Below, in pieces: positions 1-64,000 of a stretch of DNA of 64,000 nt. Every line of letters starts with the position of its first letter. Positions within the stretch are counted from its first letter, which is position 1. The DNA is taken from contig CAWGED010000005.1 of NCBI GenBank assembly GCA_963821525.1, forward strand, positions 544,001-608,000, written 5' to 3'. The notes under the pieces were generated by a model that saw only the letters and a list, made by a program, of their open reading frames with translations, was not told the origin of the DNA and made no database searches. A program made the translations under genes and the position numbers. Source of the stretch: an uncultured Gemmatimonadales bacterium (GTDB lineage Bacteria > Gemmatimonadota > Gemmatimonadetes > Gemmatimonadales > GWC2-71-9).

Positions 1-1102
1 GCGATCATCCCGGAGATATTGGGCGTCAACTCCCAGCGTCAGTCGAGCGGAGTTCTCATTGGCTCCGAGGTGCCGGTCGGTGGAGAACCGGGCGCCTATG
101 GCCTGCCGGTCGATGTTGACGAAGGTGCCGACGTCGGGGCCGGGGCCGGACGGCGGCGGCGTCGCGAGAGGGTTCGCCAGGTCGCGGAGCAAACCAAATA
201 CCGTGGCGGTCCATTCCGAGCGTTCGCCGTAGTGCTTGAGGGAGAGACCGAGTTGCCCCTGGGAGACGTCCTTGTCGGCGTCCCGGAGAATGTTGCCGGC
301 AGCGGCGGAGTCGGGATTCGCGAGGTATTCGGTCTGGGTCAGGGCTCCAGGATTTTCGGCCTGAGGGGCGTCAGAGTAACCGAAGCGAAGCGTTCCCGTC
401 GTGCTGGAACCGAAGATGTAGTCGGCGCCGAGGTTGAGCTGGGTGAAGTGAGAGGAGCTGTGCTGCCGGAATCCGTCATACTCGGTGTGAGAGACGCGAC
501 AAGGTGCCGCTCGCCGAGCCGGAGCGGCCGCCGGTTCGGCTCGAGACCTTCATCATCCCGAACGATCCGCCTTCTCCCCGTACGGTCTCACTGAAGGGAC
601 CCGGGCCGGGAGACTCGGTGGTGAAGGAAAGCACGCCGCCCGAGGCGTTGCCGTAGAGCGACGAGCTGGACCCGCGAAGCACTTCGACCCGCCCGATGTC
701 GCCGAGATCGAGATTGGACAACTGGCTCTGCCCGTCGGGGAGCGTCTGCGGAATCCCGTCCAGGAGGACCTTCACACCCCGCAATCCGAAGTTGGACCGA
801 CTGCCGAAGCCCCGAATCGAGAGCCGCTGATCGAGGCTGAAGTTGTATCGGTTGGTGACGTAGACGCCCGGGATGTTGCTGAGCGACTCGTCCAGTCCGA
901 GGGTCGCCTGTCCTCGCCGCACCGCTTCCTTGGGTACGACACTCACCGCCGCGGGAATCTTGCTGAGCGGCTCGGGAGTGCGGGTGACGGTGACCGTGAT
1001 TTCCGGAAGGAGCTTGGCGGAATCGGCTTGGGCCGAATCGGGTTGCTGGGCCGCGAGGCTCGTTGCACAGCACATCAAGGCAAAGCAGATACCTGCTCTC
1101 AT
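1..1102 (-). CDS. TonB-dependent receptor (5' part; runs off the window start; frameshift near 480)
   Basis: Signal peptide and plug motifs (LPEITVTVTR, SIRGFG, VLLDGIP, RVEVLRGSSSSLYG). The barrel sequence continues in another frame to position 1 (APQAENPGALT...RDLANPL). Confidence 0.85.
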
Positions 1103-1230
1103 CAACAGCCCTCTCGAATTGGGAGTCACACCATTGCGGCGGGAGCGACGACGAAGCCTACAAGTGTCTGTGCCCGACTGGAAGCGTGCTTGAATCGAGC
1201 TATCGGCGGGCCTACATTTCAAGTTCAGCT

Positions 1231-2319
1231 ATGACCACGCAAACATATCACGCACCGGACTTTACGGCGCCGCTTCTGGCCCGCGCCCCGGGCGCGCAAT
1301 TCGAGCCGATTCCCGCCGACGGAGTCCTGCCCGAAGGATTCTTCTCCACCTCGAACCTCCCGACCTACGTGCGGGTGGGCGAGCGCTGGGTGCTGCCGCG
1401 GCGTCCTCGCATGGATTGTGTCATCGTCAAGCGAGGCGACGATCTCGAGGTCATCGAACCCCGTCGTCTCAAGAAGGGCGACGCGATCGCCATGGGATTG
1501 GCGGAGGACGGCTCCCAGGGCATCTACGTTCACAGCGAAGGATTCCTCGGCGGGTCGCATAGCGCGAACGAGTTCCGCTTCATGTCCACCGAGGTGAGCC
1601 GTGAGCGCCCGGTCAACTACGAAGAGCTCGCCGCGCGGCTCAACGAGGAGAAGGCACAGGGCGGTTACCTCATCTGGGTGGCGGGACCGGCGCTGGTGCA
1701 TTCCCGCGCGCGGGGAGACTTCGAGTGGTTCATCCGCAACGGGTACGTGCAGGCGGTCCTCGCCGGCAATGCGGTCGCGGTTCACGACATCGAAGCCGCG
1801 ATCTTCGGCACCACACTGGGCATGACCAACACCGGACAGCCCACCGACGGCGGCCATGGCCTTCACATGCGGGCGATCAACCAGGTTCGGGCGCTCGGCT
1901 CCATCGAGAAGGCGGTGAAGGCAGGACTGATCAAGAGCGGCATCATGCACGCGCTCGTGACTAACAAGGTTCCGTACGTGCTCGCCGGATCGATTCGGGA
2001 CGACGGCCCTCTGCCCGGGGTCTACAGCAATTCGCTCGAGGCCCAGGACGCGATGCGGGAGCTGACCGTGCTCGCGACGGGCGCCATTCTGGTCGCATCA
2101 GCCCTGCATGCCATCGCCGTAGGGAACATGCTCCCGGCCTATCACACCAACTACGGCGGAGGCCCCACTCCGCTCATGACGATTTGCGTGGACCAGACGG
2201 AGTTTGTGGTCAACAAGCTGAAGGACCGCGGCACTCACCAGGCGTACGGCGTCGTCACCAACGCCCAGGACTTCATGCACGTGTTGCGCTTCTACGTCGA
2301 AAGGTCTTCCAATGCCTGA
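1231..2319 (+). CDS. TIGR00300-like protein (LOR/SDH conserved domain; ornithine cyclodeaminase type, resembling the ArgZ/AgrE C-terminal part)
   Basis: Motifs DGVLPEGFFSTSNLPT, RMDCVIV, FRFMSTEVSRE, GNAVAVHDIE, LAGSIRDDGPLP, KLKDRG. Confidence 0.8.
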   Translation: MTTQTYHAPDFTAPLLARAPGAQFEPIPADGVLPEGFFSTSNLPTYVRVGERWVLPRRPRMDCVIVKRGDDLEVIEPRRLKKGDAIAMGLAEDGSQGIYVHSEGFLGGSHSANEFRFMSTEVSRERPVNYEELAARLNEEKAQGGYLIWVAGPALVHSRARGDFEWFIRNGYVQAVLAGNAVAVHDIEAAIFGTTLGMTNTGQPTDGGHGLHMRAINQVRALGSIEKAVKAGLIKSGIMHALVTNKVPYVLAGSIRDDGPLPGVYSNSLEAQDAMRELTVLATGAILVASALHAIAVGNMLPAYHTNYGGGPTPLMTICVDQTEFVVNKLKDRGTHQAYGVVTNAQDFMHVLRFYVERSSNA

Positions 2320-2707
2320 GAGCGGCATCCTCAACCGCCCCGGCTCCGGCTGGGATCGACTGGCCGCAGCGGTGGCCGGCGCCATGCCCGCGAGCGAAAT
2401 CGAAGCCGTCTGGCTGTTCCGCACGCTCCGGCGCGAAGGCACCGAGTGGGGGACGGCGCTGGTCGCCCGGGTGGATGGCGAGGAGCGGGAGCGGCGGCGG
2501 ATCTACACCGCCCGGTTCCAGCACGTCCTCAAGGGCAAGGAGCGGGGCAAATTCGAGTGGGCGCTGGAGGAAGTCGGGAGCGGGCCGGTCGATACCATCG
2601 GAGACATCATCGCCGGGGTTCGCAAACGGATGGACGATGACGACCCCCGGCCGGTGACGCCCGCCGAGTGGCTCCCGCCTGTCGATGCCGCGCCTCGAGA
2701 AGGATGA
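2312..2707 (+). CDS. hypothetical protein
   Basis: 131-aa ORF that overlaps both neighbours as in an operon, with host-like codon usage. Confidence 0.65.
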   Translation: MPESGILNRPGSGWDRLAAAVAGAMPASEIEAVWLFRTLRREGTEWGTALVARVDGEERERRRIYTARFQHVLKGKERGKFEWALEEVGSGPVDTIGDIIAGVRKRMDDDDPRPVTPAEWLPPVDAAPREG

Positions 2708-3154
2708 AGCGGCGGTCCTGCTCGACCGCTTCCGCCGCTATCTGAAAGACCATCATCATCCGGTGACGAGGCAACGCGACCTCGTCGCCGAAGTCGTCTT
2801 CCTCTCCGGTGGGCACCTCTCGGTCGAAGAGATCCAGCGCCAGCTCACCGACCGCGGCGAGACCGTCGGACTCGCCACGATCTATCGCACACTCGAAGTG
2901 CTGGTGAAGAGCGGGCTGGTGCGGGCCCATGATTTCGGCCAGGGATTCCGGCGCTACGAAGCCATGTCTGCCCAGGCCGACCATGAACACCTGATCTGCG
3001 TGCGCTGCGGCCGGGTGGATGAGTTCGCCAACGAGCGGCTGGAACGAATGCTGGGCATCATCGCCGACGAGCACAGTTCCAGCATCAACGGCATCGGGTT
3101 TTACGGGTATGCCGGGATTGTCAGAGGAGTTTACCAGTGAGCTGTGAGCAGTGA
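2685..3154 (+). CDS. Fur-family transcriptional regulator (C-terminal frameshift)
   Basis: TRQR, HLSVEE, GLATIYRTL, HEHLICVRCG. The second CxxC (CRDC) lies in another frame ending at 3154. Confidence 0.88.
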
Positions 3155-3269
3155 GCGTAGCGGGATGTGCGGTCGAGCGCGACCGGGCGGCATGACTCGG
3201 GAGCCTGACCCGCAGGCTGAGCTGCGGGCCGCGGATTCCGCTACCGCCACCGCTACCGCTACCTCGGCC

Positions 3270-3992
3270 ATGAGCGAACCCACGCTTGGGTTGGTCGCCT
3301 TCACGGCAGGCCTGCTGAGCTTTCTCTCGCCCTGTGTGCTGCCGCTGGTCCCCTCGTACATCGGATTCCTCACCGGCCTGACGCTCGACGAGATGAGCTC
3401 GCGGCGGCGGGTGGCGCTGCTGCATGCCTCCCTCTTCATCATCGGCTTCACCATCATCTTCATGCTGTTCGGCGCCTCCGCCACGGCGCTGGGGCGGGTG
3501 CTCAAGTTCCACGAGGTGTGGCTGCAGCGGATCGGTGGCATCCTGATCATCGTCTTCGGCCTGGTCTGCCTCGGCGTGTTCCGCTTCTCCTTCCTGCAGC
3601 AGGAACGCCGGCTTCACCTGCAGGACAAACCGCTGGGCTATCTCGGATCGGTTTTCGTGGGGATGGCCTTCGCGGCGGGATGGACGCCCTGCATCGGGCC
3701 GATTCTGGGCGGGATCTACGCTCTGGCCGCGGCCTCCGACAGCCTGGGCCGTGGCATGCTCCTGCTGGCCGCGTACTCGGCCGGTCTCGCGGTGCCGTTT
3801 CTCATCGCGGCCTTCGCGGTGAACGCCTTCCTCGACTGGTTCCAGCGCTTCCGGAAATTTCTGCCCTGGGTGATGAAGGTGAGCGGGGCGCTGCTGGTGA
3901 TCGTTGGCGTGATGCTGTTGACTGGACAGTTCACCCGGATTGCTACCTGGCTGCAGGGGTTTACCCCCGAGGGACTGCTCGAGCGGCTCTGA
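3270..3992 (+). CDS. ccdA: cytochrome c biogenesis protein CcdA
   Basis: SFLSPCVLPLVP and GWTPCIGPILG motifs; multiple TM helices. Confidence 0.92.
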   Translation: MSEPTLGLVAFTAGLLSFLSPCVLPLVPSYIGFLTGLTLDEMSSRRRVALLHASLFIIGFTIIFMLFGASATALGRVLKFHEVWLQRIGGILIIVFGLVCLGVFRFSFLQQERRLHLQDKPLGYLGSVFVGMAFAAGWTPCIGPILGGIYALAAASDSLGRGMLLLAAYSAGLAVPFLIAAFAVNAFLDWFQRFRKFLPWVMKVSGALLVIVGVMLLTGQFTRIATWLQGFTPEGLLERL

Positions 3993-4005
3993 TCCCAAGG
4001 GGATG

Positions 4006-4090
4006 GAAGATTGAAGATTTCAGATTGAAGATTGACACTCGACTGTTCACCTGCGGTTCAATCTTCAATCTGAAATCTGAAATCTGAAAT
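4006..4090. repeat. inverted heptamer arrays (gaagatt/tcagatt x4 vs aatcttc/aatctga x4); hairpin between convergent genes
   Basis: Read directly from the sequence. Confidence 0.85.
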
Positions 4091-4093
4091 CGC

Positions 4094-5856
4094 TCAATTC
4101 CCAACAGCTCCAGCCTCCACCTCCTCCTCCAACTGCTGCCTATGCAGCAGATCCCGATACCTTCCGCCCCTCCGCATCAACTCGGCATGGGTCCCCTGTT
4201 CCACGATCACGTCCCTCATCGAGCACCAGGATCCAGTCCGCGTCGCGCACGGCGGTGAGGCGGTGGGAGACGATGATGCTGGTCCGGCCGCGTAACGCAT
4301 CGCGCAGGCCGTGGAGAATCTTCGCCTCGGTCTGACCATCCACCGCACTGAGCGCGTCATCCAGCACGAAGACCGGAGGGTCCTGGGCCAGGGCTCTCGC
4401 GATGGCGGCTCGCTGCTTCTGGCCGCCCGAGAGATTGACGCCCCGTTCGCCGAGCATCGTGTCGATGCCCTGGGGCAGGACAGGGAGCGCCTCGCTCAGC
4501 TGGGCGGTTTCGACCACGCCTGACAGCCGGCCGTCGTCCGGGGCGCCGAGCAGGATGTTGTTCCGAAGCGTCTCGCTGAAGAGGAAGGTCTCCTGGGGCA
4601 CAAAGCCGATCGCCTCACGCAGGTCCTCCAGCTCAGGTCGCGAATATCCACGCCGTCGATGAGGACCCGTCCCCGATCCGGGTCGTAGGCCCGGGGCAGC
4701 AATTCGACCAGCGTAGACTTTCCCGATCCCGTCGCCCCGACGATGGCGAGTGAGCGCCCCGCCTCGACGGTGAAGTCGATGTCCTGGAGTACCCAGCCAC
4801 GCTCCGGGGCGTTGGGGTAGCGGAACCAGACCCCTTCGTATTTCACGGTGCGGCCACCGCGGGCCTCGGGGAGCCGGGACGCGGCTGCCGGCGAGACAAT
4901 AGCGGGCTGCTCCTGGAGGAGTGCCAGCAGGCGGCCCATCGAGGCTTCACCCCGTTGAACCAGGTTGACGACCCAGCCCAGCGCGATCATCGGCCAAACC
5001 AGGATGACCAGGTAGACCCCGAAAGCGACGAACTCGCCGACCGTGACGGTTCCGGCCACCACGAGCGATCCGCCGATGTACAGCACCGCGGCGCCGCCCA
5101 GTCCCCCGAGCAGTGCAAGGATCGGGTGAAATGCCCCGGCAACCCGGGCCAACGCGATGTTGCGCCGGGCGTACTCCTCGTTTAGTCTGCGGAAGTTGAC
5201 CGCTTCCGCCCGCTCCTGCTGGTAGGCCCGGATGATCCGGACGCCGGAAATATTCTCGTGGGCGGCACTGGTGAGATCGCTGTACTGCGCCTGGATCGCG
5301 AGGGTGCGCCGATGGATCGCCTGGCCGAAGAAGACCATGACGATCGGCAGCGCGATGAGGGGCAGGAGCGCCAGCCCCGTCAGCCGCGGGCTGATGTGGA
5401 TCATGTACGGCAGCACCAGGCAGGTGCGGACGATGGTGTCCACGAAGTACATGAGCGCCGGGCCTGCGACCATGCGTACCGCGAGCAGGTCGTTGGTGGC
5501 CCGGGCCATGATATCGCCGGTGGGCATCCGGTCGTAGAACGAGGCGGAAAGGACTTGGAGGTGCTGGAAGAGCCGGTCACGCAGGTCGGTTTCGACCCGG
5601 CGACTCACGCCGTTGAGCAGCTCGCGCATGCCGTAACGCGCGACGCCGCCGACCGCCGCGATGGCGAGCAGGAGGGCAATCTCGTGCCGGACCAGCGCGA
5701 ACGATCCACCAGTTTCCAGGCGCATCGATCCCGCGCTGCAGATAACGCGGCACGAGCGTTGCAAAGAAGTTGGAGACGACGACGAGCGCGAGCCCCCCGG
5801 CGAAGGTCGCACCGGTAGGGACGCATCGCGGGGAGCAGGTGACGCAGGTTCTTCAT
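4094..5856 (-). CDS. ABC exporter, fused permease and ATPase (MdlA/MsbA-like; several frameshifts)
   Basis: TM domain, Walker A GATGSGKS, signature LSGGQKQR and Walker B LDDALSAVD, spread over successive frames. Confidence 0.9.
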
Positions 5857-5915
5857 GGGTGGAATGTCACAATGCCCCAACCGATGAGCAAGTCAATTCT
5901 TTGGAGGAAGGGACC

Positions 5916-6693
5916 ATGACCAGATCCATCGCAGCCGGCCTGGCGCTGCTCGCGCTGGTGGCGTGCGGTAAAGGGGCTGGAGACAAGACCGCGGCGGCCG
6001 ACAGCCTCAACCGCGATCTGCAACTCGCCCCGGCCGAATCCACCATGGCGCTGAGCGACACGGCGATGAGCAATGCGCCGCAGCCCGCTCCGGCCCGCTG
6101 CCCCAGCCCCGGCTCCTGCCAAGCCCAAGCCGAAACCGGCGGCGCCTGCGGCTCCGGTGATGACCAGCGTGACCATTCCCGCGGGTACGGTAGTGCATCT
6201 CGCTTCCAACGACTCCCTGCATTCCCGTCATGACAAGGCGGGCAAGATCATCACCGCCAACGTGACCCAGGACGTGAAGGACGCGAAAGGGAACGTCGGC
6301 ATTCCGGCGGGCGCTGTGGTCACCTTCAAGGTGGTCGAGCTCGAGCCTGCGAAGAGCAAGAGCGCCAAGGACGGGACGCTCACTCTCTCAGTGCAGGATG
6401 TGAGCGTCAACGGGAAGAGCATCAACATTGCGGCCAACGTCGATTCGGTCGAGCATACGCTGCAAGGCCAGGGGGTAACCGCGGGCGGCGCAGCCCGGGT
6501 CGGCGGTGGTGCCGCCGCCGGAGCCATCGGTGGCAAGATCATCGGAGGGAAGACCGGCGCCATCATCGGCGGTATCGTTGGTGGAGCGGCGGGCACGGCC
6601 GTGGCGGTCCAGACCGCCGACCGGGACGTGGTCGTGACGCCGGGTGCCGCGATCGTGATAACCCTTTCGAGCGACGTGACGGTGCAGAAATAG
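5916..6693 (+). CDS. lipoprotein with Pro-rich linker and glycine-zipper C-terminus (frameshift near 6095)
   Basis: Lipobox LVAC; TIPAGT...; GAAAGAIGG...IGGIVGGAAGTAVA. Confidence 0.75.
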
Positions 6694-6697
6694 CCGG

Positions 6698-6807
6698 CAG
6701 CCATCAGCCGTCAGCAGTTCGTCAACAAGAAACCCTCCGGAGCAACGCACCGGAGGGTTTCTTGTCTGCGGAATAGCCGACCGCTGACGGCTGACGGCTG
6801 ACGGCTG
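6698..6807. terminator. bidirectional hairpin terminator flanked by cagccgt/gctgacg heptamers
   Basis: acaagaaaccctccgg-loop-ccggagggtttcttgt at about 6725-6765, between convergent genes. Confidence 0.8.
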
Positions 6808-8555
6808 CTAGTACCCCGACCCTCCGCCCCCACCCCTCGGGTCGCTCACGCCCTCCCAGCCGCTCGGCATCCGAATGATCGCCTCGACATCGCCCCAGCC
6901 TCCGCGGTACTGGATGCCATGGCCCAGCCGCTCCAGCTCGGCGATCGCCGCGGGCTGGAATCCACCCCGCTCGAGACGAATCGAATCCGGCAGCGCCTGA
7001 TGGTGCATCCGCGGCGCGGCAACCGCGTCGGCCAGCGCCATGTGGTGATCGATGACGTTGGAGATCACGTGGTACACCTGGGTGATGATCGTGGGCCCGC
7101 CCGGAGTTCCGACCACCATGAACAGTTTCCCGGCGGAGTCGAGGACCACACTCGGCGTCATGGCCGACAGCATCCGTTTGCCCGGCGCGATCGAGTTCGC
7201 CTCGCCCTGAATGAGGCCGTAGCCGTTCGGCTTCCCGGGTGCCGTCGTGAAGTCGTCCATCTCGTCGTTGAGCAGGAACCCGGCGCCGGAAACCGCCACC
7301 GCGCTGCCATAGCTGTCGTTGAGCGTCGTGGTACAGCTCACGGCGTTCCCCAGCGAGTCAACCACCGAATAGTGCGTGGTGGAGGTTCCGTCGCGGAGGC
7401 TGGGGTCGAAGGGCGGCGGTCGGGGTCGCGTGATGCGGATCAATCTGCTGCCGCAGCGTGGCCGCGTACTCCTTCGACAAGAGCCGATCGAGCGGCATTT
7501 TCACGAAGCCGGGGTCGCCGAGGTAGATGTTGCGATCGGTGAAGGCCCGGCGCATCGCTTCCGCTTCGCGGTGCAGGAGCGCCGCGGAGCCGAAGGGGGG
7601 CAGGGCTCCGTATCCCTCCATGATGTTGAGAATCAGCGCCAGCGTGACGCCGCCCGAGTGACGCCGGCGGCATCGAGTAGATGGTGTACCCGCGGTACTC
7701 GATCTTGATCGGATCCCGCCAGATGGCACGGTACGCGGCCAGGTCGGCCAGGCTGATGAGCCCACCGCCGCGATCCATCTCCGCTACGATCGAGTCGGCG
7801 ACCCAGCCCTTGTAGAAGCCATCCGCCCCGTGATCCCGGATCGCGGTCGAGGGTCTTGCCCAGATCGGCCTGCACCAGGGTCGATCCCGGGGCAGGGGCG
7901 CGGCCGCTGTCGGGCAGGAAGTAGCGGCGCGAGGCGGCGAAGGTGTAGAGCCAGGCGCGATAGTTGTCGATCGACCTGCTGCGGTGGTCATCCACGACGA
8001 AGCCCTCGCTCGCCAGCTTGATCGCGGGCTCGATCACGGTCGCGAACGGAAGCTTGCCGAACTTGCTGATGCGCCTCGACCAGTCCCGCCACCGACCCGG
8101 GGACTCCCGCGGCGAGAGCGCCCTTGTCCGAGAGGCCGGTCGGATCGCCGGCCCGATCGAGATACATGTCGTGGGACGCGCGGCCGGGCGCTGCTTCGCG
8201 ATAGTCGAGCGCCGCGGTCGTGCCATCCGCCATCCGGAAGACCATGAAGCCGCCGCCGCCCAGGTTGCCCGCCTCGGGATGCACCACCGCGAGCGCGAAG
8301 CCCACCGCCACGGCCGCATCCACCGCATTGCCTCCCGGCTCGGAGGATGTCGCGCCCCACCTCGCTCGCGATCGGGCTGCCCGACACGACCATCGCCTGG
8401 TTGCCTTCGGCCACGCGCGCCTTGCCGGCCAACCGCCAGGTCGGGTTGATCCCGGAACTCGGCCCCGCGGGTGCGGGAGCAGACGAGGGCGTGGACGAGC
8501 CGCAGCCGGCCAGAACAGCGGAGGCGAGGACCAGAGGAAGCAGGCGCAGATGCAC
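6808..8555 (-). CDS. ggt: gamma-glutamyltransferase (lipoprotein; several frameshifts)
   Basis: DAAVAVGFALAVVHPEAGNLGGGGF, autocatalytic TTHYSVVD, LNDEMDDF, KRMLSAMTP, GTPGG. Confidence 0.92.
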
Positions 8556-8652
8556 GGATGCCTCGAAGGAAAGGAAGAGTCGGTTGCCGAGGGGAACTGG
8601 GTCGCCCAAATTTAGCTCCGCTCCCCGCGTCATGCCTTATTCACTCCCACGG

Positions 8653-9572
8653 GTGGATTCCTCCATCGATCCCCGGCTTACCGAGCGCCGCAACCCCCGC
8701 ACGACCGGCATCGACCGGGCCTCCGCGCTCGAGATCGTAGACCTGATCGCGGCGGAGGATGCCGACCGTCCCCGCCGCCGTCGCCCGGGCCCGCGAGGAG
8801 CTTGCCGCGCAGCATCGAGATGGTCGAGGCCGCCTTCCGCACGGGGCGGCCGGCTGCTCTACGTCGGCGCCGGAACCAGCGGGAGGCTCGGCGTGCTGGA
8901 CGCAGCCGAGTGCCCTCCCACGTTTGGCACCGATCCCGAGATGGTGGTGGGTATCATCGCGGGCGGATACCGGGCACTGGTACGCTCGGTCGAAGGTGCC
9001 GAGGACGATGTCAACGCGGGCATCGGCGAGATGGACGCCCAGCGGGTCGGCCCCAACGACGTGGTGATGGGGATCGCGGCCAGCGGCACGACGCCCTTTG
9101 TCCGAGCGGCCCTGGGGCGGGCTCAGGCACTCGGCGCCCGCACGATTTTCCTTTCCTGCAGCTGAGCCGCCCGGCTCTGCTCAAAGAGACCTGTGATATC
9201 TGCCTGACCATCCTGGTCGGTCCCGAGGTGATTACCGGCTCCACCAGGATGAAGGCCGGGACCGCCACCAAGCTCGCGCTCAATACCATCACGACCGGGG
9301 CCATGGTCCGGCTGGGGAAGACCTACGGCAACCTGATGGTGGACCTCAAGGCCTGGAACGACAAGCTCGCCGACCGCTCGGAACGCATCGTGATGGAAAC
9401 GACGGGGAGTGACCGCGCCGCTGCCCGCGCCGCGCTCGAAGCGGCGGAAGGAGGCGTCAAGACCGCCATCGTCATGGTGAAGCTCGGCGTAGGGCGGGGA
9501 GAGGCGGAGCGGCTGATCGACGAGCACATGGGCCGCCTGCGCGACTTGCTGGGCGATCCGCCCGACGCGTGA
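8653..9572 (+). CDS. murQ: N-acetylmuramic acid 6-phosphate etherase (frameshifted)
   Basis: TERRNP, GAGTSGRLGVLDAAECPPTFG, GPEVITGSTRMKAGTATK. Confidence 0.93.
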
Positions 9573-9579
9573 GCGCCGA

Positions 9580-10731
9580 GTGAGCGAGCACGCGACGCTG
9601 GCCGTTGGTCTCATGTCGGGCACCTCGCTCGACGGCATTGATGCGGCACTGGTCCGCTTCCGCGGGCCGACCCACTGCGACCTGCTCGCACTTCGTCACC
9701 CGGCCCTACGCCTCCCCGGAGCAGAGCGCGATTCTCGCAGGGGATCAACGGGGCCCGAGCCCCGGACCTTGCCAGGCTTCACACCCAGCTGAGCCTCTGG
9801 AGCGCGGAGGCGGTAGAAACGCTCCTCGCCGAATCCAGGGTGCGGGCCTCCGATCTCGGGTTCATCGCGATGCACGGCCAGACCATCTGGCACGAGCCGC
9901 CGCTGGTCTCCTGGCAGCTGGGCGAACCCGCGGTGCTGGCGGAACGATTCGGAGTTCGGGTGGTGAGCAATTTCCGCTCGCGCGACGTGGCCGCGGGCGG
10001 GCAGGGGGCTCCGCTCGTTCCGATCGCCGACCTGCTGCTGTTCGGCGATCCGGAACATCCACGGGTCCTGCTCAACATCGGTGGCATGGCGAATCTCACC
10101 TACGTTCCCCGCCGTGCGCGTGGAAGAAGGTGCGTTCGCGTTCGATACCGGGCCGGGGATGGCCCTGGTGGATGGACTGGCGCGGAAGGCGAACCCGGGG
10201 AGCCGATTCGATGAGGACGGACGGCTGGCCCGACAGGGTGCGGTGAACGAGCGATTGCTGGACCAGTTGCTGCGCGATGACTATTTCGCGGCACCACCCC
10301 CGAAGAGCACCGGGCGCGAGCGTTTCGATATGTCACTCGTCGAACGGATCGCGCGCGAGGCTCCCGGTGCGGACGGGGTGGCGACCGCAGTCGAGCTGAC
10401 CGTGCGATCCATCGTGGATGCGTTCGCTCGCTGGGTGCCGGGCACGCCGGAGGTGCTGGTCTCTGGTGGTGGAGTGCATCACCCGGTGCTGATGGAACGG
10501 CTGGAGGGCGGCCTGGAGGGAAGGGGATGCACGCTGCGCCGGTTTCACGAGGTGTTTTTCGACGGAGACGCGAAGGAAGCCGTGGCGTTCGCGCTCCTCG
10601 GTTACCTCGCGATCCATGGCCAGCCGGGCAATCTCCCTGCGGCCACGGGGGCGAGCGGGCATCGGGTGCTGGGGCAGGTGACGCCGGTAGCCGTAGCGTC
10701 AATTGCCAATTTGCAATTGTGCAATTTGTAA
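9580..10731 (+). CDS. anmK: anhydro-N-acetylmuramic acid kinase (frameshifted)
   Basis: GLMSGTSLDGIDAA, HGQT, DVAAGGQGAPLVP, LNIGG, FDTGPG, PKSTGRE, KEAVAFA. Confidence 0.93.
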
Positions 10732-10809
10732 TTGAGCCCTCGTCTCGTCATCCGCGCTCTCCGCGTCTCCGCGGTGCTTGTGTCGCCCGTTTCTTCCGCT
10801 GCATCAGTC

Positions 10810-10887
10810 GTTTCACATTGTGGAGACCGATAATTGGCCTCTTGACGTGATTCTCATCACGCGCAACATTAGCCCACATTGTGAAAC
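10810..10887 (+). promoter_or_regulatory. putative promoter with two palindromic operators (core CACATTGTG) upstream of the IclR gene
   Basis: GTTTCACATTGTGGAGAC at 10810-10827 and CCCACATTGTGAAAC at 10873-10887 flank TTGACG (10842)-17 bp-AACATT (10865). Confidence 0.6.
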
Positions 10888-11688
10888 AGCGTGCCACAAA
10901 ATCACGCCGGCCCTTGGGTGGAACCCAGGCCGTAAGGCGGGCGCTTGCGGTCCTCGGGGCGTTCACCGATCAAACACCTGAATGGGGGCTCGCCGATCTC
11001 TCGCGGTCCCTCCACCTGACCAAGAGCACGACGCTGCGCCTGCTCGGCGCGCTGGAACGCGAGGGCCTGCTCTCGCGCTTCGGGCCCAACGGGTCCTATC
11101 GCCTCGGTCCGACCGCGATCGAGCTTGGCGCGCGAGCCCAGCGGGTCCATAGTCTCCCCGGTACCGCACGCGCCGAGTTGCTGCGCCTGGCCCGCGCGAC
11201 CGGTGAGACCACGAGTCTCGAAGTCCTGATCGGCAATGAAATCCTGATTCTGGACGAAGTTCTCGGCACCCACCTGGTAGGCCGGTCGTCTTCCATCGGC
11301 ACCCGGTGGCCTGCCCATGCCGCCTCGACCGGCAAGGTGCTGCTCGCGGCGGCACGTCAGGGCAACGTCGAGACCTGGCAGGGTGCCCTGCTCGATATCA
11401 CCCCTCGAACTGGAGCAGTATACGCCGCGCACCATCACCTCTCGGCAAAAGTTCGACGCAGAGCTGAATCGAGTCGCGAAGCTGGGATATGCCACGGCCA
11501 TCGGCGAGCTCGAGGCGGGGTACGTCGCGATCGGTGCACCGATCCGCAATAACGCCCAGCACGTCGTCGCCGCGATCTGTGTCGGCGGCCCCTCGAACCG
11601 GCTCACCGAGGCGAGAATCCCCGCTCTCGCGGCCGAGTTGCGCCAGTCGGCCGATCGAATCTCCCGGCAGCTCGGAGCCCGCTTGTGA
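10881..11688 (+). CDS. IclR-family transcriptional regulator (frameshift near 11400)
   Basis: HTH (AVRRALAVL...KSTTLRLL...YRLGP), ASTGKVLLA, and GYA...E...AIGAPI. Confidence 0.9.
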
Positions 11689-12581
11689 GCGACCGCAGCC
11701 TCTCTCTTGCCCTGGTGGGGCTGGTCCTCCTCGTGATGCTTCCGGCGCTCCGGCCGGCTCCGGCGGCCGGCGGTCACCTCCTTATCGTGGGCGGAGGGGA
11801 ACAGCCGCCGGAGCTGGTGTCGCACTTCGTCGAGCTGGCCGGTGGTTCAGGCAAGGCAAAGATCGCGGTGGTGCCGATGGCGAGCTCGGAGCCGGTGGAA
11901 ACCGGCAAGGAGAAGGCCGACGAACTCGCGGGGCTCGGGGCCACCGTAATGGTGCTCAACCTGAATCACGATCAGGCAATGAGCGATTCCGTGGCGCACC
12001 TGCTGGACGGTGTGACCGGAGTCTGGTTCACCGGAGGAGATCAGGCCCGGGTCACCCCGGTGCTGCTCGGAACCCCGGCTCTTCGGGCGATAGAGGCGGT
12101 GCGGGAGCGGGGCGGCGTCATCGGCGGCACGTCGGCCGGTGCCGCGATCATGTCGGACTCGATGATCACGGGGAACCAGTATCGCGCCGGCGTCGACACG
12201 GTCGGCTACTACGACGACGAGTTTCCTACGATCGGGCGGCGGACGATCGAGGTGGTTCCCGGCCTCGGATTTCTGCACGGGGCCATCGTGGACCAGCATT
12301 TCATCCGCCGGGAACGGCACAACCGGCTGTTGAGTGTCGTGCTCGAGCGGCCGACGCTCGTCGGAGTTGGGATCGACGAGAGTACCGCGCTCGAGGTGGA
12401 ACCGGACGGCCGCTGGGAAGTGCGCGGGGCCGGAAGTGTGATGGTGTACGACGCGCGCCATGCCAGAATCACTCCCGCCGGCGCGCCACTCCTGGGAGCA
12501 TCGGGAATTCAGGTCGCTGTGCTGCCGACCGGCAGCCGGTTCGATCCGCAGAGCGGGACGGCGGTGCTGGCCCCTCGGTAA
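11685..12581 (+). CDS. cyanophycinase-like peptidase S51 with N-terminal signal peptide
   Basis: LLIVGGG, FTGGDQ, catalytic GGTSAGA, DQHF...R, GIDESTA; hydrophobic N-terminus. Confidence 0.88.
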   Translation: MSDRSLSLALVGLVLLVMLPALRPAPAAGGHLLIVGGGEQPPELVSHFVELAGGSGKAKIAVVPMASSEPVETGKEKADELAGLGATVMVLNLNHDQAMSDSVAHLLDGVTGVWFTGGDQARVTPVLLGTPALRAIEAVRERGGVIGGTSAGAAIMSDSMITGNQYRAGVDTVGYYDDEFPTIGRRTIEVVPGLGFLHGAIVDQHFIRRERHNRLLSVVLERPTLVGVGIDESTALEVEPDGRWEVRGAGSVMVYDARHARITPAGAPLLGASGIQVAVLPTGSRFDPQSGTAVLAPR

Positions 12582-12626
12582 TGTTTGCTTCGCTGTACTG
12601 ATTCACCGCAAAAAGGAGGTACTACG

Positions 12627-15600
12627 ATGCAGGTTCGAGGGAGTCTGATGGCAGGCTTGTTCCTCGGTCTGGTCCTGGCGGCTGGCGCCGCTGTACCCGT
12701 CGCGGCACAAAACGCGACCGTGCACGGCGTGGTCACCGATTCCGCGACCGGCCGGAACCTGGAGGGCGCGCTGGTGTCGATCGCCGGCACCCAGATTCGC
12801 ACCCAGGCCAAAGCGGACGGAAGCTTTGCCTTTGCGCAGGTCACCCCCGGGGTCATCACCCTCCGGGTGCAGATGATCGGATACAATCCCGCCGAGCAGC
12901 AGGTAACGGTGCCGGCGACGGGTGATGTGACGGTGAGCTTCGCTCTTGGGGCCAAGGCGATCGAGCTGCAGGAGCTGGTTTCCGTCGGCTACGGTGAGGC
13001 GGCCAGGAGCGACCTGACCTCCGCCGTGGGCTCTCTGGATGGCGAGGGCCTTACCAAGACGGTCGCGGGCCTGGATGCCGGCCTGCAAGGCAAGGTCGCC
13101 GGCGTTCAAGTGCTCCAGAACGCGGGCAATCCGGGCAACGGCATCTCGATCCGGGTCCGCGGATCCGCCTCGATCTCGGCGGGGAACCAGCCGCTCTACG
13201 TGATCGACGGCGTGCCCATGATCTCCGAGGACTACTCCCAGCTGGGCCTGGGCGGTCAGGGCATTTCTGGCGTGTCGGGGATTTCGCAGAACGAGGTCGA
13301 ACGGATCGACGTGCTCAAGGATGCCGCGGCGACCGCGATCTACGGTTCCCGGGGCTCCAACGGCGTCGTCATGATCACGACGAAGCGCGGTAAGGCACAG
13401 AAGGCCCAAGTCACCCTGGACGCCTACACGGGCCCCCAGGTGGCGTCGCGCCGGCTCGACATGATGAACTCGACCGAATACCTCACGTTTTTCAACGAGG
13501 GTGCGGAAAACGACGGCTACGGACCTAACTATCTCGGGGTGGTCGGTGTGGACGACAAGATCAACACCGACTGGCAGGACGCCGCGCTCCGTGAGGCCCC
13601 GGTGGGCAGCATCCAGCTCGCCGTGGCGGGTGGGGACGATCGGCTCCGCTACCGGGTCTCCGGTGACATGTTCGACCAGCAGGGAATCGTGATCGGTTCC
13701 TCCTACCGAAGGCTGGCCGGCCGCATCAACCTCGATTTCAACACCAGCGAGAAACTGTCCTTCAGGTCGTCTCTAGCCGTTTCCGGTGAGAACAACCAGC
13801 GGATCGAGAACGACAACAGCATCACCGGTATCATCACCGACGTGGTGGGCAACGCGCCGATCTTCCCGGTCAAGAAGGATGATGGAACGTTCTTCGGCCC
13901 GGGCGACGACTTGCCCAATACCGGCAACACGCTGTTCATCGACATGCAGTATCCCAACTCCGTGGCGCTGGGCACTCTGAATACCGCCGAAGCGCGCACC
14001 ACGCGGATCATCGGCAACCTGGAGGGCAACTACCGCTTCGGCGGGGGATGGGGCTTCACCTCGCGAGTCGGGATTGACATGCTCGACGTGAAGGAGACCC
14101 AGTTCGAGTCGCCAGACATCAGCGGGACTTATGCCGCGAGCGCGGGCGGTGTCGTCAAGCGGAGCTACTCCGCCGGAAACCGCTACGTCTTCGACAACTT
14201 CTTCAGCTGGGACCGGACCTGGGACGGGCGCCATCACGCCCTGACCGCCACGGCCGGCAACAGCATCGAGTACACCAACAACGACCTCAACTTCATTCGG
14301 GGTGAGGGACTGGCTGACCCGAAGCTGACCGAGGTACGTAATACGACGATTCCGACGGTATTCGACGGGACCGAGTCCCGCTCGACCCTCGTGTCGTTCT
14401 TCGGCCGGGCCAATTACTCGCTCAACGACACCTACCTGCTGAGCGGAAGCCTGCGGACCGACGGTTCGTCCCGGTTCGGTCCCGACTCACGCTGGGGCGT
14501 GTTCCCAGCGGTCTCCGGCGCGTGGGTCATGACCCGGGATTTGTTCAAGAATTCAAGCTGGCTCGATGAACTGAAGCTCCGCGGCAGCTGGGGTCTCACC
14601 GGCAACCAGCCCTCCGATCTGTATCCGTACCAGGGAACGGCGGGGACTTCCAACTACGGCGGCACACCCGGGCTGGCAAACTCCTCGCTTTCCAACCCGG
14701 CGCTCAAGTGGGAAAGCACGGCGCAAGTCGATATCGGGGTCGACCTCACGCTCTTCAAGGGTCGCGTCTTCCTGACGGCGGACTGGTACAAGAAGAACAC
14801 CCAGGACCTGCTCCTGGCACGTCCGATCAGCAACACCAGCGGATTCACCACGGTGTTCGACAACGTCGGGGACATGACGAACAAGGGCTTCGAGATCGGA
14901 CTCGAGACGGTCAACATCCAGGCCAAGGACCCGAAGGGGTTCAACTGGAGGACCGGGCTCAACCTGTCGATCAACCGCAACGAAGTAACCAAGCTGGCCA
15001 ACAACGAGCCGTTCAGCTCCTACGTCAACCGGGTGCAGGTCGGGCATGAGCTGGGCGAGTTCTACATGCTCAAGTTCCTCGGCGTAGATCCAGCCACCGG
15101 CGACGCGATCTTCAAGGATGTCGATGGAGACGGCGTCATCACCTCGAACGACCAGACCTTCGTGGGCAGCCCCCATCCCGACTACAGCGGCGGCCTGACC
15201 AACGAGTTCACCTGGAAGGGAGTGGACCTGAGCTTCCTGATGACCTTCAGCCAGGGCAACAAGATCTACAACGACATGCGGACGTACAGCGCGTCGGGCG
15301 GCTATTACTTCGACAACCATTTCAAGGACCAGCTGAAACGGTGGCAGAAGCCCGGCGACCAGACCGACGTCCCCCGGGCCAGCTACGACGGCGTGTCCGG
15401 CGCCTATGGTGATCCTACCAGCCGATTCCTCGAGAACGGATCCTACCTGCGCATGCAGGAGGTCACTATGGGATATCAGTTCCCGGAGAACTGGGCAGCC
15501 GGCGTCAAAGCCCGGAGTCTCAGACTCTATGCCGGAGTGCGGAATGCGTTCGTCATCACCGATTACAGTGGATACGATCCTGATGTGAACAGCGGAGGGT

Positions 15601-15686
15601 CGTCGACCAACGTGTCGCTGGCCAACGACTTCTATGCCTACCCGCAGGCGCGGACCGTCATCCTCGGCATTCAGGCGGGGTGGTGA
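12627..15686 (+). CDS. SusC/RagA-type TonB-dependent outer membrane transporter
   Basis: LQGKVAGV, PLYVIDGVP, VLKDAAATAIYGSRGSNGVVMITTK, LKWE and YPQART. RBS AAGGAGG upstream. Confidence 0.95.
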   Translation: MQVRGSLMAGLFLGLVLAAGAAVPVAAQNATVHGVVTDSATGRNLEGALVSIAGTQIRTQAKADGSFAFAQVTPGVITLRVQMIGYNPAEQQVTVPATGDVTVSFALGAKAIELQELVSVGYGEAARSDLTSAVGSLDGEGLTKTVAGLDAGLQGKVAGVQVLQNAGNPGNGISIRVRGSASISAGNQPLYVIDGVPMISEDYSQLGLGGQGISGVSGISQNEVERIDVLKDAAATAIYGSRGSNGVVMITTKRGKAQKAQVTLDAYTGPQVASRRLDMMNSTEYLTFFNEGAENDGYGPNYLGVVGVDDKINTDWQDAALREAPVGSIQLAVAGGDDRLRYRVSGDMFDQQGIVIGSSYRRLAGRINLDFNTSEKLSFRSSLAVSGENNQRIENDNSITGIITDVVGNAPIFPVKKDDGTFFGPGDDLPNTGNTLFIDMQYPNSVALGTLNTAEARTTRIIGNLEGNYRFGGGWGFTSRVGIDMLDVKETQFESPDISGTYAASAGGVVKRSYSAGNRYVFDNFFSWDRTWDGRHHALTATAGNSIEYTNNDLNFIRGEGLADPKLTEVRNTTIPTVFDGTESRSTLVSFFGRANYSLNDTYLLSGSLRTDGSSRFGPDSRWGVFPAVSGAWVMTRDLFKNSSWLDELKLRGSWGLTGNQPSDLYPYQGTAGTSNYGGTPGLANSSLSNPALKWESTAQVDIGVDLTLFKGRVFLTADWYKKNTQDLLLARPISNTSGFTTVFDNVGDMTNKGFEIGLETVNIQAKDPKGFNWRTGLNLSINRNEVTKLANNEPFSSYVNRVQVGHELGEFYMLKFLGVDPATGDAIFKDVDGDGVITSNDQTFVGSPHPDYSGGLTNEFTWKGVDLSFLMTFSQGNKIYNDMRTYSASGGYYFDNHFKDQLKRWQKPGDQTDVPRASYDGVSGAYGDPTSRFLENGSYLRMQEVTMGYQFPENWAAGVKARSLRLYAGVRNAFVITDYSGYDPDVNSGGSSTNVSLANDFYAYPQARTVILGIQAGW

Positions 15687-15728
15687 ACCATGACTACTCA
15701 TACTAACGCGACCGCTCGGCGGACTCCG

Positions 15729-17066
15729 ATGATGAAAAGGCTGATACTTCCGTTGCTGCTGGTAGTCTTCGGACTCACGGGATGCGACAGCTTCCTCGAC
15801 GAGCAGCCGAAGGACCAAGTGCCGTCGGAAGGCGCGATCACCGACCTCCCGTCGGCGCAGGCGTTCCTGGCCGGCGCGTATGCCGGGCTTCAGGAGGACA
15901 GTTACTACGGTGGTGACTTCGAGCTCTTTGGCGACCTGTCTTCGGACAACGCCCAGGACATCGGCACCTTCAACTCGTACAAGGATGCCCAGAGGCACAA
16001 CCTGCAGCCGACCAACGTCTCGATCACCGACATCTGGTCCGCGATCTACATCGCGATCGCACGCGCCAACACTCTCATCAACGACGTGCCGGGTGTTGTA
16101 ACGATTGCCCAGGCCGACAAAGACGAGATCGTGGGCGAGGCGCTTGCCTTGCGAGCCTTACACTATCACAACCTGGTCAAACTCTTCGGAGGAGTGCCGC
16201 TGGTTCTCAAGGAGCCGGGGAGCGTCGAGGATGCCAACAGCGTGGTCCGTGCCACGTCGGATGAAGTCTACGCCCAGATCCTGAGCGACCTCCAGCAGGC
16301 GGAGACGCTCATCAGCAACCAGACGGGGCCGACCAACACCGCGACTGTCGGTGGCGCCAAGGCGCTGCTCGCGCGGGTCTACCTGTACCAGGGGGACTAC
16401 GCCAACGCCCTGGCCAAGGCGGATGAGGTGATCGCGCTGGCGCTACGATCTCGATCCGGTCTATTCGGATCTGTTCCCCAGCGACGAAAACGACAGCGTC
16501 GAGGACATCTGGAAGGTGACTTTCACCGATGTGCAGTACAACTACATGTACTACTGGTGGTCGGATCCCCAGGGCGGTGGTGCCGAGTTGGCACCGACGG
16601 CGAACCTGGTCGCCGCGTATGATCCGAACGACGTCGCGCCTGGCGTGGAATGTCTACATCCCGACTCCCGACGACACCTCGGGTGGGAAGTACCCGACCA
16701 CGGCGGGTGCCGAGGACATTCACGTGATTCGTTTCGCTGAAGTATTGCTGATCAAAGCGGAGGCCCTGGCGCGGCAGAACCAGCTCAGCCGCCGCGGTTG
16801 ACGAGTACAACAAGATCCGGGTGCGGGCCGGTCTTGCTCCCCACGTACTCGGGGTTGACGTGACCACTCAGCAGGAAGTCCTGGATGAAATCGATCTGCA
16901 GCGGCGGCTGGAGTTCTTCGCCGAGGGCGACCGGTGGCCCGACCTGGTCCGCACCGGCCGCTGGCAGCAGGTGCTGCCCGGTGTGCCGTCGTACCAGACG
17001 CTGTACCCGATTCCGCAGAGTGAAATCGATGTGGCAGGGGGTCTGGTGCAGAATCCGGGGTATTAG
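15729..17066 (+). CDS. SusD/RagB-type lipoprotein (frameshifts at about 16440, 16635 and 16790)
   Basis: Lipobox LTGC, GEALALRAL, FGGVP, AKALLARVYL, RFAEVLLIKAEA, RRLEFFAEGDRWPDLVR, QNPGY. Confidence 0.92.
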
Positions 17067-17085
17067 TCCGTAGCAGGCAACACGC

Positions 17086-17122
17086 GACGCCGGGATGGCC
17101 GAGTGGCTGTCCCGGCGTTGTT
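17086..17122 (+). terminator. hairpin terminator after susD
   Basis: gacgccgggatggcc-gagt-ggctgtcccggcgtt followed by gtt. Confidence 0.6.
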
Positions 17123-17213
17123 GCGTTCACTGGGCTCTGGCAGAAGCGGCCGCGGAAGAACGCATGAACGAAGAAGAGATGCAGTCTGTCGAACGTCCGC
17201 TTGTGGATGCCTG

Positions 17214-17447
17214 AAAAGCTTACCGCGGAACACGCGGATAACGCGGAAGCACGCGGATGGGAATGGTTGTACTCGGCAGTAACTGATTTCTTCTCGTGGG
17301 TGGACCTTTAAAAGCTTACCGCGGAACACGCGGATTCACGCGGAATACGCGGAAAAGAGCACTGTTTGTTTTGTGTACCACACGAACGAACAGAAAAAGA
17401 ACAAGAACACTCCGCGTGTTTCAGCGTTATCCGCGGTAAGCTGTTTC
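17214..17447. repeat. nonamer-based (acgcggaac-like) palindromic element, family A copy 1
   Basis: aaaagcttaccgcggaacacgcggat occurs at about 17214 and 17310, with the inverted arm ccgcgtgtttcagcgttatccgcggtaagctg at about 17412-17444. Confidence 0.8.
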
Positions 17448-17510
17448 GATCCCTTCCAAGTAAACGTCGGAATGGCTCGGTACTCGGTACCCGGTACTCG
17501 GTACTGTAGG

Positions 17511-18122
17511 CTACTCGTTCGATTCCTGCATGAAGGGCTCAAACACTATATCCACGCTGTATCCCTGCGGGGCGAAGAGGCCGGTGAGCAGCTGGCGGGC
17601 GCCTTGTTCCGCGTGCGCGACCACCGCCATGTCCCGCGCGGCCCAGACCAGGTGCTGCCGGGCGAGCTGGAAGATCGTGTCGCGGTCGGCCGGCCGGAAC
17701 GGATTCCAGAGGCCGCGGCTCTCGTCGTAGATCTTGAGATCCTGGATATCCACCCCGACCAGCCGGGCATGGGGCAGACTGAGCGAGATCCGTTTCGCCT
17801 TGTGGTCGATATTGACCCGGGGCGGGTGCTGGAGATCGAGACCCACCAGGGCCTTGCCGGTTACGATAACCAGCGAGCGCTTGGTGGACCCCAGCCGGGT
17901 GTTCTCGTAGACGATCACATCCCGCACCGTGGCTTCGGTCGTGACCACCTTGGCCACGGTCTTGAGCTGCTCGACCACGACCGACTGATCGACCCGGGTC
18001 CTGCTCTGGAGCAGTGAGGAGGTGCGACTCAGCGTGAGCCCGGCGAGGACGCCGAGGATGAGCAGCACAAGCCCCGCGACGATCAGGCCGACGTGGCCGA
18101 TCGCGCGGGGTTGGTTGTCCAA
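17511..18122 (-). CDS. DUF4230-like membrane-anchored protein
   Basis: N-terminal TM helix, GKALVGLDL, SLPHARL and AEQGARQLL pattern. Probable TTG start at 18122. Confidence 0.7.
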   Translation of the reverse strand: MDNQPRAIGHVGLIVAGLVLLILGVLAGLTLSRTSSLLQSRTRVDQSVVVEQLKTVAKVVTTEATVRDVIVYENTRLGSTKRSLVIVTGKALVGLDLQHPPRVNIDHKAKRISLSLPHARLVGVDIQDLKIYDESRGLWNPFRPADRDTIFQLARQHLVWAARDMAVVAHAEQGARQLLTGLFAPQGYSVDIVFEPFMQESNE

Positions 18123-18129
18123 AGGCGTG

Positions 18130-18457
18130 CTACCTGAGATAGAGGAAGAGCCCGACACCAGCCGCAATGGCGCCGGCGACGGTGACCACGTCCTCGTCAA
18201 TGATCAGTCCGGTGACGAGGGCGGCGGCGCCAGCGATCATGAGGGCCGATGCCGGTTCGCTTGCCCGCCCGGGCGACAGCGACCGTCGCAAGGTTCGCCG
18301 ACTGCTCCGGAGGGGTAGTAGCCGGCCGCAGTGCCGCGGCCGCCTGAAGGTTCTGCACCGATGGGCCGATCAGACCGGGTCCCTGGGTCTGGGCCACGAC
18401 GGGACCCGAGATCAGGCTCAATGAAAGCGCAGAAATCGCAATGAATGCAGCGCGCAC
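18130..18457 (-). CDS. hypothetical exported or membrane protein (frameshift near 18245)
   Basis: RBS AAGGAGG, GTG start and signal peptide. The C-terminal hydrophobic hairpin MIAGAAALVTGLII...GVGLFLYLR lies in a second frame. Confidence 0.65.
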
Positions 18458-18486
18458 ATTTCCTCCTTTAGTGGCGCAGGGTGGGT

Positions 18487-18738
18487 TCAACGTTCGGCGG
18501 CCTCGATCAGTTTGCGAGTCTTGGCCAGATAGGCATCGTAGGCTTGCCCCCAGAGTCCGGAGAAGCGGGACTTCTTGGGGAGGTTCTGAATGGCTTCGAG
18601 CAAGGGTCGCAACACCGGGTCGGCATAATCCTGGGCTTCGACATCCCGCAACACTTCACTGCGGGGAAGCTTCCCCTCGGAAAACGCCCGGGCGCGCTTG
18701 GCAATCTCGTGCCGCCTGGCGGTGACGTCGGACGTCAT
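18487..18738 (-). CDS. hypothetical protein
   Basis: 83-aa ORF co-oriented and packed with its neighbours. Confidence 0.55.
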   Translation of the reverse strand: MTSDVTARRHEIAKRARAFSEGKLPRSEVLRDVEAQDYADPVLRPLLEAIQNLPKKSRFSGLWGQAYDAYLAKTRKLIEAAER

Positions 18739-18748
18739 GGAATGGATC

Positions 18749-19135
18749 TCATTCTTCGGTGTGATGCACTGTGAAGAGCATTTCGCTCGCCATCGTCGCG
18801 CGCACCGTGAGCGGTACGCCCGGCGCCAGCACCACCATCTGTCCCGCGGACACCTGATGCGTGGAACCGTCGGCCGTGACGACCAGCCGGCCGACCAGGG
18901 CGTGGATGGTGACCACTCCCTCGGTCTCGTGTTGTCTGAGGTGACCCTCGGGCTCGAAGAGGTAGAGCACCACGGTCACCTGCCCGTGGCGGAACAGCGC
19001 GATCTGCCGGTGCCCTTCGACTGCGGCGTGCGGTTCGGCCCGCAAGCGCGCAGCAGCTTCCTTCAAGTCGAAGAGCTGGGCCGGATCGCGGAATCGATCC
19101 TGAGGGTGGGGGCGAAGCCGTTCGGGAATGGTCAT
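18749..19135 (-). CDS. cupin-domain protein
   Basis: LRQH...G.VTIHALVG.L...GQMVVLAPGVP cupin pattern. Confidence 0.8.
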   Translation of the reverse strand: MTIPERLRPHPQDRFRDPAQLFDLKEAAARLRAEPHAAVEGHRQIALFRHGQVTVVLYLFEPEGHLRQHETEGVVTIHALVGRLVVTADGSTHQVSAGQMVVLAPGVPLTVRATMASEMLFTVHHTEE

Positions 19136-19245
19136 TACACCTGACCGGTTCGGACGTGAGTTGAGTACCGAGCCGGAGGGATGGCCTGCCCTCCAGCCGG
19201 ATTGAAGCTAGGTGAAAAGTGGGCGGGAGGGAACTGACAGCCTGG

Positions 19246-19554
19246 CTATGCCGGGTCTGGCGCGTAATTCTGGAAAGGGTCGGTGAGCATCCGCTCCTGC
19301 TTGCCGCTCTGCTCAAAGACGTGAACCAGTTGGACCTCCTCGCCGACCCGCTTCACCCGGCTTTCCAGCAGCTTCAGCTCGGGTTTGTCCGCCAGGCCAA
19401 GCTCATTCAGCCGCTCCGCCTCGGCCTTGCAGATGGCACCAGGAGTCGGGGTGGGGCGAGGGTAGGGGTCCTCGTGATGGGCTACCAGCGCGCGCCAGTG
19501 CTCGTCGCCCGCCCGCTCGACCGATGCGCGAATGTCTTCCCGGGTAAATGGCAT
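19246..19554 (-). CDS. hypothetical protein
   Basis: 102-aa ORF with protein-like composition. Confidence 0.6.
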   Translation of the reverse strand: MPFTREDIRASVERAGDEHWRALVAHHEDPYPRPTPTPGAICKAEAERLNELGLADKPELKLLESRVKRVGEEVQLVHVFEQSGKQERMLTDPFQNYAPDPA

Positions 19555-19594
19555 GACAGCTTCTGAACGATCCTTGGCTACCTACTGAGCCCCC

Positions 19595-19800
19595 AAAAAG
19601 CATACCGCGGAGTACGCGGACAACGCGGAAGCACGCGGAAAAGAGCACTGATAATGTGGCTGATTCTGTGCTCGGCCTGTTCCGCGTTAAGCTGTTTCAG
19701 TCGTCCGTTCTTCAGCGTTGACACAACGAACATGCAGTACATCACAACATCATCTCCGCGTTCTTCCGCGCGTTTCCGCGTCGTCCGCGGTAAGCAGTTT
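19595..19800. repeat. nonamer-based palindromic element, family A copy 2
   Basis: aaaagcataccgcggagtacgcggacaacgcggaagcacgcggaaaagagcactg ... ccgcgtcgtccgcggtaagcagttt. Shares cgcggaaaagagcactg with the copy at about 17349. Confidence 0.8.
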
Positions 19801-19805
19801 GGCCC

Positions 19806-19967
19806 TCAGGGCAGATACTCCGCCGCCAGGCGCCCGGAGAAGTAGACCCCGATCCCGCTCCCCACGGTGCTCAGAATGAAGGCGGTCATGAAGCCGAACG
19901 GGGCTCCGATCCACCACCCGACCGCCCCACCCACCGTCGCCCCGACCAGCCAGACGATTCCTTTCAT
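19806..19967 (-). CDS. small two-helix membrane protein (53 aa; not in ORF track)
   Basis: Manual translation MKGIVWLVGATVGGAVGWWIGAPFGFMTAFILSTVGSGIGVYFSGRLAAEYLP, with GGAGG upstream. Confidence 0.75.
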   Translation of the reverse strand: MKGIVWLVGATVGGAVGWWIGAPFGFMTAFILSTVGSGIGVYFSGRLAAEYLP

Positions 19968-20158
19968 ATAACCGGCCTCCGGGCCTGGTCTGGGCCCGAA
20001 TCAGGGGGGGACTGCCATTTCGGGGTGGGGGTCCTTATATTCACTTCGACGTATGACATAGCCTTCGGGCCCCGGGGAAACAGAGCAGACCGGGTGATGA
20101 ACCTGCCAAGAACCATCGTCCCGGCTGGTGCAAACGCACTGGACCGGGCGTTGTGTTT

Positions 20159-21618
20159 CTACTCCCGGCGAAGGAGCAGTTCCTTGATCGCCCCGGCCGG
20201 CACGCCGTAGACAATTCTGCCGTTGCTTCCCTTTTCTCCGCCATACACCAGCCCGACTACCATTCCCGCCCGGTTAAAGATCGGGCTCCCGCTGGATCCC
20301 TGCGCGCCGTAGCTGTCGAGCTGGATCAGGTCAGGCAGGGTACGGGACACCGTCCCCAGGGTAAGGGTCGCTGCGACGCCCAGCTGGCGCCAGTCTGCCC
20401 CCTTCTGAAGGTCCAGGCCCGAGGGGGAAGCCGAGGACCGCGACCGGCTCCCCTACTTCGGCCCTGCTCGTCGCGATGCCTTTCACCACCGGAATCCCCC
20501 GGCGCACCGACGTCTTGAGCAGCGCCACGTCGGCCTGGTGGCCCACCGCGACGACGTCAGCCCGGAAATTCTGATTCGAGCCGTTGAACACGACGCCGAC
20601 TTTCTCCGGGAGGCGTCCCACCGAATCGACCACGACGTGACGATTGGTGACCAGGAGTCCTCCGTTGGCATCGGATTGAATCGCGAACGCGGTGCCGGTG
20701 AAGCTCCGCCCACCGGGGAACTGCACGAACACGATCGCCACGGCATCCTGATTTGCGGCTGCAATGGCAGCCCCATCGAGCGCCGCCACCAGGGCGAGGT
20801 TTCGCTGTTGCTGGGTAGCTGTCTTGAGCTGGGCTTTGAGCTGCTCGATCTCCGGCCCGGTTGCGCCTGAGGCATTGATCCTCTGCTTCAGCCGCTCGGC
20901 TTCCGCCTTCGCCGAGTCGAGAGCGCCCTGCATTGCCTGGGTGGTACCCGACACGGTTGCGATCTGGGCCACGAGGCTGTCCACCTGGCCCAGCAGGAGC
21001 TCGACGCTGGGCCACCAGCCGGCGCTCGTTGAGAGAATTGGACCAGAAGTAGGCGCCCGTCACGAGCAGCAGCATCGCGAACAGTATGTACTGCACCGTC
21101 CGATGCTTCTTGGTCTGCTCCTGTACCGCAATCTTGATCCTCGTGGTCGCACCGGCGCTGCCCGCTGTGGACCGCGGCATCTTGAAGGACCCCGGTGATG
21201 CGCCCTGGGGGATGAGAATCTGCTGGTGCGCGGGACCGGCCCCCGGGAAAGCGCTGGTCTCCATTACCGGGGGAGTGTGCGATGCAGGGAGCGCGCTCGG
21301 CGGCGGATCGGGAATCGAAGCGAACTCGACCCGCGGCCCCGAGGTGCCGAACTGGATGATGTCCTTGGAGGCCAGGACGTGATCTCCAGTCAGGCGCTGG
21401 CCGTTGACCAGGGTGCCGTTGGTGCTCCCCAGGTCGCGCAGTACGTAGAGTTTTCCGGCCAGGGTGATGGAGGCGTGGCGGGCGGAGACATCGAGGTCCT
21501 GATCGGCGTCGAAGCGCAGCTCACACTGCGGGTGGCGCCCGACCAGGATGAAGGGCTGACTCAGGACGTCGATCTGACCGGCGCGACTTCCCGACAGGAT
21601 TGTGAACTGGGCCTTCAC
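20159..21618 (-). CDS. FHA-domain / TM / coiled-coil / trypsin-like serine protease (two frameshifts)
   Basis: FHA motifs VGRH, VSARHA and DLGSTNGT. Protease triad TNRHVV, ADVALL and GSSGSP. Confidence 0.85.
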
Positions 21619-21633
21619 CGGCCTCCTGGCGGC

Positions 21634-22651
21634 TTAGCCGCGCAAGAAGAGGAAGTAGAGTCCCAGCCCGAGGGCCACGAGACTGCCCGCCACCACCCAC
21701 CAGGGCACCGCCGGCTTCCCACCGATCGGGGTCGGAGGCGGGCTACCGGTATAAACGGGTACCGGCTCGGTGGTCGTGTCAACCTCGCTGAGGGGATACA
21801 CCTGGTACCCGGCGTTGTCTTCTCCCGCCGGCTCGGGAAGCGCTTCGCCCTCGAACCGAACCGCCACCGCGGTGATGTTGTCGGGTCCTCCCCGCTCGTT
21901 GGCCAGATCGATCAGCTTGGCGCACAGCTGCGCCAGGTCGGACGTGGAGCGCGCCACCTCGGCAATCTCTTCCTTCTTTACCTGGCCCGAGAGGCCATCC
22001 GAGCAGAGGATGATCAGGTCGCCTCGGCGGAGCGGCAGATAGGTGAGGTCCACCTTGACCCGGGGATCCGGGCCCAATGCCTGGAGAATGATGTTGCGCC
22101 GTTCGCTTTGCTCCGCCTCCTCTTCCGTAAGCTCGCCCGCTTCGACGAGGCGCTGCATCAAGCGATTGATCCTTGGTCAGCTGGCTCGTGTGGCCGTTGC
22201 GGATCAGATACCCGCGGCTGTCCCCCACCTGGGCGAGATAAAGGTCGGATCCGAACACCCCGGCCACGGTCGCCGTGGTACCCATGCCGCGCACCTCGGG
22301 ATGCTCGCGGGCGTAGGCGTTAATCCGGTTGTTGGCGAGCTCGACCGCTTCCTTGAGCCGATAGGCGAAGCGCGGGCCTGAGCCGTCAGGATCATCCGGC
22401 CACACGCTGGTCATGTGGCCGAAGATCGCGTCGGTCGCCATGCTGCTCGCCACCTCGCCGGCCGCGGCGCCACCCATGCCGTCCGCCACCATGAACAGGG
22501 ATCCCCTCGGGCCGACTGCGTGATTCCGCATATCGGCCTGGAGGTTCGCGACCCTGCGGCTCAGGTCCGCGACGAGGAAGGTGTCCTCGTTGTGGTCGCG
22601 AGTGCGACCCACATCGGTCTTGCCGAAAACGGAGACGAGGACGTTAGCCAA
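21634..22651 (-). CDS. PP2C-type Ser/Thr phosphatase (Stp1/IreP-like) with C-terminal TM helix (frameshift near 22165)
   Basis: TDVGRTRDHNED, VADGMGG, GMGTT, VGDSRGY, LCSDGL, GGPDNIT. Confidence 0.92.
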
Positions 22652-22657
22652 GGGGCC

Positions 22658-24372
22658 TCAGTTGATACCGTCGAGGATCTGCTGCCACACCGACCGGGGA
22701 TTGAGACTGTGGGCCCGCTGATACCAGGTCTTGGCCCCGTTGGGGTCTTGTTCCTTCAACAATGCCGATCCCATGACGGCCGCTGCTTCGGCTCTGACGC
22801 TGTCGCCGAGCGCGGGGGTATTCCATGCCTTCTGGGCAACCTGCTTCCCTTCGGCCCGCTTCACCTCGTCATCCACGAATTCGATATCGTCGGCGAACCT
22901 GAGTACCTGGGTCTTGAGCGCACCGAGATCCACCGGCGGATGGCTCGGGGTGACCGAAGGGTTGCTAATGGTCCTGACGGAATCCCGCGCCGGCTGGGTT
23001 CCGGGATCAGGGGTGCCGGTCGATTTCGTTGTCGTTTGGCTCGCCGCAGCGAGGGAATTGGTCGTGTCCACCCGTCCGGCGACGACCACCGCGGTGGTCT
23101 CCGGCCGGGCCTGCGCGGGGAGCGAATCTACCTTCTGAATCGGCGTCCCGCCGAACAGAGTTCCGCGCAGCGCGTAGGCCCCACCAGCGAGCACGATCAG
23201 CGCCGCCGCGGCGATCGGCACGATCGGCAATCTTCTTGTACCGCCGTCCCGCCGGTCCGCCGGTCCGCTTTGTCCGCCCCGTCCGCCTTGGCAACCACCG
23301 TCTTCAACCCCTGCGAAATCCGCTGGATGTCAGGATCCACCCGGGTCGGGGGAACCGTCGCCAGCAGGCGATCCATGTCCTCCGGCTTCACCACCTGGGT
23401 CCCGGCCTCGAGATCCACTGCAGTCATGGAAGCGGTCGCCGTCGCGAGGTCACGCCCGAACTCGACCGCCGTGGCATAGCGATCCGCCGGTGAGCGGGTG
23501 AGCGAGCGGTTGAGCACGGTCTGCAGCAGGACCGGGAAGCGCAGGTCGGGTCGAGCCTGGGCCAGCGGCAACGGCTCGTCGGTGAGCCGCTTGATCATCG
23601 TCTCCTGCGCCGTATCGGCTTCGAACGGCAGCTTGTCGGTGATCATGCGGTAGAACACGAGCGCCAGCGAGTAGAGATCGGAGCGACCGTCGCAGGGGTC
23701 GCCCGAGAGCTGCTCCGGACTCATGTATTCGGGCGTGCCGACCACGAGGCCCGTCTTGGTGACCTTCTGCCCGCTCGCCTTGGCGTCGGTGGCCTTGGCG
23801 ATCCCGAAGTCCACCACCTTCACGATGTCCCGCCCGCGGGCAGTCATCACCATGATGTTGTCGGGCTTGAGATCGCGGTGGACGATGCCCAGGTCGTGAG
23901 CTGCCTGGAGTGCGTCGGCGCACTGGGTGATGATTCCGGTGGCGCGGGGCAGGGGCATCGCCCCGCCTTCATCCAGCAGCCCGCTCAGGCTTTTCCCCTC
24001 GATGTACTCCATCGCGAGGTAGATGAGCCCTTCGCGAGTCTCTCCGAAATCGTAGACCGCGCAGACGTGGGGATGGCTGATGCGGCTGGCGTTCGCCGCC
24101 TCGCGGTTGAACCGGGAAATGGCATCGGCGTCGTTCATCATGCTCTGCGCCATGATCTTGATCGCGCAGCGCCGACCCATCTTCACGTGCTCGGCCAGGT
24201 AGACCTGGCCCATCCCGCCTTCGCCCAGCTTCTTCTGGATGTGATAGCGCTCCGCGACGATCTGTCCTACCAGGTCGCGCGCCGCTTCCTGCGCCCGGAG
24301 CGGAGTGCCGTCCCTCTGGCAGAAGAGGATTTCATCGCCGTACTCGGCGCCGCATGCGGTGCAGAACTTCAC
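22658..24372 (-). CDS. Hanks-type Ser/Thr protein kinase with N-terminal zinc ribbon, TM helix and extracytoplasmic tail (frameshift near 23235)
   Basis: CTAC...CQRDG, LGEGGMGQVY, HRDLKPDN, DFG, GTPEYMSPEQ. Confidence 0.92.
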
Positions 24373-25322
24373 GTCAGCTCCACCCGGAGCATCTGGTCGC
24401 CGACCAGGAGGCGGGACCCGTGCACCACCTGCCGTTCACCCCGCACCGCGATCGCCACACCGTTGCGGCTCCCCTGGTCCACCAGCACGAAGTCCGCGTC
24501 CTCGCTGCGAATCATGGCGTGCATCGCGCTCATCGAGGTGTCGTAGGGGAATTGCCAGTCTCCCGACTCCCGCCCGATCCTGATCGAGCGGCCCGGTGAA
24601 AGGTGAACGATGTCTCGCGGACTGCCATCGGCCCGGATCTGGGCGAGGTTGGCAATGTCGGCGTTAGGGGTGAGACTGCCGAGCCGCCGAGTCTGGTCTT
24701 GTTCGGGGGGACGGGGACCGGGGTACCCGAGCCGGCGATAGCGAAATACCTGGCTCCCGATGAGAATCATGTCGCCATCAACCAGCCGGTGCGGCTGGTC
24801 GGTGTAGAGCCAGGTGCCGTTCTTGCTGCCCAGGTCGCGCACGCTGGGAATGCCGTCGAGCAGGAGGAACTGGGCGTGCACCGGAGAGAGGTATCCGTCG
24901 TCAGGGAAGTTGATGTCGGCTCCCTGCCGTCCGACGGTGGTGACCGAGTTGAGCAGCGGGTACCGCTGGGTGGTAGCTCCGCCCCGGTCGAGCAGCAACA
25001 GCTCGGCTCCCTTGCCTACTTTCTTGGTCGCGAGTTGGAAGGGAGACGCAGGGTCGGGCGGCGGTGCCGCTATCGCTGTTCCGCAGGCGGGACAGAACGC
25101 GAAGCCCTGATCGTTGGGCCGGCCGCAGTTGGGGCAGGCGCGGCCCGCCGCGGCGGTGGTGAGCCGCTTGCCGCACTTGCCGCAGAAGGGCAGGTCGCTT
25201 TGAACCGGACTCCCGCAGGAGGGACACGGGGCCATGAGAGGCGCGCTCACAGGCGAGTGTGCCCGGGTACCCGGCACACCACCGGAGCCTCCGCGCGGCG
25301 GTTCCGGAGGTCCTGAAGTCAC
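24369..25322 (-). CDS. double zinc-ribbon plus tandem FHA-domain protein
   Basis: Four CxxC pairs and two FHA repeats (VGR...SPVHA...DLGSKNGT; IGR...SAMHA...DQGSRNG). Confidence 0.85.
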   Translation of the reverse strand: MTSGPPEPPRGGSGGVPGTRAHSPVSAPLMAPCPSCGSPVQSDLPFCGKCGKRLTTAAAGRACPNCGRPNDQGFAFCPACGTAIAAPPPDPASPFQLATKKVGKGAELLLLDRGGATTQRYPLLNSVTTVGRQGADINFPDDGYLSPVHAQFLLLDGIPSVRDLGSKNGTWLYTDQPHRLVDGDMILIGSQVFRYRRLGYPGPRPPEQDQTRRLGSLTPNADIANLAQIRADGSPRDIVHLSPGRSIRIGRESGDWQFPYDTSMSAMHAMIRSEDADFVLVDQGSRNGVAIAVRGERQVVHGSRLLVGDQMLRVELT

Positions 25323-25500
25323 CGGATCTCCCGGAGCATCAGGCGGCCTTCGTGATACCGACCTTGGTGCGCCGGCCTCATGAAATCGCGACGGACCTCA
25401 GTGTGAGGAAAGAGGAGTTGTCGGGGAATCTAGGAATGGCCAAGGAGAGCGTCAACAGAGCGCTTGGCGTAAGTCATAGTGCTGGTGTACCTTGGGCGAC

Positions 25501-27537
25501 ATGACAGTGAAAAAAGTCGCGCTTCTGATGCTGATCACGGCCTGCGGCTCTTCTTCCAGGCCATCACCCACGCCGAGCCCGGCGGCAGGCGCTGCACCGG
25601 CGGGTGGCGCCGCAGCGGTCAGGACGGATCGTCCCGACACGATCGGAACCAAACTCCCACCGGTCCCTGCGGCGCGCGGCCCACTCGCAATCAGCGTGAT
25701 TTACCCGTCGGCCAGCGACCTGGTCGATGCGCGGGATTCCAATTTCATCTTCGGGTCACTCGGCACCGGCGAAGCGACGCTGTTCATCAATGGTCGCGCC
25801 GTGCCGGTTGAGCCGAATGGTACCTGGATCGCATGGCTCCCGTTGCCGGCCGATTCAGTACTCCAGTACGACATCACCGCCCGCACGGCGACCGACTCGG
25901 CGCACCTCGTCTACACCGCGAAACGACTCTTTCGATTTGCCCCGCCGGCTCAGGGCGTCTGGATCGACTCCACCTCGATCACTCCACGGGGCAATGCGTG
26001 GTGGCCGTCGGATGAGTTTCTGCCGGTGAGCGTTCGCGCGGTGGAGGGTGCGGAAGTGCGGGTGCTGCTCCCCAACGGGACCATCGTCCCGCTCAGGCCA
26101 TCTCCTCAGCCGGAACAACCCAGCTGGGGCGTGCGGGCCTTCGATCGGGACACGACGAACCTGGCGATGCCGCGTCGAGCGGATAGGTACGTAGGAGCAA
26201 TCAGAGGCGTGGCGGTCGGGGAGAATCCAGGGCCATTGCTCGGCGGACAGGTCGGACAAGTCGGACAGGTCGGACAGGTCCCCTCACCCGCCCAGTCCGT
26301 CTCGCCCGTCCTGTCCGCCTCGTCCGCCACAGTTGAAGCAATCATCGGCCCCGACACCGCCCGCGCCACCTGGAATCTCCGGCTCGCTCTCCTCGACAGC
26401 ACGCCGGTCATCGTGGAATTCAACGACGACACGGCGCACAAGGGAGACACCGACAGCCTCACGATCGGGCGCACACGGCCGGGCGCCACCTATCACTGGT
26501 TCATGCCCACCGGCACGCGCACCGTCGCGACCGGACGTTTGGGCGAGGATCTCAGGGTGAGACTCTCGAAGGGAACCGAGGCCTGGGTACCTGCGGCGGA
26601 TGCGCTCCAGCTCCCCACCGGGACGCCAGCGCTCCGGGCGACAGTCAGCTCAGTCACCGTCACTCCCTTCACCGACCGGCTCTCGCTCCGGGTCCCCCTA
26701 TCGCAACGCATCCCCTTCCGGGTCGAAGAGGGGGAGAAGCAATTGACCCTCCGGCTCTACAACTCGCTGGGCGATCTCGACTGGATGCGCTACGGCGGGA
26801 CCGATCCCTACCTGAAGCGGATGAGCTGGGAGCAGGAGAGCAACGACGAAGTCACCATCCGGCTCGACCTCGCCGGACCGGTCTGGGGTTATCGCACCAG
26901 ATGGAGCGGGAACGATCTGATCTTCGAGGTGCGGCGGCCACCGCACATAGATAAGGATTCCCCGCTCGAAGGCAGGCGAATCGTGGTTGATCCGGGGCAC
27001 CCTCCGGCCGGTGCGATGGGACCGTCCGGTTTCCGTGAGGCACAGGCGAACCTCGCCGTAGCGCTCAAGCTCAGGGAACTGCTCCAGGCCAAGGGCGCGC
27101 AGGTGATCATGACCCGCAGCACCGATTCCGCGGTTGATCTCTGGCCCCGGGTCAAGCTCGCCGACACGGTGAACGCGGAGCTTTTGGTTTCGATTCACAA
27201 CAATGCGCTGCCCGATGGCCTGAATCCCTTCACCAACAGCGGATCCAGTGTCTTCTACAACCAGCCACGCAGCGTCCCCTTAGCGATGGCGGTACAGCGG
27301 GCACTGGTTCGGCGGCTGGCGATTCGTGATCTGGGGGTGAGCCGGGGAGATCTCGCCCTGGTCCGGCCGACCTGGATGCCGTCCATCCTGACTGAAGGGC
27401 TGTTCATGATGCTCCCGCAGCAGGAGGCGGCGCTCCGGTCGGAGGCGGGACAAGCGATGTACGCTCAGGCCGTTTTTGATGGAATTGAAACGTTCCTGCG
27501 GGGTGTGGCGGGGGAGGGGGGTGCTGACGTCCCCTAG
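25501..27537 (+). CDS. N-acetylmuramoyl-L-alanine amidase (Amidase_3) lipoprotein
   Basis: Lipobox ITAC; VDPGH, EAQANL, VSIHNNA, PSILTE. Confidence 0.88.
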   Translation: MTVKKVALLMLITACGSSSRPSPTPSPAAGAAPAGGAAAVRTDRPDTIGTKLPPVPAARGPLAISVIYPSASDLVDARDSNFIFGSLGTGEATLFINGRAVPVEPNGTWIAWLPLPADSVLQYDITARTATDSAHLVYTAKRLFRFAPPAQGVWIDSTSITPRGNAWWPSDEFLPVSVRAVEGAEVRVLLPNGTIVPLRPSPQPEQPSWGVRAFDRDTTNLAMPRRADRYVGAIRGVAVGENPGPLLGGQVGQVGQVGQVPSPAQSVSPVLSASSATVEAIIGPDTARATWNLRLALLDSTPVIVEFNDDTAHKGDTDSLTIGRTRPGATYHWFMPTGTRTVATGRLGEDLRVRLSKGTEAWVPAADALQLPTGTPALRATVSSVTVTPFTDRLSLRVPLSQRIPFRVEEGEKQLTLRLYNSLGDLDWMRYGGTDPYLKRMSWEQESNDEVTIRLDLAGPVWGYRTRWSGNDLIFEVRRPPHIDKDSPLEGRRIVVDPGHPPAGAMGPSGFREAQANLAVALKLRELLQAKGAQVIMTRSTDSAVDLWPRVKLADTVNAELLVSIHNNALPDGLNPFTNSGSSVFYNQPRSVPLAMAVQRALVRRLAIRDLGVSRGDLALVRPTWMPSILTEGLFMMLPQQEAALRSEAGQAMYAQAVFDGIETFLRGVAGEGGADVP

Positions 27538-27559
27538 GCACACACGCCAAACAGAGCGA

Positions 27560-29785
27560 ATGATTCCTGGTTTCCTCCGCCGTAAGGGCGCGCCGCTGTT
27601 CCTCCTGTTGTTGATGGGAGCGGTGCATCCCCTTGCGGGCCAGTCCCCCGAGGATCGCGCCGCCCTCGAGAAGTTCCGGGACTCTCTCCGGGCGGTGGAT
27701 GACACCACTGCCTTGGTCAAGCTCGAAGCCCGTCTCATCGACGTGGCAAAGGCGGACCGGGACAACGCGATGAATCACCTGCGCCTGGGGTTCGTGGCGC
27801 TGCGGACCGCGGACCTGGGTAGCAAGTCGCGCTATGACGACGCCGCGGGCGAGTTCCAGTGGGCGACGGACCTCCAGCCGCAGTGGCCCTGGGGTTGGTA
27901 TGGAGTGGGAATCGCCGAAGACGGTGTGGGCGACTCCCAGATCTCGCTGGTCGCGGGACTGCAGGCGATGTTCGGCAAGGATCACCTGACCCGCGCGGCC
28001 AATGCCTACACCCGTTCGATCCAGGTAGACCCCTCGTTCGTGCAGGGCCTGGTCGAGCTCTCGGCCACCGCACTCCGGCAACGCATCAACATCAAGATTG
28101 ACGTCGCGCGGGAAGCACTCCGGCAGGCGGCAAACACCTCGGCCTCGTCCAGTCCCGAGGTGTTGTTGTATCGGGGACGGGTGGAGCGCGAAGTAGGCGA
28201 CATCGACTCCGCCGTTGCCGCCTTCAAGACCTACATCGAGAAGGGCGACAATCACAGCCTGGGCCAGCTCGAGCTGGCCCGCGCGCTCTTCCTGCAGGGT
28301 ACTCTGGACGGGCAGCCGGCCTACTACGAAGGTGCGGCGAGCGATGACCCGGTGACGGTCAAGGAGTATCGCTCCGACCTGGCCGTGATCGCGTCGGACA
28401 GCGCGCTGGCCGAGTTCGACGCGCTGGCGGGACCGAACCGCGCCGGATTCCTCCACCGGTTCTGGTCCGAGCGGGACCGTGCTGACTTACGGAAGGACGG
28501 CGAACGGCTCCGGGAACATTACCGCAGGATCTACTACGCTCGGCAGCACTTCCAGCTGGTCAGCAACAACCGGCACTACGACATCATCGAGCGATACCGC
28601 TCCGGCAGCCGGGATTACGACGACCGCGGCATCATCTATATCCGCCACGGCGAGCCCAACGCCCGCGCCACGTTCAGCCGCCCGGGGATGGAGTTGAATG
28701 AATCCTGGCGCTACAACCGCCCCGACGGCGACCTGGTCTTCCATTTCATCGCGCGGGAAGACGTCCAGGACTTCAAGCTGGTGGAAAGCCTGTTCGACGT
28801 GCTGGGCTTCGAGGGCGCTACCGCGATCCGGGGTACCGACGTGAGCCTGGTGGCGAACGAGTTGCTCCTGTCCCGGGAGAAGCTCTCGCCGGTCTACAGC
28901 AAGCTCCTGGGCGGCGGCGAGGCCGCGTCTCAGCGGTATCTCACCGAAGAACGGAAGATGGGGCGCGAGAGCATCCTGATCGGGACCACCACCGACAGCT
29001 ACGAGCTGCGGTACCCGCGCTCACTCGAGGTGAACACGTCGGTCGCCGTGGTCGGCCGCGATTCGGTGAACGGCCTCTTACATCTCTCTTACGCTCTCCG
29101 CGGCTCGAGCCTGCAAGGCGTCGCCTCGCCGAGGGGGCAGGTCTATCCGGTCCGCCTGCGCCTCAGCATCGCGGACGCGCGCGGCAACACGGTGGCGCGG
29201 GTAGACACGACTCGCCTCTTCGTCGCCCAGGTCGCGGTGCCGGAGCGTGAGTTCCTGGTGGGCCGGGTTTCGGTGCCGGTGCCGGCCGGCCGCCTGAGTT
29301 ATCGCGTGGCGCTGGAAGAGGGAGACGATCGCGGGCTGCTGATGACTCCCGATACCATCACGGCCGGCGACTTCAGCGGCAACAGCTTTACGCTGAGCGA
29401 TCTGGTACTGGGCACGCCGATGGCGCGCGTCTTCTGGCGGCCGACGGCGGACGATACGGTCTACTTCAATCCGATCGGCACCTTCCGCAAGAGCGCGGCG
29501 ATGGATCTGTACTACGAGGTCTACGGCCTGTTCCAGGGTGCGGGATACAAGACCGAGGTCGTGGTCGCGAAGGACGGCGGAGGCGGCCTGTTCGGGATGT
29601 TTGGCGGCAAGAAGGCCGCGATCAAGCTGAACTTCGAGGATCAAGCCGAAGGACCGCTCACCCGGGTGCACCGGAGCATCGGCCTGGAGAAGCTCTCCGG
29701 GGGCAAGTACTGGCTCGAGGTCACGGTCACCGCCTTCAACGGCAGCCAGCAGCGCTCGAGGGCACCCTTCGAAGTCCGAGAATAA
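27560..29785 (+). CDS. exported TPR-like / GWxTD-domain protein
   Basis: FWSERD...EHYRRIYYA...DDRGIIYIRHGEP...ESWRY, plus a signal peptide. Confidence 0.8.
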   Translation: MIPGFLRRKGAPLFLLLLMGAVHPLAGQSPEDRAALEKFRDSLRAVDDTTALVKLEARLIDVAKADRDNAMNHLRLGFVALRTADLGSKSRYDDAAGEFQWATDLQPQWPWGWYGVGIAEDGVGDSQISLVAGLQAMFGKDHLTRAANAYTRSIQVDPSFVQGLVELSATALRQRINIKIDVAREALRQAANTSASSSPEVLLYRGRVEREVGDIDSAVAAFKTYIEKGDNHSLGQLELARALFLQGTLDGQPAYYEGAASDDPVTVKEYRSDLAVIASDSALAEFDALAGPNRAGFLHRFWSERDRADLRKDGERLREHYRRIYYARQHFQLVSNNRHYDIIERYRSGSRDYDDRGIIYIRHGEPNARATFSRPGMELNESWRYNRPDGDLVFHFIAREDVQDFKLVESLFDVLGFEGATAIRGTDVSLVANELLLSREKLSPVYSKLLGGGEAASQRYLTEERKMGRESILIGTTTDSYELRYPRSLEVNTSVAVVGRDSVNGLLHLSYALRGSSLQGVASPRGQVYPVRLRLSIADARGNTVARVDTTRLFVAQVAVPEREFLVGRVSVPVPAGRLSYRVALEEGDDRGLLMTPDTITAGDFSGNSFTLSDLVLGTPMARVFWRPTADDTVYFNPIGTFRKSAAMDLYYEVYGLFQGAGYKTEVVVAKDGGGGLFGMFGGKKAAIKLNFEDQAEGPLTRVHRSIGLEKLSGGKYWLEVTVTAFNGSQQRSRAPFEVRE

Positions 29786-30009
29786 GAAAGCGGGAAAAGG
29801 GAACAGGCAACGGTTTTTCAGGGCGGATTGTTCCACTGGAACAGCTGTGATCGAAAGTGGGGCGTTCTTCTCTGAGTTGTCCTGTTCCCTGTTCTCTTTC
29901 CCTCTCGTCTTCCGACTCGCTGTTCCCGTTCCCTCCCTGTTCCCCGTTCCCGCTCTTGGTAGGATGTTCGCCCCTTGAACGACTGGGATTCCCCGCCTAG
30001 CTTCGGGCA

Positions 30010-31986
30010 ATGTTCTGCTCCCGGTGTGGGCAAGAAGTCCAGAAGGCGACGCAGTTCTGCCCATCCTGCGGTCTCGACCTCAGGGTCACGACTCCCATCC
30101 AAGCCATCGCGACCGGAGACGTCACCGAACTCGACATAGTTCGGGAGGCGTTGCAGGGCGAGTACGAGATCCTGGAGGAGCTGGGCCGCGGAGGCATGGC
30201 CATCGTGTACCGCGCGATGGACAAGCACCTGGGCCGGGAGGTGGCGGTCAAAGTGCTGCCCTTCTCGCTGGCCTTCGACGCGGACTTCGTCGAGCGCTTC
30301 CAGCGCGAGGCGCGCACCGCGGCACAGCTCGAGCATCCCAACATCATCCCGATCTACCGGGTCGGCAAAGCGGGACGCGTCATTTACTTCGTCATGAAGT
30401 ATCTGCGCGGATCGTCGCTCTCCAAGATGATGTCCGAAAGGCCCAAGCTCACACCCACCGAGATCCAGAAGATCCTGGTGGACGTGGGAAACGCCCTGGG
30501 ATATGCCGCCGCCCGCGGCACGGTGCATCGCGACGTGAAGCCCGACAACATCATGTTCGACGAGCACGGGCTCTGCGTCGTGACCGACTTCGGCATCGCC
30601 AAGGCGGGCAGCGGCCAGCGGCTCACCGGTACCGGCATGTCGATCGGCACGCCGCACTACATGAGCCCGGAGCAGGCGCGGGCCCAGCCCATCGACGGCC
30701 GGAGCGACATCTATAGTCTGGGGATCGTCGCTTACCAGTGCCTGGTCGGCGAGGTGCCGTACGACGGGGAAGACAGCTTCTCGATCGGCTACAAGCACAT
30801 CATGGAGCCGATCCCGTCGCCCCCGCTGCATACGCCGGAGGAGAAGCGGCTCTTCGAGATCATCCGCAAGATGATCATGAAGGACCCGGTGGATCGTTTC
30901 CAGGATGCCGAAGAGCTGATGCGGGCGCTGGAGGGCCAACCGTTCAGCACCCTCCGCCGCCCCTCCCTGTCACAGGTCGGCATGGCGGCGCAGGCCACCT
31001 CTCCGCTGCCGACCTCTCAGGAAGTCCAGCCGGTTGGCCGGCCGAGCGGAGCAACCCCGGGTCGGCCGATCACCCCAAGGTCGAGCACTCCGATCCCGGT
31101 CCGGCAGAGCGGCAAACGCCGACCGGTGGCGCAGCGATCCATCGCCCAGGCGCCGAGCCGGGAGTTTCCCGTGGGATGGATCGTGCTGGTGCTGCTCCTG
31201 GCAGGCGGGGCGCTGGGCTTCTTCTACTATAGGAATAGCCACTCCGCTGATGCGACCGCGAAACCGACTCCGGCTGATACCACAACACCGGTGACCCGGG
31301 ACCCGGCCGCCCTGGCCGAATCAACGAGGAGGGCGGTTGACTCGGTGCTCGCCGCCCATGACTCCACTCAGGGTAAGAGTCCCACGGACACGGCGGACAC
31401 ATCGCCAATCGTCGGTCCGGTCGTCAGCGATAGCGGCGGGCTCCGGCTCACCAATCTGCCCAAGGGCAGCACGGTCATGGTGGACTCGAAGCCGCTGCTC
31501 GAGCCCGAGACCCGTCTCCCCGTCGGCGCGCACGAGGTCGCGATCTCGGCGCCGCGCTACACCTTCTTCACCGACACCGTAGACATCGCCGCGGGGCAGA
31601 TGCTGGTCTTCGCCCCGGAGCTGGTCCCGATCGGGACGGCTCCGAATGCCAAGCCGACGCCACCGGCCGCACTCGATTGCTCGGCGCCGAGTCAGGCGAA
31701 CCGGTACGGGCGCGCTTGTTACGACAAGCCGCCGCTTCCGGACGGGCCGTCCAGAGTCCCGCTCACCGATGACATCACGGGCACGCCGTCTCCCTCAGTG
31801 CTGCTGGTAAAGGTTTCGGCCGATGGCCGTACCGTCAGCGTCCAGACCAACACGCCGTCCAACAGTGCGGCCTTCAATAACCTCGCGATCGCCTTTGCCA
31901 AGAATCTCAAATGGCAGCCGGCGGCCAAGAACGGCACCCCGGTCGAAGGCTGGACCCAGTTCGCCTTCTATCCTTCCGAACGCTGA
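30010..31986 (+). CDS. Ser/Thr kinase with zinc ribbon, TM helix, PEGA-like domain and TonB C-terminal-like domain
   Basis: LGRGGMAIVY, HRDVKPDN, DFG, GTPHYMSPEQ; C-terminal VSADG...KWQPAAKNGTPV. Confidence 0.88.
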   Translation: MFCSRCGQEVQKATQFCPSCGLDLRVTTPIQAIATGDVTELDIVREALQGEYEILEELGRGGMAIVYRAMDKHLGREVAVKVLPFSLAFDADFVERFQREARTAAQLEHPNIIPIYRVGKAGRVIYFVMKYLRGSSLSKMMSERPKLTPTEIQKILVDVGNALGYAAARGTVHRDVKPDNIMFDEHGLCVVTDFGIAKAGSGQRLTGTGMSIGTPHYMSPEQARAQPIDGRSDIYSLGIVAYQCLVGEVPYDGEDSFSIGYKHIMEPIPSPPLHTPEEKRLFEIIRKMIMKDPVDRFQDAEELMRALEGQPFSTLRRPSLSQVGMAAQATSPLPTSQEVQPVGRPSGATPGRPITPRSSTPIPVRQSGKRRPVAQRSIAQAPSREFPVGWIVLVLLLAGGALGFFYYRNSHSADATAKPTPADTTTPVTRDPAALAESTRRAVDSVLAAHDSTQGKSPTDTADTSPIVGPVVSDSGGLRLTNLPKGSTVMVDSKPLLEPETRLPVGAHEVAISAPRYTFFTDTVDIAAGQMLVFAPELVPIGTAPNAKPTPPAALDCSAPSQANRYGRACYDKPPLPDGPSRVPLTDDITGTPSPSVLLVKVSADGRTVSVQTNTPSNSAAFNNLAIAFAKNLKWQPAAKNGTPVEGWTQFAFYPSER

Positions 31987-31996
31987 ACAATCATCG

Positions 31997-32485
31997 ATGC
32001 CGAATATTCATCCGACCGCGTTCGTAGCTCCGGGCGCGGTGGTTTTGGGCGACGTGACGCTGGCCAGCGAGTCGAGCGTCTGGTTCGCCGCAGTCCTCCG
32101 GGGCGACATGGCGCCGATCTCGATCGGAGAGCAGAGCAATATCCAGGACGGCACCATCGTCCACGTGGACGAGGGCGAGCCCTGCATCGTGGGACCCCGG
32201 GTCGGCGTCGGGCACCGGGTGATCCTTCACGGCTGCCGGGTTGAGGAGGAGTGCCTGATCGGAATGGGCAGCATCCTGCTCAACGGTGTGGTGGTGGGGA
32301 AGGGGAGTGTCATCGCAGCGGGGGCGGTATTGAAGGAAGGGATGGTGGTGCCGCCCGGGTCGCTGGTGATGGGGGTGCCGGGGAAGGTGGTGCGGCAGGT
32401 CGATGAGGAGTTGGCGCGACGGATTGAGGGAACGTGGAGACATTATGTGGGACAGGCGAGACGGTATAAGGGCGGAGCATTGTGA
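31997..32485 (+). CDS. gamma carbonic anhydrase family protein
   Basis: Hexapeptide repeats, VLRGD, SNIQDG, GHRVILHGC. Confidence 0.9.
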   Translation: MPNIHPTAFVAPGAVVLGDVTLASESSVWFAAVLRGDMAPISIGEQSNIQDGTIVHVDEGEPCIVGPRVGVGHRVILHGCRVEEECLIGMGSILLNGVVVGKGSVIAAGAVLKEGMVVPPGSLVMGVPGKVVRQVDEELARRIEGTWRHYVGQARRYKGGAL

Positions 32486-32874
32486 ATGGGGAGTAGGGAA
32501 TAGGGAGTAGGGAGTAAGGGAGGCTAGGTCCCTCGTCGCTTCGCTCCTCGGGATGAGGTGCACTTTCGCTTCGGCCTGCCTGCAGATGCCGTCGCCTGTC
32601 GCTTTTGTCGCCGGTCGCCTTCGAATCGACTAGAACCTCTACACCACAACCCCTACTCCCTACTCCCTTCCACCTCTCTCCCCATCGCAGATCCCGACGT
32701 GTCCACCACATTTGTGATGTGAAAACCCATCTACGGCTAAATTCCGCCACTATCCAGCGTATTGATGCGAGCACCCTGCTTCCGTACCTTTGAACTCCGT
32801 TTTTCTTCCCGCTGATCACTTCGTTATCATTCGATCATACCCTTGTGACACTCGTTCGAACGAGTGACAGGCCC

Positions 32875-35399
32875 ATGGCGACTTCCCCGGCTTCGAAACG
32901 CTCCCTGCAACTCTCGCCCAACGCTCTCACCGTGCTGGAAAAGCGCTACCTGATCAAGGATGACGCAGGCCAGCCGGTCGAAGAGGCCGCCGACCTGTTC
33001 TGGCGGGTGGCCCGGACGGTGGCGGAGCCGGATCGCAGATATGGAGCGTCCACCGGCGCCGTCGAGGCCGTGGCCGAGGCGTTCTTCGGTCTGATGGCGA
33101 ACCGGATGTTCATGCCCAACTCGCCGACCCTGATGAATGCGGGCCGGCCCCTGGGGCAGCTCTCCGCCTGCTTCGTCCTGCCGGTCGAGGACACCCTCTC
33201 CAACGGCCGGGACGGCATCTACGACACCCTCCGGGCGATGGCCCTGGTCCACCAGTCGGGCGGAGGGACCGGGTTCTCCTTCTCCCGGCTCCGGCCCAAG
33301 AACGACATCGTCCGCTCCACGATGGGCGTCGCCTCGGGTCCGGTCTCCTTCATGAGCCTGTACGACGCGTCGACCGACGTGGTCAAGCAGGGCGGCACCC
33401 GTCGGGGCGCCAACATGGGCATCCTGCGGGTGGATCATCCGGATATCATGGATTTCATCACCTGCAAGGACGACACGACCAAGATCACCAACTTCAATAT
33501 CTCGGTCGCGGTCACCGACGCCTTCATGGCGGCGGTCGAGGATGATGGTGAGTACGACCTGATCCATCCCAAGACCAAGGAGCCGGTCGGGCAAGCTCAA
33601 GGCCCGGGAGGTCTGGGAGAAGATCATCCACGGCGCCTGGAAGACCGGCGAGCCCGGCGTCTTCTTCATCGACCGCGCCAACTACTACAACCCGGTGCCG
33701 CACCTCGGCGCCTACGAGGCCACCAATCCCTGCGGCGAGCAGCCTCTGCTGCCTTACGACGTCTGCAACCTCGGCTCGATCAACGTCGGGTACTTCGTCA
33801 AGGACGGGGCGATCGACTGGGACCACATGCGGCAGGTGATTCACCTGTCCACCCACTTCCTCGAGAACGTCATCGACGCCAACAACTACCCGTTGGTGGA
33901 GATCGACGAGCTGTCGAAGCGGATCCGGCGCATCGGCCTCGGCGTCATGGGTATGGCGGACCTGCTGGTCCGGCTCGGCATCCCCTACGACTCCGACGAA
34001 GGGGTCGAGATGGGCCGCAAGATCATGAAGTTCGTGGACGACGAGGCCAAGGTGGAGTCGGAGCGCCTCGCCATGCAGCGCGGGGTGTTCTACGAGTGGG
34101 AGAAGAGCATCTGGGGCCTGGACGGCACCTGCGCCCGGAACGAGCTAGGCGAGCGGATCCGTCCCATGAAGCGGCTCCGGAACTGCAACGTCACCACCGT
34201 GGCGCCCACCGGGACCATCTCGATCATCGCCGGGTGCAGCTCGGGGATCGAGCCGCTCTTCGCCGTGGCGTTCATGCGGAACCAGGCCGGCGTCCTGATG
34301 CCCGATGTGAACGAGGACTTCATCGCCATCGCGAAGAAGGAAGGCTGGTACTCCGACGAGCTGATGCAGCGGATCGCCGGCCACCGGATCGATCGTCTTC
34401 GACGAAGTGCCGGAGAAGTGGCAGCGGGTCTTCACCACCGCGAACGACATCAAGCCGGAGTGGCACATCCGGATGCAGGCGGCGTTCCAGGAATACAACG
34501 ACTCGGCGATCTCCAAGACCTGCAACTTCGCCCACGACGCGTCGGAGGAGTACGTCGAGGAGATCTATCGCCTCGCCTACAAGCTCAACTGCAAAGGCGT
34601 CACGGTCTATCGCGACGGCAGCCGGGACATGCAGGTCTTGTCGACTGGCTCCACAGCAAAGAAGGTTGTCGAAGCGGTCGGACAGGGCGGGCAACAATCG
34701 TCCGACTCGTCCGTCTCGACCGCCCCGTCCGTCCGCGACAATGCTGACCTCCACGGCGAGCTCGCAGAAATTCGGGCCGAAAATGAGCGACTCCGCCGGA
34801 TCGTCCACGACCTCGAGGCCGAGAACCTCCAGCGGCGCCAGAAGCGGTCGCGGCCCGAGACGCTGAAGGGCGTCACCCGCCGGGTCGAGACGCCGCTGGG
34901 CACGCTCTACGTCACCATCACCGAAGACGACCGGGGTCAGGCGTTCGAGGTCTTCATGAGCCTCGGCAAGGCCGGCGGCGCGTTGATGGCGGACGTCGAA
35001 GCGATGGGCCGGCTCATCAGCCTGGCGCTCCGCTCGGGGATCCCGATGCGGGAACTCCACCGCCAGCTCCGCGGCATCAGCTCCGACCGGGTCATGGGCC
35101 TGGGACCGAACAAGGTCCTCTCGGTGCCGGACGCGGTCGGCATCGCGATGGAGAAGTGGATGCAGGAGAAGAATGGGATTCAGCAGGAACTGCTTCCCAG
35201 CGTCAACACCGGCGAATATCCGGTCATCGAGCTGGTCCAGCGGCCGCTATCTCCTGAAGGGATTGCCGCCGAGGCGGAGCAGATGGGCCTCGCCATCGGC
35301 CCGACGCTGACGGGTGCCTGCCCCGACTGCGGCTCGCAGCTGGAGTTTGCCGAGGGGTGCATGAAGTGTCACGTGTGCGGATTCAGCGAATGCGGGTAG
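32875..35399 (+). CDS. nrdJ: adenosylcobalamin-dependent (class II) ribonucleotide reductase with C-terminal TSCPD and zinc ribbon (frameshifts at about 33598 and 34380)
   Basis: [61 protein letters not shown]...CHVCG. Confidence 0.95.
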
Positions 35400-35495
35400 G
35401 GGCGACCCTCGTGGTCGCCTAGGCAGGGCGGGCACAAGACCCGCCCGAACGGTGAACGGTGAACGGGCCGAAGGGGCGACCCTTGTGGTCGCCCG
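35396..35495. repeat. GTAG-type REP-like palindromes
   Basis: gtaggggcgaccctcgtggtcgcc, gggcgggcacaagacccgccc and aggggcgacccttgtggtcgccc. Confidence 0.7.
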
Positions 35496-35520
35496 GGGCT
35501 TAACGTAGAACCAGATCGCT

Positions 35521-35592
35521 GTCATTCCGAGGGTCCCCTGAGCAAAGCGAAGGGACCCGAGAGCCTGCCCTGAGCGTAGCGAAGGGAATCTC
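35521..35592. repeat. gtcat(t/c)ccgag...gcgaag...gaatct REP-like element (relatives at about 32527, 44538, 50162, 51157 and 51218)
   Basis: The shared motif is seen six times in the window, in both orientations. Confidence 0.75.
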
Positions 35593-35708
35593 AAAGGTAG
35601 GCACGCAGCAAGAACAGCAGTTTAAAACCGACAGCTAAACCACTGATGGACCAGGAAATCAGACGGGGCGGCCAGGCGGTCGCCCCGTTCTGTTGTGCGA
35701 AACGAGAC

Positions 35709-36569
35709 ATGCGCCCTGTTCTGTACTTAGATACGAACCATATCTCAGAGATTGCACGTCACCCGGATCGTGCGGATTCCCAGCCAGTAGTAGCGGCTCT
35801 ACAGGGCAGCCGTGCTGCGCTGGCCATAACGCTCATCCATTTCGTGGAGCTGTCAGATCCTGGCTTCTCGAGCTTCACCGCAGTACGAGATCTGCTTCGC
35901 AGTGTGCCCGTGGCATGGACTGGCAGCACAACTGAGGTCTGGGATTCGGAGATCGCTGTTGCATGCGCTCGGGCACGCGGTATAACACGTGAACCACCCC
36001 GAGTGTTCCATAAGGACGCACTTGACTGGAGTCGCGGACCCTCACCAACAAGCGATGACGCCGGTACTTTCTTGGAGGACCTCGTCAAACAATCTGAATT
36101 GCGAGAGGGATTGTTGGATGTGGCCAAAGAGGCCGGCACAAGTGTCGATGATCAAGACTGAAGCGGTACTTGTGAAGGAACCGGTGTTCCCTCTTAGGAT
36201 TGGCGTGCAAGATCACCTTGATTCATGGCGCGCCCGTAACTGGGACTATGCTCTCGGGTTGGATGCCGATGACATCATCCGAAGTGCCGGTGGCCCTCCA
36301 GGTTTTCCTTCGCTGCATACCTATCACTCGACTCTTAGGGGCGATTGAAGCAGCAGTCGAAAAGCACCAAAAATGATGTGTTTGATGAATATCACGCGGC
36401 GTATGCGCCTTATGCAGCTGTTACAGCGCTCGATCGTGCTACAGTGTCGCTACTCAAAGCTGCTGGGCTGAACGTGGTACACCGAGTGACGTCGTTTCTT
36501 AGCGACGTACCAGGGATACTGGAAAGAGTGGAGCGAGGTGCAATCACTCCCGTCGCCTCAGCAACGTGA
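35709..36569 (+). CDS. hypothetical PIN-like protein (three frames), lower GC than its flanks
   Basis: N-terminal VLYLDTN and HFVE; C-terminal NDVFDEYHAAYAPY...TALD. ORFs 35646-36161, 35989-36348 and 36345-36569 join by single indels. Confidence 0.55.
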
Positions 36570-36614
36570 TGATGCCAACACCTGTGCCCATTCTCAAATC
36601 CTTTCGAGTGCACT

Positions 36615-37109
36615 ATGACAATCGGCCAATCTCTCCTCCCCGAATTCGATCAGGAAATGATGCTGACTCGCAGGCTCCTGGAACGGGTGCCGAGCGAAAA
36701 GGTCCAGTGGAAGCCGCATCCGAAATCGTTCCCCCTGGGGCACCTGTCCCAACTGGTGGCGTGGATCCCGGGCTGGATCACCAACACCCTGCGCAAACCC
36801 GAGCTGGACCTCGCGGCCGGCGGCGGCGGTTACTCCTTCGAGACCACCGACAACCTGGTCAAGCTGCTGGACGAGAACGTTCGCGGCGCGCGCGAGGCGC
36901 TGGCCGAGGTGAATGATGCGACCTTCGCGCAGCCCTGGTCGCTCAAGATGGGCGAGAAAGTTTTGTTCAGCGCGCCGAAAGGCGTCGTGGTGCGGAACCA
37001 CATCAGCCATCTGGTGCACCATCGCGGACAGCTCACGGTCTATCTGCGCCTGCTGGATGTGCCGCTGCCGGTGATCTATGGGCCGACCGCCGACGAGAAG
37101 CCCTGGTAA
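36615..37109 (+). CDS. DinB/YfiT-family protein
   Basis: TRRLLERVP, WKPHPKS and HLVHHRGQLTVYLR...YGP. Confidence 0.9.
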   Translation: MTIGQSLLPEFDQEMMLTRRLLERVPSEKVQWKPHPKSFPLGHLSQLVAWIPGWITNTLRKPELDLAAGGGGYSFETTDNLVKLLDENVRGAREALAEVNDATFAQPWSLKMGEKVLFSAPKGVVVRNHISHLVHHRGQLTVYLRLLDVPLPVIYGPTADEKPW

Positions 37110-37227
37110 TGTCGCCCACTCGACGCGAAGTCCTGACCCAGCTCGCCGCCGTCGCCGTCCTCCCGCTTCGTGGCTGGGTCCGGACCGACCAGGACCCGCT
37201 CGACGGCACCATCGCCGACTATCAGGC
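37109..37227 (+). pseudogene. 5' fragment duplicate of the amidase gene at 39952
   Basis: 119 bp matching 39952-40070 with 3 mismatches by manual alignment, then an abrupt break. Confidence 0.85.
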
Positions 37228-37304
37228 GAGGGGATCCTCATCGGCGTGCTGGTTTGTGCTGCGGCCGGCGTTCGGGATCGTGACAGCGGCCGCAGCCCCG
37301 GACC

Positions 37305-38927
37305 TCACGCGTACACCGGGTACGCCGCGTCATACATGTGGCGCCGGATCTCACCCCGGACATCCGCCGGCCTCGGGGCACGTGCCAGTCCCTCGGCCCA
37401 GGCGACCTCGGCCACCGCCTCCGCGATCGCCGCCGAGACCTGGCGGATGTCGCGGAGCCGCGGAAAGAGGAGGCCGCTGTCGAGCGACGCCTGACTCACG
37501 CCCGTGGCGAGCGTCCGGGCCGCGGCATGGAACATCGCATCGGTCACCCGTTTCGCCCGCGCGACGATCAGTCCGAGACCCACCCCAGGGAAGATGTACG
37601 CGTTGTTGCCCTGGCCCGGTACCAGCGTCCGCTCTCCCAGCCGCACCGGCTCAAACGGGCTGCCGCTGGCGAACACCGCGCGCCCCTCCGACCATTGATA
37701 AGCCTCCAGGGCGGTGCACTCCGACTTGCTGGTCGGATTGGAAAGCGGAAAGATGAGGGGCCGGGCGTTGATCCGCGCCATCGCCCGGATCACCGGTTCC
37801 GTAAAGGTCCGGGGCTGCGCCGACACGCCGACGATGGCGGTGGGCCGGAGCGACTCGACGGCGGCCAGCAGGTCGGCCGCCGGCGAGTGATCATGGGCGT
37901 AGGGCAGTTTGTACTCCGCCAGCCCGGTCCGGCTCTGAACCACCAGGCCGCGGGAATCCAAGAACCAGCAATGGGTCCGCGCCTCCGCCAGCGGGATCCC
38001 CTCACGCACCATGGCGGAGACGATCAGGTCCGCGATCCCCGTCGCCGCCGACCCCGCCCCCAGAAACAGCACCCGCTGCTCGGTGATCGGCTGCCCGGTG
38101 ATCCGCGCGGCGGAGAGCAACCCGGCCAGCGTCACGGCGGCCGTACCCTGGATGTCGTCGTTGAAGCAGCAGACCCGGTCTCGGAAGCGCGCCAACAGGT
38201 GGATGGCGTTCTCCGTCGCGAAGTCCTCGAACTGAATGACCGCCTCCGGGAAGACCTCCTGCACCGCCACCACGAACTCCTCCACCAGCTCGTCATAGGG
38301 GACCCCGCGCACCCGCTCCTGCAGCAATCCCAGATACAGCGGGTCGTTCCGGATCCCGGCCTGGTTGGTGCCCACATCGATGGTCACCGGAAGGCACCGG
38401 GCCGGATGCACGCCAGCACAGGCGGTGTACAGCGACAGCTTTCCGATCGGGATCCCCATGCCGTTGGCGCCGAGGTCCCCCAGGCCCAGAATCCGCTCAC
38501 CATCGGTCACGACAATCATGCCGATGTTCCGCTCCGGCCAGTTCTCGAGAATCCGCTTGACCCGGCCCCGGTCCAGGTCGGTGACGTAGAGCCCGCGAGG
38601 CCGACGGAAGATGTGCCCGAACTTGACGCACGCCTCGCCGACCGTCGGGGTGTAGATGATTGGCATCATCTCCTCGACATGCTCCATCACCGTCCGGTAG
38701 AACAGATGTTCGTTCCGGTCCATGAGACTGATGAGGTAGATGTACTGCTCGAGCGCACTCGATTTCTGCCGGAAGTTCTCGAGGATTCTGGCCTGCTGCT
38801 CTACCTGGGTGCTCACCCGCGGGGGCAGGAGGCCGCGAAGCCCGAGTGCGTCTCGCTCGGCATCCGTGAAGCCGGTGCCCTTGTTGCGCTGGGGGTCGTG
38901 CAGGTAATCGAACGCGGAGAGGGACAT
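37305..38927 (-). CDS. maeA: NAD-dependent malic enzyme
   Basis: NKGTGF, IIYTPTVG, VTDGERILGLGDLG, QFEDF, FNDDIQGT, GAGSAATG, LSNPT, GQGNN. Confidence 0.93.
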   Translation of the reverse strand: MSLSAFDYLHDPQRNKGTGFTDAERDALGLRGLLPPRVSTQVEQQARILENFRQKSSALEQYIYLISLMDRNEHLFYRTVMEHVEEMMPIIYTPTVGEACVKFGHIFRRPRGLYVTDLDRGRVKRILENWPERNIGMIVVTDGERILGLGDLGANGMGIPIGKLSLYTACAGVHPARCLPVTIDVGTNQAGIRNDPLYLGLLQERVRGVPYDELVEEFVVAVQEVFPEAVIQFEDFATENAIHLLARFRDRVCCFNDDIQGTAAVTLAGLLSAARITGQPITEQRVLFLGAGSAATGIADLIVSAMVREGIPLAEARTHCWFLDSRGLVVQSRTGLAEYKLPYAHDHSPAADLLAAVESLRPTAIVGVSAQPRTFTEPVIRAMARINARPLIFPLSNPTSKSECTALEAYQWSEGRAVFASGSPFEPVRLGERTLVPGQGNNAYIFPGVGLGLIVARAKRVTDAMFHAAARTLATGVSQASLDSGLLFPRLRDIRQVSAAIAEAVAEVAWAEGLARAPRPADVRGEIRRHMYDAAYPVYA

Positions 38928-39726
38928 GGTTGAGGTCGTCCTTTGAGGTTGTCGGTAATCAGCTATCAGGTTCTGCAATCAGGTATCAGGCATCAGGAAT
39001 CAGGTATCAGGTACCCCGGCGACGCAATCGCCTTCCTCATCCCGAGTCGATCCCGCGCTCCATCGGTCCGTACGCGTGGCACCCGAGCGGCAGACGACTC
39101 TCCGAATGGCTGCTGGCGAATCCCTCGCGGCCTGTTTACTTATTTCTCATCCACGCGACAAGTAGCTGGCCCCCGACGGAGCGGGAGCCACCCCGCGCGG
39201 GCGAAGTCGTAGGTGAAGAGCGCGAGGTGGCCAGACCCAACTCCCCGCGGCATCCGGTGCCCGCCAGCTGGGCTTCGAATCTCTGCGCGCCGATCGTCGA
39301 ATCGCCCTCGACCCCGGCGAGAGCCACGGCCACGACAGATGTGAATACGAAATCCGCCTGGTCCCCGGATGGGAAGTGGCAGGATTCCCGCCTGGCGGAG
39401 AAGAGCACGAGCGGATTGCGGTCCCGAGTGTGGAGGCCGGGAGTCGAGCGCGCTAGAGACTTCAGCCCAACTCCCGGCGATGGAAGATCCGCCTCGCCTA
39501 TGGCACTGACGATGACCGCGCCTCGAAGAACCGCGTGAGAAGTAAGAAATGAGACGTGCGAGGTTCGCTGCGTCAGATGTCGGAGAGTGACAACTGAGAG
39601 GGTTCTGCAGCGAGGGCAGGTCCATATCTCACGTCTTACTACTCACGTCTCACGTTTTTAAGACTGGATGACCCCGTCGCCCCGGTGGAACCTCCCGGCA
39701 TGGTTTCCCTTGCCGAATGGCCACAT

Positions 39727-39842
39727 GTGCCCAAGCGCAACGATGGATGCGTAAGAAGCGTCAGAAGGACGCTTCCCAAATTGCAAGGAGCGACGAGCTG
39801 AAGGTGCAGATCAAGGCGGAACGCGCCGCCCTCCCGGAGTAG
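39727..39842 (+). pseudogene. degenerate copy of the small gene at 42218
   Basis: gtgcccaagcgcaacgatggatgcgtaagaagcgtcagaagg aligns with gtgcccaagcgcaactatggattcgagaagcgtcagaagg, with indels and substitutions. Confidence 0.7.
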
Positions 39843-39951
39843 GATCCGCACTCTGTACCCTGACCGTCGTACCCTCCCTCCGGAGGCTCTGTTCGGTATT
39901 CTGCAGATCCGAGGCCCGCACCCTTTCGAACACACACCAGCAGCCGGGGGC

Positions 39952-41535
39952 ATGTCGCCGACCCGACGCGAAGTCCTGGCCCAGCTCGCCGCCGTCGCCG
40001 TCCTCCCGCTTCGTGGCTGGGTCCGGACCGACCAGGACCCGCTCGACGGCACCATCGCCGACTATCAGGCCGGCCGCCGGCGCGGGGAGTGGACCGCCCT
40101 CGAGGTCACGACCCGGGCACTCGAACGCTGTCGCGCCGAGGGGATGAGATGGCGCGCGATCGACGTCCTCTCGCCTTCTGCCCTGGACGAGGCGCGCGCA
40201 GCCGACGCCCGCCTGCGCGCCGGCACGATGCACGGACCGCTCGACGGCGTCCCGGTGTTCGCCAAGGCGATCTACGACATGCAGGGGCTGCCGACTACCG
40301 GATCCAACGCCGATTGGGCGCGGCTTTTCCCGGAGCTGCTGCGCCGCGACGCGCTCGAGGTGTCGCGACTCCGTGCGGCGGGTGCCATCGTCCTCGGGAA
40401 GACTGCCGCCGACGACTTCGCCTACCACGGCAACGGCACCAGCAGCCACACCGGCCAGGTGCTGAATCCGCACGATCCGACCGGCACCAAGACACCGGGA
40501 GGATCCAGCGCCGGCACGGCGGTCGCGGTCGCGGCCGGAATGGCCTTCGCGGGACTCGGCACCGACGACGGCGGCTCCAACCGCATCCCGGCGCAGTTCA
40601 CCGGAGTCGTCGGGATGAAGCCGACCTTCGGCCTCGTCCCGCGCACCGGGGTGATCCCGACCTGGCCCTACCTCGATACCCACGGGCCGCTCGCCCGCAC
40701 GGTCGCGGATGCGGCACTCCTCCTCGCCGCGATCGCGGGGCCGGACCGGTCGGACCCGCTGGCGCTCACCGGCAAGTGGGACAGCGCTCCGCTCCTGACG
40801 CTGCGCGACGACGCACTTGCCGGCGTGCGGCTCGGACTGGTGGAGGCGCATGTCCCGCGCAAGCAGATGACGGCGGAGGCGCTCGCGATGTGGGACCGAG
40901 CGGTAGGCGACCTCCGCGCGGCCGGTGCCGTGGTCGAGCCCTTCACGCCGGCGGTAACGCTTGCGACCTACCGGAGTGCCTTCGCCGCGGCCTCGGGCCG
41001 CCGCGGCGACGTGGTCGGCGACCCCAAGGCGCCGGCTCCCACGGCCAACGCGCTCTATCACTACTTCGCTCGGCGCACCAGCAAAGCTCGAGAGGCGGTG
41101 CGCCAGGGCTACCCGGCCTACCGCGCCTTCTACGACGTGCTGCCCGAGACCTTCGAAGAGTGCGAACCGCTGCTCGACCAGCCACTCACCGGGGACCAGG
41201 CGGGGAGTGCCTTCGCCCGCTCCCGCGCCGAGGTCGTGGCAATGTTGGCGGAGTCGATGGGTGCGGCCGGTGTCGCGGCGATGGTGTATCCCACCATGCC
41301 CTTCAACGCTCCCCGCGTCGTCGATGACTGGCCGGACATCCGCACCACGCTCGGTTACGGCAACTGGCTCGGCTTGCCCGAGGTCTCGGTTCCCGCGGGG
41401 TTCGGTGCGGATGGGATGCCGGCGATGAACCTCTCAGTAGTGGGGCTTCCGGGCGAGGATGCGCGAGTGCTGGCACTGGCGCATGGGTATGAGCGGCAGT
41501 CGCGGCGGTTCGTCGCGCCGGCGAGAGCGGGGTGA
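39952..41535 (+). CDS. amidase-signature family enzyme with Tat-like N-terminus
   Basis: TRREVL; GPLDGVP..AK, GGSSAG, GTDDGGSNRIPA, GPLARTV. Confidence 0.9.
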   Translation: MSPTRREVLAQLAAVAVLPLRGWVRTDQDPLDGTIADYQAGRRRGEWTALEVTTRALERCRAEGMRWRAIDVLSPSALDEARAADARLRAGTMHGPLDGVPVFAKAIYDMQGLPTTGSNADWARLFPELLRRDALEVSRLRAAGAIVLGKTAADDFAYHGNGTSSHTGQVLNPHDPTGTKTPGGSSAGTAVAVAAGMAFAGLGTDDGGSNRIPAQFTGVVGMKPTFGLVPRTGVIPTWPYLDTHGPLARTVADAALLLAAIAGPDRSDPLALTGKWDSAPLLTLRDDALAGVRLGLVEAHVPRKQMTAEALAMWDRAVGDLRAAGAVVEPFTPAVTLATYRSAFAAASGRRGDVVGDPKAPAPTANALYHYFARRTSKAREAVRQGYPAYRAFYDVLPETFEECEPLLDQPLTGDQAGSAFARSRAEVVAMLAESMGAAGVAAMVYPTMPFNAPRVVDDWPDIRTTLGYGNWLGLPEVSVPAGFGADGMPAMNLSVVGLPGEDARVLALAHGYERQSRRFVAPARAG

Positions 41536-42089
41536 CCATGTCCCTCCAACTCCGCTCCCCCGGCTACGCCAGCGCTCAACTCCTCACGTCCGTGGAGCGG
41601 ATCCTGAGCAGCACCGCGCTCTGCTCCATGGCGACGACCAGCGAAGCGGGCACGGTGGACATCAACACCGCGTTCTTCGCAGTGGGGTCGGATCTGCTGC
41701 TGTACTTCCTCTCGCACCCCAACGCGGCCCACTCCCGGAACCTCACTCATATCCCTGTGATGGCGATGACGGTGTTCGACTCCCATCAGGAGTGGGGACG
41801 GCCCCATCTTGGGCTGCAGTTGTTCGGTAACGCAGAGCGCGTTGCCTCGACCATGGTGGAGCAGGCCCGCGCGTTTTACGCCGCGCGCTTCACAGGCTAC
41901 TTCGATCGTGTGGTCAGGGCGGAAGAGTCGGGTGGAACCGCAGAGGCGGGGGTGGTCGGACTGCAGCTCTACGTCTTCACTCCGACGCGGCTCAAGCTGC
42001 TGGACGAGCCGACGTTCGGGGACGGGGTATTCATCCCAGTGGAGGTGGTGCGGGCTACAATCTCCGCCCCGTCGTCAGCACCACACTGA
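41532..42089 (+). CDS. pyridoxamine 5'-phosphate oxidase-like (split-barrel) protein
   Basis: LCSMAT, LYFLS...HSRNL, GLQLFG. Confidence 0.75.
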   Translation: MTMSLQLRSPGYASAQLLTSVERILSSTALCSMATTSEAGTVDINTAFFAVGSDLLLYFLSHPNAAHSRNLTHIPVMAMTVFDSHQEWGRPHLGLQLFGNAERVASTMVEQARAFYAARFTGYFDRVVRAEESGGTAEAGVVGLQLYVFTPTRLKLLDEPTFGDGVFIPVEVVRATISAPSSAPH

Positions 42090-42217
42090 ACCTCGCCTTC
42101 CCACTCATCATCCGGCGCCCTTCTCACCTCTCACATCTCACTTCTCACGCTTTTCAGCTAGATTACCCCGTCGCTCGATTAGCCCCCGGGCCCCTCATCC
42201 CCGTGCCGAAAGGCCAT

Positions 42218-42379
42218 GTGCCCAAGCGCAACTATGGATTCGAGAAGCGTCAGAAGGAGCTTGCCAAACTCCAGAAACGCGAGCAGAAGGCTCAGCGGCG
42301 GGCGGAGCGAGCCGCCAGTCCCGAGGAGCCGGAGCTGGAGGTTCAACCCACCGACCCTTCCGTTCCTCCAGAGGAGTGA
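42218..42379 (+). CDS. small basic-then-acidic protein (53 aa; not in ORF track in this frame)
   Basis: Manual translation MPKRNYGFEKRQKELAKLQKREQKAQRRAERAASPEEPELEVQPTDPSVPPEE, with GAAAGG upstream. Confidence 0.7.
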   Translation: MPKRNYGFEKRQKELAKLQKREQKAQRRAERAASPEEPELEVQPTDPSVPPEE

Positions 42380-42389
42380 GGGGCAGAAC

Positions 42390-42479
42390 AATTGGAAATT
42401 GGTAATTGCAAATTGATAATTGGCTTCTGACTCGAGGCTCGCTATCAATTACAAATTACCAATTCCCAATTCCCAATTG
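42390..42479. repeat. inverted heptamer arrays (aattggt-like vs aattacc-like)
   Basis: The same family occurs at 43655-43742, 44570-44600, 47100-47209 and about 10700-10735. Confidence 0.85.
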
Positions 42480-42490
42480 CCTCGACGGTC

Positions 42491-42646
42491 TTAGTGACTC
42501 GTCCGTATGATGATGGTGTCCTTCATGATGAAGCCGCCCTTGGGACCCTCGCTCCGGACCGACAAATCCTTCAGGGTCCGCTTGGCGAGGGATAGCCGCT
42601 TGGTGCCGTCCTTCGCTTTGTTCTCTGCCTTCCGTGGTGCCGACAT
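42491..42646 (-). CDS. double-glycine leader precursor peptide 3 (51 aa)
   Basis: MSAPRKAENKAKDGTKRLSLAKRTLKDLSVRSEGPKGG-FIMKDTIIIRTSH, with RBS AGGAGG. Confidence 0.85.
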   Translation of the reverse strand: MSAPRKAENKAKDGTKRLSLAKRTLKDLSVRSEGPKGGFIMKDTIIIRTSH

Positions 42647-42723
42647 CTTGCCCTCCTGAGACTAGTGAGTGAGATCTGGAATCTCGTTGTGTAACTGATC
42701 AGTCGAGGCCTGTTGGTCTAAGA

Positions 42724-42882
42724 CTATCGGCCCGCTCGTCCGTACGATTCCGGAACCCCGCTGATGAAGCCTCCCTTGGGTCCCGCGCTCCGAACTGAGA
42801 GGTCCTTCAGGGTCCGTTTGGCGAGGGAAAGCCGCCTCGTGCCGCCCTTCGCTTTGGTGACTGCCTTCTCTCGTGCCGACAT
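42724..42882 (-). CDS. double-glycine leader precursor peptide 2 (52 aa as read)
   Basis: MSAREKAVTKAKGGTRRLSLAKRTLKDLSVRSAGPKGG-FISGVPESYGRAGR, with RBS AGGAGG. Confidence 0.85.
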   Translation of the reverse strand: MSAREKAVTKAKGGTRRLSLAKRTLKDLSVRSAGPKGGFISGVPESYGRAGR

Positions 42883-42938
42883 CTTGTCCTCCTGGGACTA
42901 GTGAGTAGCTCTGGAATCTCGTTGCCGCGCCGTTGCGC

Positions 42939-43127
42939 TTAGAGAAACTTCTTCGGGCAATTGGAGCTCGACGGCGGCGGCTGGGGGCAGCTCCAGGTAA
43001 TGGGGGGACGAAGCCACCCGCCCCTTGGACCGGCGCCGGGAACCGTCAGGTCTCGCAGCGTCAGTTTGGTGAGCGAGAGCTTCCCTTTGCCCTCAGCCTT
43101 GAGCGATGATTTGATTCTCGTAGTCAC
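42939..43127 (-). CDS. double-glycine leader precursor peptide 1 (62 aa; Cys/Ser/Thr/Trp/Pro-rich core)
   Basis: MTTRIKSSLKAEGKGKLSLTKLTLRDLTVPGAGPRGG-WLRPPITWSCPQPPPSSSNCPKKFL, with RBS AAGGAG. Confidence 0.85.
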   Translation of the reverse strand: MTTRIKSSLKAEGKGKLSLTKLTLRDLTVPGAGPRGGWLRPPITWSCPQPPPSSSNCPKKFL

Positions 43128-43251
43128 GGTGGTGCTCCTTCTAGTGAATTGTTGGGTTCAGTCGCGCTCATGTTGGTAATCGCAATCGGGCTGCCGATCC
43201 CGACAAGGCTCAAACCTCAACGTCGGATTGTGAGATCTGACCGAACCACCC

Positions 43252-43656
43252 ATGCCCCTCTCAGTCGGCCAGAAGGCCCAACGCTCGCTTCACCTGACCG
43301 AAGAGCACGTTCGGCTCTACGCTCAGATCACCGGCGATCACAATCCGCTGCACTTTGATCCTGACTTCGCGGCGGGAACCAGGTTCGGACGCCTGGTGGT
43401 GCAGGGAGGACTCACGACGGGCCTGCTCCATGCGCTCGTCGCGATGGATCTGCCGGGGCCCGGCACGGTTTTCTTGAGTCAGAACTGGAAATTCGTGGCC
43501 CCGGTGTATCATCGGCGACACGATCACCGCGGAAGTCGAAGTGCGCAGCGTGCACCCGACCAAGCCCGTCACCCAGCTCGGCGTGAGGGTGTGGAGGGAG
43601 GGGGGGAGACGGTGCTTGAGGGGGAGGCGTGGTGCTATCGGTTTGGGGCGGAATAA
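43252..43656 (+). CDS. MaoC-family dehydratase (internal frameshifts)
   Basis: TGDHNPLHFD, FGRLVVQG, LPGPGTVFLSQ...FVAPV. Confidence 0.88.
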   Translation: MPLSVGQKAQRSLHLTEEHVRLYAQITGDHNPLHFDPDFAAGTRFGRLVVQGGLTTGLLHALVAMDLPGPGTVFLSQNWKFVAPVYHRRHDHRGSRSAQRAPDQARHPARREGVEGGGETVLEGEAWCYRFGAE

Positions 43657-43688
43657 TTGGTAATTGAAAATTGGTAATTGGTAATTGA

Positions 43689-47092
<3,404 letters not shown>

Positions 47093-47221
47093 GGGGTGGG
47101 AATTGGTAATTGGAATTGGTAATTGGTAATTGGCAATGGGTAATTTGTTAGTGATTGCGAGCCCTAAGTCAGAAGCCAATTATCAATTTTCAATTACCAA
47201 TTACCAATTGTCGAGCCCCCT

Positions 47222-47590
47222 ATGCGCTTCCCGACTCTCCTCACCATCGCCGGCGTCCTCGGCATAGTCTTCGGAATCGGCTTCCTCGTCCTCCCCGCTT
47301 CGAGCCTCATGCCCTACGGCGTTCGCACCGATGCCTCCGGGCTCATCATGGCCCAGTTCTTCGGTGCCGCACTGCTGCAGCTCGCCCTGGTCTTCCTGTT
47401 CATCCGCGACATTCCCGCGACTCACATCCCGCGACTTGCCCTGGGCGCCTGCATCGGTGAGCTGGCCGGGCTCTGGGTAGCCGTCCGCATCCAGCTCGGG
47501 GGACACGTGAATGCGTTCGGGTGGTCAACGGTGGCGATCTATGCAGTGCTGGCGATTGCCTTTGGTTTGTTTGCGGCTGGGAAAGGATGA
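47222..47590 (+). CDS. hypothetical 4-TM membrane protein
   Basis: Four hydrophobic segments in 122 aa. Confidence 0.7.
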   Translation: MRFPTLLTIAGVLGIVFGIGFLVLPASSLMPYGVRTDASGLIMAQFFGAALLQLALVFLFIRDIPATHIPRLALGACIGELAGLWVAVRIQLGGHVNAFGWSTVAIYAVLAIAFGLFAAGKG

Positions 47591-47641
47591 GGAGAAGAGC
47601 CGGATGAGGCTTCCGAGGGTCACGGAGAGCTCATCGTTTTC

Positions 47642-47818
47642 AACACGAAGGCACGAAGGGCACAGAGGGCTCGTTGTGATAGCACGATCCCAATTACTGT
47701 GGCGAGATCTCTTAGGCAATCTCATTTGAATCAACAACAAACATCAGTTGATCTTGCCAAACTGACTCGGAAGTCAGAGTGCCAACGGAACTCTCTGTGC
47801 CCTTTGTGTCTTTGTGTT
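47642..47818. repeat. long imperfect palindrome, family B copy 1 (MITE-like or structured RNA)
   Basis: aacacgaaggcacgaagggcacagaggg ... ctctctgtgccctttgtgtctttgtgtt; homologous to 51695-51869. Confidence 0.85.
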
Positions 47819-47928
47819 TGCTTGTTGATGCTTGATCGTCTAAGGACCGAGGCAGCCAATTGCAGATGGAAGATTGAACGGCTAACAGCTAACAGCTAAC
47901 AGCTAATCGCTAACAGCTACGCCCCGCC

Positions 47929-48852
47929 ATGAACCTGCTCAAAGCCATCGGAAACACGTCCATCGTTCGGCTGCGGAGGGTTGTCCCAGCCGGCTGCGCC
48001 GATATCCTGGTCAAGCTCGAGTGGGAGAATCCGACCGGCAGCATGAAGGATCGGATGGCCGAGGCGGTCATCTCGCGCGCCGAGGAGGATGGAAGGCTCA
48101 AGCCGGGGTACACGGTGATTGAATACACCGGTGGCAGTACCGGGGCGTCGCTTGCCCTGGTCTGCGGTGCCAAGGGTTACAAGATCCAGATCGTCAGCTC
48201 CGACGCCTTCGCCCAGGAAAAGCTGGACCAGATGCGAGCATTGGGCGCCGAGCTGACGATGGTGCCGAGTGAGGGCGGGAAGACGACGAAGAAGCTGATT
48301 CTGGACATGATCGAGACCGCTCGACGGATGAGCCAGGAACCCGAGACCTACTGGACCGACCAGCTCAAGAACCAGGACAGCATCGCCGGCTATTACGGAC
48401 TGGGTGAGGAGATCTGGAGTCAGACGGAGGGGAGGGTGGACGCCTTCGTGCACAGCGTCGGCACCGCGGCGTCGATTCGAGGAGCTGCAACTGTGCTCAG
48501 GCGTCACAACCCGGCCATCCGGGTCGCCGCCGTCGAGCCCGCGGAATCCTCCGTCCTGCTGGGCGGCCTGCCCGGCCCTCATAAGATCGAAGGGATCGGG
48601 ATCGGCTACACCCCTCCGCTCTGGGATCCGTCGGTCGTGGACGAGATCATCCCGATCAAGACCGAGGACGCGAAGGAGATGACGAGAAGGCTGGCACGCG
48701 AGGAGGGATTGCTCGCGGGCCCCTCATCGGGTGCCAACGTCCTCGCCGCGATTCAGGTGGCGCAGCGGCTGGGGCCGGGGAAGCAGGTGGTGACGCTGGC
48801 CGTCGATTCAGGGCTCAAGTACATGCATACCGATGTGTATAGAAAGACCTAG
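47929..48852 (+). CDS. PLP-dependent cysteine synthase family protein
   Basis: KLEWENPTGSMKDR, TGGSTG, HKIEGIG, GPSSGAN, DSGLKY. Confidence 0.9.
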   Translation: MNLLKAIGNTSIVRLRRVVPAGCADILVKLEWENPTGSMKDRMAEAVISRAEEDGRLKPGYTVIEYTGGSTGASLALVCGAKGYKIQIVSSDAFAQEKLDQMRALGAELTMVPSEGGKTTKKLILDMIETARRMSQEPETYWTDQLKNQDSIAGYYGLGEEIWSQTEGRVDAFVHSVGTAASIRGAATVLRRHNPAIRVAAVEPAESSVLLGGLPGPHKIEGIGIGYTPPLWDPSVVDEIIPIKTEDAKEMTRRLAREEGLLAGPSSGANVLAAIQVAQRLGPGKQVVTLAVDSGLKYMHTDVYRKT

Positions 48853-49039
48853 AACAGCGGGAACGGGGAACAGGGAACGGGGAAAAGCGAGAAGGGAGAA
48901 AGGAGAAGAGAGGGGAAGGGGAGACGCAGAGAGGTGAGCGCTTGTCAGGGAAAGGGCTAGGCAATTGTCAGTCATTTCCCTATATCCGCCTTCGGTTTTC
49001 TCCGCTTTTTTCTCGTGACCACCCTTGTGGCAGGATATC

Positions 49040-50098
49040 ATGCGCGTTTTCTCCCGTTTCGCTCTTCTCTCAGTCGGCCTGGCAGCGTGCGGTGAAACCG
49101 ATAACTCTTCGCCCACCGCGCCCGATCAATCGCTGACTGCAACTGCAAGTTATACGGTTCACGCCCTCAGCATTCCCACGAACGCCATCAACGGCGACGC
49201 TACCTCCATCAACGATGCCGGCATCGTCGCAGGATGGTATCGCACCAATGCGGGTTGGACCGCGGTTCGCTGGACCTCCCCCACTCAGCGACAGAGTCTG
49301 GGCAAGCTCGCGGGGTTCAGCAACGCGCTCGCCGAAGGGATCAACCAGGCCGGCACCATCGTCGGGTTCGCATCAACGTCGGACTTCCTCAATGCTCGTG
49401 CGTTCATCTGGACTCAAGCCGGCGGCATCAAACCACTTCCCGATCTGGGTGGCGGCAGCAGTCTGGCAATGGGGATCAATACCGCGGGAGTCGCCGTCGG
49501 CCTCTCGGCCGATCCCCAGCAGGTGACCCATGCCGTCAAATGGACTGCAGCAGGAACTGTAGTAGACCTCAACCCGATGGGAGCCACCAGCGAGGCGCTG
49601 GCCATCAACGATTCAGGTGACGTTGCCGGGTGGGTATTCCCGAAAGGGGGCAACGCGACCCACGCCTTTCTCTGGCGTCGCAACGGCACTCGCCTCGACC
49701 TCGGCACCCTCGGCGGCCCGAGCAGCCAGGCCTTCGCGATCACCGAGGGACCGACCGTGGTCGGCGTATCCGACCGCCCCGCGCCCCAACTTCCCGTCGC
49801 CTTCATCTGGACCCAGGCAACCGGCATGCATCCCCTCGGCCTGGGTAACAATTCCGAGGCCCACGGGATCAGTCATCGGAACCGCAGCGTGGGCCTTCGG
49901 ATCGCGAGCGACGTGAGGGGTCTCGCCCGCTTCCAGAACGTGACGCAAACCCTGCCCGAGCTGGCTCCGGCAAAGGGTCACTTCTCCGCCGCGAACGCGG
50001 TGAACCGCTGCGGGAGCATCGTAGGTGATAGCGGCGACCCGCGGCCTACGAATGGGAACTCGGTGCCGGTGATTTGGGTGATTGGGGTGTGCGACTGA
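49040..50098 (+). CDS. HAF-repeat extracellular lipoprotein
   Basis: Lipobox LAAC; repeats of A..IN..G.VVG...HAFLW...DLGTLGG. Confidence 0.85.
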   Translation: MRVFSRFALLSVGLAACGETDNSSPTAPDQSLTATASYTVHALSIPTNAINGDATSINDAGIVAGWYRTNAGWTAVRWTSPTQRQSLGKLAGFSNALAEGINQAGTIVGFASTSDFLNARAFIWTQAGGIKPLPDLGGGSSLAMGINTAGVAVGLSADPQQVTHAVKWTAAGTVVDLNPMGATSEALAINDSGDVAGWVFPKGGNATHAFLWRRNGTRLDLGTLGGPSSQAFAITEGPTVVGVSDRPAPQLPVAFIWTQATGMHPLGLGNNSEAHGISHRNRSVGLRIASDVRGLARFQNVTQTLPELAPAKGHFSAANAVNRCGSIVGDSGDPRPTNGNSVPVIWVIGVCD

Positions 50099-50212
50099 TA
50101 AAAGCGGGAAAGGGACAGGGAACAGGGAGCGTGGAACAGGAATCAGCGGATGCACAACGCACCTCATCCCGAGGCGCGAAGCGACGAGGGATCTAGCTTC
50201 CTTGCCTTGGCG

Positions 50213-51082
50213 TCACGGTTCGGAGAGTAGATCCCCCGCTTTTTCACCTTCAGCCGACACTTTCTCCTGGGCCCGCCTACACCTCTCCACCAGCTTCGGA
50301 TCCCCCAGGCGAGTGGCCATCTCGGGGAATTCCGGTGTGGGCCCCCGCCAGCGGAGCTCCTCGACTGATTGGAAGAGCGGCGCATCGGTGCGGAGGGTCG
50401 CGAGCTGTTTGAACAGGAGTGCCAGGGCGCGCTGGTCTCCTAAGACGGTATCAGGGAAGTCTTCGATCTTGCCGTAACGATTCAGCAGACGGTCGGCGGT
50501 GGCGTGGCCGATGCCGGGGATGCCGGGGTAGCCATCGGCCGAGTCGCCGATCAGGGCCAGGTAGTCGGGGATCAGGGCGGGGAGGACGCCGAACTTGGTC
50601 CGCACTCCTTCCGCGTTGAAGATCTTCTTGGCCTTGCGATCCACCTGGACTACACGATCGTCCTCGACGCACTGCGCGAGGTCTTTGTCGGGGGTCCAGA
50701 TGCAGACCTTCTCCACCGCCTCGTCGGCCGAGGCGAGATGGGCGGCGGAGGCGAGGGCGTCATCCGCCTCCAGCTCGACCATGGGCCAGACCGCGACTCC
50801 CATGGTGACGAGCGCCTCTTCGAGCGGATGAAACTGGGCGAGGAGGGCCGGTAGGATCCCGTCGCCGGTCTTGTAGTCCGCCCAGAGTTCGTTGCGGAAT
50901 GATTCGATGACATGATCGGTCGCGACGCCGATGTAGGTGCCCTCTCGTTCGATCATCTCCAGCACACTATGCAACACGCCGGTGACCGCGCCGAACTTCC
51001 GCGCGCGACCCTGGCTGAAACGCTGCAAGCCGTAGAACTGGCGGAACAGCTCGTAGGTGCCGTCGATGAGATGGATGAGCAT
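50213..51082 (-). CDS. standalone 5'-3' exonuclease / flap endonuclease
   Basis: LIDGT, YKTG, EADD, DKDLAQ, LIGDSADGYPGIPGIG. Confidence 0.92.
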   Translation of the reverse strand: MLIHLIDGTYELFRQFYGLQRFSQGRARKFGAVTGVLHSVLEMIEREGTYIGVATDHVIESFRNELWADYKTGDGILPALLAQFHPLEEALVTMGVAVWPMVELEADDALASAAHLASADEAVEKVCIWTPDKDLAQCVEDDRVVQVDRKAKKIFNAEGVRTKFGVLPALIPDYLALIGDSADGYPGIPGIGHATADRLLNRYGKIEDFPDTVLGDQRALALLFKQLATLRTDAPLFQSVEELRWRGPTPEFPEMATRLGDPKLVERCRRAQEKVSAEGEKAGDLLSEP

Positions 51083-51388
51083 GCTTGGAGTATACCGAGG
51101 GGCGGGAAGGCGGTAAGGCGGAACGGCGGTAGAACTGCTGGAATAAGACTAAGGCTGTCATTCCGAGCGAAGCGAGGAATCTCAATGCCTAGGGTGTGAA
51201 TGACACTCCCGGCATCTGGATTCCTCGCTACGCTCGGAATGGCATCTACCGCCCTACCGCCTTCCCGCCCTGTCATCCTCTGCCCGACACTCACCTCGTC
51301 CAACCTCTTACTCCCTTATTCCCTCGGCAGTGAATGTGTGACCGCTCGGCGATTGCTATTCTCTCCGTATCAAAACGGAGAGATAATC

Positions 51389-51658
51389 ATGCAAGCGAAC
51401 GACGAGCACGAATGGAGCTGGCACCGCTGCTCCCTACTGGGCTGCGCGGCTGGTCCGCTTCGGGTGCGGCCCCATCCTCACCTCCGCGACCGCTGGTCGG
51501 TCGGGTACACCGAGGGTCCTCTCTACGTAGTCCCCGGTCCCCAACCCCTCTGTCCCCGTTGTGGGCACTGGCTGGAAGAGCTTGCCCCCACCGGAGTTAC
51601 CGTGCTCGCCCGCCGGCGCTCCTCACCGCGGCTCACGCATCGGTTGAGATGGTTTTAG
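51389..51658 (+). CDS. small putative zinc-binding protein (89 aa)
   Basis: GGAGA RBS; Cys pairs CSLLGC and CPRCG. Confidence 0.55.
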   Translation: MQANDEHEWSWHRCSLLGCAAGPLRVRPHPHLRDRWSVGYTEGPLYVVPGPQPLCPRCGHWLEELAPTGVTVLARRRSSPRLTHRLRWF

Positions 51659-51694
51659 GGGAAGGTTCGCGACAGGGTCAGATGAATTTCGAAG

Positions 51695-51869
51695 AACACG
51701 AAGACACGAAGGGCACAGAGGGGTCGTTGCAATCGAACGATCCCAATCAGCTTGGCAAGATCACTTAGCTAATCAGTAATACAATCAACAAAAGATTTGT
51801 TGATCTTGCCCAATTGATCGGAAATCGAAGTGTCAACGGAACCCTCTGTGCCCTTTGTGCCTTCGTGTT
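51695..51869. repeat. long imperfect palindrome, family B copy 2
   Basis: aacacgaagacacgaagggcacagaggg ... ccctctgtgccctttgtgccttcgtgtt. Confidence 0.85.
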
Positions 51870-51930
51870 TAAGACAATGAGCTCGAGGCGTACATTGAGG
51901 CCCAACTGAGGGAACCGGCGCATTCCTCGT

Positions 51931-52482
51931 CTACAACACCAGCTCCAGATACAGAATCACACTGTCATAGCGAAGCCCGCCCTGCGCGGCGATATGGCCA
52001 GGAACCACTCCCACCTCCTTGTAGCCCAGACGCATATAGAACCGTTCGGCGCTTCCTCCGCGACGGGTGTTGAGGAGGATCAGGGAGCGTCCCCGCCTCC
52101 TGGAGGTCTCGTGGAGGGAGGTCATCAGCTGTTTCCCGACGCCGTGTCCCCGCGTTGTCGCACCGACCAGCAGCTTGTGGACCTCAGCGCGGTGGCGTGC
52201 GGCCGGCCAGTAGGGCAGGTACAACTGGCCGGAGCCCACGAGTTGCCCTTCCGCGTAGGCCGCGAGCAGCAGACGTGCCCCGGAATCGAGCTCCGACCGG
52301 AGCGAGAGCCAGTAGTCCCGGGCCGCGTTGTGGGTCAAGGGCGCGACATAGCCAAGCGACGCCCCGCCATTCACCGTTTCCTTGAAGAGTTCAGTGAAGG
52401 ATGCAACCTGTTCCTCGAGCTCCGCCGAGGAGACCGGGAGAATGTTGATGGCCATCTTCTTGGCTGCGCCGATTGGATTCAT
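51931..52482 (-). CDS. GNAT-family acetyltransferase
   Basis: GASLGY, HRAEVHKLLV, RGHGVG, AERFYMRLGY. Confidence 0.88.
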   Translation of the reverse strand: MNPIGAAKKMAINILPVSSAELEEQVASFTELFKETVNGGASLGYVAPLTHNAARDYWLSLRSELDSGARLLLAAYAEGQLVGSGQLYLPYWPAARHRAEVHKLLVGATTRGHGVGKQLMTSLHETSRRRGRSLILLNTRRGGSAERFYMRLGYKEVGVVPGHIAAQGGLRYDSVILYLELVL

Positions 52483-52489
52483 GATGGAC

Positions 52490-53828
52490 TCAGAACAGGT
52501 TGCTGGATGGAGTGACGGTGGATACGGCTAATACCGGTTCGCGAAGCGGCTCTGCTGCCGCCTTGTCTGGCGAGGGCTCGAAGGATCCGTCAATTCGGGC
52601 CATCACCACCGTCGCAAGGCAGTTGCCCGTCAGGTTAAGGGAGGTCCGGGCCATATCCATCAGCTCGTCCACGCCGAGGATGACGGCGACCCCCTGAAGC
52701 GGAAGGCCGAACTGCACGAGGGTCGCAGAGAGGACGACCAGGGAGGTACGGGGAACCGCGGCGAGTCCCTTACTGGTGAGCATCAGGGTCAGCATCATCA
52801 GGATCTGCTGCCCAATCGGCATATGAATCCCGGCCGCCTGTGCCACGAAGATCGATGCCATCGCCAGGTAGAGCGTGGTGCCGTCCATGTTGAAGGCGTA
52901 GCCGGTGGGCAGCACGAAGGCGACGATGCGCTTGGGCACGCCGAGCTTCTCCAGGTTCTGGAGCGCACGGGGGAGCGCCGCCTCAGATGATGCGGTAGTG
53001 AAGGCAACAAGAAAGGGTTCCTTGATCGTTTGCCAGAAGCGCCGCAAGGGGACCTTGAAAAGGATCGCGATCGGCAGCAGCACGACCAGAGCGAAGACCA
53101 CGAGGGCGCCGTAGAGTGTGAACACGAGCGCCCCCAGGTTCTTGAGCACGCCGAGCCCGTTTCGTCCCACTGTTACCGCCATGGCGGCGCCGATCCCGAC
53201 CGGGGCGAACTTCATCACGTACCCGACGAACTTGAGCATCACCTCGCTCAGGCTCTCGCAGAAACCCAGCATGAGCTTCTTGTGATGAGGCGGCACCTGG
53301 GACAGCGCCACCGCGAACATGATGGCGAAGAAGACGATTTGCAGCGCCTCGTTCCTCGCCGCGGCGTCGAAGATGCTGACGGGCACGATGTGCTCCAGCG
53401 TCCCCGCGAGAGTTGGCTTCGCCGCCACGTCTATGCCGGTCTCGGTGGTTGCGACCGCGAGATTCACCCCCAGACCCCGGCTTTACCAGGTTGACGGCGA
53501 CGAGGCCCACGACCAATGCCAGGGTCGTCACGATTTCGAAGTAGACGAGGGACCGGAAGGCGAGCTTCCCGACCCGTTTCAGGTCGTCGCCGTGGCCGGC
53601 GATCCCTACCACTAGTGTTGCGAAAAGAAGGGGTGCAATCAGACACTTGATGAGGCGCAGGAAGACGGCGGAGAAGACCTGGAGCGAGGTAGCGTGGAAA
53701 CCGCTCGAGTTGTCGGGGAAGAGGTATCCGACTGCAACACCGACCACCATCGCGAGGAGGACCGACTGGGTCGGGGAGAGCCGCCATCGGGCCCGGGGCT
53801 CAGAAGAAGAGGGAAGCGTCGCTGACAT
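52490..53828 (-). CDS. dicarboxylate/amino acid:cation symporter (DAACS; frameshift near 53470)
   Basis: FLRLIK.LIAPL, AFTTASSE, GYAFNMDG, DMARTSLN. Confidence 0.92.
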
Positions 53829-53918
53829 CGTTCGACCGGTCGAAGGTGAGCCACCTGATCCCTGGCGTAATGAAGGGCGGGCGCCATTTTCGACGCCCAC
53901 CCCTTTGCTACGAACCAC

Positions 53919-54735
53919 CTACTGGATCGGATGGGGTTCACCCGCGATGAAATCGTCGGTGGCGACCAGGTCCGCGTCTCCACCCGCGCTGATGTCCTGG
54001 TTGCTTCCGGTAATGCCTGCCGCTCCTGCGGTAATGCGCACCCGGGCCACGATCGTCTTGTTGAAGGTGACGCCCACGAATGAGTGGCCATTGGCATCAG
54101 AGCGCACCGGCGCGTTCACTTTCTTGAGCACACGGCCCTGGGCGTCGAAGAACGTCAGCGAGGTCGAGCCCGCAACGTCCACATCGGAGAAGACAACGCC
54201 GAAGCCATTCGTCCGTGCCGGAGTCGTGCTGCCCGCGACCTGGAAATTCACCCGGATGATCCGGCTGCCGACGGCGATGAAGATCTTGGTCGGGCTGAAG
54301 GCCTTGAACTCGTTCGCGTAGGCCGGATTCAGGTCGAACAGGTTGTTGGTGCTGACCCGGAAGCCGACGCCTTCAGTCGTGAACACCTGACCGCGAGGCA
54401 CCACGCGATTGAACTGGTCGCCGGGGAAGTTGCTCAGGTTGGAGAGCGTGGCCGGAACCGCGTCCCAGTTGATCTCACGACGGCCGCCGCCCTGCTCGCC
54501 TGGGATGGTATTGGAAGGATCGCCCAGCTGGGCGCGGAAAGTCGCCAGGGCCTGAGTCAAATCACCGCTCGCCGTGGTCACGCTGCGCTTCCACATCCGC
54601 GGCAGCGATATAGCCGGAGCCGTTGCCGCTGTTGGCGTCGTTCGCGCTGTTCGGCTTGTCGTATCCGCATCCCGCCATCACCAGGGTCAACCCGATGAAC
54701 CCGGCTGTAAGCTCACTACCAAATCGTCCAGCCAT
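53919..54735 (-). CDS. hypothetical lipoprotein (frameshift near 54595)
   Basis: Lipobox MAGC in ORF 54562-54792 joins a beta-rich body (GRREINWD...DDFIAGEP). Confidence 0.7.
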
Positions 54736-54969
54736 GCTGCCCTCTTCCTGTCGTTGAGCCGCGGGCTTCGGCGCGTTTCGCCAGCCAGCCACGTGCGACT
54801 CGGTGTGTGAATCGGAGGTGAAGCTAGGAGAGGCGAGCAGGCTGGGGGATCGGGAGGCGACGGCGTGGCAGGTAAGGGCTTGGAGTACTGGTGATAGGAC
54901 AGGGGACTACAGAGCGTGGGCGGGAGGCGTGCTCCTTCCCCTAAAATCCACCACCGCTAGCTTCAACCT

Positions 54970-55744
54970 GTGATTCCGATCACCGGAACTCGATCCCTGC
55001 TGCTGCTCTCGCTGTCGGCCGTCTTATGGTCGGTGGGGTGCGGGCACGAGGGACGTGCCGCGGCGAAGGTGCCGCGCGGTGCGCGGAAGGCGCCGGTTGA
55101 ATCGGTGGCAGAGCGGCTGAAAGAGATCGATCACATTGGGCCGACGGCGGCCAAGGATCACGCCGCGCGCGCCAATCTGGGACGAGGTTTGCACGATCCC
55201 CGGCGACTCGGTGCGGGACAGGCGGCATACTGGCTGAGCAAGGCGGGCGCCGAGGCGGTTCCTATTCTCGTCACCGCTCTGGCGGACACCAACACGAGAT
55301 GCCCGCGTGGCGGCGCCTACGCTCTCGGTCTCATGGGCGCATCGGCGGCACCGGCAGTGCCCGCGCTCACCCGCCGGCTCGGGGAAACCAGCGATACGCT
55401 GGCGAACATGTCGGACTGGGCGCTCAGCCAGGTCGGGGGGCCCGCGGCAAGGGCGGCTTCATCCCGTTGCTTCGCGACCTGCGTTACGGCAACGCCTTCG
55501 ATCGAGCCGAGCGCCGCACGACAGTTCTCCCTCTACGGCGACGCCTCGGCCGTCGCGATTCCGCTCCTGGCGCGCATGCTCGAGGACCCCGACCCGATTG
55601 CAGCTCAAGCGGCGGCGGACGCGCTGGTGCGCATCGGCCCCCGGGCTTCTCTCGCCGTACAAGCGATGCTGAACAGTCCCAACGCCGTCGGCACGTCTTC
55701 GCGCGCTGCTGGTCCTCAGCCAGATGCGGACTTCCTATTTCTGA
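54970..55744 (+). CDS. HEAT-repeat lipoprotein (frameshifted)
   Basis: Lipobox SVGC; repeats AVPILVTALAD, AVPALTRRL, AIPLLARMLEDPD. Confidence 0.7.
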
Positions 55745-57414
55745 TTCGCCTCGAGGCACGAACGCGATCGCCGCAGGCCTGCTTGCCCTGCATGGGCTGC
55801 TGGCCTGGAGCGTTCGGGTCCCCGCGATCACGGCGGGCAACGATGACGCGGTTTATCTACTGCTGGCGCGCTCGCTCCGGAGCGGGCACTATGTAGATCT
55901 GTTCTACGTCGGCCTCCCCACCCATTCGCAGTACCCGCCGATCTATCCCGGATTCCTGGCACTACTGGGGAGCATCTTCGGTGAGCAGCTGGGCGTCTTT
56001 CTAGTCGCGAACATTCTGCTCTCAATAGTTGCGCTGGCCCTCTTCTTCTCGGTCGCTCGGCGGCGCGACCCGAAGATTGCACTCCTGGCACTCGGAGTTT
56101 GCGCGGTAAACCCGATGCTTTTGGCGATGGCGGGCGCTCTCCGGAGCGAGCCTCTGTGCATGGCGCTTACCGCGCTGGCCCTCTGGCTCGCGGATCGCCC
56201 GGTGGTCAGCACGCGCTTTCGTTTGGGATCTGCCGCTTCCGCGATCGGGGCCGCCCTGAGCCGTTCCGCCTCGGTCACCCTGGTAGCTGCGCTGGCTCTG
56301 CTGTGGGTACTTCGGAGGCAGTGGCGCGCCTTCGCGGCACTATCGGTAGCCGCCGCATTGACGGTCGGTCCCTGGCTGGTCTGGACCGTGGTCGCCCCGG
56401 ACAAGGTCGCCGGGCGTTCCTACATCGCCGATGCGACGCTGCTGACTCCCGCCCCCCAACCGCGCGAAAGCGGGGTGGTGACTCCTGACACGACCCCACA
56501 TTCGGAAGCCCAACAGGTCACGGCCCCATCTCCTCCGGGACTGGGCTCCGCCTTGATCGGCCGGGTGAAACAGAACCTGCCGGCCTATGCTGTCGTGTCA
56601 CTCGGAATCTTGGCAGTTCCGAGCCTGGCCGGTACCCGGGTGGACAACGTGCTTTGGCTGATCGTGATCGTGAGTTTCGGAGCGGTTGGACTCTGGGGAA
56701 TGTGGCGCTGGTGGACCGGGGCGTGTCTCGCGCTACTCTGCCAAGGCGCATTGCTGGCGTTCTGGCCCTACGTCCTCGAGCGATATCTCGTGCCTGTTCT
56801 GCCCCTCGCGATTATCGCGCTGGCCTTCGGGGCCAGCAGGATAGGGACCCTGTTTCCTCGACTCGAAGGGTGGAGTGGTTCTGCCTGCGGCGCTGGCCGC
56901 CGCGATCCTGGCGGGCGCGGCTCCTCTGGTTGGGGGAATGAAGACGAGGGCCTCCGAATGCCGCTCTACTATCCCCGAGCAAAGGTCTCGCTGTGGATCG
57001 CCAGAAGAGCGGGCCTTCTTCGAGGCCGCCGCCTTCATCGCCAGCTCCACGCCGGAGACTGCCCGATTCCTCGCCGCGAAGGAGGGCGCGTTCTATTACT
57101 ACACCCACCGCCAGGTAGTCCCCATCTATGGCGTCCTCGGCGGTGACGTGAAGGACATTCTCGCATACCTAGCCGAGAACGAGGCGGAGTATGTCTTCCT
57201 GAGCCATTTGAAAGTGGACGAGTGGGTGATCACCCGGCCGCTCGAGGCCATCTGTTCCGACCTCGATCTGGTTCACTCCTGGGGAGCGACCACGCTGCTG
57301 CTGCGGGTAGACAAAGGGTGCTGGAAGCAAGGCGACCTGCGAGGCAATCAGTGCCTACGCGCAGGCTCCGTGGGGAAATCGTCTCTTTCGGGCGGTGGAT
57401 CCGCGCTAGGCTGA
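55724..57414 (+). CDS. GT-C fold (ArnT/PMT-like) membrane glycosyltransferase (start uncertain; frameshift near 56875)
   Basis: NDDAVYLLLARSL, YPPIYP, RSEPL and ERYLVP; many TM helices. Confidence 0.7.
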
Positions 57415-59073
57415 CTCGATGCGCGGGCGAGGTGTTTCTTCGCGCGCGTAAGGCGTTTCTTCCCGATTCTCAGACGCGGGGCCTAGAACATCGGACAGCT
57501 CAGCCCGTCTCCGGAGATACATCGTTTCATCCCAGCTGTTCGGCACAGCAACGAATTCGCTGAAGACGATCCAGGTCGAGGTCAGCACTACCGCGGCGGC
57601 GCCAACGACGACCGGAGCGGTACGGGGGACTTGGAGCTCAATTGCCATTGCCAGCGCCAGTGCCAGGATGATGGCAACTACCGAGTGAGGCGACATCATG
57701 AGCCAGCGAGAGCCGGGGGAGGGCAGCTTGAGTGTCACCTCATAGGGTGCCGTTGGTCCGGCGGAGCGCGCGCCAGGCGGCAATGCACTGGTACGGCCAT
57801 TTGGCGAATTGGAGGAGGACAGAGCGCCAGTGGATCCCGCCTTCCCGGCTGCGGGTCCAGGAAGAACCGCCGGCGGAAGAGCCCAACGGTGGCGAGAAAT
57901 ACCATCAAGGCGGCGAGGCAAGCGAGCGGGATGATTCCGAGATAGGCTGGTGAGCGGCCGCTCAAGAGCAAATCGGCAAGTACGGCGTACGCAATCGGAA
58001 TGGTGAAAGCCCGCAGGTAGTAGGCGCCATGAAAGAGGCCGAGAAAGCGATCGGCCAGGGAGAGATCGCCCATCATCCGGGGCAACACGTGGAGCTTGAT
58101 GTCGATGACGCTCCGAACCCAACGGATCTGCTGCCTCAGATATCCATCCCAATCAACCGGCGTCATCCCCAGCGCAAGAATTTCGGGCAGGTAGATCCCT
58201 TCCCAGCGGCTGGCTCGATAGCGCAGAGTAATCAGCAGGTCGTCAGCATCATGCGCCGCAAAGCCGCCCACCTCCATGAGCGCCGAGATGCGCTGGGTCG
58301 TGTGGCTTCCGACCAGGATGGTCTGTCCCAACCCGTAGCTCGCCATCAAGTGGGTCGAATAGTAGGCGTAGCTCTCCTCCGCGGCGCCCTGGGCGATGAA
58401 GCTTGCGTCCTGGTTGTAGTAGACCTGCGGTGCCTGGACGTAGGCGACGAGGGGATCGCGGAAATAGCCGAGGACCCGGGTCAGGTAGCTCTTCTCGGGG
58501 ACGTGGTCCGGGTCGAATGCCGCGAGAATCTGGTATTGCCTGGAACCGATTTGACTGAGCCACGCGTTGTAGTTGCCGTACTTTGTGCCGGTGGCGAATC
58601 GATCCCTCGGTCGCCTGGAAATGGTCATGATGTTTTCGGGAATAGTGCCGGACGCCCAGTCTGCGGCAGAGGGCCGCCACCTCGGGGCTGTCTCCTTCAT
58701 CCAGGACCCAGGTGTCGTGGGGATAGTCCATGGCCCGCATCGCGCGAAGCGATTGGGCGAGCATGTCGATCGACTCGGCGGCTGGAACGAAGGTCGTCAC
58801 CACCGCCACCTTGAGCCCCGGTACCGCAGACACCGGCATCGGGCGGCGCATGCGCCACAGGAAGAGCCAGCGGCCGAACCAGGCTGCCAGATGGTAGACG
58901 AGGAGGGCGGTTGTGACCAGGAAGGCGGCTTCGAGAGCGCCTTGGCGGAACCAGAACCAGGCGAAGGCGGCGGTCGCTGCGAGAGCAAGGATCGTCAAGC
59001 CGATATACAGCTTTTGCTCTCCAGGACTCATGACCGGAGAACTCTCGACCCGAAGCGATTCGGTCGCGGCCAT
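57406..59073 (-). CDS. processive GT2 glycosyltransferase (cellulose-synthase catalytic-like; frameshifted)
   Basis: WVLDEG, TKYGNYN, FDPDH, VQAPQ, DDL and QQIRW (QxxRW); TM helices at both ends. Confidence 0.85.
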
Positions 59074-59427
59074 CCTGGCCGACTGCACGCCCATCACCCT
59101 CTTTCGTCCGTGGGGCAGTCGAGATTGTGGCAACAGTGCAACCACCTTGTTGCAGCGCTAGACCGGGAACGACCGACCCTAAAGGTGAGAAGGGCGGGGC
59201 GTTAACCAGGTTGACTCTCGCGGCAATTCCCGCACCACCCGCGCCTACTCTGTCGCCCCGCTTGGCTGAGCATCTATGTTCCGCCTCAAGTGCTTAGTGG
59301 ATTCGACTCTATCCTGGCAGACGCCGTCAACCAACACGCGCCGGTCACCCAAGCGCACAAGCTGGCCGGGGCGTGTGACACCCGCCGAGGCCGGTCTGCG
59401 CCTGTTGACCGGCAGACACAGTTCCGA

Positions 59428-60312
59428 ATGATTGAGCCGACCGAGGCAGCCATAACCCCGCGGAGCTCCGTCGTGGCCGACCTCCGCGCCATCGCCTCCG
59501 ACCTGGTCGAGTTCCGGGAGCTCCTGGTCGAGCTCACGATCCGCGACATCCGGATCCGCTACAAACAGGCGGTGATGGGAGTCTTCTGGGCGATCCTGAC
59601 GCCTCTCGTGTTGCTGTTATCAGGGTGGATTCTCCGCCTGGCTTTCGGTCGCCTCAGCGGAGAGGCTCCCAATGACCTGGCGATGGCGGGGCTGGCCGTC
59701 AAGTCGCTCGGCTGGGCCTTCTTCGTGGGCGCCCTCGGCTTCGGGACGGCGAGCATCACCGCGAACCTGGCGCTGGTGACCAAAACCTACTTTCCCCGCG
59801 AGATTCTGCCTCTCGCATCGGTGCTGACCCAGCTCGTGGATGCCGGCATCGGCACGTTGGCGCTGGTGCTGGCGCTGCCATTCTTCAGTGTTCACCTGTC
59901 CACTGCGTTCCTGTGGGTGATTCCACTGGTCTGCATGCTGATCATGATCACGACCGGGGCCGTGCTGCTCGGAAGCTGTGCCAATGTATTCTTTCGCGAC
60001 GCGAAGCATCTGGTACAGCTGATGCTGTCCTTCGGGATTTTCTTTACGCCGGTGTTCTTCGATCTCGACGCCTTCGGGCCGGTGGGTGTCCGGATTGCCA
60101 TGCTCAACCCGCTGGCGCCGGTCCTCGAGGGCCTGCGGCTCTCAGTGGTGCACGGTCATGACCTGCTCCAGCCGCTCACCTCGGCCCACGGGAATTATCT
60201 GGTCTGGGCTCCCTGGTACCTCGGGTACGCCGCCATCTGGGCCGTCGTTCTGCTGGGAGCGAGTGCCGTGATCTTTCATCGCTCCGAGTTCGTCTTCGCC
60301 GAGTACGTGTGA
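59428..60312 (+). CDS. wzm: polysaccharide ABC exporter permease
   Basis: RDIRIRYKQ..G.FW, KTYFPRE, FFRD, TPVF, NPL. Confidence 0.9.
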   Translation: MIEPTEAAITPRSSVVADLRAIASDLVEFRELLVELTIRDIRIRYKQAVMGVFWAILTPLVLLLSGWILRLAFGRLSGEAPNDLAMAGLAVKSLGWAFFVGALGFGTASITANLALVTKTYFPREILPLASVLTQLVDAGIGTLALVLALPFFSVHLSTAFLWVIPLVCMLIMITTGAVLLGSCANVFFRDAKHLVQLMLSFGIFFTPVFFDLDAFGPVGVRIAMLNPLAPVLEGLRLSVVHGHDLLQPLTSAHGNYLVWAPWYLGYAAIWAVVLLGASAVIFHRSEFVFAEYV

Positions 60313-61508
60313 GGCCGCGATCGGTCGGGCGGGTCGAGTTTGAAGCGGTCTGGAAGAAGTTTCGCACCGGCGAGCTGCACAACCGCCTGCGCGACTTTAT
60401 TCCAGCCATGGTCTCCCGTGCCTTCCGCGGCCGCCCCGCGGACGGTGCGCTCGGGGGCGGGGAGTTCTGGGCGGTTCGTGACGTCACCTTCACGCTGGGA
60501 CCGGGTGATACGCTGGGAATCATCGGGCCCAACGGCGCGGGAAAATCCACCGTTCTCAAGCTGCTCACCCGGATACTACGCCCGACTCATGGCCGGTGTC
60601 ACACCCAGGGACGAGTCGGAGTCCTGATCGAAGTGGCCGCAGGGTTCCATCCCGATCTGACCGGCCGGGAAAACATCTTCCTTCAGGGCGCCATCATGGG
60701 GATGCCACGGAAGGAAATTCTCCGGAAGTTCGACGAAATCGTCGCCTTCTCCGGGGTCGAGTGGTTCCTCGATACGCCGGTCAAACGCTACTCCAGCGGC
60801 ATGCACACCCGGCTCGGCTTCGCCATAGCGGCTCACCTCGATCCCGATGTGCTGATCATTGACGAGGCACTCGCCGTGGGCGACGCGGCATTTCAGCGGA
60901 AGGCGTTCGATCGAATCTCCGAGCTGGCGCGAAGCAACATCCCGGTCGTCGTGGTCTCCCATCAGCTGGAGACCATCGCCCGCCTCTGCACCGAGGCAAT
61001 CCTCATGACCGAGGGTGCGGTAGTCAAACGGGGCACTCCTCAGGAGTGTATCGCTGCGTACCTGGCTGCCGACCAGAACGCCTCCCGCCGCCCGACCCCC
61101 ACCGCCGTGGTCATCGAAGAAGTTCGAGTCGAGCCGGCGGCCGTGCGGTCGGGAGAATGGGCTACCCTCACACTGCATTGCACGGTTTCGGGCCCCGGCC
61201 CGTCAGCATCTGAAAGTGTCGGGGTCCGGATCCGATCGCCCGACAGCGGGCAGCCGGTGTTTGAAACCACGGTGCTGTCGCTGGGGCACGATCTGCCTCA
61301 AACGGGCCGTTTCGCCCTGACCATGGAGCTCCAGCTCAATCTCCCTCCCGGGATCTACCCACTGGAGAGCTTCGTGTGGAACCGGATGGCTGGCCGCGAG
61401 CTGGGTGGCGGCCCCGGCGGTGCGGTGCGGGTAGAAGGGGGCCAGGAATTTCAGGGTCTGGTGCAGATGAATGCCAGGGCTCAGGTCCTTACCTACGGGT
61501 CCGACTGA
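60309..61508 (+). CDS. wzt: polysaccharide ABC exporter ATPase with C-terminal Wzt_C domain
   Basis: GPNGAGKST, PVKRYSSGM, DEALAVGD, VSH. Confidence 0.92.
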   Translation: MRPRSVGRVEFEAVWKKFRTGELHNRLRDFIPAMVSRAFRGRPADGALGGGEFWAVRDVTFTLGPGDTLGIIGPNGAGKSTVLKLLTRILRPTHGRCHTQGRVGVLIEVAAGFHPDLTGRENIFLQGAIMGMPRKEILRKFDEIVAFSGVEWFLDTPVKRYSSGMHTRLGFAIAAHLDPDVLIIDEALAVGDAAFQRKAFDRISELARSNIPVVVVSHQLETIARLCTEAILMTEGAVVKRGTPQECIAAYLAADQNASRRPTPTAVVIEEVRVEPAAVRSGEWATLTLHCTVSGPGPSASESVGVRIRSPDSGQPVFETTVLSLGHDLPQTGRFALTMELQLNLPPGIYPLESFVWNRMAGRELGGGPGGAVRVEGGQEFQGLVQMNARAQVLTYGSD

Positions 61509-62314
61509 TGGCTGGCCGTGACGGTGCTCACCCGGATTGGGTCGCCTATGAACCGGCCCTGCTGCCCTCCCTCGCCCGCATGGCCTCCGAGGGCATCGGG
61601 GTGCTGGAAGAGTGGTTTCGCTGGGGAGAGGAATGGAGCATGCTGCTCCGGGTGTACGGCAACCTGGGATTCAGCAGGCGGGTTCTGGAGATAGGCTGTG
61701 GGCAGGGCCGGGTGGCGTTTGCGCTGCGCTACATCATCGGTGGGGGGACCTATATCGGGTTCGACATCGATCGGGACAAGATCGAATTCCTCCAGCGCAC
61801 CTTTCACTCCGCACATGCCAACTTTGAGTTCTCCTGGGCCGATGTGCGGAACAGCTTCTACAATCCATCGGGCCGGCTGGCGGCCACCGGTTACCGCTTC
61901 CCGGCGCCGGACCAGTCGCAGGACCTGGTCTTCGCAGCTTCGGTCTTCACCCACATGGTTCCCGAGAACACCGCCCATTATTTCGAGGAATCGGCCCGGG
62001 TGCTGGGTCCTGGCGGGCGTTGTGTGTTCAGCTTCTTTCTGCTGGACAATTACGTCCCCTTCCGGCCGCGCCGTCAGGGTTTCAACAACCCGCGCTTCGA
62101 GTTCAACCATGAGTACGGCGGGCATCGCCAGGACTTCGCGACCGTCGAGCCGTCCGATCCCGAACGGATGACCGCATACCGCCGATCGCTGATTGAACGT
62201 CTCGCCCGGGAGGCCGGCCTTCGCCTGGTTCAGGAGCCCTTGCCCGGCTACTGGTCGGGGGCATTCGACACCTGGATCGGCGCGCAGGACGTCGTAGTGC
62301 TCGAACGCCAATAG
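61508..62314 (+). CDS. class I SAM-dependent methyltransferase
   Basis: VLEIGCGQGR, SVFTHM, RVLGPGG. Confidence 0.88.
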   Translation: MAGRDGAHPDWVAYEPALLPSLARMASEGIGVLEEWFRWGEEWSMLLRVYGNLGFSRRVLEIGCGQGRVAFALRYIIGGGTYIGFDIDRDKIEFLQRTFHSAHANFEFSWADVRNSFYNPSGRLAATGYRFPAPDQSQDLVFAASVFTHMVPENTAHYFEESARVLGPGGRCVFSFFLLDNYVPFRPRRQGFNNPRFEFNHEYGGHRQDFATVEPSDPERMTAYRRSLIERLAREAGLRLVQEPLPGYWSGAFDTWIGAQDVVVLERQ

Positions 62315-62325
62315 GGTCTCACCCG

Positions 62326-63507
62326 ATGCCCACCGCCGTCCTCGATCTCGACGCCGAGCGGCTCCCCGACGAGATAGCCCTGCCCGCAAGGTACGGCCAT
62401 GCACTGGTGCTCTTTCGCTGGAAGCGCAAAGCGGTCGGCCAGGTCACTCTTGCTGTGCGAGACGGCAGGATCTCGGGAGACAGGATTCGGGATGCGCTGG
62501 CGGAGCGGTCGGCGCCCATCCTCCAGCAATGGTTGCACGATTACCTCGAAAGCGATTTGCGTCCTGCCGTTCCGGCTCTCCCCGCCACCGTTGCGGTTTG
62601 TACTCGTGATCGGCCCGGCGATCTAAGCAACTGTCTCGTCGCGCTTTCCAGGTTGAGGGATCAGGGTCAGGAGATCATCGTCGTGGATAGCGCGTCGCGG
62701 AGCGATCAGACCCAGCAGGTCGCGGCGCAATTCCCCCAGGCGCGCTATGTGAGGGAAGAACGGCCGGGGCTCGATATCGCCCGCAACCGAGCGATGCGCG
62801 AGGCGCGGCATCCGATCGTCGCGTTCACCGATGACGATGCGGAGCCGGATCCCGACTGGCTGTACCACCTCACCCAAGGGTTCGGCGACCGCCGGATCCT
62901 CGCGGTGACCGGTCTGACGATGCCGCTCGAGCTGGAGACACCGGCGCAGGAATGGTTCGAGCGGACCAATGGGTTTGGCCGCGGGTTCACCCGGACTGTG
63001 TATCACGGAACCAGTCACAATCCGTTCCTGGTTGCCCGGATCGGCGCCGGGGTGAATATGGCGCTCCGGCGCGAGACCATGGATGTGGTTGGACTCTTCG
63101 ATGAAGCGCTCGACGCCGGTACTCCGACCCGCTCCGGCGGCGATCACGACATGTTCACCCGGATTCTGATGGCCGGGTATTCGATTGGGTACGAGCCGGC
63201 GGCGCTGAACCGGCACCGCCATCGTCGGGAATGGGAAGGACTGCGGGACACGATCTACGGCTACGGGGTCGGGGTCTACTCGCACCTGACGGGGCATCTG
63301 CTTCGCAATCGCGAGCCGAGGGCGGTGTTGCTCGCGTTGGGGTGGTTGCGGGAACAGATCCCGACCCTGTTCCGCGCCCTCCTGCGGCGACCGGGTCATG
63401 TACCGCTCGATCTGGTGCTCGCTGAGCTTCGGGGCTGCGCCGCGGGTCCACGGGCGTATCTGGCCTCGCGGCGCGCGCTTGCCCGGCGGGGCAGGGAGGT
63501 GGGATGA
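62326..63507 (+). CDS. GT2 glycosyltransferase
   Basis: VCTRDR, VVDS, GLDIARN, FTDDD, GGDHD. Confidence 0.9.
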   Translation: MPTAVLDLDAERLPDEIALPARYGHALVLFRWKRKAVGQVTLAVRDGRISGDRIRDALAERSAPILQQWLHDYLESDLRPAVPALPATVAVCTRDRPGDLSNCLVALSRLRDQGQEIIVVDSASRSDQTQQVAAQFPQARYVREERPGLDIARNRAMREARHPIVAFTDDDAEPDPDWLYHLTQGFGDRRILAVTGLTMPLELETPAQEWFERTNGFGRGFTRTVYHGTSHNPFLVARIGAGVNMALRRETMDVVGLFDEALDAGTPTRSGGDHDMFTRILMAGYSIGYEPAALNRHRHRREWEGLRDTIYGYGVGVYSHLTGHLLRNREPRAVLLALGWLREQIPTLFRALLRRPGHVPLDLVLAELRGCAAGPRAYLASRRALARRGREVG

Positions 63508-64000
63508 CTCCACACGGCTCTCGCCCCGACATCAGCGTCATCATCCCCACCCACAACCGTCCCGCATCCCTGCTTCGTCTGCTTCACGCGTTGCAAGGCG
63601 GCTCCTTTCCGGCCAGGCGCTTCGAAGTGGTGGTGATAGCGGATGGCTGCACTGATGACACGGCGGCCGTGGTGCGTACCGTCCCGTGGTCGTTCGCCTT
63701 GCAGGTCCTGGAGCAAGATCCCGGGCGTGGAGCCGGTCCCGCTCGCAACCTCGGTGCGAGCCACGCGAACGGCGATCTGCTGGTATTCCTGGACGACGAT
63801 GTCGAACCGCTACCGGCCCTCCTCGCCGAACATCATCGGGCCCACGCTGAGGCGGGTGTCCCAGCCCTGGTGATCGGCCCGCCGCTCCCGGTCCGGACTC
63901 CGGATTCGAATTTCGATACGATCGGGGCGTGGGCCTGGTGGGAAGGTCAGCTGGCCAGCATGGGAAGGCCGGGACACCGCTTCAGTTTCACGGAAATTTT
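63504..64000 (+). CDS. GT2 glycosyltransferase (runs off the window end)
   Basis: Manual translation MTPHGSRPDISVIIPTHNR...VVIADGCTD...ARNLG...VFLDDD. Confidence 0.88.
   Translation, partial: MTPHGSRPDISVIIPTHNRPASLLRLLHALQGGSFPARRFEVVVIADGCTDDTAAVVRTVPWSFALQVLEQDPGRGAGPARNLGASHANGDLLVFLDDDVEPLPALLAEHHRAHAEAGVPALVIGPPLPVRTPDSNFDTIGAWAWWEGQLASMGRPGHRFSFTEI

Follow-up and report, generated by a model that had tools for sequence, protein, structure and literature searches.

The array and its surroundings

The window, by which we mean the whole stretch of 64,000 nucleotides analysed here from a Gemmatimonadales genome (G000, an assembly that is 81% complete), carries on its minus strand three tandem open reading frames (ORFs) for small peptides. 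Each has its own ribosome-binding site, a leader and a core, and these elements, proposed in a first-pass annotation of the DNA, were all confirmed in the sequence. The features of the locus are as follows.

43252..43656 (+): MaoC-like dehydratase gene (PF01575), divergent, the usual neighbour of the array
43179..43205 (-): bipartite motif TGTCGG-N17-CGAT, 52 nt upstream of ORF 1, which appears ECF-sigma-like
43135..43140 (-): AAGGAG, ribosome-binding site of ORF 1, read from the sequence
43127-42939 (-): precursor 1, GTG start, 62 aa; a 37-aa leader (43127-43017) ending in GPRGG and a 25-aa core with 2 Cys and 5 Ser/Thr, including two [S/T]xxC units (Thr7-x-x-Cys10 and Ser17-x-x-Cys20)
42882-42724 (-): precursor 2, 52 aa; a 38-aa leader and a 14-aa Cys-free core (42768-42727) with 2 Ser
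42646-42491 (-): precursor 3, 51 aa; a 38-aa leader and a 13-aa Cys-free core (42532-42494) with 2 Thr and 1 Ser
42526-42670 and 42762-42906 (-): tandem duplication unit, two 145-nt copies, 86% identical, spanning ribosome-binding site and leader of precursors 2 and 3
42390..42478 (no strand): AT-rich REP-like palindrome directly downstream of the array, not array-specific
43653..43736 (no strand): second REP-like palindrome, inverted to the first (82 nt, 82% complementary)

An AGGAG/GGAG ribosome-binding site precedes each of the three ORFs, and their GC3 values of 0.74, 0.71 and 0.82 (ORFs 1, 2 and 3) are coding-like. All three leaders contain the LxLxKx5L motif, as the pertinent section of PMC7268733 defines it, and end in Gly-Gly. 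Searches of Pfam and NCBIfam with the three peptides gave no match. The core of precursor 1 has Cys and Ser/Thr able to form lanthionine; judged from its sequence, precursor 1 would be a bicyclic lanthipeptide, and it appears to have the testable features of a class I precursor, the HMM cut-off excepted. The two other cores had been described as lacking Cys, which proved correct in every haplotype of precursors 2 and 3 (5 and 6, respectively). Having no Cys, they cannot give a normal ring-shaped lanthipeptide, and by this requirement precursors 2 and 3 are, on their sequences, not lanthipeptides. Both ORFs come from a tandem duplication. Similarity had been said to collapse in the cores; cores 2 and 3 are nevertheless related at the DNA level, where they align with a one-base offset near a G-run.

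The two REP-like palindromes bracket the array together with the MaoC-like gene, and short matches like the palindrome at 42390..42478 occur at many places in relatives. Synteny with the MaoC-like gene is kept in G003, another species of the same genus, and in metagenome contigs; we assign this gene no role in peptide maturation. REP-like palindromes at 42120-42155, 42390-42478, 43653-43736 and 47100-47210 separate small gene blocks, the order of which differs among relatives (a 58-aa ORF at 42203-42379, for example, moves), and this arrangement suggests cassette-like shuffling of the palindrome-bounded blocks. A transposase-like sequence in several frames, IS110-like from its translations, lies at 43741-44511 (+) and is missing at this place in the metagenome loci L093 and L109. 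Elsewhere in the window, the start of an amidase gene (37109-37240 and 39952-40090) is duplicated about 2.8 kb upstream, before a malic enzyme gene. Scans for sigma-70 promoters and terminators gave nothing convincing for the array, and a sigma-54 promoter before ORF 1 was rejected, its GG-N10-GC spacing being present in the window and not kept in other strains.

Conservation, variation and family of the precursors

A loose leader pattern at most 90 aa from a stop occurs 6 times in the genome, each time in a precursor-like ORF, and 0 times in the reversed genome, and is therefore not a chance product. An HMM built from the array leaders, a search that the first-pass annotation had proposed, gave 6 matches with E-values of 1e-20 to 2e-14 (training set included) against a background of E >8, and found homologous leaders in this genome and in many relatives.

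Because the assembly holds split genes elsewhere (for example AnmK and ribonucleotide reductase, two ORFs each), an assembly indel was suspected as the source of the Cys-free core 2. It was ruled out: in 4/4 runs, which come from four studies, the short-read contigs extend across core 2 without a gap or a substitution, and G003 has the same three cores in the same order, with an identical frame in its ORF 2 orthologue. The frame of ORF 2 is thus genuine, and the Cys-free cores are real, not assembly errors. The reading of the ORFs as fragments of a larger protein, raised at the outset as a possible objection, was likewise rejected, since the homologues are nearly all short (146 of the 150 top ones below 100 aa).

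Pooled minimum-change counts, from which one truncated haplotype (L112) was left out, gave an omega of about 0.17 for the leaders, a value with a downward bias, the metagenome loci having been picked out through a leader pattern, and of about 0.28 for the cores (p=3e-4); the dN/dS comparison called for earlier hence points to purifying selection on the leader. Core 3 alone gave about 0.14 (p=0.005), and cores 1 and 2 gave 0.40 and 0.33 (p=0.08 and 0.06), neither being significant alone. The 14-codon core of precursor 2 is retained in its 5 haplotypes, and the GG site is present in all haplotypes, which is partly imposed by the search pattern. The FIM(K/R)DTIIIRT core of precursor 3 recurs on clearly divergent leaders and occurs in 15 of the database proteins listed, all of type 3 or close to it; in type 3 relatives Asp-Thr alternates with Asp-Ser. 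Each core is conserved among orthologues, so that what had been taken for a variable core is better described as a set of conserved types. The array is also covered by RNA contigs (two runs from two studies), with strand, start and level not readable from them and DNA possibly contributing; flanks left uncovered in the X15 contigs carry no weight.

A leader-pattern scan of metagenomes, limited to exact matches, gave 35 stretches. Three of the 17 contigs tallied have seven precursor types at the array site and the others have subsets, several of them ended by contig ends. Three types have Cys, three are Cys-free with the full leader, and one has a short leader without LxLxK; the core of one Cys-free type (P0006) contains 10 Ser/Thr. 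Precursor 2 is absent from L104 and L102, both of which carry types 1 and 3; in L104 these two are adjacent and type 2 is gone, a real deletion. A joint that skips ORF 2 in the X15 contigs may be a repeat-caused graph artefact, though the L104 deletion is real. From these differences we infer that whole precursor genes are gained and lost by tandem duplication and deletion, and that strains carry different sets. No enzyme gene was found beside the array in the syntenic contigs inspected. L093 (5836-5993, +) and L034 (8928-9161, -) hold an array member, not present in the window, with a short leader and a core ending in RFDPY-R-[NS][YF]RF, a core end that presumably resembles the N-terminal motif of phage-tail-tube-like proteins.

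The profile finds 541 homologue clusters at 50% identity, and 15/149 relatives reach the cut-off of NF038153; the family thus belongs, as one branch, to the LxLxKx5L/GG class I leaders. The three array peptides and the LanA of the enzyme cluster described below score nothing against NF038153. The resemblance to class I lanthipeptide leaders, pointed out on first inspection, is in this way borne out, whereas calling the family undescribed was an overstatement: it grades into the NF038153 leader, although the peptides themselves have no Pfam or NCBIfam match. In the 145 cores parsed from the top 150 homologues there are at least two Cys in 102, one in 31 and none in 12, and Cys plus Ser/Thr in 133. 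Ser/Thr stands at Cys-3 in 106/315 cases against 58 ± 6.5 in shuffled cores (0/1000 shuffles reach it); this excess is a lanthionine signature, and suggests the rings Thr7-Cys10 and Ser17-Cys20 in peptide 1. A K-R-T leader is found in 8/15 Cys-free precursors versus 6/129 others, counts that include related sequences and omit 5 sequences that were not parsed; the Cys-free precursors form a distinct leader subtype, and this could keep them away from LanB.

Among the 201 genomes of the family sampled, the leader occurs in 6 and LanB in 8, all 6 being within the 8; these 6 span three genera and are kin, not 6 independent events. Leader matches number 4 to 14 per genome. The phylum sample gave 5/401, one of them marginal. 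A further genome of the same genus (G004, 75% complete) has neither leader nor LanB and has genes from one side of the array.

A lanthipeptide cluster and a promoter-like motif

LanB, LanC, LanM, radical SAM, YcaO and C39 domains were found in none of the 56 + 6 further ORFs of the window. The lack of such enzymes in these 64 kb, stated in the first-pass annotation, is thereby upheld, and LanB, LanC, C39 and SPASM were placed outside the window. The host genome contains a single LanB, a single LanC and a single C39 domain, which lie together in a cluster on contig C4; YcaO gave 0 matches in the genome, and its only SPASM protein sits in a PQQ-type operon (named from translations). The C4 cluster comprises LanB, LanC and LanA, a TIGR04500-like gene with a frameshift, a C39 transporter that bears cNMP-binding domains, and HlyD. 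The LanB (1074 aa, PF04738+PF14028) aligns almost full length to MibB. The LanC is a stand-alone protein of 443 aa with the motifs HG, WCYG and CHG and the sole LanC-like domain in the genome, and the C39 domain keeps its DCG/H/D motifs; the catalytic motifs of both look intact. Between the leader of the cluster LanA and that of each array member, 14 of the last 21 residues are identical, with the same L-x5-G-P-x-G-G end. We infer from this match that the C4 LanB and LanC are the cognate enzymes of the array. The earlier proposal of maturation in trans thus gains a concrete candidate, the sole LanB-LanC-LanA-C39 cluster, which shares the leader; the processing itself is predicted.

Canonical C39 recognition relies on Val-4, on Leu-7 and on Leu-12, and LahT uses hydrophobic residues at -4, -7 and -12 (PMC6363468, in the section on recognition). 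The array leaders have Pro-4, Gly/Ser-7 and Asp-12 (with Leu at -11 and Val at -9), hydrophobic residues at -4, -7 and -12 being absent from all three, and the cluster LanA has the same register. The Gly-Gly site and a C39 transporter with intact catalytic motifs are both present. G000 also encodes six GG peptides of 38-53 aa that have no Cys and whose leader, [KR]DL...GG, is without LxLxK; they lie at C4:77604, 77778, 78648 and 78825 (+), C3:30105 (-) and C10:13274 (-), and the four on C4 stand in tandem, two by two, a short way downstream of both the cluster and a sigma-54 activator. These peptides suggest that the transporter probably carries non-lanthionine cargo.

A complex predicted between LanB (residues 50-345) and precursor 3 scored 0.51, compared with 0.02 for the best control, with run agreement of at least 41% of contacts and a partner pLDDT of at least 49. 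In the calibration this mark was reached by 116/157 solved and 2/215 mismatched pairs, and scores of 0.60 or below by 18/157 solved pairs and both of the mismatched ones, so that a pass at this level is wrong more often than right unless the pair is likely beforehand. The predicted complex lends weak support to leader docking. LanB-leader complexes have been solved, and the prediction may reflect likeness to them.

The precursors are dispersed, with three loci in G000 and four in G003 and one LanB in each genome. Another precursor of G000 follows a tRNA-Val gene on contig C18; contig C16 repeats this region at 97% identity and is probably a strain duplicate. C16 begins at the 3' end of that tRNA and repeats part of C18 at 84-97%. 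In locus L003 (8712-10219) two tRNA-Val(CAC) genes flank a precursor and bound the small segment that holds it.

The motif at 43179..43205 probably drives all three ORFs; no such motif was found in the 200 nt upstream of ORF 2 and of ORF 3. It is kept upstream of array modules in other strains. In G000, TGTCGG-N17-CG[A/T]T stands upstream of the array, the lanB operon and the tRNA-site precursor, and a variant stands before the cluster LanA. When the 8.66 million positions of G000 were scored with a matrix built from 11 sites of other genomes (11/23 upstream regions tried matched, and the seed was picked after the G000 sites had been seen), the array came at rank 3, the tRNA-site precursor at 5/6, LanA at 26 and LanB at 101. 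Rank 1 precedes a Ser/Thr kinase gene on contig C12, beside a TIGR02999 sigma gene (C12:223745, above cut-off); the large gene that follows the rank 2 site (C5:784321, +) is unrelated and of unknown family. In G001 and G003 the region matching C5:784321 has a remote precursor next to it. The whole upstream module, tried as a regulon probe, found the array alone in G000; the shorter motif worked.

The closest relatives of the C12 sigma/kinase pair lie inside the lanthipeptide cluster of G006 and beside that of G455, which belong to two other genera; conversely, nothing else in G000 matches the sigma factors (53% and 58%) and the kinase (48%, G006 tested) of these genomes as well as the C12 pair does. 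The motif recurs at G006 and G455 sites not used in training, in G455 at 2/3 remote precursors inspected, and G001 and G003 retain the site that precedes the short kinase. This kinase is kinase-only, with ORFs of 343-357 aa in three genomes, and the G006 and G455 kinases have 914-918 aa. A check for autoregulation turned up no motif above threshold in 12 loci around other TIGR02999 genes, and the literature search returned no published ECF43 promoter consensus. TGTCGG-N17-CG[A/T]T, a bipartite motif of fixed spacing that stands before targets and before the kinase in three genomes, may be the promoter recognised by the C12 sigma factor. Contig C19 (546000-633000) holds >20 related sequences, apparently Ser/Thr kinase genes, as judged from matches to the C4 kinase region.

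Proposed maturation, alternatives and known systems

In the best reading, the array would be a remote substrate cassette of the sole class I lanthipeptide system of this genome, a dispersed library of the prochlorosin type. An ECF43-type sigma factor, activated by the Ser/Thr kinase, would transcribe the array, the LanB operon and the other remote precursors from TGTCGG-N17-CG[A/T]T. The LxLxK leader would dock on LanB, which would dehydrate Ser/Thr, a reaction that proceeds through glutamylation (PMC9993889, as outlined there). LanC would then close two small rings in peptide 1, Thr7-Cys10 and Ser17-Cys20, and the C39 transporter would cut after GG and export the cores with HlyD. Peptides 2 and 3, having no Cys, would leave as linear peptides, and we lean slightly towards their being partly dehydrated rather than unmodified. 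It seems to us probable that transcription of the array goes along with that of the cluster, that LanB reads the leaders and LanC cyclises peptide 1, and that C39 cuts all three peptides at GG and exports them. Against it stand the incompleteness of the genome (81% complete, so that another enzyme may be unassembled), the leaders without canonical C39 recognition residues, though the cluster LanA shares their register, the lack of any NF038153 score for the three peptides, and the K-R-T subtype, which could divert the Cys-free precursors from LanB. Against the regulatory part are the low rank of the LanB site (101), the unrelated gene at rank 2, and the 12 other TIGR02999 loci without the site. 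Signalling or antagonism would fit both the variation of the sets between strains and the control by a kinase. A wider proposal, that within a genome-wide kinase/ECF43 regulon of soil Gemmatimonadales one class I machine makes ringed lanthipeptides and Cys-free linear dehydropeptides from swappable cassettes, some of which signal back to the kinase strain-specifically, is speculative and we regard it as rather doubtful.

The alternatives concern chiefly the Cys-free precursors. They may only borrow the C39 transporter and be secreted unmodified, as pheromone-like or bacteriocin-like linear peptides, with precursor 1 still a lanthipeptide; this is an export sub-case of the preferred route and differs from it on dehydration alone. 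The absence of Cys, the K-R-T leaders, the exact and strongly conserved FIM(K/R)DTIIIRT core, which suits a receptor ligand, and the six further Cys-free GG peptides without LxLxK, four of them just downstream of the cluster, all speak for it. We nonetheless hold it to be unlikely, if the strongest of the alternatives, because the full LxLxKxTLxDL is under purifying selection here and missing in that other GG class, the P0006 core combines 10 Ser/Thr with no Cys, and Asp-Thr alternates with Asp-Ser in type 3 relatives. Another enzyme (a radical SAM enzyme, a backbone methyltransferase or other), absent from the incomplete assembly, could instead modify these precursors, and L077 lends this some colour: there a related cluster adjoins genes for a radical SAM/SPASM protein and a TP-methylase-family protein with a hydrophobic GG peptide. 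Neither L077 enzyme, the methyltransferase included, has a close match in G000, the array has no enzyme gene beside it in the syntenic contigs inspected, and its leader matches a LanB substrate, which makes such an enzyme improbable.

Two further explanations deny the Cys-free precursors a product. As intracellular leader decoys, competing for LanB or the transporter, they would tune lanthipeptide output, and the retained full leader, the non-canonical C39 positions and the motif common to array and enzymes would suit that role; a decoy, however, would have no use for a conserved core, whereas core 3 stays conserved on leaders that diverge, and the GG site persists in all haplotypes (partly required by the search), so that we give this explanation very little credence. 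It is hardly believable that ORFs 2 and 3 are duplicates in decay or errors of the assembly. Their origin by tandem duplication, the one-base core offset near a G-run, the split genes elsewhere in the assembly and the loss of type 2 in some strains would agree with decay or error, but the frame was confirmed in 4/4 runs, a second species keeps both cores, leaders and core 3 have a synonymous excess, and core 3 recurs in the 15 listed database proteins.

The preferred class I reading can be set beside several known systems. Class I lanthipeptides with LxLxKx5L/double-Gly leaders are described for Bacteroidetes in the part of Walker et al. 2020 (PMC7268733) on this leader, which corresponds to NCBIfam NF038153, lant_leader_L1a; viridisin of Thalassomonas is a class I GG-leader system (PMC9680876, in the passages on viridisin), and class I GG-leader clusters with several precursors are already known (PMC9680876, PMC12328550, in the sections concerned). 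The present system shares with these the leader motif, the GG end, the LanB, LanC and C39 cluster, several precursors per system, and Cys/Ser/Thr-rich cores in most of the array family. It differs in the long basic N-terminal extension of the array leaders, in GPxGG without the usual hydrophobic -4/-7, in the absent NF038153 score, in its conserved Cys-free cores and in its Gemmatimonadales host. Its array precursors also lie far from the cluster, unlike the LxLxKx5L/GG precursors in the published accounts, as far as these describe them, which lie within it.

In the class II prochlorosins and synechococsins, one synthetase (ProcM or SyncM) serves scattered and tandem precursors with a GG leader and diverse cores (PMC10783134, in its account of these systems). 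One synthetase per genome, a conserved GG leader and precursors dispersed singly or in tandem (a likeness in arrangement only) are found here too; the enzymes are class I LanB/LanC and not LanM, the leader is short and not Nif11 (a Nif11 search gave no match), and the cores, unlike those of prochlorosins, fall into types that are conserved between strains and between species. The array system thus works like prochlorosins and is not a member of them. The 4 to 14 leader matches per genome compare with 29 to 79 in the systems covered by PMC10783134.

As to regulation, ECF43 sigma factors are activated via phosphorylation by a Hanks-type kinase in EcfK/PknS of Xanthomonas citri and EcfP/PknT of Vibrio, and the output known in X. 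citri is type VI secretion (PMC13147305, in the parts on these pairs). The C12 TIGR02999 sigma gene likewise lies next to a Ser/Thr kinase gene, and the C12 sigma too has an uncharged Thr-containing stretch in sigma2.2, TTTL standing at the place of the ECF43 QTTA (PMC13147305, same parts). Unlike in X. citri, the output here would be a lanthipeptide regulon, and the G000 kinase is short and kinase-only.

Class II bacteriocins are unmodified GG-cleaved peptides exported by ComA-type transporters. Precursors 2 and 3, with a GG site and a short linear core, also resemble the exported unmodified double-glycine pheromones of ComA-type systems, and the array leader differs from theirs in its LanB-type motif and in lacking the L-12/E-8/L-7 consensus (PMC6363468, in its treatment of these leaders). 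In contrast to both double-glycine pheromones and class II bacteriocins, the array has no adjacent transporter, immunity gene or two-component system.

Literature searches on Gemmatimonadota class I lanthipeptide or double-glycine RiPP precursors, which did not extend to subscription journals and supplements, found nothing on this array; those on LxLxKx5L found only Walker et al. 2020, whose supplementary precursor tables could hold family members, and those on ECF43 with lanthipeptide found no paper. Within these searches, three things appear to be new: an enzyme cluster matched to the array, Cys-free cores that are conserved, and a candidate ECF43 regulon. If the proposed route is true, a soil lineage that is abundant and for the most part uncultured would have a class I equivalent of what prochlorosins do, and peptide engineering would profit from a natural LanB/LanC pair with many unrelated cores among its substrates. 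Whether LanB systems form linear dehydropeptides on purpose could be tested directly on Cys-free cores that are conserved behind a lanthipeptide leader. The shared motif would tie to RiPP biosynthesis a phosphorylation-activated sigma group linked to type VI secretion in the account of PMC13147305. Mining centred on clusters misses remote, sub-cutoff, Cys-free precursors, which leader plus promoter motif finds.

In L077 (1170-3065, -), the radical SAM/SPASM and TP-methylase-family genes with their hydrophobic GG peptide are divergent from the lanthipeptide cluster, and we take the TP-methylase-family gene to be borosin-like. In the ESM Atlas, matches to clusters named 'class I lanthipeptide leader' were obtained at 0.80-0.86, as leads only. 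Tandem Cys-rich precursors with a related K-x-T-L-R-D-L leader were seen in L078, L080, L085 and L072, records titled Acidobacteriaceae.
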